From positions 193,335-257,334 of the forward strand of contig OZ220480.1 in assembly GCA_965116025.1 (NCBI GenBank): a stretch of DNA of 64,000 nt, in the 5' to 3' direction. Below the pieces are notes generated by a model that worked only from the letters and a program-made list of their open reading frames with translations, did no database searches and was not told the origin of the DNA. Shown in pieces: positions 1 to 64,000 of this stretch (position 1 is its first letter; every line of letters starts with the position of its first letter). This stretch comes from an uncultured candidatus Porisulfidus sp. (GTDB taxonomy: Bacteria > Pseudomonadota > Gammaproteobacteria > Poriferisulfidales > Poriferisulfidaceae). The translations under genes and the position numbers were made by a program.

Positions 1-8123: not shown

Positions 8124-9308
8124 ATGATTTTCTGGGCCCGCCGAGCCCGAAGCCGGACTTTCAGGAGACGTTACTTGGCCAAACGCGCGTTGCTCGCTCT
8201 CGAAAACGGCGCGTTGTTTTTCGGAGATTCCATCGGGGCGAACGTCACCGCCATCGGGGAGGTCGTCTTCAACACCTCCATCACGGGCTACCAGGAAATC
8301 TTGACTGACCCGTCGTATTGCCGCCAACTGATCACGCTGACGCATCCGCATATCGGGAACGTCGGGGCGAATGACGAAGACAGCGAATCCGGCGCTCCGG
8401 CGCGCGCCGCTGGCCTGATCGCGCGCGATGTCCCTGCGCGCGCGAGCAACTGGCGCGCCAAGCGGTCTTTAGGGGATTTTCTTGACGAGCACGGACTGCC
8501 TGGGATCGTGGGCATCGACACGCGCCGCCTCACGCGAATCCTGCGCGACCAAGGAGCCCAGTCGGGTTGCCTCACGACCGATGTCTCCGACCCGGACCAA
8601 GCGGTCGATCAGGCCCGCGCGTTCCCGGGGCTAGCGGGAATGGATTTGGCGCGAGAAGTCTCCACGAAGGAGTCGTACGAGTGGGACGAGGGACCTTGGG
8701 GGGCAATGCCAGACGAGCTGCCGCCCGCGCGATATCGAGTTGTGGCTTACGACTACGGGATCAAGCGAAACATTCTCCGCCTCCTGCGCGCGCGCGGATG
8801 CGCGGTCACGGTCGTGCCGGCCAAGACCCCGGCATCCGAGGTGCTGAGCCGGGATCCAGATGGAGTTTTTCTATCCAACGGACCTGGAGATCCAGATCCA
8901 TGCACGTACGCCCGGGACACGATCCGAGAATTGATCCAGACCCGGACTCCGATGTTCGGCATCTGCCTTGGTTGCCAGTTGCTCGGCTTGGCCAACGGAG
9001 CGCGCACGGTCAAGATGAAGACCGGGCATCACGGAGCCAACCACCCAGTTCTCGAGATGGACACGGGCCGGGTTCTGATCAGTAGTCAGAACCATGGTTT
9101 CGCGATTGAGGAAGAGTCTCTTCCAGAATGCCTGCGCTTGACCCACCGCTCGCTTTTCGACGGCACCGTGCAAGGCATCCGGCATGTCGAGGCCCCAGCG
9201 TTCGCTTTCCAAGGACACCCGGAAGCGAGCCCCGGGCCACGCGACTTGGCTGGCTTGTTCGATCAGTTCATCGACCTGATGCGGCATCGCCCCGGACGAC
9301 TTGGTTAA
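8124..9308 (+). CDS. carA: carbamoyl-phosphate synthase small (glutaminase) subunit
   Basis: [18 protein letters not shown]..., GICLGCQLL catalytic Cys motif, HGANHPV. The true start is probably the internal TTG near 8174. Confidence 0.92.
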
Positions 9309-9312
9309 CGCC

Positions 9313-12300
9313 ATGGCGAAGCGGACCGATATCGAGAGCGTCCTCGTGATCGGGGCAGGACCAATCGTCATCGGCCAAGCCTGCGAATTCGATTACTCCG
9401 GGGCGCAAGCTTGCAAGGCGCTACGCGAGGAAGGCTACCGCGTCATCTTGGTCAACTCCAACCCCGCCACCATCATGACCGACCCGCAGATGGCGCAATC
9501 CATTTATATCGAGCCAGTCGAGTGGCGAACGCTGTCGCGCGTCATTGAGCGTGAGAAGCCGGACGCGTTGTTACCAACCATGGGCGGACAGACCGCGTTG
9601 AACTGCACGCTGGACCTGCATCGAGAGGGAACGTTGCAGGCTCATGGCGTGGAGTTGATTGGCGCCTCCCTTGAAGCCATCGCGATGGCCGAGGACCGGC
9701 AACTGTTCCGGGAGGCTATGGAGGAGATCGGGCTGGAGCAGGCGCGGTCCCGGGTGGTGCGCGGCGTGGAGGAGGCGCTGGGCTTTCAGCCCCACATCGG
9801 CTATCCCGTCATCGCGCGGCCCTCGTTCACCTTGGGCGGAACGGGAGGGGGCGTGGCCAGGAGCGAGGAGGAGCTCAGGCGCGTCGTCGCGCACGGGTTG
9901 GATCTGTCGCCCACCCGCGAGGTCCTTTTGGAGGAATCTCTTCTGGGCTGGAAGGAATTCGAGATGGAGGTGGTCCGCGACGCCAAGGACAACTGCATCA
10001 TCGTCTGCTCGATCGAGAATCTGGATCCGATGGGGGTGCACACCGGAGACTCGATCACGGTCGCGCCAGCGCAGACCTTGACGGACAAGGAATACCAGCG
10101 GATGCGCGACGCCTCCATCGCGGTATTGCGCAAGATCGGCGTGGACACTGGTGGTTCCAACGTGCAGTTCGCGACGCATCCAGGAACTGGGCGATTGCTC
10201 ATCATCGAGATGAACCCGCGCGTCTCGCGCTCCTCGGCGCTGGCCTCCAAAGCGACCGGATTTCCTATCGCCAAGGTGGCGGCCCGCCTGGCCGTGGGCT
10301 ACACCCTGGACGAGTTGCGCAACGACATCACGGACGGCGCGACTCCGTGCTCGTTCGAGCCGACTCTGGATTACATCGTGACCAAGATCCCGCGCTTCAC
10401 GTTCGAGAAGTTTCCGCAGGCGGAACCGCTCCTGACGACCCAGATGAAATCGGTCGGGGAGGCGATGGCGATCGGGCGCACCTTCCAGGAATCCTTGCAG
10501 AAGGCGTTGCGTAGCTTGGAGACTGGGCAATGCGGACTGGATCCGCTTGGCCCGATGGATCGGGAAGAGCGGAAAGATCGGCTAGTCCACCCGGATCCGC
10601 ATCGGCTGAGACATGTCGCCGACGCCTTGCGCGAGGGCTGGAGCCTGGAGGAGATCCACGAACTGACCGGCATCGATCCGTGGTTCATCGCGGAAATCGA
10701 GGATCTTGTGGCGCGTGAGCGAGCCCTGTCGGGAAGGGACTTGGACGACTTGTCGAGGGAAGAGTTGCTCGTCCTGAAGCGCGCCGGGTTTTCGGACCGG
10801 CGCCTAGGGCAATTGCTTCATGTGGATGAGGAAGACGTGCGCGCGCGGCGTCACGCGCAGGGCCTGCGGCCAGTATACAAGCGGGTCGACACTTGCGCGG
10901 CGGAGTTTCCGACTTCCACGGCCTATCTCTACTCCACCTACGAGGAGGAATGCGAGGCCCGACCGACGAACGCGCGGAAAGTGGTGGTGCTCGGCGGCGG
11001 CCCAAACCGAATCGGACAGGGCATCGAATTCGACTACTGTTGCGTGCATGCCGCGCAGAGCGCGCGCGAGCTGGGCTTCGAGACCATCATGGTCAACTGC
11101 AATCCAGAGACGGTCTCCACCGATTACGACACTTCCGATCGTCTGTATTTCGAGCCTCTCGCGCTGGAGGACGTGCTGGAGATCCTGCATGTCGAGCGTC
11201 CGTACGGAGTGATCGTCCAGTTCGGGGGGCAGACTCCCCTGAAACTCGCTCAAGGATTGGCGCGGGCGGGGATCCCGATCCTGGGCACGTCCCCGGACGC
11301 GATCGACGCTTCCGAGGATCGAGAGCGCTTTACCGGAGTGCTTGATCGCCTAGGCCTGCGTCAGCCGCCGGGGGGAACGGCGCGCGACCGCGAGGGAGCG
11401 CTGAGGTTGGCCCGCGAACTAGGCTATCCTTTGGTCGTGCGGCCTTCCTACGTGCTGGGTGGGCGGGCGATGGAGATCGTGTTCGACGAAGTGGAACTCG
11501 AGCGCTACATCAAGGACGCGGTCCAAGTGTCCGACCAGACCCCGGTGTTGCTCGATCGCTATTTGCAGGACGCGGTGGAAGTCGATGTCGACGTGGTGCG
11601 CGATGGGGAGGAAACGCTGATCGGAGGGATCATGCAACACATCGAGCAGGCCGGGATCCACTCCGGGGATTCGGCCTGCTCCCTGCCCGTCTACTCGATC
11701 GAGGAACCGGTCCTGGATATCCTGCGCGACCAAGCCACGGCGCTGGCGCGCGCGCTGGAGGTGGTGGGCCTGATGAATATTCAGTTCGCGGTGCGGGGAG
11801 ACTCGATCTACGTGATCGAGGCCAACCCCCGCGCCTCGCGTACCGTGCCGTTCGTTTCCAAAGTGACCGGTCGCTCGCTGGCGCGGATCGCGACCGCCTG
11901 CATGCTGGGCCGGTCCTTGCGCGAGCAAGACTGCCGCGAGGAGGCGCGGCTGGAATACTTCGCGGTTAAGGAAGCGGTGTTTCCCTTTCTCAAATTCTCG
12001 GGGGTCGACCCGATCTTGGGCCCGGAGATGAAGTCGACCGGCGAGGTGATGGGGGTTGGCGAGCGCTTCGAGGAGGCGTTCGCCAAATCGCAACGCGCGG
12101 CCGGGGTGCGCATCCCAACTGGCGGGCGAGCCCTGATCAGCGTGCGAGACCAGGATAAGCCTGGATGCTCTCGGTTGGCGCGCGAACTGCTCGCGGCTGG
12201 CTTCGAACTGGTGGCGACCCACGGAACGGCGGAACACTTGCGCCAGGAAGGCCTGGACTGCGCTGGCATCAACAAGGTGGCGCAAGGCTCGCCTCATGTC

Positions 12301-12552
12301 GTTGACAGGATTCGGGGCGGCGAGATCGACTTGATCATAAACACGACCCAAGACAAGCTGGCGATCCGCGATTCGCTAGCCATTCGCCGGGAAGCGCTGC
12401 AACGTCAAGTTTGCTACACGACGACCTTGACCGGCGCCAGCGCGTTGGTCCGCGTGTTAAAATCCGAGGTGATCGAGGATGTGTATCAATTGCAAGCCTT
12501 GCACGAGAAGCGCGTGCGCCGGATGCCGGCGCGAGATGATGTTTCCGAATAG
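9313..12552 (+). CDS. carB: carbamoyl-phosphate synthase large subunit
   Basis: [37 protein letters not shown]..., two ATP-grasp halves and an MGS-like C-terminus. The ORF track begins at 9301; ATG 9313 follows the carA stop. Confidence 0.95.
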
Positions 12553-12561
12553 ACCGGGAGA

Positions 12562-13041
12562 TTGATGGGCATGGTGCCAATGACCGCGCGCGGGGCCTCC
12601 CTCTTGCGCGAAGAGCTTGAGCGGCTCAAGCGAGTGGAGCGCCCGGCCGTCATCCAAGCGATCGCTGAGGCGCGCGCCCATGGGGATTTGCGCGAGAACT
12701 ACGAGTACAAGGCGGCGCGGGATCAGCAAGGATTCCTGGAAGGACGCATCAAGGAAATCGAGGCCAAGCTATCTCGCGCGCAGGTCATAGACATCTCCGA
12801 ACTGCAACTCAACGGCAAGGTGGTGTTCGGCACCACGGTGGAATTGGTCGACTTGGAATCTGGAGAGCGGGTGCGCTACCAGATTGTTGGCGAGGATGAG
12901 GCGGATATCGAGAAAGACCGGCTCTCGGTGCATACGCCGATCGCTCGGGCGTTGATCGGACGCCCGGAGGGAGAAGAGATAACGGTGGAAACGCCGGGCG
13001 GGAAAAGGGTTTTCGAAATTGTCGCGGTGCGCCGCGAATAA
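12562..13041 (+). CDS. greA: transcription elongation factor GreA
   Basis: [18 protein letters not shown]...[25 protein letters not shown], full-length GreA. Confidence 0.93.
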
Positions 13042-13118
13042 TCAGGACCGCGTAGACCGCTCGCTTACCACCATCCCGCCGCTCTTCACGGGCGTACAAT
13101 GACTCTTGCGTTCACGAG

Positions 13119-15929
13119 TTGAAGCGGCGCATGCGAAAAACCACCATTTCGACCTCTTGGTTCATTCGCTGGACCCTCGTCGCTCTGACGCTGATTCTGG
13201 CCGCGTCCCCGGCGTGGGCCGAAAGCGCGTCAAAGCCATCCGGCGATTTAGAGCAAGTGACGGTGACTGGATCTCGCATCAAGCGGACGTTGCAACAGGA
13301 TGTCGCCACGCCACTGGCGAGCTACGATTTGGAAGATCTTCGGAATCTGGGCGCCAGCGATATCCGGGATCTGGTGCAGTCGCTGCCCGGCAACGCCGGC
13401 GCCCAGAACAACGCTGACGCTCTTTCGCAGAACTACACGGTCGGCACCTCGAACATTAATCTTCGCGGACTCGGAGTGTCCTCGACCTTGGTGCTGCTCA
13501 ACGGTCGCCGGCAGGTCGTCTCGGCGCTTCCCACCATCGACGGATCTAGTTTCGTGGATCTGTCGGCATTGGTGCCGACGCTCGCGTTGGAGAGGGTCGA
13601 GATCCTGAAAGACGGAGCGGCCGCGGTCTATGGTTCAGACGCTATCGCCGGCGTCGCCAATTTCGTCACCCGCTCCGATTTTCGAGGATTCGAAGTAGCG
13701 GCCGAGCGTCGCGAGCGGACCAACGACGGATCCCAGTCGGATGATCGCGTGGAACTCGTGTATGGACGAGATTTTATAGAATCTGGCGATCTGCTGCTCG
13801 CGCTGAGTTATTTGGATCGGACGCGGCTGGTTATGGATGAGGTTTCTTGGGTCACCCCGTCGTGGAGCACCGCGGCGAATCCTGGTAATTTCGTCATGTT
13901 GGGCGAGACGGCTTTGCCGGACGGAACCCGGCTAGCGTCCGGCGCGATCACGGCCGCGCCCCATTGCTCCGAGCACGTCCCGCCAGCCAGTTACGTCCCG
14001 CCAGCGGCCTTCGCCAAGAACTCTGGAACGCACAGCGTCTGTCGTTTCGACTATGGACCGCAGGTTACGGTCGTGCCAGAGGAAGAGCGAGTCCAGGCTT
14101 TCGCCCAACTCAAATTCGGTCTTGGCGAGAAGGCCCGCCTGACGGCGGAACTCGGCTACGCGCGAAACGATATCCGCCGCCTCATCTCTCCCAGCCTTCC
14201 CGCCATCAGTCCCAATCTGTCCTACATTCCGGCCATGCACCCCGGCAACCCGTTCCGAAATGACGATGGCGACCCAGTCGCGGCGCGCTACATCGGTCGC
14301 GTATATGGTGTCAGCGAGCCGCCCGAGACCAACGATTTCAAGAACGAGACAAGCCGCATGGCGCTGATGGCCGAAGGCGACGCGACTGACCGTCTGTCGT
14401 GGGAAATGTCCTTCCTGCATGCCCGTAGCGATATCGATTGGCGGATCCCCGACACGCTATACCGCAATCTGCAGAGCGCCATGGGCGCGGGCGAGAACGA
14501 TACCGCCTTGCTCGGCGTGGGCCCGGACTGTCCAGTCGATCGCGGCGCTCTTGAGAAAGGAGATGTCTGCCTGTTCTACAATCCGTTCAGCGTCGCCAAC
14601 AAGGTGCTGGCCATGACTTGGGATGGCGGCGCGTTCGGAGGAACGCGCGCTGGCACGGCGGGCGAGCAAGCGTTCATGCGCGACTATCTTCTCGCGGACG
14701 CGCTTGGCGCCGCCGAATCCGAGTTGAACGTCTTCGAGGCGGTTTTGACCGGCGATGGAATGTCTCTGCCAGGCGGCAATCTAGTCGGCTACGCCCTCGG
14801 CATTCAGTACCGAGACGAAACCATTCGTGGCGATTTCAGCTCGCTCTTCAACGACTTCGAGTTCTCGTTCGTAGGGGGAGGCCCCGACTATTCTGGCTCC
14901 CGGGACGCTATCGCCGTCTTCGGTGAGGTTTTGTTGCCTTTGGGGCCGGATCTTGAGGCGACGCTTGGCGCGCGCCATGAGGACTACGGAGGCGCCATCG
15001 GTAGCGCGACCGATCCGAAGCTGTCTCTGCTCTGGACGCCAACGAACATTCTTTCGCTACGCGCTTCCGCGAGCAGCTCGTTCCGCGCTCCCGCGTTGCA
15101 CCAAACGCAGGGCGTGCAAACGTCCTTCTCCGATATCGTGGAAGGCGGGCGACAGTTCTTCGTCCCCAACCTGACCTACGGCAACGAGAATCTAAAACCG
15201 GAAACCGCCACGTCTCTGAATCTGGGCGGCTCCATAGCCGTGGAAGATTGGGAGCTCAACCTGGATTACTGGAACTTTCGCTTCGAGGACGCTCTGGCGC
15301 GCGAGAACCCTCAGTCGGTCGTCGAGGCCGACGCGCGACGCGTCGCCGCTGGCGAGGAGAGCCGTGTGATTCGCACGGCGGACGGAACGGTCGCTCGCGT
15401 TCGCACTCGATACATCAACACCGACGAGATCCGCGCCTCTGGATTGGATTTCTCGGTCAGCGGGAGAATCTGGACGGAATTCGGGAGCCTCCTTCCCGGC
15501 TTGCGGGCGACGCGCGTCCTCGAATACGAGATCACGCGCCCCGACGGGCGAAAGATCGATGGGGCCGGCTACCTGAATTTCGCCAATATTGGCAGTCCCA
15601 TGCCGGAATGGCGTGGCGCGCTGAGTCTGGTCTGGCGGCGCGGCGACCACCAAGCGGGCTTGACTCTCAACTACACGGATGGCTATCAGTATCGCCGCTC
15701 AGTCGCGGCCTTGGATCGCATCGATTCCACTACCACCCTTGATTTCCAGTATCGCCTCACTCTCGGAGGACTGTTCGACTCGGATTCCGAGACATCGCTG
15801 ACGGCCGGGGCGCTCAACATCATGGACGAGGACCCACCGTACGTGAACATACCCGGTGGGTACGACTCGCGCACCGCCGACCCACGGGGGCGACGGGCGT
15901 ACGTGTCGATCCGGTCCCGTTTCGAATGA
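13119..15929 (+). CDS. TonB-dependent outer-membrane receptor
   Basis: 936 aa. Signal peptide, plug-domain motifs (LEQVTVTGSRI, INLRGLG, VLLNGRR, ERVEILKDGAAAVYGSDAIAGVANFVT), and a long beta-barrel. Confidence 0.88.
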   Translation: MKRRMRKTTISTSWFIRWTLVALTLILAASPAWAESASKPSGDLEQVTVTGSRIKRTLQQDVATPLASYDLEDLRNLGASDIRDLVQSLPGNAGAQNNADALSQNYTVGTSNINLRGLGVSSTLVLLNGRRQVVSALPTIDGSSFVDLSALVPTLALERVEILKDGAAAVYGSDAIAGVANFVTRSDFRGFEVAAERRERTNDGSQSDDRVELVYGRDFIESGDLLLALSYLDRTRLVMDEVSWVTPSWSTAANPGNFVMLGETALPDGTRLASGAITAAPHCSEHVPPASYVPPAAFAKNSGTHSVCRFDYGPQVTVVPEEERVQAFAQLKFGLGEKARLTAELGYARNDIRRLISPSLPAISPNLSYIPAMHPGNPFRNDDGDPVAARYIGRVYGVSEPPETNDFKNETSRMALMAEGDATDRLSWEMSFLHARSDIDWRIPDTLYRNLQSAMGAGENDTALLGVGPDCPVDRGALEKGDVCLFYNPFSVANKVLAMTWDGGAFGGTRAGTAGEQAFMRDYLLADALGAAESELNVFEAVLTGDGMSLPGGNLVGYALGIQYRDETIRGDFSSLFNDFEFSFVGGGPDYSGSRDAIAVFGEVLLPLGPDLEATLGARHEDYGGAIGSATDPKLSLLWTPTNILSLRASASSSFRAPALHQTQGVQTSFSDIVEGGRQFFVPNLTYGNENLKPETATSLNLGGSIAVEDWELNLDYWNFRFEDALARENPQSVVEADARRVAAGEESRVIRTADGTVARVRTRYINTDEIRASGLDFSVSGRIWTEFGSLLPGLRATRVLEYEITRPDGRKIDGAGYLNFANIGSPMPEWRGALSLVWRRGDHQAGLTLNYTDGYQYRRSVAALDRIDSTTTLDFQYRLTLGGLFDSDSETSLTAGALNIMDEDPPYVNIPGGYDSRTADPRGRRAYVSIRSRFE

Positions 15930-16074
15930 AAACAGATTTTTGATTCGACGGGCGCGCCCTCGCCTCGCGGCGATCAGGAAGAATCGGGACGAAACGCCAT
16001 TGACGATTTTCGCGCGCGTGATTCGATAAGCGGGTGTATAATTAGCGGCAGGAGATCATCCGGGTTCCAAAGAG

Positions 16075-16098
16075 AAGCCCCCGAAAGGGGGTTTCTGT
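16075..16098 (+). promoter_or_regulatory. GC hairpin plus U-tract in the rimP-nusA-infB leader (possible attenuator)
   Basis: AAGCCCCC-GAAA-GGGGGTTT followed by CTGTT, 15 nt before the rimP start and downstream of an extended -10-like TGTATAAT (16035-16042). Confidence 0.3.
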
Positions 16099-16112
16099 TA
16101 GGTGCGGGAGGA

Positions 16113-16586
16113 ATGTTGATGAGGGCCGATGGCGCGACTCACACATTGAGATCCCTGGTCGCTCCCCAAGTCGAGAAAATGGGCTATGAGTTATGGGGGC
16201 TGGTGTGCCGGCTCGGCGCGCGCCAGGGTCGGGTGTGCGTGTATATAGACCATCCGGACGGCATCAGCCATGCGGATTGCGAGGTCGTGAGCGACCAAGT
16301 GAGCGGATTGCTGGACGTGGCGGATCCGATTCGAACCCCGTATCGGCTGGAGGTTTCCTCGCCGGGGCTGGACCGGCCGTTGCTGTGTCCGGAACACTTC
16401 CGGCGTTATCGGGGCTCGCGGGTCGACATGCGCTTGCGCTGGCCGCTGGAAGGACGCCGCCGTCTGTTTGGGCGAGTGGAGGAAGCCGACGGTGACGCCG
16501 TGGAAATCCGGGAGGAGGATGGGCGGACGTTCGTGGTTCCGTACAACGTGATCGCGCGGGCGCGATTGCATTACGAGGAGGAATGA
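16113..16586 (+). CDS. rimP: ribosome maturation factor RimP
   Basis: VEKMGYELWGL...YRLEVSSPGLDRPL motif. Position upstream of nusA. Confidence 0.9.
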   Translation: MLMRADGATHTLRSLVAPQVEKMGYELWGLVCRLGARQGRVCVYIDHPDGISHADCEVVSDQVSGLLDVADPIRTPYRLEVSSPGLDRPLLCPEHFRRYRGSRVDMRLRWPLEGRRRLFGRVEEADGDAVEIREEDGRTFVVPYNVIARARLHYEEE

Positions 16587-16592
16587 CTGGCG

Positions 16593-18089
16593 ATGGGCGA
16601 TGACGTGATAGACGTTCTGGGCGTGGTTGATGCCGCTTCCGCGGAGAAGGGCATTGAGCGCGAAGTGATTTTCGAGGCTCTGGAGATGGCGCTGGCCGCC
16701 GCGACCCGCAAGAATCTGGGTGGCGATGCCGACGTTCGCATCGCCATCGACCGGGAAACGGGAACCTACGAGACCTTCCGGCGCTGGCTGGTGATGGCGG
16801 ACGACGACCCCGAGTTTCAGTCGCCCGATGGGCAGAGGCTGTTGAGCGTCGCGCGGCAGACCGATCCGGGGGACCCAAAGCTTGAGGTCGGAGACTACAT
16901 TGAGGAACCGATCGATTCAGTAGACATCGCGCGGATTTCCGCGCATACCGCCAAGCAGGTCATCGTGCAAAAAGTGCGCGAGGCGGAGCGAGCGCAGATC
17001 GCGGAAGCCTACCAGGACAAGGTCGGCGAGTTGCTCATTGGGATCGTCAAGCGAGTCGAGAACTCTGGGGCTTACATAGACTTGGGCGGCAACACGGAAG
17101 GATTCATTCCGCGAGAGGACACCATCCAGCGCGAAATCATTCGCACGGGCAACCGACTGCGCGCCTATCTGCGCGAGGTGCGCGAGGAAGCCCGAGGCCC
17201 GCAACTGATCCTGTCCCGGACCGTTCCGGAGTTCCTGGTCCAGCTGTTTCACTTGGAGGTTCCAGAGATCGACCAAGGACTCATCGAGATCGTGGGAGCG
17301 GCTCGGGACCCAGGAATTCGCGCCAAGATCGCGGTGCGCACCAACGATTCGCGACTGGACCCGGTCGGCGCCTGCGTGGGCATGCGGGGATCCCGGGTGC
17401 AGGCGGTCTCCAACGAGCTTTCGGGCGAGCGCATAGACATCATCACCTGGAACGAGAACGCGGCGCAATACGTGATCAACGCCATGTCGTTGCCTTCGGT
17501 CGACGAGATCGTTCAGGACGAGGAAGGGAAGGTTATGGACATCGCGGTCGAGGAGGATCGTCTGTCGCAGGCGATTGGCCGCAACGGGCAGAATGTCCGT
17601 CTGGCGAGCCAGCTGACCGGTTGGACGCTGAACGTCATGACCGCGCAGGAGTTGCGCGAGAAAAGCGACCAGGAGCAACGGGCGCTGGAGGAGCGCTTCC
17701 AGCAAGAGCTGGATGTCGATGAGCACATCGCGGCGATTCTGGTGGAGAATGGCTTCCGCGAGATCCAGGAGTTGGCGTATGTCCCGGATCAAGATCTTCT
17801 GCAGGTGCCCGAATTCAACGAGCAAGTGGTGACGGAGCTAAAGGAGCGGGCGCGAGACAGTCTGGAGCAGAGCGCGGAGGTGGCGGAAGACGAGGATATC
17901 CTCAACGTCGAGGGAATGGATCCCGACCTCGCTATGCAACTGGCGCTTCATGGCATCACCACGCGGCGGCAGCTAGCGGAACTGGCCCTGGACGAGTTGC
18001 CCGAGATCGAGTCGTTGGACGAGGAGCGCGCGGGCGCCTTGATCATGAAAGCGCGAGAAAATCTGGAACTGCAGTTGCCGGACGCTTGA
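16593..18089 (+). CDS. nusA: transcription termination/antitermination factor NusA
   Basis: 498 aa with S1 and KH regions ([21 protein letters not shown]) and C-terminal acidic repeats. Confidence 0.95.
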
Positions 18090-20500
18090 GGCGCGCCAAC
18101 ATGCCCACGATCGCCGAATACGCCCCATCCTTGCGCATGTCGCCCGAGCAGTTGCTCGCGATGTGCCAGCGGGCTGGACTGGCGAAGCGCGACGAGTCGG
18201 ACGCGCTCAGTGACGAGGACAAGAAACAGTTGGTGCGCTACATGCGCGGCGGCGGACCCATGGGCGCGACGCTGGTGAAGTCCCGGCCATCGGCTGGCCA
18301 GGTCGAGATCCCGAGGACGGGCGGACCCGGCCGCAATCGAGTCAAGGTCAAGCTCAAGGGCAAGTATCGCGTGGTGCGACCCAAGATCGAGACGAGTGAA
18401 AAGACGCCAGAGCCACCTGTCGAGCCCGCGCCCGAGGTCCAGTCCGGGTCCCCTGCCGAAGTGAAGTCGGAGGAGCCGCGAGAGGAGCGGCCGGAGAAGC
18501 CCGCCACGCAGCCCAAGGAAGAGAAGAAAACCCCTGCCGCGCCGCCTCGCTCTGGGCGAAAGGGTAAGCCGCGCTCCAAGCCGCGCGACGCCAAGGATTC
18601 TCGCGGCAAGGCGCCCTCAGGCCGAGGGCGGCGCCGTGGCCAGTTGCACATAGACGACCAACGCCGAACGCGCAAGCCACGCGCCAAGAAGCAGGGCAAG
18701 GTGGTGGTCGACAACAAGCATCAGTTCACCGAGCCAACCGCCCAGATCGTGCGGGAGGTCGTCTTGGGGGGGCCGATGACGGTGGCGGAGCTGGCGATGG
18801 CGATGGCGGTCAAAGCCTCCGCGGTGATCAAGACCATGATGGAACTGGGCGAGACGGCCACCATCAATGATGTGCTGGATCCCGACACCGCGGAGTTGGT
18901 CGTCGAGAACATGGGACACAAGGCGCGGCGCTCCCGCGACGAGGATGTGGAAGCGGGCTTGCTTTTGGATTCCGCGTCGGAAGGCGATCCCGTGCCGCGC
19001 CCGCCCGTGGTGACCGTCATGGGGCATGTCGATCATGGAAAAACCTCGTTGCTGGACCATCTGCGAGAAACTCGAGTGGCCGCCGGCGAGGCGGGCGGGA
19101 TCACCCAGCACATTGGCGCCTACCAGCTGGAGACGCCGCGCGGCAAGATCACGTTCCTGGACACGCCCGGGCACGCCGCGTTCACCGCGATGCGTGGACG
19201 TGGCGCTCGGTGCACCGACATCATCGTGCTGGTGGTCGCGGCCGACGATGGCGTGAAACCGCAAACCGAGGAGGCGATCCGGCACGCGCGGGAAGCGGAA
19301 GTCCCGATCATCGTGGCGATCAACAAGATTGATCGCGAAAACGCGGATATTGAGAAGGTGCGCACGGAGCTCACGGCTCTGGGCTTGCAGCCCGAAGATT
19401 GGGGCGGCGATACGATGTTCGTACCGGTCTCGGCCAAAACGGGAGAGGGAATGGACGCGTTGCTGGAGGCTATCTCCCTGCAAGCCGAATTGATGGACCT
19501 CAAAGCACCAGCCGAGGGCATGGCCCGTGGCGTGGTGATCGAATCCAGTCTGGATCGCGGCCGTGGCTCGACCGTGACGGTGCTGGTCGAGGAAGGACGT
19601 CTGCGTCAGCGCGATCTGCTTCTGTGCGGCCAGGAATACGGGCGAGTCAGAAGCATCTTCGACGACAACGGGCGAAAAGTCGACCAAGCGGGACCGTCTT
19701 CCCCGGTGCTGGCGCTGGGCTTGTCGGGAGTCCCCCAAGCGGGGGATCCTATGCATGTGGTGGCGGACGAGCAAAAGGCGAGGGAAATAGCCGATTATCG
19801 AAAGGAGGCAGCGCGACGCCAGCAGACGGACGAGCCGCGCGAGGCTAGCCTGGCCTGGGCGATGCAAATGGGCGAGGAGCGGAAAGCGGCACTCAATCTG
19901 ATCATCAAGACGGACGTGCGCGGGAGCGGCGAAGCCCTTCGGGGAGCGCTGGATGGCTTGTCCACCGACGAGGCGACTATCAAAATCGTGCTATCAGGGG
20001 TCGGGGGCATCAACGAATCCGATGCCTTGCTGGCGGATGCCTCCAAGTCCACCCTGCTAGGCTTCAACGTGCGCGCCGATAGCGCGGCGCGGCGCGTCGT
20101 CGCGGACCGAAGCCTGGACTTGCGCTATTACAGCGTGATCTACGAGCTGGTCGACGACATCAAGGAAATGCTGGAGAAGCAATTGGCTCCAGAAGTCCGC
20201 GAGGAGATCATGGGACTGGCGAACGTCATCGAGGTCTTCCGTTCCAGCAAGATGGGTCCAGTCGCCGGTAGTCGGGTGGACCAAGGCGTGGTCCAGCGAG
20301 GTGGCTACCCAATCCGGGTGCTACGCGACAACATAGTCATTTACGAGGGAGAACTAGAGTCTTTGCGGCGCCACAAGGAGGATGTCCAGGAAGTGCAGGC
20401 CGGTACTGAATGCGGCATAGCGGTGGCCAACTACAACGATGTGCAGGTCGGCGACCAGATCGAGGTGTACCGCCGCGTGGAGACCGCCCGCACGCTTTAA
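18086..20500 (+). CDS. infB: translation initiation factor IF-2
   Basis: GTPase core [29 protein letters not shown]. The start may instead be ATG 18101. Confidence 0.95.
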
Positions 20501-20509
20501 GGAAGGCGA

Positions 20510-20875
20510 GTGATTCCCGGACGGCGCCCGTTGGCGGTGGGCGAGCAAATGCGCCGGCTTCTCGGCTTGGCTCTGTTGCATGAGGCCAATGACCCGCGCT
20601 TGCGGCGGCTGACGGTCGCCGATGTCGTCATGAGCCGCGACCTCAAGCACGCCACCGTGTACGTAATCAGCGCCGAGACTCCAGATTCACGCCGTCGCGC
20701 GGAGATCGCCGCCGGGCTCACGCGCGGCATCCCGTTCTTTCGCCGGTTGATCGGCGCGCGCGCGGGCCTGCGCTATGTGCCAAAACTGCGTTTCGTTTTG
20801 GACGATACCGAGGATCGGGCGGAGCGGATCGAGAGCCTCCTGAAGGAATCCGCCCGCGCCAAGACGACCTCATGA
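20510..20875 (+). CDS. rbfA: ribosome-binding factor A
   Basis: 121 aa. RRPLAVGEQMRRLL...DPRL..LTVADVVMSRDLKHATVYV. Between infB and truB. Confidence 0.9.
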   Translation: MIPGRRPLAVGEQMRRLLGLALLHEANDPRLRRLTVADVVMSRDLKHATVYVISAETPDSRRRAEIAAGLTRGIPFFRRLIGARAGLRYVPKLRFVLDDTEDRAERIESLLKESARAKTTS

Positions 20876-21786
20876 ATCGGCGGGAGCCTTGTGGCTGGCT
20901 ACTGCTGGACAAGCCGATCGGCCTGAGCTCGGCCCACGCCGTGGCCCGCGTCAAGCGCGCTTTTCAAGCGCGGCGCGCTGGCCACGCGGGCACTCTCGAC
21001 CCACTGGCGAGTGGTCTTTTGGCGATTGCGCTGGGTCCGGCCACGCGCTGGTGCGCCTACCTGCTGGACGCCCCGAAATCTTACCGGTTCACGATCCGCC
21101 TAGGGCAGACCACGGACAGTCACGATGCGGAAAGCCTTGCGCGCACGGTCCCGCCCGAAGTTGACATTCCTTCACTAAATCAAGACGATATCAAGGCTTT
21201 GCTGGCTCGCTTCACCGGGACCATCCAACAGGTTCCGCCGATGTTCTCCGCGCTCCACAGCGGGGGGCGGCGCCTGTACGAGCTGGCCCGCGAGGGCAAG
21301 GAGGTCGCTCGACCCGCCCGCGCCGTGCGGATCGATCATCTACGCTTGGTCCGGGACCGCGGGGAGGAGTGGGATCTGGAAGTCCGCTGCGGCAAGGGCA
21401 CGTATGTGCGCTCGCTCGCCCACGATATTGGCCAAACCTTGGGTTGCGGAGCTTATGTGAGCCGGTTGCGCCGCTCGGGACTCGGCTCCTTCGACGAATC
21501 GCGGGCTGTTAGCCTTGAGTGGATCGAGAGAGACTCGCGCGAGGGTCGCGAGGCGCGCTTGCTACCAGCGGATGCGGCGTTGCCGGAATGGCCGATTCGC
21601 GTCTGCGCGGCGGACGAGGAGCGCGCTTTGCGCGCCGGGAAACAGGTCACGCTTGAAGGGCCTGCGGGGTTCTGGAAACTGGTGGACGCGCGCGGGCGGT
21701 TCTTCGGCGTGGCTGAATCGCGGGACGCGGGGCGGCTTCAGCCGCGCCGCCTGATGACGATGCCAGAAGATTCGGTACAATCGTGA
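20872..21786 (+). CDS. truB: tRNA pseudouridine(55) synthase
   Basis: GWLLLDKPIGLSSAHAV...GHAGTLDPLASGLL catalytic Asp motif. Confidence 0.93.
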   Translation: MNRREPCGWLLLDKPIGLSSAHAVARVKRAFQARRAGHAGTLDPLASGLLAIALGPATRWCAYLLDAPKSYRFTIRLGQTTDSHDAESLARTVPPEVDIPSLNQDDIKALLARFTGTIQQVPPMFSALHSGGRRLYELAREGKEVARPARAVRIDHLRLVRDRGEEWDLEVRCGKGTYVRSLAHDIGQTLGCGAYVSRLRRSGLGSFDESRAVSLEWIERDSREGREARLLPADAALPEWPIRVCAADEERALRAGKQVTLEGPAGFWKLVDARGRFFGVAESRDAGRLQPRRLMTMPEDSVQS

Positions 21787-21805
21787 AACTGGAGGTGTAG
21801 CCGCT

Positions 21806-22729
21806 ATGGACGAAAAAGAATCCGCCTTGGTCGTCGCGGTCCGGGAACTAACCGTCGAGACCCGCCGGGCCCGACGCTGGCGGACCGCGTTTGGGCTGTT
21901 ACCGGTTTTGGTTCTGTTTTTAGTGCTGCTCGCGGTTCTTGGAAACGAGACTTCCCTGCCGAGCCAGAGTCCGCACTCCGCCCGGATCGACGTGTCCGGT
22001 TTGATCGCGCCCCAAGCCCCGGCAGGCTCGGAGTTCGTGAACCAGTCGTTGCGGGCCGCGTTCGAGGAAGATCTGGCGAAAGGGGTGATTCTGTGGATCA
22101 ACAGCCCCGGAGGGTCCCCGGTACAGGCGGATCGCATAGCCGTGGAGATCCAGAAGTTGAAAGCGGAATACCCAAGCAAGAAAATCTACGCGGTGGTCGA
22201 GGATCTGTGCGCCTCCGCCGCGTACTACATTGCCGTCGCGACGGACGAGATCTATGTGAACGAGAGCAGTCTGGTCGGCTCTATCGGGGTGATCGCTAGT
22301 GGGTTCGGCTTGGTAGATCTGATACGGGAGTGGGGCATCGAGCGGCGCGTGATCACGTCCGGGCGCCACAAGGCGATGTTGGACCCGTTTCTACCAATGG
22401 ATCCGGAAGCCGAGGCGCATCTGCAGGCGATAGTGGACGAGGTCCATGGGCAGTTCCGGGATATCGTCAAGGAAGCGCGGGGGGATCGCTTGGTCGCGTC
22501 AGACGAGACGCTGTTCGATGGACGGATCTGGACGGGCGATCAGGCTTGGGAAATGGGGCTGGTGGATGGATTCTCGGATGTCGAGCGAGTCGCGCGCGAG
22601 TTGATCGGTGCCGAGGATGTGGTGGATTACACCTACGAGCCGGATCTTTTGGAGCGCTTCGCGGATCGAGTCGGGACCCGCGTTGGCCAGATCATGGAGG
22701 CCTGGTCGCGCGCGCCCGTCAGATTCTAG
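21806..22729 (+). CDS. sppA: S49-family signal peptide peptidase SppA (36K type)
   Basis: N-terminal TM segment, INSPGGS, CASAAYYIA, GSIGV motifs. Confidence 0.82.
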   Translation: MDEKESALVVAVRELTVETRRARRWRTAFGLLPVLVLFLVLLAVLGNETSLPSQSPHSARIDVSGLIAPQAPAGSEFVNQSLRAAFEEDLAKGVILWINSPGGSPVQADRIAVEIQKLKAEYPSKKIYAVVEDLCASAAYYIAVATDEIYVNESSLVGSIGVIASGFGLVDLIREWGIERRVITSGRHKAMLDPFLPMDPEAEAHLQAIVDEVHGQFRDIVKEARGDRLVASDETLFDGRIWTGDQAWEMGLVDGFSDVERVARELIGAEDVVDYTYEPDLLERFADRVGTRVGQIMEAWSRAPVRF

Positions 22730-23334
22730 TCCGAGCCGGGAATCTCGAGCCCGGCATCCTGAAGCAACTCGATCAGGCGGATCATCGGCAACCCAATCAG
22801 AGCGGTCGGGTCGTCGCCTATGATGTGATCCGTGAGGCTGGCTCCCAGTCCCTCGGATCTGAAACTCGCGGTGCAGTTGTATGGCCTCTCGCTTCGCAGG
22901 TAACGCTTGATTACGTCCTCGCTCAATTCCTTGTAACGTACCGTGTGGCGGGACTCGGAGTAGCGGCATACGCCGGCGCTGGTGTCCAGAAGGCATAGAC
23001 CGGTCAGGAAAGCCACCTCCTGCCCGCTGAGCTGGCGTAGTTGCTCCACGGCCGCGCCATGCGTTCCCGGCTTGCCCAGCAACTTCCCGCTTAGCTCCGC
23101 GCACTGGTCGCTACTGATTATCAGGGAATCCGGGTGTCGGACCCCAACCTCCGCGGCCTTCTCATGGGCGAGCCGTCGCACGTAGTCCGAAACCCTCTCG
23201 CCTAGCCGCGGGGTCTCGTCGATATCGGGCGCGTCCACCGTGAAGTCTAGGCGCAAGCGTTCAAGAAGTTCTCGACGATAAGGAGAGCTGCTACCGAGCA
23301 CGAGAGGACGCGTCGCCGCCATTTCGATCATCAT
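22726..23334 (-). CDS. maf: Maf-like nucleoside triphosphate pyrophosphatase
   Basis: LVLGSSSPYRRELLERL...VIISSDQ...GKP motif set. Start trimmed to the ATG cluster at 23334 (ORF track 23382). Confidence 0.85.
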   Translation of the reverse strand: MMIEMAATRPLVLGSSSPYRRELLERLRLDFTVDAPDIDETPRLGERVSDYVRRLAHEKAAEVGVRHPDSLIISSDQCAELSGKLLGKPGTHGAAVEQLRQLSGQEVAFLTGLCLLDTSAGVCRYSESRHTVRYKELSEDVIKRYLRSERPYNCTASFRSEGLGASLTDHIIGDDPTALIGLPMIRLIELLQDAGLEIPGSD

Positions 23335-25010
23335 GGCGAGAGACCGACAGGATTTTCGTTGGACAGCGGAGCTCGGTTCCATCGCGCGTCTCGCTTCCGG
23401 TCTGGATTCGCGATTACGTGCAAGTAGGAAGTGGCGCGGCTAAACCCGACGTAAGCGAATCGGTCTGGACTCTCTCCAGAAGGTCGGTCGAGCACCACGA
23501 CCACCGCGAGGGATTCCAGTCCCTTAAAACGAGCGATCGTCTCGGTCACGATGCCATCGGCATCATACTGGCAAAAAACAGTGTCGGATACATCCATATC
23601 GAGGAGGCGATTCCGGAGAGACGGCGTTTCGCAAAGCACGACAATATCCTGCCGTTCAAAGTTCTCGGACAATAGGCGGTCAACGACTCGGCGTACGATC
23701 TTTTCTGGTTTCTGGGAAGGCTGGAGGTCCGTCCAGCGGGGTTTCGGACCGGATGCCCCGGAAGCGAGCGTGGTCGCCCCAGTGGTAGCCGCGACTCGCT
23801 CGGCGATCGGTTGCGCGTTTCGGCAGTTCATGGACAAATCGATCATCACGAAACCTTCGGGCGTGTCCCAGTCCCTTTCCCACAGTTTTTGGTCCTCATC
23901 CGCCAAAATCAGGAACGGAGTGTCCGAACCCCTTTCGCAAAGCGTCTGGAGCGCCTCGAGCCAAAGGCTGGAAAAGTCTTGGCCCTCATCAACGATGATC
24001 GCGTCGAATCGCGCGCCCGCCCGCTCCGCCGCGTCAACGAGAATATAAGGCACTTCCTTCTCCCACCATTCCGCTTGAGGCGCGTCGGGAACCTCGACTC
24101 CGGCCTGGCGCGCCGTGGACATGCATAAGGCATGAAACGTGTGCGCCGCAACCCCCTCCAAGGAGGGGTCGTCCCCGAGTTTTTGACCAAGCAGTTTGTT
24201 GTAGCAGGTCAGCAGCACTCGATGACCCGACGCGTGAAGTTGCCTCGCTTTCTCGCAAGCGAGAATCGTTTTTCCTGTGCCAGCCCCACCGAACACGACG
24301 ACTCGCCGATTCCGGCGCATCATGTCAAGAACCCGAATCTGCTCCTCGGTCAAATTCACAAGGCGGACCTTGGCATCGTGCGCCTCATCAGACAGGGTTC
24401 GCCGAACCTGGACGGTAGGCGCCAAGGCGTTAGCGATATCTTGGACTTGACGGAAGGATAAATCCGCGGAAAGCCGCCAATGAAGAACTACATCGCGAAT
24501 GGCGGAAGGCGCGTCCGTCAAATGGCCCGCGTCCAACGCGATCGCTTTCGGGGCATCTGGACCCAACAACGGCAATTCCCGCAAGTCAGGGAACCAAACG
24601 GCATGGCACGTCGGAACGCGACGCTCGAATCGCTCCGCTATGAACCGACCCAGAGCGGCCTTGGACGCTACCGCCTGCTCAAACGGGTTTTTGATGTCGT
24701 GGACTTCCTCGTTTCGGTCCCGGGACTTCCAACGTCCGGCTTCGACGTGGACTCCTCCGCCCTTCACCTCAAGCACGACGATCCCATGCGACCGATGAAT
24801 CAGGACAAAATCCGCTTCTCCGTCGCCGGTCCGTCGCCCGCGCGGGCCCTGCCAAGCGACGGAGTGAAGCACCGTCCAATCATCGGATAGCGTAGACAGC
24901 GCGTCGTAGACCTTCCGTTCCGAATCGGCATCGACTCCGACTGTGGGGCAGGCGAATGTGATGGCCATGACCGTGGCGTTTCCGTTCGACTCCGGCTCAC
25001 CCGAAGTCAA
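23331..25010 (-). CDS. NERD-domain nuclease fused to a UvrD-like SF1 helicase
   Basis: N-terminal NERD signature (GEADFVLIHRSHGIVVLEVKGG), Walker A VVFGGAGTGKT, Walker B IIVDEGQDF, and a C-terminal UvrD_C-like FKGLESLAVVVV. Confidence 0.8.
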   Translation of the reverse strand: MTSGEPESNGNATVMAITFACPTVGVDADSERKVYDALSTLSDDWTVLHSVAWQGPRGRRTGDGEADFVLIHRSHGIVVLEVKGGGVHVEAGRWKSRDRNEEVHDIKNPFEQAVASKAALGRFIAERFERRVPTCHAVWFPDLRELPLLGPDAPKAIALDAGHLTDAPSAIRDVVLHWRLSADLSFRQVQDIANALAPTVQVRRTLSDEAHDAKVRLVNLTEEQIRVLDMMRRNRRVVVFGGAGTGKTILACEKARQLHASGHRVLLTCYNKLLGQKLGDDPSLEGVAAHTFHALCMSTARQAGVEVPDAPQAEWWEKEVPYILVDAAERAGARFDAIIVDEGQDFSSLWLEALQTLCERGSDTPFLILADEDQKLWERDWDTPEGFVMIDLSMNCRNAQPIAERVAATTGATTLASGASGPKPRWTDLQPSQKPEKIVRRVVDRLLSENFERQDIVVLCETPSLRNRLLDMDVSDTVFCQYDADGIVTETIARFKGLESLAVVVVLDRPSGESPDRFAYVGFSRATSYLHVIANPDRKRDARWNRAPLSNENPVGLSP

Positions 25011-25438
25011 TCATGAATTCGATCAAGAGCGCGCGCCAAGGGCCGCGGTCAGATTCCGGAAAACTTGAGGAATCAATAGTTCGCCAAGAGGTCTTGAACG
25101 TCGACTTGAAGTCAAGCAAGCCCGGCGTGCCCGGAAAAAGAAAGATATCGCGTCTTGAGCCATGCTCGAGATGGAAATCCCTCCTTCTTGCGGCATTTCA
25201 CTCGGGGTGGTTTCTTTCGGGATAGGAAAAGGCAAAGTGCCAACATGTTACTCAATAGATCGCTGGCGTTTCTCCGGCTCTACGGCGTTGGCCGCGAAAG
25301 GACCAGATCATGTGAAAGAGGGATCAAAGCTGGGTGGGAAATACAAACGAACGCATAGCCGAGTCTCTAACTCGTGATGCGTGGTCGATTATAAATCACG
25401 CGCGATCATCATGAGCGCGGACGCGCTCGATATCCAAA

Positions 25439-27268
25439 TTGGCCCGAGCACGGGATTCCGTAGCAATCTCATTTCTAATCCCATTGACGCTGCTGGCGGC
25501 GTCGCTGTCGGCGCTGTCGCTGTCGGCGCGGGCGGAGACGATCAACCTGTACGGGTGGCAGAACCACTCGTGGGAGTTCGTGGACATCGACGGCGGGCGC
25601 AGCTTCGACCGCATTCAGTCGAACGCCGGGAACATCGGCTTCTCGGCCAGCGTGGACACCGGCATGAGCGACATAAAGGTGAACCTGCAGTGCGAGCAGT
25701 TCACCTACTACAACCACTTCGCCGGCGGCACCGGCTGGTGCAACCGCAACTCCAAGATCGGGCTGGCGCATCCGATGGCCGGCGAGATCATGTTCGCCAC
25801 CTGGCTGCTGCCGTACAACGAGGGCGTGGCCCAATGGGTGGACCCGTTCTACGACGCCGGGGCCGACTCGCACACCAGCATCATGGGCTCGGTCGGGGCC
25901 AACACCATCTTCTACAACACCGGCGACTTCGACCAGCAGGCGTCGGCGTCCAATCCTGGCACTGGCTTCTCCGGCAACGAGTTCAACTACGCCGGGGGCG
26001 GCTACGACACCGGCTTCAACCGGCGCCAGGAGAACATCATCCAGTACTGGTCGCCGAACTGGAACGGCTTCGTGTTCCGCTTCGCCTGGACGGCCGGCAA
26101 TCGCGACGAGACCCACGCGCTCAAGGACGCCAAAGGTAATTACGCGGCCGGCCCCAAGATCGACCCGGTGATCCGCTCGAGCAGCCTGGCGTACACGAAC
26201 GGCCCGCTGTGGCTGGCGGCGACCTGGCAGGACCACGAGGACTGGACGGCGGTCTCGGTCGGGGAGATGGAGAGCTCGGACGCGGAGAGCTTCCGTCTGG
26301 CCGGGCGCTACATCATGGACCTGGGCGACGGCATGAGCGTTCAATTGTCCGCCATGTGGGAGACCTTGGAGTACGAGTTCCACGGCGTGACCACCATCGA
26401 TAAGGCCATGAAGGCGTTCGGGTATGGGAATTTCATGGATTCTTACGAGTTGAGCGTCACGGATGCGGAGATAATGAAGAAGAAGACCCAAGGGCTGGCG
26501 CTCGATATCTTGACGGATGAGAAGGGCATGCTGATTCCTATGGGGGACACGGCGCGGGGTTTATATGGGGAGCAGGTTAAAACCACTATGAGCCTGTACA
26601 CCGCATACATGGGTGAGATAGACACCGTAACCTCCACCAGCTTGAACTTGGTCGCTGAACGCAGAACTGTGGTCGACTGGAACGACTATTACAAAGAGGC
26701 GCCTGATAATCCTGTTAAAGTCAGCACTACCGCCATGCGAACCGGGTCCCAAAATGTCATGCTTTTCACGACCATGCTGAGCACGACTACGCTGAACGCG
26801 GCCAAAACGGCCGCGGAGGAGGCCAAAAAGAAGGATATGGATGATCGAACGGGCGAGGACAAATCGAAAATCAAGTTCTATGACGACCTGGTCTCGATGG
26901 CGAAATCCCGAGCCCGCGACGAGAAGAGCATGGGCGGGAACGTGAAGATCGAGCGAGACGCCTGGATGGTGTCGGGCAAGATCAAGTTCGGCGGCCCGCT
27001 GGACTTCCGCTTCTCCTACATGGACGCCGACGACCTGGAACTGTCGTGCAACTACTGCATGGGAGACTGGGACGAGACGGCGGCGGACGCCTGGAACGTC
27101 GGGGTGTTCTACACGATGCCGGCGGGGACCGAGCTGCGGCTGACGTATTCGGAAGTCAACAACGACGACAACGGGACCTACGGGCAGGGCATCTCGGGGA
27201 CTGGCTTGGGAGTGGCTGGCGCGGAGATCGAGATGTTCGCGCTGGGGATCGTGCACTGGTTCGACTGA
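25439..27268 (+). CDS. outer-membrane porin paralog P3
   Basis: 609-aa ORF. Start is ambiguous (TTG 25439 or TTG 25484 = MTLLAASLSALSLSARA/ETINLYGW). Signal type S2, patch type B, cassette V1 (26393-26938) nearly identical to the P1 cassette. Confidence 0.85.
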   Translation: MARARDSVAISFLIPLTLLAASLSALSLSARAETINLYGWQNHSWEFVDIDGGRSFDRIQSNAGNIGFSASVDTGMSDIKVNLQCEQFTYYNHFAGGTGWCNRNSKIGLAHPMAGEIMFATWLLPYNEGVAQWVDPFYDAGADSHTSIMGSVGANTIFYNTGDFDQQASASNPGTGFSGNEFNYAGGGYDTGFNRRQENIIQYWSPNWNGFVFRFAWTAGNRDETHALKDAKGNYAAGPKIDPVIRSSSLAYTNGPLWLAATWQDHEDWTAVSVGEMESSDAESFRLAGRYIMDLGDGMSVQLSAMWETLEYEFHGVTTIDKAMKAFGYGNFMDSYELSVTDAEIMKKKTQGLALDILTDEKGMLIPMGDTARGLYGEQVKTTMSLYTAYMGEIDTVTSTSLNLVAERRTVVDWNDYYKEAPDNPVKVSTTAMRTGSQNVMLFTTMLSTTTLNAAKTAAEEAKKKDMDDRTGEDKSKIKFYDDLVSMAKSRARDEKSMGGNVKIERDAWMVSGKIKFGGPLDFRFSYMDADDLELSCNYCMGDWDETAADAWNVGVFYTMPAGTELRLTYSEVNNDDNGTYGQGISGTGLGVAGAEIEMFALGIVHWFD

Positions 27269-27289
27269 CCCTTCGTCATCCACGAAGCG

Positions 27290-27318
27290 AGCGGGCGCCC
27301 TCGGGCGCCCGCTTTCTT
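27290..27318 (+). terminator. intrinsic terminator of P3
   Basis: AGCGGGCGCC-CTCG-GGCGCCCGCT hairpin followed by TTCTT. Confidence 0.8.
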
Positions 27319-27842
27319 GTGGGCTCAGGAATTCCTGACAGGTCCGCCACCAGGCGGGACCAAGACGATGGCCAGCCTCGAGACCGAGACGGACCCGCTT
27401 CGGACTACCCCCCGAATGCTTGGAGTGGCTCCACGGAAGCCGTGAGGGAAACTCCGGTTTCAGGCTTTCATCAAAGACTGTGCACCCGATATTCTTGAGA
27501 AAGGAGTTCCGGGGACCGATGGACTTGTGAAAGCCTTGGTTCACCCACCGCGCGAGCGAGACGCGTCGCGCGAAGTCCACTCGATCAAGGGCGATGGCCC
27601 TCTCGCTCTTTTCCTCCCCGAGGCGCGCGCTGACCCGAACCCTCCGGTTTCCCGCCGCCTCGCCTGGATTCCAGCTATACCGAGAATTCTCGGTCCTCCA
27701 TCACTTTGTCGTGGATTGGGTCATCCCGATCTCGCCCGCCGCGAGCGAATGGCCTTCCGAGCGTGTGGCGGGCGCGGCGAAGCCAGGTCTCGCGCCGCCG
27801 GCGCTGGCCCGACTCCCGATCTGGCCGCGAAACGCCGGATCC
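27319..27842 (+). repeat. inter-porin spacer, copy S2 (diverged centre)
   Basis: Both flanks align with S1/S3/S4. The central ~150 bp is still alignable but strongly diverged and longer. Confidence 0.7.
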
Positions 27843-27872
27843 AAAGAAAGCGGGCGCCCGAAGGCGCCCGCT
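27843..27872 (-). terminator. intrinsic terminator of P4
   Basis: Reverse complement of the family hairpin plus T-tract. Confidence 0.8.
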
Positions 27873-27894
27873 CGCTGTCGTGAATGACGAAGGG

Positions 27895-29802
27895 TCAGTC
27901 GAACCAGTGCACGATCCCCAGCGCGAACATCTCGATCTCCGCCCCCGGCGTCCCCAGGCCAGTCCCCGAGATGCCCTGCCCGTAGGTCCCGTTGTCGTCG
28001 TTGTTGACTTCCGAATACGTCAGCCGCAGCTCGGTCCCCGCCGGCATCGTGTAGAACACCCCGACGTTCCAGGCGTCCGCCGCCGTCTCGTCCCAGTCTC
28101 CCATGCAGTAGTTGCATGACAGCTCCAGGTCGTCGGCGTCCATGTAGGAGAAGCGGAAGTCCAGCGGGCCGCCGAACTTGATCTTGCCCGACACCATCCA
28201 GGCGTCCCGCTCGATCTTCACGCTCGACCCCATGGTCTGCTCCAGCTTGGCGGCAGCATATTTTTCCTTGCCCTCCTCGTATGCCGTCATGGCATCGTCG
28301 TAGGCTTTCTTAGCCTCGTTGTACTTCTCGTCATATGGCCTCATGGCCTCCTCCTTGACCTTCGCCACGTATTCCTTGTACCAGTCAGCGCCTGTTTTGT
28401 CGCCCGAATATTTCGTGGTCGATGTCTTTAAAGTATTCAGTGTCGTGGAGCTCAGTTTGGTGGTAACGAGCGTTCGCAGCGCCTGATCCGTTCCTATAGT
28501 GTTAAGTCTATAGTATTGAACCAGCTTTCTCCGATGTACGAGGCCAGAACCCCATTGCGCTAGCTCTGTGTGGAAGCTGCCTTGGAGAGTACTTAATTCC
28601 TTGGGCACCGCGATATTACTGAGGCTTGATGTCGCGCTCTTGCTATCCACTGGAATGGTCCGCCAGTACCCGCTCTCGTCAAGCAACATCTCCATCGCAA
28701 GCCCTTGGGTCATCTGCGCGTCGATCTCGGCTTGGGTGGCCATCCCTCGTTCAGGCTTCGTCGTGGTCGGCTTCGTCGGCATGTCCATGTCGGCGGGGGC
28801 CATGACCTTCATGTCGTAGTAGGTCTTCTCGAAATGGTTGATGTTGGGATCGGTGCCGCCGTACCCGAACGCCTTCATGGCCTTGTTAATGTCGGTCACG
28901 CCGTGGAACTCGTACTCCAAAGTCTCCCACATGGCCGACAATTGAACGCTCATGCCGTCGCCCAGGTCCATGATGTAGCGCCCGGCCAGACGGAAGCTCT
29001 CCGCGTCCGAGCTCTCCATCTCCCCGACCGAGACCGCCGTCCAGTCCTCGTGGTCCTGCCAGGTCGCCGCCAGCCACAGCGGGCCGTTCGTGTACGCCAG
29101 GCTGCTCGAGCGGATCACCGGGTCGATCTTGGGGCCGGCCGCGTACTTGCCCTCGGCGTTCTTGAGCGCGTGGGTCTCGTCGCGATTGCCGGCCGTCCAG
29201 GCGAAGCGGAACACGAAGCCGTTCCAGTTCGGCGACCAGTACTGGATGATGTTCTCCTGGCGCCGGTTGAAGCCGGTGTCGTAGCCGCCCCCGGCGTAGT
29301 TGAACTCGTTGCCGGAGAAGCCAGTGCCAGGATTGGACGCCGACGCCTGCTGGTCGAAGTCGCCGGTGTTGTAGAAGATGGTGTTGGCCCCGACCGAGCC
29401 CATGATGCTGGTGTGCGAGTCGGCCCCGGCGTCGTAGAACGGGTCCACCCACTGGGCCACGCCCTCGTTGTACGGCAGCAGCCAGGTGGCGAACATGATC
29501 TCGCCGGCCATCGGGTGCGCCAGCCCGATCTTGGAGTTGCGGTTGCACCAGCCGGTGCCGCCGGCGAAGTGGTTGTAGTAGGTGAACTGCTCGCACTGCA
29601 GGTTCACCTTTATGTCGCTCATGCCGGTGTCCACGCTGGCCGAGAAGCCGATGTTCCCGGCGTTCGACTGGATGCGGTCGAAGCTGCGCCCGCCGTCGAT
29701 GTCCACGAACTCCCACGAGTGGTTCTGCCACCCGTACAGGTTGATCGTCTCCGCCCGCGCCGACAGCGACAGCGCCGACAGCGACGCCGCCAGCAGCGTC
29801 AA
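27895..29802 (-). CDS. outer-membrane porin paralog P4
   Basis: Family homology begins at 29817. The first plausible start is TTG 29802 (MTLLAAS...). The track ORF extends to 29973 through non-homologous sequence. Signal S2, patch B, cassette V2' (28223-28893). Confidence 0.82.
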   Translation of the reverse strand: MTLLAASLSALSLSARAETINLYGWQNHSWEFVDIDGGRSFDRIQSNAGNIGFSASVDTGMSDIKVNLQCEQFTYYNHFAGGTGWCNRNSKIGLAHPMAGEIMFATWLLPYNEGVAQWVDPFYDAGADSHTSIMGSVGANTIFYNTGDFDQQASASNPGTGFSGNEFNYAGGGYDTGFNRRQENIIQYWSPNWNGFVFRFAWTAGNRDETHALKNAEGKYAAGPKIDPVIRSSSLAYTNGPLWLAATWQDHEDWTAVSVGEMESSDAESFRLAGRYIMDLGDGMSVQLSAMWETLEYEFHGVTDINKAMKAFGYGGTDPNINHFEKTYYDMKVMAPADMDMPTKPTTTKPERGMATQAEIDAQMTQGLAMEMLLDESGYWRTIPVDSKSATSSLSNIAVPKELSTLQGSFHTELAQWGSGLVHRRKLVQYYRLNTIGTDQALRTLVTTKLSSTTLNTLKTSTTKYSGDKTGADWYKEYVAKVKEEAMRPYDEKYNEAKKAYDDAMTAYEEGKEKYAAAKLEQTMGSSVKIERDAWMVSGKIKFGGPLDFRFSYMDADDLELSCNYCMGDWDETAADAWNVGVFYTMPAGTELRLTYSEVNNDDNGTYGQGISGTGLGTPGAEIEMFALGIVHWFD

Positions 29803-29975
29803 TGGGATTAGAAATGGTATCTCCTCGAAATCCCAATCCCACCGAGAACCATGATGACCATGCGCCCCAAGACTCCGCCCAAGAGACCGTGGAAACCGAA
29901 ATCCACCGATCCCCGGAGCATGGGAAACTGAGACGAAACCATGGCTGATTCTGAAACTTCGGGATGACTCCAACT

Positions 29976-31311
29976 CACTAGTGTCCCAACGTTTCAGTTC
30001 GATTGGTCTGCAATAGATTGTTTATAATGAGTTTTTTCGCGATTTCCAGCGTTGTCGATTTCAATCTTTGGCCGGAGCCCGTGGCGGACCCTGCCCGGCG
30101 CGAGCTGTCGCGAGGGGGGTCAAGCCAATGCATTCCGGAAAACTCGTGTTCGCTCAAGTGATGGATCATCTTCCCTGGCCCAGTTTCCAGCGGCGCGTCG
30201 AGCGCCACGGCGGACATCACAAGGTCAAGTCCTTCAGTTGCGGCGATCAGTATCGCTGCATGGCTTTCGCGCAACTGACCTATCGGTCCTCCCTGCGCGA
30301 CGTCGAGGCCTGCCTGCGCGCGCAGTCGAGCAAGCTGTACCACATGGGCATCCGCGGGGGCGTGGCGAGGAACACGCTGGCGAACGCCAACGCGACCCGG
30401 GACTGGAGGATCCATGCCGATTTCGCGCGCGACCTGATTGACGAGGCGCGGCGTCTTCTTGGCGAGGAGAGCCACGGACTGGATCTGGACCGCACCGTCT
30501 ACGCGTTGGACTCGTCCACCATCGACCTGTGCCTGTCGCTGTTTCCGTGGGCGCCGTTTCGCGCGACCAAGGCGGCCGTCAAGATGCATACGCTGCTCGA
30601 CCTGCGCGGAAACATCCCGACTTTTCTGCATGTTACGGACGGAAAGGTTCACGACGTGAACATTCTGGACCTGCTGGTTCCAGAGCCCGGGGCCTTCTAC
30701 GTCATGGATCGGGCCTACCTCGATTTCTCCCGCTTGCACGCGCTGCGCCTGCATGGGGCCCACTTCGTGTTGCGCTCCAAGTCCAACATCAAACTCCGGC
30801 GCTTGTCTTCCCGCGCGGCCGACCGCGACGCGGGCGTTCTTCGCGACCAGGTGGTCCGGGCCAGCGGCGCCACCACCGCGAGCGCCTATCCCGACCGGCT
30901 TCGGCGCGTCAAGCATCGAGACCGAGAGCGGGAGAAGACCCTCGTGTTCCTGACCAACGACTTCACGCTTCCGGCGCGGACGATCGCCGAGCTGTATCGG
31001 GCGCGCTGGCGCGTGGAGCTGTTCTTCAAATGGATCAAGCGGCATCTGAGGATCCAGTCGTTCTTCGGCACGACGGAGAACGCCGTGAAGACCCAGATCT
31101 GGATCGCGATCTCGGTTTACGTGCTGGTGGCGATCCTTCGGAAGCGGTTGCGGCTGGAGACGGAGCTGCGCGCTATTCTCCAGATTTTGAGCCTCACTCT
31201 TTTTGAGAAAGTTCCTTTATATCAATTACTTGCGAAGAATGAACCCCAAATCGAACTGCCGGGGGGCCCTAAACAGTTGAATTTGCTACCATTAACGTTG
31301 GGACACTAGTG
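29976..31311 (+). mobile_element. IS4-family insertion sequence, intact (1336 bp)
   Basis: Perfect 18-bp terminal inverted repeats CACTAGTGTCCCAACGTT (29976-29993) / AACGTTGGGACACTAGTG (31294-31311). Flanked by a 9-bp direct repeat ACTCCAACT (29967-29975 and 31312-31320). Confidence 0.88.
30128..31309 (+). CDS. IS4-family DDE transposase
   Basis: MHSGKLVFAQVMDHLPWPSFQRRVERHGG... (DUF4372-like N-terminus) plus a DDE core (YALDSSTIDL, YVMDRAY, YRARWRVELFFKWIK). The ORF track start 30068 is probably upstream of the true ATG. Confidence 0.85.
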   Translation: MHSGKLVFAQVMDHLPWPSFQRRVERHGGHHKVKSFSCGDQYRCMAFAQLTYRSSLRDVEACLRAQSSKLYHMGIRGGVARNTLANANATRDWRIHADFARDLIDEARRLLGEESHGLDLDRTVYALDSSTIDLCLSLFPWAPFRATKAAVKMHTLLDLRGNIPTFLHVTDGKVHDVNILDLLVPEPGAFYVMDRAYLDFSRLHALRLHGAHFVLRSKSNIKLRRLSSRAADRDAGVLRDQVVRASGATTASAYPDRLRRVKHRDREREKTLVFLTNDFTLPARTIAELYRARWRVELFFKWIKRHLRIQSFFGTTENAVKTQIWIAISVYVLVAILRKRLRLETELRAILQILSLTLFEKVPLYQLLAKNEPQIELPGGPKQLNLLPLTLGH

Positions 31312-31473
31312 ACTCCAACTATGCCGACAGATTGCCGAACCAACCCATTCCGAGGCAGGAAACGACGACGATGGCCACCCTAATAGGCGAGCGTCTTGAG
31401 CGTTGGCTTATGCGGTGTGAGAGTCGATGTCTACCATCGGGCGATACTGAGTGATGGAATTGATAATTCGCGC

Positions 31474-33033
31474 TTATTTGACTGGCACGGGAGACGTGAA
31501 CACGAATCGAGCCAAGCCATCGCCATAGCGGACCGCGCACCGTGATGGCAAAGACTGCAACATGTTGGTGTCCACAAGGTAGCGCTCTGACTGACGCAGG
31601 CCACGAATGTTTCGCTCGCGCTCGGCGAGGACCGCGTTGGCCTCGAAATCGCGCATCTCGTCATCGATTAGGATGCTGCCGCTCATGCGGGCCAGCCATA
31701 ATGCCGTGTCTGGATCGTTGACCCGGTAGGCGAATTTCAGGCCGCAGTTCTCGGTTACTGAAGATATCACCTGTTCCGGGTCCAGATCGTCGGGAACGTT
31801 GCGCAAGTCGTTGACCGTCTGATGCGCCAGCACTAGGTGCGCCCGTTTGTCCCGGATAGAGGCGAGCGCCTCCAGTAGCGGAGCGCTGATCAGATAGCGG
31901 AGCTCATCCAGAAACATGCAGACTTGGCGGGATCTTTCGCGGGCGCGGCGCTCGCAACTCTGGATCACCGACAGCACGAACATCTTCTGAAGCTTGAGAA
32001 TACGGGAGTGGCGTGGGGAGCCGAGCACGTAGATCACCGCGCCCTCCTCAATCGCTCGCGCGACATCCAACCCCTCCTCGGCCCGAGCCGCGGGGGTCGC
32101 CGCGATCTCTTCCATATCATCAATGAACTTCGTGGCCTTGCGCGCAACGGTCTCGCTTCGGAACGTCGCCAAAAGATTCGGCAGGGACTCGCCGTCATGC
32201 AACCGCGCGAATTCTCGTGCGGCGCGACGATCATTGAGACGATAGAAATCCGCCTCGGAGCCTCGCTCTCCGAGGCCGAAGCTTGCCACCAGGAGCTCCT
32301 CAATCTCATCGGAACTCTTTCCGCGCAGGGGATTCCATCGCGCCTCCTCGCCCATGAGATCCAAGCGATAGAAGGGTTTGCCGGCCTCGCGGGCCGCACG
32401 CTCCAAGACTCGTGGAGCGTACTCGTCACGCTTAGGGTCCACCACCACGACCGCCTCGCCTTGCCGCGCGGCCTGGGTTAGCAGAATTCCTGCCAAGACA
32501 CCTTTTCCACTTCCGGTCATCCCGATAATATCGATATGGGACCGCCTCCATAGATTCTGATCCACGTGCACGGGATCGCCGTTCGGATCCAGCCCTAAAA
32601 ATAGTCGGTCATCAGACTGGCAGAACGGCAAGGGGTCATACTCGTTCCGGGCCTTCGGCAGGAAGTCTCCGATGTCGCGGATATCGGTCCGCGCGTCCCG
32701 GGCCAGTGGGCTACGTTTCATCCATCGCGCGCGCCACCGCTCGAGCGCGCCGCTTCCTCGACGCGCCATGAGGATGGCCAGCGCGGTGCCAATGAGAAAC
32801 TGTCCCATGAAGAGCGGGACATGCCAGCCCGGATGGTTTGTCCCTATCGCATGCGGCACCAGCACCAAGAGCGCCGTAAAGACGGACAAGGTCAGCATCA
32901 GCAAGCCAAGCGCCCTCGGCGCTTGTAGCAGACCAAGCGTCATGAGAATGCCGCCGGGCAACCCAAGCCAAGGCCAACTCCATCCGTAGAACATGTTTTC
33001 GGACAGGCCGCCGACGATCTCCCAAAACCCCAT
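31474..33033 (-). CDS. type IV secretion coupling protein-like ATPase (TraD/VirD4/TrwB family), orphan
   Basis: N-terminal TM helices, Walker [12 protein letters not shown], Walker B-like [11 protein letters not shown]. No other conjugation genes in the window. Confidence 0.6.
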
Positions 33034-33057
33034 GCGAGCGTCCTATTGGGGTCGGGC

Positions 33058-33145
33058 TGGCGGAGAGGGAGGGATTCGAACCCCCGGAACCTTTCGATTC
33101 AACGGTTTTCAAGACCGCCGCATTCGACCACTCTGCCACCTCTCC
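33058..33145 (-). tRNA. tRNA-Ser (anticodon UGA)
   Basis: rc reads GGAGAGGTGGCAGAGTGGTCGAATGCGGCGGTCTTGAAAACCGTTGAATCGAAAGGTTCCGGGGGTTCGAATCCCTCCCTCTCCGCCA. It has a 7-bp acceptor stem, CUUGAAA anticodon loop, long variable arm, TTCGAAT T-loop and encoded CCA. Confidence 0.9.
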
Positions 33146-33183
33146 GCATAGCGTTCCGGTGGACCGCGTCCGCGCGAGCCAGT

Positions 33184-33993
33184 CTACACCGCGAGCACGT
33201 CCTGCATGGAATACAGGCTAGGAGGCTGACCCACCACCCAAGCGGCCGCGCGCATGGCGCCACTGGCGAAGATCTCCCGGCTTCCGGCATGGTGCGCCAG
33301 CTCCAGCCGCTCGCCGTTCCAAGCGAAAATCACCCGGTGCTCACCGACCACGTTCGCCATTCGCATGATGTGGAACTGTATCTTGTCGATTTCCCGCTCG
33401 ACACCCGTCGCCAGTGCCTGAAAAGACGCGCAATCCGGGAATCGCTGGCCAGTTCCCTTGGCCACGGCCTCGCCCAGCGCTAGCGCGGTGCCAGAGGGCG
33501 CGTCATGCTTCTCGCGATGATGCAATTCTACGATGTCCGCTTCCGCTTCGGAACCAAGCGCCTTGGATGCCGCGGTGACCAGATTCAGCATCAGGTTAAT
33601 GCCAACGCTCATGTTCGGCGCCATCACGATAGGAATTTCCCGGGCTCCTTGGGCGATAGCCTCCAGCTGCTTTTGGTCGTGCGCGGTCGTGCCGATGACC
33701 ATTCCCTTGTTTTTCTCCACGCAGAATTGAACCAGATCCACCGTGTACTCGGGGCAGGTGAAGTCAATAGCCACATCGAAGTCCGTGTGACAGTATTCCA
33801 GCGATCCAGAAATCGCCACGCCCGATTCCTTTCCTCCCGTGAACAGTCCCGCATCCCGCCCAATCACCAACTCGTCCTTGCTACGCGAGCTAGCCGCGCC
33901 GAGCGTGATGCCGGGGGTCTCCAGCGATACTCGAACCAGGATGCTTCCCATGCGGCCGGTGACCCCGGCGATTCCCACGCGAACCTTCTCCAT
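33184..33993 (-). CDS. dapB: 4-hydroxy-tetrahydrodipicolinate reductase
   Basis: [16 protein letters not shown]... NAD-binding start, [14 protein letters not shown] motif. Start trimmed to ATG 33993, just after the dnaJ stop. Confidence 0.9.
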
Positions 33994-33995
33994 CT

Positions 33996-35141
33996 CTAGT
34001 GCAGCCACGATTTCAGGTTGTCCACGAAGTGCCGCCCTCGTTTCAGCCAAGAATCGGCACGGGGGGAGTGTACCTCATTTCCGGTCAGGGAGCCCTCCAG
34101 CTCTTCCAAGAGCCTGCGTTGCTCGGGGTTCAAGTTCACGGGAGTCTCCACGACCATAGCGCAAATCATATCGCCCTTAGCTTGGTCGTGGAGCGAGCGC
34201 ACGCCCTTGCCGCGCAGGCGCAACGACATCCCGGTCTGCGTTTCCGGTGGAACTCTCAGATTGACGTGACCGTCAAGCGTCGGCACTTCGATAGTCCCTC
34301 CCAACGCGGCCGTGGCGAAACTGACCGGCACGTCGCAATGCAGATCGTCGCCCTCGCGACGAAACAGGTGGTGCGGCCGCACCGTCACGTCGACGTACAG
34401 GTCCCCCGGCGGGCCACCTCGCGCGCCGGCCTCGCCCTTGCCAGACAAACGAATCCGGTTTCCTTGGTCCACGCCCGCCGGAATCTTGACGTTCAGGGTG
34501 CGCGTTTCGCGCACGCGCCCTGAGCCATGACACTTATGGCATGGCACGCGAATGATCCGACCCCGCCCGTGGCATTTCGGGCAGGTCTGGCGCAAGGTGA
34601 AAAATCCTTGCTGGACGGTCACCTCGCCTCGGCCTTGGCAATTCGGGCAGATTTCCGGCTTAGTGCCTGGCGCGCAACCGGAGCCGTCGCAAGCAGGGCA
34701 TTGCACGGCCATGCTGACATTAATTTCGCGGGAGGTCCCGAGCGCCGCCTCTTCCAGATCCAGATCAATGCGGTAGACAAGATCCGCGCCACGCGATTCC
34801 GCGTGCCCTCGAGCGGCTCGACCGACGCCACCGAACAAGTCCCCGAACATGTCGCCAAACATGTCCTCGAACCCGGCGGCGGCCCCCGACCCCGCCGCAT
34901 TCGCGTAGCCCGCGGCCCCGACTGCATCGTGCCCAAAACGGTCGTAGAGGGAGCGTTTCTGGGAGTCGGAAAGAACGCCGTAGGCTTCCTGGACTTCCCG
35001 GAATTTCTCGTCGGCCCCGGTATCGCCCTTGTTGCGATCCGGGTGGTGCTTCATGGCCAGCCGGCGATAGGCTTTCTTTAGATCCGCCTCATTGACCTGG
35101 CGATCCACGCCCAGCACTTCATAGTAGTCACGTTTGGCCAT
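33996..35141 (-). CDS. dnaJ: molecular chaperone DnaJ
   Basis: J-domain MAKRDYYEVLGV...HPDRN, G/F region, four CxxCxGxG zinc motifs. Confidence 0.95.
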   Translation of the reverse strand: MAKRDYYEVLGVDRQVNEADLKKAYRRLAMKHHPDRNKGDTGADEKFREVQEAYGVLSDSQKRSLYDRFGHDAVGAAGYANAAGSGAAAGFEDMFGDMFGDLFGGVGRAARGHAESRGADLVYRIDLDLEEAALGTSREINVSMAVQCPACDGSGCAPGTKPEICPNCQGRGEVTVQQGFFTLRQTCPKCHGRGRIIRVPCHKCHGSGRVRETRTLNVKIPAGVDQGNRIRLSGKGEAGARGGPPGDLYVDVTVRPHHLFRREGDDLHCDVPVSFATAALGGTIEVPTLDGHVNLRVPPETQTGMSLRLRGKGVRSLHDQAKGDMICAMVVETPVNLNPEQRRLLEELEGSLTGNEVHSPRADSWLKRGRHFVDNLKSWLH

Positions 35142-35171
35142 CGGATGCTCGGCATCGAGCCACCTTCACCT

Positions 35172-37127
35172 TCAGGCGGATTTGCCGTTGCCCTTGTCTG
35201 ATCGATTCTCGGGCGAGTCGTCGACCTCGACGAAGTCGGCGTCCACCACGTCCGGGTCACGCTCGGAATCTCTCGCGGACTCTTCGTCGCCGTCCTTTTT
35301 CCGCCGAGTTTCCTGATAGGCGCGTTGCACGATATCGCCGCTGGCCTCGGTCAGCGCTTTGGTCTTGGCCTCTACGGTGGCCAGGTCGTCGCCTTTCAGC
35401 GCGTCCTTGAGATCGTTCATCGCGCTCTCCACTCGCGCGCGCTCGTCGCCCGAAACTTTGTCGCCCAAGTCCTCCATCGCCTTGCCCGTGGCATGGACGA
35501 GAGCATCCGCGGCGTTGCGCGCCTGCACCAGCTCTTGGAATTTTCGGTCCTCATCGGCGTGCTTCTCGGCATCCTTGACCATCTGCTCAATCTCGGATTC
35601 CGACAGCCCACTGGACGCTTTGATCACGATAGACTGTTCCTTCCCCGTGGCCTTGTCCTTGGCCGACACGCTGAGAATGCCATTGGCATCGATATCGAAC
35701 GACACCTCGATTTGCGGCACGCCGCGCGGCGCGGGCGGCAGGTCCGCCAGATCGAACCGGCCCAGAGACTTGTTGGCTTCCGCGCGCTCCCGTTCACCCT
35801 GCAGCACATGCACCGTAACGGCGGGTTGGTTGTCCGCCGCGGTCGAGAATACTTGGGTCTGGGTGGTCGGGATGGTAGTGTTCTTCTCGATCAGACGCGT
35901 CATCACTCCTCCCAAGGTCTCAATGCCGAGCGACAGCGGGGTCACGTCCAGCAACAAGACATCCTTGACGTCTCCGCCAAGCACGCCGCCTTGGATGGCC
36001 GCGCCGATCGCCACCGCTTCGTCTGGATTGACATCCTTGCGCGGCGCCTTGCCGAACAGGGATTCGACTGCTTCCTGAACTTTAGGCATTCGGGTCTGAC
36101 CACCAACCAGGATGACTCCAGAGATATCCCCGGCCGAAACGCCAGCGTCGCGCATCGCGACGCGGCATGGCTCCATCGTGCGCTCGATCAGGCCCTCAAC
36201 CAAGGACTCGAGCTTGGCGCGGGTGATCTTCGCGTTCAGATGCTTCGGTCCACTGGCGTCAGCCGTGATATACGGAAGATTCACTTCCGTTTGCTGCGAG
36301 CTGGATAACTCGACCTTGGCCTTCTCGGCCGCCTCCTTCAGGCGCTGGAGGGCGATCGGATCGTTGTGCAGGTCCACGCCGTGCTCTTTTTGGAAGCCTT
36401 CCGCCAAGTGGTCGATCAGGCGCAGGTCGAAGTCCTCGCCGCCTAGGAAAGTGTCGCCGTTGGTCGCCAGCACCTCAAACTGATGCTCGCCATCAACCTC
36501 GGCGATCTCAATGATCGAGATGTCGAACGTCCCGCCACCCAAGTCGTACACCGCGATCTTGGTGTCGCCATGCTTTTTGTCCATGCCATAGGCCAGCGCC
36601 GCGGCCGTGGGCTCGTTAATGATGCGCTTCACCTCAAGCCCGGCGATTCGCCCAGCGTCCTTGGTCGCTTGGCGTTGCGAATCGTTGAAGTAGGCCGGCA
36701 CGGTGATCACCGCCTCAGTCACTTTCTCGCCCAGATACTCCTCGGCCGTCTGCCTCATCTTGCCAAGCACGCGCGCAGAGACCTCTGGGGGCGCCATCTT
36801 CTTTGCGCGCGCCTCGACCCAAGCGTCGCCATTGTCCGCCTTGACGATGCCGAACGGTACCAGCTTAATATCTTTCTGCACCTCGTCTTCATCGAAACGC
36901 CGGCCAATCAGCCGCTTGACCGCGAACACGGTATGCTTCGGATTGGTGACCGCCTGGCGCTTGGCGGTCTGGCCCACCAGCACCTCGCCACCCTCATCAG
37001 GAAACGCCACAACCGACGGGGTGGTCCGATCACCCTCGCTGTTCTCAAGGACGCGCGCGCCAGAGCCCTCCATCACCGCTACGCAGGAATTGGTGGTCCC
37101 CAAGTCAATGCCAATTATTTTTCCCAT
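35172..37127 (-). CDS. dnaK: molecular chaperone DnaK (Hsp70)
   Basis: [18 protein letters not shown]..., DLGGGTFD. Start trimmed to ATG 37127 (track 37160). Confidence 0.96.
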
Positions 37128-37200
37128 GAGGTCTGATTCTCCTGAAAGACTGGCCGACACCGGCCGCGTTAGTCATAAATATGGATTAATTGGGGGAAAA

Positions 37201-37854
37201 TCAAGCCAGGTCCGCGGGCCCACCCGGCGGGGCGGCATCAGCGTCCTCGGCATCTGGTTCCTGTTTCTCGGACTTTGGCTCAGCCGCTACTACGACCCGA
37301 GCTGGGCGCAACAAGCGATCATGCATTCGGTAGCCTTTCCGAAACACTTCCAGCACGCCGCCAGGAGCCAAGTCCTCGCTGGGCCGCGTCGCCACCGCCT
37401 CATGCAACTGCGGATCGAAAGGCTTTCCTTCCGGGTCGAGCGCCTCAATCGAGAATCGTTCCAGCACCCGCGCCATGTGGCGCAAGGTCAGCGCATGTCC
37501 CTCGCGAACGATTTCCGGCACGCTCTCATCCTGCGTCATCACTTCCCGCGCCTCCTCCATCACGTCCAAGATTTCTGGAAGCTCGCGCGCTAGCGGCTCG
37601 ACCCGGTAGCGCGCCGCCGCCGCTCGCTCGCGCTCATGCCGTTTCTGCAGGTTAGCGAGCTCCGCTCGCGCCCGCGCTAGCCCGTCCTGGAGCCGCCGCG
37701 TCTCCTCGCGCAGGCGCTCAATCTCCGCGTCTTCCTCGGATGGCTCTTCCAGAACGTCCTCGCCAGTGGTTTCCTTGGGCTCGGCGGCATCCGTGGGCGG
37801 AGCGTCGTTCGATGAGATGGAAGCCATGGATTGAAACGCTGGAATTCCTTTCAA
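37201..37854 (-). CDS. grpE: nucleotide exchange factor GrpE
   Basis: Coiled-coil RLQDGLARARAELANLQKR and C-terminal VLEVFRKGYRMHDRLLRPARVVV. Start uncertain. Confidence 0.9.
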   Translation of the reverse strand: MKGIPAFQSMASISSNDAPPTDAAEPKETTGEDVLEEPSEEDAEIERLREETRRLQDGLARARAELANLQKRHERERAAAARYRVEPLARELPEILDVMEEAREVMTQDESVPEIVREGHALTLRHMARVLERFSIEALDPEGKPFDPQLHEAVATRPSEDLAPGGVLEVFRKGYRMHDRLLRPARVVVAAEPKSEKQEPDAEDADAAPPGGPADLA

Positions 37855-37965
37855 TATGGGGGCTAATCGAGTGGATTCAAGCCGGGCGGGTCGTTGTGGC
37901 CCAACGCGCTCCCGTCGCAGGGATTACAATACGAACCGCCATCAAGTCATGAGGATCGTCCCCTG

Positions 37966-38829
37966 ATGCCCGAATTCCGGCGCGTCGGCGTCGTCTCCCG
38001 CCCTAGCGCGGAAACCGACGCGGAAACCCTCCGTCGGGTGGCCCGGCTGGTTCGGGAGAAAGGGCGGGAGTTGCTGGTGGACCCGACGACCGCCCGAGCT
38101 CTCGGGATGTCTGGAGGACTCGAGTTGCCCGAACTCGCCAAGCGGGCCGATCTCGGCGTGATCGTTGGCGGTGACGGCACCTTGTTGCGCGCGGTTCGCC
38201 AAATGGCGCCGCGCGGCGTTCCGGTTTGCGGCGTCAACCGGGGCCGGCTGGGCTTCTTGGCGGACATCTATCCAGAACAGGTCTCCAGCGTCTTGGGCGC
38301 CATCCTAGATGGAGAGCATATGGCCGACCTGCGCTCAATCTTGGTCGGTGAAGTATGGCGCGGAGAAGAGCGGTTGCGCGTCTCGGACGCGCTCAATGAC
38401 GTAGTGGTCCACAGCTATCGGGATCTGCATATGATTGAGCTCCAAACCTTGATTAGCGGACATCCGTTGAGCGCGCTACGCGCGGACGGCCTGATCATTT
38501 CCACGCCGACTGGCTCGACCGCTTACGCTCTGTCCGGAGGTGGGCCGATCCTGCATCCCTCGCTGGATGTGCTCGTGATGGTGCCCATTTGCCCTCACAT
38601 GCTGAGTAGCCGGCCCATCGTGGTCGATCTGGACAGCGAGATTGAGCTGGAGGTGATCGGCCGCCCAGAAAGCCGGGGAATGGTTTCTTTCGACGGTTCC
38701 GCCAACCAAGAACTGAGGATCGGCGATCGCGTGCGCATCCGCCGACAGAAATACCCGCTGACCATCGTCCAGCCGAAGGGTCATGATTATTTCGAGATCC
38801 TGCGGCGGAAACTGTCTTGGAATTTGTAG
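37966..38829 (+). CDS. nadK: NAD kinase
   Basis: GGDGTLL motif, NRGRLGFL, PTGSTAYALSGGGPI. Start trimmed to ATG 37966. Confidence 0.9.
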   Translation: MPEFRRVGVVSRPSAETDAETLRRVARLVREKGRELLVDPTTARALGMSGGLELPELAKRADLGVIVGGDGTLLRAVRQMAPRGVPVCGVNRGRLGFLADIYPEQVSSVLGAILDGEHMADLRSILVGEVWRGEERLRVSDALNDVVVHSYRDLHMIELQTLISGHPLSALRADGLIISTPTGSTAYALSGGGPILHPSLDVLVMVPICPHMLSSRPIVVDLDSEIELEVIGRPESRGMVSFDGSANQELRIGDRVRIRRQKYPLTIVQPKGHDYFEILRRKLSWNL

Positions 38830-38835
38830 CTTCCA

Positions 38836-40524
38836 ATGTTGCGCGCCCTGAGCATTCGCGGCCTGGCCGTTATCGAGAAGCTGGACTTGGAGTTTCATCC
38901 GGGGCTGAGCGTTTTCAGTGGAGAGACCGGGGCTGGAAAATCTATTCTGGTCGGCGCGCTCGGCCTCGCGCTCGGCGCCCGCGCGTCTCGAAGCCTGATT
39001 CGCCGTGACGCTGAGCGGGCCGAGGTGACCTTAGAGTGCGATCCTGCCGCGCGGCCTGAAGCCTGCGCGTGGCTTGATCGACGCGATTTCGATTTCCGCG
39101 ACGGATTATTCCTTCGGCGCGTCCTCGCCCGGAACGGCTCATCCCGCGCGTACATTAACGACACTCCGGTCTCGGCCGCCGCCTTGCGCTCAATCGGCCA
39201 ACGACTGATCGAGATTCATGGCCAGCGAGAGCACCAGCGCTTGCTACGCCGCGACCAGCAACGCGTTATCTTGGATTCGGCCTGCGGTCATGCGGAAACG
39301 CTGGACGCGCTGGCCGAGCATTATCGGCTCTGGAGCGAGGCGCGGGCGCGGCTTGACGAGATCAGCGGGGACGCTGAACAGCGCTCCCAAGCCTTATCCC
39401 TCTTGAAGTTTCAAGTCGAGGAGCTCAATGCCCTTGAGCTTGAAGACCAGACGTACGAGGATCTGGACGAACGCCAGCGCGCGCTCGCTGGAGCGGACGA
39501 GCTTCAGGCGCTCTGCCAAGAGTTGATTGATGCTCTGTACGATCATGACGAGCGGGCCGAGTACGCCCGGCTCGCGGAGCTCGCGGACCGACTGGAGCGG
39601 GCCGCGCGAATCGACCCAAAGCTGGAACCGGCCCGGGAACTGCTTCCGCAAGCGATGGCCTGCGTGGAGGAGGCGGTCGGGCTGTTGCGCGCGACGCTGG
39701 ATCGAGTGGATCTGGATCCCGAAAGCCTGGCTGAGGTCGAGCAGGGACTAGGCGCTCTCCACGACCTCGCCCGCAAGCACCAAGTCGCCCCGAGAGATCT
39801 ATGGAAGCATGCGCGAGGCCTGAGCGAGAAATTGGAGCGATGGCAGTCACCGGAGCATGATATCGTCTCATTGTCCGAAGAAGTGGACCGGCTGGAACGA
39901 GAGTATCGCGCCTTGGCCAGAATGGCGCACCAGACCCGATCCAAAACGGCGAAGCGAATCTCTGAACGGGTCACCGAAATCCTGCACCGTCTAGGTATGC
40001 CGCACAGCGAGTTTCGGATCTCGGTGAGCTATGATCACCAGCGTGCGCCCGGGCCGCATGGGCTGGACGACATAGACTATCGCCTCGCTACCGGTCCTAG
40101 ACAGGATCCCGGTCCAGTCGGCGAGATCGCCTCGGGCGGCGAGCTATCGCGCCTGTCACTCGCCGTCCAACAATCCACGACCGGCGGCGATGACCCTCCG
40201 GTCATGATTTTCGATGAGGTGGACGCGGGAATTGGGGGCGGAGCCGCGGAAATCGTCGGCCAGCTGTTAGCCCGGCTCGCCGAGCGCGCGCAGGTGTTGT
40301 GCGTCACGCATTTGCCGCAAGTGGCGATGCAGGCCCATCACCAATATCGCGTGCGCAAGCATGGAGGAACGCGCGCCGAAGTCGAATCGCTGGATCGGGA
40401 AGGCCGGGTGGAAGAACTTGCGCGCATGCTCTCGGGGGTGAGGAAAACCGATACCGCGCGCGAGCATGCCGAAACGCTGCTTCAGCGTGGCCGCGACCGC
40501 TCCTTGCTAGAATTGGAGTCATGA
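38836..40524 (+). CDS. recN: DNA repair protein RecN
   Basis: MLRALSIRGLAVIEKL...FSGETGAGKSIL Walker A, coiled-coil middle, and C-terminal SGGELSRLSLA / IFDEVDAGIGG. Confidence 0.94.
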   Translation: MLRALSIRGLAVIEKLDLEFHPGLSVFSGETGAGKSILVGALGLALGARASRSLIRRDAERAEVTLECDPAARPEACAWLDRRDFDFRDGLFLRRVLARNGSSRAYINDTPVSAAALRSIGQRLIEIHGQREHQRLLRRDQQRVILDSACGHAETLDALAEHYRLWSEARARLDEISGDAEQRSQALSLLKFQVEELNALELEDQTYEDLDERQRALAGADELQALCQELIDALYDHDERAEYARLAELADRLERAARIDPKLEPARELLPQAMACVEEAVGLLRATLDRVDLDPESLAEVEQGLGALHDLARKHQVAPRDLWKHARGLSEKLERWQSPEHDIVSLSEEVDRLEREYRALARMAHQTRSKTAKRISERVTEILHRLGMPHSEFRISVSYDHQRAPGPHGLDDIDYRLATGPRQDPGPVGEIASGGELSRLSLAVQQSTTGGDDPPVMIFDEVDAGIGGGAAEIVGQLLARLAERAQVLCVTHLPQVAMQAHHQYRVRKHGGTRAEVESLDREGRVEELARMLSGVRKTDTAREHAETLLQRGRDRSLLELES

Positions 40525-41039
40525 GAACGTTCTTGGCTCGATCCGCCCTCGCGCGCTTGGCGCTATCGTGCGGATGCGCGGCGACCGCTGGATGCGAATA
40601 CATGTTGCCGGACGGGTTCGAGTTGGGGCAGCATCGGATCGCCGTGCAGCAAGGCAACACGCTGACGGAGGAATCTATCCGGAACCTGCGCGCCGGAATG
40701 GATGCTCAGCAAGTGCTGTTCTTGCTAGGAACGCCCTTGGTCAAGGACGCGTTCCACCCGGATCGATGGGATTATCCTCTGTACGTAGAGGCGAAGGAAA
40801 GCGGCGAGAAATCCCGCCTCGACGTGGTCAGCTTGCGCTTCAAGGAGGGCAAACTCGAGGAGGTTCGCAGGCTAGTGCCGATTAACCCGGAAGTCGCGAG
40901 CGTCGAGCCTGGAGGCCAACTTGACGCGGCGGCTGAATGGTTCGAACTAGGCGACGCGTTGGTCGCGGACAAATCTCCAGAACCAGCGGCGATTGATGGC
41001 GAGGTCATCGCGGAGCCCGAGCAAACGCATCGGGACTGA
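40521..41039 (+). CDS. bamE: outer-membrane protein assembly factor BamE (SmpA/OmlA lipoprotein)
   Basis: MRTFLARSALARLALSCGC lipobox. GNTLTEESIRNLRAGMDAQQVLFLLGTPL..DAFHPDRWDY. Its ATG overlaps the recN stop (ATGA). Confidence 0.85.
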   Translation: MRTFLARSALARLALSCGCAATAGCEYMLPDGFELGQHRIAVQQGNTLTEESIRNLRAGMDAQQVLFLLGTPLVKDAFHPDRWDYPLYVEAKESGEKSRLDVVSLRFKEGKLEEVRRLVPINPEVASVEPGGQLDAAAEWFELGDALVADKSPEPAAIDGEVIAEPEQTHRD

Positions 41040-41089
41040 TAACGCCCACGGATGAGCGTCGCCCGAACGGCGTTCTCCGTTCAGACATC

Positions 41090-64000: not shown

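Follow-up and report, generated by a model that had tools for sequence, protein, structure and literature searches.

A mosaic porin family in a Candidatus Porisulfidus genome, with a probable guide-RNA-directed inversion switch

In Anaplasma msp2, Neisseria pilE/pilS and Treponema tprK, one or a few expression sites coexist with promoterless donors, and segmental conversion of a hypervariable centre between conserved flanks generates mosaics; TprK, too, is predicted to form a porin-like barrel whose loops vary. The sap system of Campylobacter fetus consists of full-length S-layer homologs with a common 5′ region and one promoter on a segment between opposed homologs, where simple and nested inversions, which are RecA-dependent and proceed via the conserved 5′ regions, set different bodies at the promoter; we know of no dedicated recombinase or guide RNA in that system. 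In Brucella, less than 1 kb separates the oppositely oriented porin paralogs omp2a and omp2b, of which a single one is expressed, and segmental gene conversion between them yields chimeric porins that vary mostly in L3, L5 and L8 (PMC7050475). Moraxella Piv (tfpQ/tfpI), which belongs to the IS110/IS492 lineage of DEDD recombinases, needs the motif G--P----SG for inversion (PMC11187229); no guide RNA for Piv was found in the literature searched. The bridge RNA of IS621 has an LTG/RTG loop layout in which the two matches share a CT core (PMC11208160), and the seekRNA of IS1111/IS110 elements shows the same sense/antisense guide layout (PMC11187229).

Here we describe a 64-kb stretch (the window) of the genome of a Candidatus Porisulfidus, a sponge-associated sulfur oxidiser. 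Like msp2, pilE/pilS and tprK, it has promoterless donor copies, conserved flanks and segmental-conversion mosaics, but the donors are nearly full-length and arranged as convergent pairs, and the organism lives in symbiosis with a sponge, not as a pathogen of vertebrates. As in C. fetus sap, a promoter segment is flanked by opposed copies of homologs with a conserved 5′ region, although these encode porins rather than S-layer proteins and are accompanied by a recombinase and a guide-like RNA. Compared with Brucella omp2a/omp2b, there are four pairs within 64 kb, the L6 cassette is helical and 150–250 aa long, the presumably silent copies are startless, and the recombinase and RNA adjoin the putative expression copy.

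Eight porin copies and a single start

The eight porin paralogs of the window form four convergent pairs (units 1–4), and the whole genome carries at least 10 copies. The genes matched Pfam Porin_4 with 65–67 bits against a cut-off of 27, and the AlphaFold model (pLDDT 75), a barrel with 16 strands, matched Omp32, PorB and OmpF. A 5′ module of ~0.95 kb and a 3′ module of ~0.4 kb are common to all copies, and the variable pieces are patches in L3 and L4, the L6 cassette and a tripeptide in L8; by strand counting on the model, all of these are predicted to lie in extracellular-side loops. The conserved modules showed a dS of 0.09–0.15 and a dN of ~0, even for a pair of startless copies, and dN/dS in the cassettes was 0.4–0.9.

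P6 (46542–48449, minus strand) alone of the eight has a promoter-like leader, a Shine-Dalgarno sequence (AGGAG) and an ATG, which opens a Lys-Lys n-region (MKKPFLIPL...), and it is taken here as the expression copy. Its leader (48450–48720, minus strand), which we call E-type, is conserved genus-wide and contains a GTTGTnAAAAAACAAC palindrome, a TTGACA box, a TATAAT-like box and a 5′UTR hairpin in addition to the Shine-Dalgarno sequence. The −35/−10 spacing is 14 nt if TATAAT is taken, and a sigma-70 scan did not report the P6 promoter site. In the other seven copies, homology begins at CCATTTCTAAT (codon 4) with no start, these copies being near full-length genes that miss only three codons and the leader. 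They comprise P1 (1749–3527, plus strand), P2 (4116–5956, minus strand), P3 and P4 of unit 2, P5 (44047–45948, plus strand), which shares 91% cassette identity with P6, P7 (51576–53486, plus strand), the divergent neighbour of P6 beyond a 3.1-kb segment, and P8 (54085–56013, minus strand), whose leader only weakly resembles the E-type leader. The split into one started and many startless copies recurs among Candidatus Porisulfidus genomes: genus-wide, TAGGAGTCCTAAAAAATGAAAAAACCATTTCTAAT is present in one copy, and the remaining copies show a stop or nothing where the ATG would be. The exception is the L016 genome, in which all four copies have an ATG and the site is different.

The 9-bp site ATTT-CT-AAT is invariant at the 5′ boundary of all eight copies. 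Within CCATTTCTAAT, it lies at 1749–1759, 25469–25479, 44047–44057 and 51576–51586 on the plus strand and at 5946–5956, 29807–29817, 48430–48440 and 56003–56013 on the minus strand; these eight occurrences, all at gene starts, compare with 0.58 expected in the window. Over 644 kb (window and loci), 62 of 70 occurrences were at porin starts. We found ATTTCTAAT in 53 of 63 anchored sequences, and four of the ten without it were L016 copies, carrying CGTCCCTAAT. Because the search required the eight TTTCTAAT bases, including the wobble bases of the codons TTT (T) and CTA (A), the invariance of TTTCTAAT is to be read from the recurrence of the 8-mer and not from tabulated information content; the flanking A, which the search did not impose, was invariant in 53/53. 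Wobble positions adjoining the site vary.

Unit 2 is a mosaic

A preliminary description had singled out 25470–29817 as a site of module shuffling, an interval that corresponds exactly to unit 2 (P3, 25469–27268, plus strand; P4, 27895–29817, minus strand). The spacer between the two genes (27269–27894) has a terminator-like hairpin at both ends (GCGGGCGCC-TTCG-GGCGCCCGC, then TTTCTTT), and its core is 85% conserved in the four units. The module types that had been described were reproduced from the translations. Type A patches (ASASGPATGFSGAEFNYAGAGYDTG plus DET(N/M)APTGGGKIDPV) occur in P1, P2, P5 and P7, and type B patches (ASASNPGTGFSGNEFNYAGGGYDTG plus DETHALK(D/N)A(K/E)G(N/K)YAAGPKIDPV), which are 7 aa longer, in P3, P4, P6 and P8; signal type 1 (LALLAAGLSALALPARA) is restricted to P1 and P2; and the 3′ end reads GLGTPGAE in P1, P2, P4, P5 and P8, GLGVAGAE in P3 and P6, and GLGTAGAE in P7. 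The cassettes of P1 (V1) and P3 are indeed nearly identical, with 4 nt differences in 573, and the stretch common to P2 and P4 (4926–5290 and 28766–29130) is 98.6% identical, with divergence beyond it. The cassette and patch assignments thus held, whereas P2 as an intact protein did not: the gene has a frameshift in a G6 run near 4770, and the protein exists only after repair.

In the alignment, P3 follows P6/P8 over columns 0–893 and P1 from column 924 to ~1815, which places the end of the P6/P8-like 5′ module at ~26362 and the breakpoint at 26362–26393; the cassette and the greater part of the 3′ module are those of P1, and the L8 codons at the extreme 3′ end (27211–27220, GLGVAGAE) are those of P6. 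P4 follows P7 over columns 0–392; the B patches come next, and from 29130 until ~45 codons into the cassette (~28766) the gene follows P2. Beyond this point the cassette core is unique. Unit 2 is therefore a mosaic in which unit 1-related cassettes are joined to 5′ modules that derive from the P6/P7/P8 lineage.

The proposal that gene conversion or crossover had occurred repeatedly, with breakpoints where patch, cassette and 3′ module meet, was borne out by formal tests and by segment-wise distance matrices, which were discordant among segments. PHI, one of the tests suggested in the preliminary description, gave 0.065 observed against 0.123 permuted for the 5′ module (p=0.0005) and p=0.0005 for the concatenated 5′ and 3′ modules; the 3′ module alone gave no significant recombination signal (p=0.28). 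Rmin was 4 for the 5′ module and 5 for the 3′ module. A Sawyer-type run test reached p≤0.001 in 13 of 28 gene pairs, with P3–P6 identity unbroken across 59 consecutive polymorphic sites. These results show that the mosaics were made by homologous recombination or gene conversion within the conserved modules. Exchange between inverted partners had also been proposed and is plausible, signal type 1 being limited to the partners of unit 1, but it is weakly indicated. The most recent tracts, however, connect different units, P3, P6 and P8 being 0–1 nt apart in their 5′ modules.

A recombinase gene and a structured RNA between P6 and P7

The 3.1-kb segment that separates P6 and P7, and hence units 3 and 4, is conserved in at least 12 loci and bounded by inverted sites. 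It contains a recombinase gene of the IS110/Piv family (49200–50357, plus strand; Pfam DEDD_Tnp_IS110 and Transposase_20) and a conserved gene that weakly matches BRCT (50609–51502, minus strand), the 5′ region of which is the startless leader of P7. The recombinase (385–391 aa) is 71–82% identical at the amino acid level among the related loci and has the G--P----SG motif (GLVPCVYSSG). It resembles Moraxella Piv as a DEDD recombinase probably domesticated for inversion, with candidate crossover sites within variable surface-protein coding sequence; however, Piv belongs to a short branch of 315–330 aa and switches two pilin 3′ segments, whereas the family here is dispersed.

Between the two genes lies a structured, bridge RNA-like ncRNA of 214 nt (50379–50592, plus strand) with a long closing stem and two arms, which is 85% conserved despite saturated synonymous sites. 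Its structure of 63 pairs is paired in 98.1% of cells, compensatory changes were found at 13 pairs (3.4±1.3 in shuffles, 0/500; 1–5 in slid controls), and the single-sequence fold had a z of −4.7. One internal loop carries ATTTCTA on its 5′ side (50421–50427, plus strand), LTG-like and sense-oriented relative to the porin site, and ATTAGA on its 3′ side (50484–50489, plus strand), RTG-like and antisense to TCTAAT; the counterparts in other genomes are CATTTCTA and CAATTAGAC, the latter antisense to GTCTAATTG. Together, ATTTCTA and TCTAAT make up the invariant 9-mer at the porin starts and overlap at CT. The two sides of this loop are the sole ncRNA segments that match porin sites in 12/12 genomes. 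Judged from sequence, the loop has the target-loop layout of a bridge RNA and is a candidate guide, with window matches of only 7 nt (ATTTCTA) and 6 nt (TCTAAT) where the IS621 target is longer.

The locus thus resembles IS621/IS110 and seekRNA systems in its DEDD recombinase with an adjacent structured ncRNA and matches overlapping at CT, and the ncRNA scaffold is homologous to that of a genuine Salinisphaera IS110 element (transposase 58% identical), which has other letters at both loop positions, suggesting that the two guide positions may be programmable. Unlike those elements, it is non-mobile, single-copy and syntenic, has no IS ends, would target a host gene family, and shows a recognisable partner for one loop only, no DNA partner having been identified for the second ncRNA arm.

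A proposed inversion switch and its alternatives

The orientation of the segment (SEG) relative to the conserved flanks differs among genomes: the order is A <E SEG S> B1 in L001, L012 and L014, and SEG is inverted relative to A and B1 in L010 and L004/L029. For this inversion, homologous recombination alone could suffice, as the 5′ modules are inverted repeats of 0.95 kb. The presence of a conserved recombinase and a site-matching guide-like RNA beside the sole started copy suggests a programmed cell-surface switch, and we favor, with a probability of about 0.6, a two-layer system of surface variation in which gene-conversion mosaics are combined with a probable guide-RNA-directed inversion. 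The seven startless copies would serve as silent stores, with P6 joined to the leader. The internal loop of the ncRNA would pair with both strands of ATTT-CT-AAT around the central CT, and recombinase and ncRNA would recombine two inverted sites. Inversion of the 3.1-kb segment would move promoter, Shine-Dalgarno sequence and ATG from P6 onto P7, inversion of a convergent pair would exchange the body adjoining a given leader, and nested inversions could bring any porin body to the expression leader. Such inversions would explain why the genes form convergent pairs with the sites outermost. The predicted recombinant proteins had no match in exact look-ups, the strain being present in one assembly only.

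An ordinary multigene family, in which each of the eight porins is expressed from a promoter and an alternative start of its own, general RecA-dependent conversion keeps the barrel uniform and now and then shuffles loops, and recombinase and RNA are uninvolved, appears unlikely but is the best of the alternatives. Homologous recombination is required anyway for the internal breakpoints, all copies save P2 are intact and under purifying selection, and gene callers gave an ORF for every copy, assuming internal ATG (P1, P2) or TTG (P3–P8) starts from which the startless copies could be weakly translated. Yet these seven copies have no Shine-Dalgarno sequence, ATG or charged n-region, several have an in-frame stop five codons upstream, and the started/startless split is kept across genomes with saturated synonymous sites. 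Such a family also leaves unexplained the 9-mer with its fixed wobble bases and the guide-like match inside a conserved structured RNA.

We consider it improbable that the recombinase gene and the RNA are a stranded selfish IS110 element for which the porin 5′ site happened to be the natural insertion target, startless copies and inversion being by-products of past IS activity and homologous recombination and not a maintained switch. This reading accords with the nearest recombinase relatives beyond the genus, which are ordinary IS110 transposases (56–62% identity), with the one relative in which gene and RNA lie apart from the porins, between kdsA and rpmF, and with the search that gave no donor-loop partner. 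It is at odds with an intact, single-copy gene kept in synteny in at least 12 loci at a dN/dS of 0.05–0.07 and a dS above 1.5, with RNA conservation far exceeding that of neutral sites, and with the absence of a second copy from the window and the loci; moreover, the segment ends are inverted sites, of the invertible-segment type, and not the direct target halves of an insertion. Finally, although the repeats are 93–99% identical across 0.4–1 kb and relatives' short-read assemblies break exactly at them (contigs of ~2.7 kb), assembly chimerism is a very improbable source of the mosaics, as the source assembly is one 2.02-Mb contig, the repeats are short relative to long reads, every copy is marked by substitutions of its own and by unique flanks, and the same architecture is seen across many independent chromosome-level assemblies.

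In a relative (2.63 Mb), a divergent porin pair, one E-type and one startless, is located ~550 kb from the recombinase gene and the ncRNA with the same guides, and it is therefore possible that recombinase and ncRNA act in trans.

Modular exchange among eight convergent porin genes

The window, from a Candidatus Porisulfidus, a gammaproteobacterium associated with sponges, carries eight paralogous genes arranged as four convergent pairs, units 1 to 4: P1 (1749-3527, + strand) and P2 (4116-5956, −), P3 (25469-27268, +) and P4 (27895-29817, −), P5 (44047-45948, +) and P6 (46542-48449, −), and P7 (51576-53486, +) and P8 (54085-56013, −). Their Pfam Porin_4 scores of 65-67.5 bits (cut-off 27) identify them as Gram-negative porins. 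When P6 was modelled with AlphaFold from 82 homologs (mean pLDDT 75), the result was a 16-strand β-barrel whose best PDB matches were Omp32, PorB, OmpF and chitoporin; Foldseek comparison to the first three gave target-normalised TM scores of 0.6-0.77 with a probability of 1.0. The P6 protein begins with MKK, followed by a hydrophobic stretch and ARA|E, and the porins end in ...HWFD, with the Phe penultimate, not terminal. When strands were counted from the periplasmic N-terminus along the DSSP string of the P6 model, the two patches that vary within the conserved 5′ module fell in loops L3 (patch 1, residues ~161-185) and L4 (patch 2, residues 216-236), the central variable cassette (residues 309-527, mostly helical, with one helix at 486-523) in L6, and the GLGxxGAE variant (residues 615-622) in L8, so that every variable piece is probably on the extracellular side.

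The preliminary description had assigned patch, signal-peptide, cassette and 3′-variant types to each gene and attributed their reassortment to repeated gene conversion or crossover between modules. All of these assignments were reproduced, both by translation and at the DNA level. Differences among the copies are clustered in discrete blocks (signal region, two patches, cassette and L8 codons), between which the genes are near-identical, and distances are discordant from one segment to the next. The signal region separates P1 and P2 from P3-P8; over columns 56-480, P3, P6 and P8 are identical and P4 is nearest to P1; the patches separate P1, P2, P5 and P7 from P3, P4, P6 and P8; the cassette starts group P1 with P3, P2 with P4, and P5-P8 together; and in the 3′ module P6 is nearest to P7 and P3 to P6. 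The PHI statistic of the 5′ module was 0.065, versus 0.123 in permutations (p=0.0005), and the concatenated 5′ and 3′ modules gave the same p value; the 3′ module alone was not significant (p=0.28), despite incompatibility at 59 of 120 site pairs. Rmin was 4 and 5 for the 5′ and 3′ modules, respectively, and a Sawyer-type run test reached p≤0.001 in 13 of the 28 gene pairs. The reproduced assignments and these tests therefore support the proposed exchange between modules: loop-coding pieces have been shuffled by homologous recombination and gene conversion among conserved modules.

In unit 2, described as carrying unit 1 cassettes on another 5′ type, both genes are mosaics. P3 joins a P6/P8 5′ region to the P1 cassette: it equals P6/P8 up to position 26362, switches to P1 within 26362-26393, and has the L8 codons of P6 at 27211-27220. 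P4 is P7-like over its first 390 nt, continues with B-type patches bearing private changes, is P2-like from 29130 to ~28766, and has its own cassette core beyond. The cassettes of P1 and P3 differ at only 4 of 573 nt, whereas the spacers of units 1 and 2 are only ~88% identical, so that the shared cassette reflects a recent transfer of ~0.6-0.9 kb and not the age of the units. The reading frame of P2 is broken at a G6 homopolymer (GATACGGGGGGTCC; 4765-4780, − strand), and one added G restores the full-length frame; the frameshift could be a sequencing error, silent-copy decay or slippage.

The inter-gene spacers of the convergent pairs measure 588-626 nt (3528-4115, 27269-27894, 45949-46541 and 53487-54084 in units 1 to 4). 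The four spacers, with a core of ~500 nt, are 85% conserved among units, share one orientation and show mosaicism of their own. A strong GC hairpin and, after it, a T-run mark both ends of each spacer, and an Rfam search of the spacers returned no match.

Start signals and a recurrent site at the porin 5′ ends

Homology among all copies starts at CCATTTCTAAT, which is codon 4. Among P1-P8, only P6 has AGGAG, seven bases and then ATG AAA AAA before CCATTTCTAAT. The other copies are startless: an in-frame TGA lies five codons upstream in P2, P5 and P7, and P1, P3, P4 and P8 have unrelated upstream sequence without an in-frame ATG. The genome contains two more copies outside the window, and only one of them has MKK. 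The same split recurs in related genomes, where one copy has TAGGAGTCCTAAAAAATGAAAAAACCATTTCTAAT and the others show, before (CC)ATTTCTAAT, a stop, a frame-shifted ATG plus A5, or unrelated sequence. Some of their startless copies, in loci L004 (~6877) and L020 (~10058), have ATG plus A5 (out of frame) versus ATG plus A6 in the started copy, a difference that may reflect either an on/off switch at the homopolymer or mere decay. Genus-wide, the started copy has a conserved leader that includes a palindrome, a TTGACA box, a −10-like box, a 5′UTR hairpin and a Shine-Dalgarno sequence. A sigma-70 scan did not discriminate among the porin copies, reporting no site ahead of any of them, P6 included. 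The P8 leader might be a decayed form of this promoter-like (E-type) leader, to which it is similar over only ~11+16 nt.

The startless copies are under purifying selection. The 5′ modules of P5 and P7 differ by 14 synonymous changes and 1 non-synonymous change, and dS between 3′ modules is 0.09-0.15 with dN close to 0. Such selection would fit silent stores that are periodically used. Judged by sequence only, the family has features of an expression site with silent cassettes, namely few started copies, others lacking promoter or start, and mosaic copies produced by segmental recombination. We infer with moderate confidence that a single leader expresses the body attached to it at the time, the remaining copies being stores.

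The 5′ boundary itself is marked by a short site. Of 63 anchored sequences taken from the window and the related loci, 53 contain ATTTCTAAT, and four of the ten exceptions are the copies of one locus, L016, which carry CGTCCCTAAT instead. A flanking A that was left free in the search was invariant in all 53. Because the search demanded the eight bases of TTTCTAAT, their tabulated invariance is partly by construction, and the argument for the site rests on the recurrence of TTTCTAAT at nearly every copy. Among its bases are two wobble positions, the T of TTT and the A of CTA; the genome has ~61% G+C, and adjacent wobbles vary. Within the window, CCATTTCTAAT with one mismatch allowed occurs at the eight gene starts only, versus 0.58 occurrences expected; across the 644 kb of window and loci, the 9-mer occurs 70 times, 62 of them at porin starts, and of the other eight at least five are accounted for by porin 5′ remnants or contig ends. 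In locus L014 (~9736), a lone CCATTTCTAAT with a signal-peptide coding fragment lies ~250 nt upstream of a started porin gene and may be the footprint of an earlier exchange.

A recombinase and a guide-like RNA between P6 and P7

The segment flanked by P6 (−) and P7 (+), at 48441-51575, contains, in order, the E-type leader, a recombinase gene, a non-coding stretch of 250 nt, a convergent gene that matches BRCT weakly, and the startless leader of P7. Other Porisulfidus genomes keep this entire arrangement at 73-86% nucleotide identity. The recombinase gene (49200-50357, +) encodes an IS110-family DEDD protein (Pfam PF01548 and PF02371) whose translation shows GLD, YEAG, KTDQRDA and GLVPCVYSSG. 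As in IS110-family bridge-RNA recombinases, a DEDD RuvC-like domain is combined with a C-terminal Tnp domain bearing a G--P----SG motif, which is needed for Piv inversion (PMC11187229). A PDB sequence search with the protein gave no match. No tyrosine or serine recombinase was found near the units, which are surrounded by housekeeping genes, genes for defence-like ATPases, and transposases of the IS4 and DDE types.

The closest relatives of the recombinase outside the genus are ordinary IS110 transposases (56-62% identity), and it might be a stranded insertion sequence without a present role. We regard this as improbable. Both the recombinase and the BRCT-like gene have remained intact across at least 12 loci, and the recombinase has a dN/dS of 0.05-0.07 with synonymous sites near saturation. 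It is a single-copy gene that keeps its syntenic position across at least 12 loci, and its boundaries are inverted sites, not direct target halves; on these grounds we treat it as putatively domesticated and did not file it as an IS110-family insertion sequence, for which multi-copy or patchy spread and ends flanked by direct target halves were not seen.

The non-coding stretch (50379-50592, +) is 85% conserved in 12 genomes and folds into a long closing stem with two arms (63 pairs, 98.1% of cells paired). Compensatory changes affect 13 pairs, versus 3.4±1.3 in shuffles (0 of 500 reached this number) and 1-5 in slid controls, and the fold of the window sequence by itself has z=−4.7. Many G-U pairs place the RNA on the + strand, as the recombinase. 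The internal loop of arm 1 has GGCAUUUCUA on its 5′ side, sense to CATTTCTA, and CAAUUAGACA on its 3′ side, antisense to TCTAATTG; the window versions are AAUUUCUA and UAUUAGAC. In a k-mer scan these two loop sides were the only parts of the RNA that matched porin sites in 12 of 12 genomes. The guide matches in the window are short, and the union of both, ATTT-CT-AAT, is exactly the invariant 9-mer, with CT as its core. The IS621 bridge RNA (PMC11208160) and seekRNAs (PMC11187229) have the same layout as this guide loop.

Arm 2 has loops that differ from genome to genome, and a search for their DNA partners gave only scattered chance matches; the second loop matching element ends, which serves as the donor loop of IS110 bridge RNAs, was not seen in the window RNA. 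An Rfam search of the 3.1-kb segment returned no match, and no conserved RNA-like block common with the window was found upstream of the recombinase. The sRNA downstream of ISPpu9 (Ssr9) was examined as a comparison and set aside as a different kind of RNA. A genuine Salinisphaera IS110 element (transposase 58% identical) has the same RNA scaffold but differs at the two loop positions, which read CCCGGGCTA and TCCTAGAC and are thus the programmable positions of this RNA family. In a 2.63-Mb relative, the recombinase and the RNA, with the same guides, lie ~550 kb from a divergent started/startless porin pair with CCATTTCTAATTGC sites, so that action in trans is conceivable.

Inversion of the leader segment and a proposed RNA-guided switch

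In loci L001 (after which the blocks are named), L012 and L014, the order is flank block A, E-led gene, segment, startless gene and flank block B1. In L010 and L004/L029 it is the E-led gene that adjoins B1, and the startless side is turned towards A. The promoter-bearing segment is thus inverted relative to its conserved flanks, which shows, between genomes, at least one inversion in the history of the genus with endpoints at porin 5′ ends. Homologous recombination by itself could make such a between-genome inversion. The window has the layout of a promoter-inversion switch of the C. fetus sap type, the E-type leader lying on a segment flanked by the inverted homologous 5′ ends of P6 (−) and P7 (+).

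We propose that a host-domesticated recombinase of bridge-RNA type, its guide fixed on the 9-bp site at codons 4-6 of every porin copy, carries out guided inversions that join a single promoter/SD/ATG leader to any stored body, an RNA-programmed shufflon of the symbiont's cell surface atop gene conversion; we give this reading a probability of about 0.5. The odds that the RNA-guided recombinase acts on pairs of ATTT-CT-AAT sites are likewise roughly even. It would recombine such pairs, inverted pairs yielding inversions. Convergent gene pairs with outside sites would make each unit an invertible module, and any body could reach the leader through nested inversions. Direct-repeat pairs would yield deletions, which may be a reason for the build of the units. 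With the guide loop fixed on a site of every family member, inversions would join one leader to any body. None of the predicted leader-body recombinant proteins turned up in an exact look-up; the strain is represented by only one assembly.

The alternative that survives best, though unlikely, is a plain family in which all copies are expressed. L016 (OZ251520.1) counts against the switch: the site is absent, with CGTCCCTAAT in place of CCATTTCTAAT, all four porin copies start ATG AAA AAA ACG TCC CTA ATC, and neither recombinase nor RNA was found within 10 kb. This lineage may have lost or changed the system. Recombinase-bearing short-read contigs of other samples, examined for the orientation of the segment, end at porin repeats. 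An assembly chimera as the source of the mosaics has very little probability.

Gene-conversion mosaics of surface-protein families are well known from pathogens, and C. fetus sap, msp2, pilS and tprK are, beside Brucella omp2a/omp2b, the closest precedents for the mosaic family. The window porin pairs are, like those of the Brucella omp2 type, in opposite orientation, less than 1 kb apart and marked by conversion tracts, omp2a/omp2b being a precedent for a mosaic porin family (PMC7050475). For the proposed RNA-guided switch, Moraxella Piv is nearest on the protein side and the IS621 bridge RNAs on the RNA side. Our literature searches found no paper linking a resident guide-RNA recombinase to a gene family's own 5′ site; the apparent novelty is thus a resident guide-RNA recombinase aimed at that site, the mosaic family itself being of a known kind. 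To our knowledge, bridge and seek RNAs are known only from mobile IS110/IS1111 elements and engineering tools. If the reading is true, a host rearranging its own genes with an RNA-guided recombinase would give the bridge-RNA system a cellular function, would link bridge RNAs to the long-unexplained Piv invertase class, and would offer a compact, naturally fixed pair of target and guide, directly testable in E. coli. The gene-conversion mosaics in an uncultured sponge symbiont suggest comparable host or phage pressure on mutualists.

Some unit borders have defence-like genes. Next to P2 are an AAA_21/AAA_15 ATPase and a DUF4276 protein (6106-8014), and next to P3 is a NERD plus UvrD-like helicase (23331-25010). 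Near the 5′ end of P4 is a TrwB/TraD-like DUF87 ATPase gene (31474-33033, −), with an IS4-type DDE transposase (30068-31309, +) in between; together with a second DDE transposase ORF (DDE_Tnp_1; 59720-60601, −), the IS4 copy means that the region holds several mobile elements. In a distant relative (L039, 3339-5832), BRCT-like and TrwB-like genes lie together inside a divergent started/startless porin pair, and such genes may be accessory to the system. At 61598-61736, about four copies of a 33-nt unit (89-92% identity) form a short tandem repeat.
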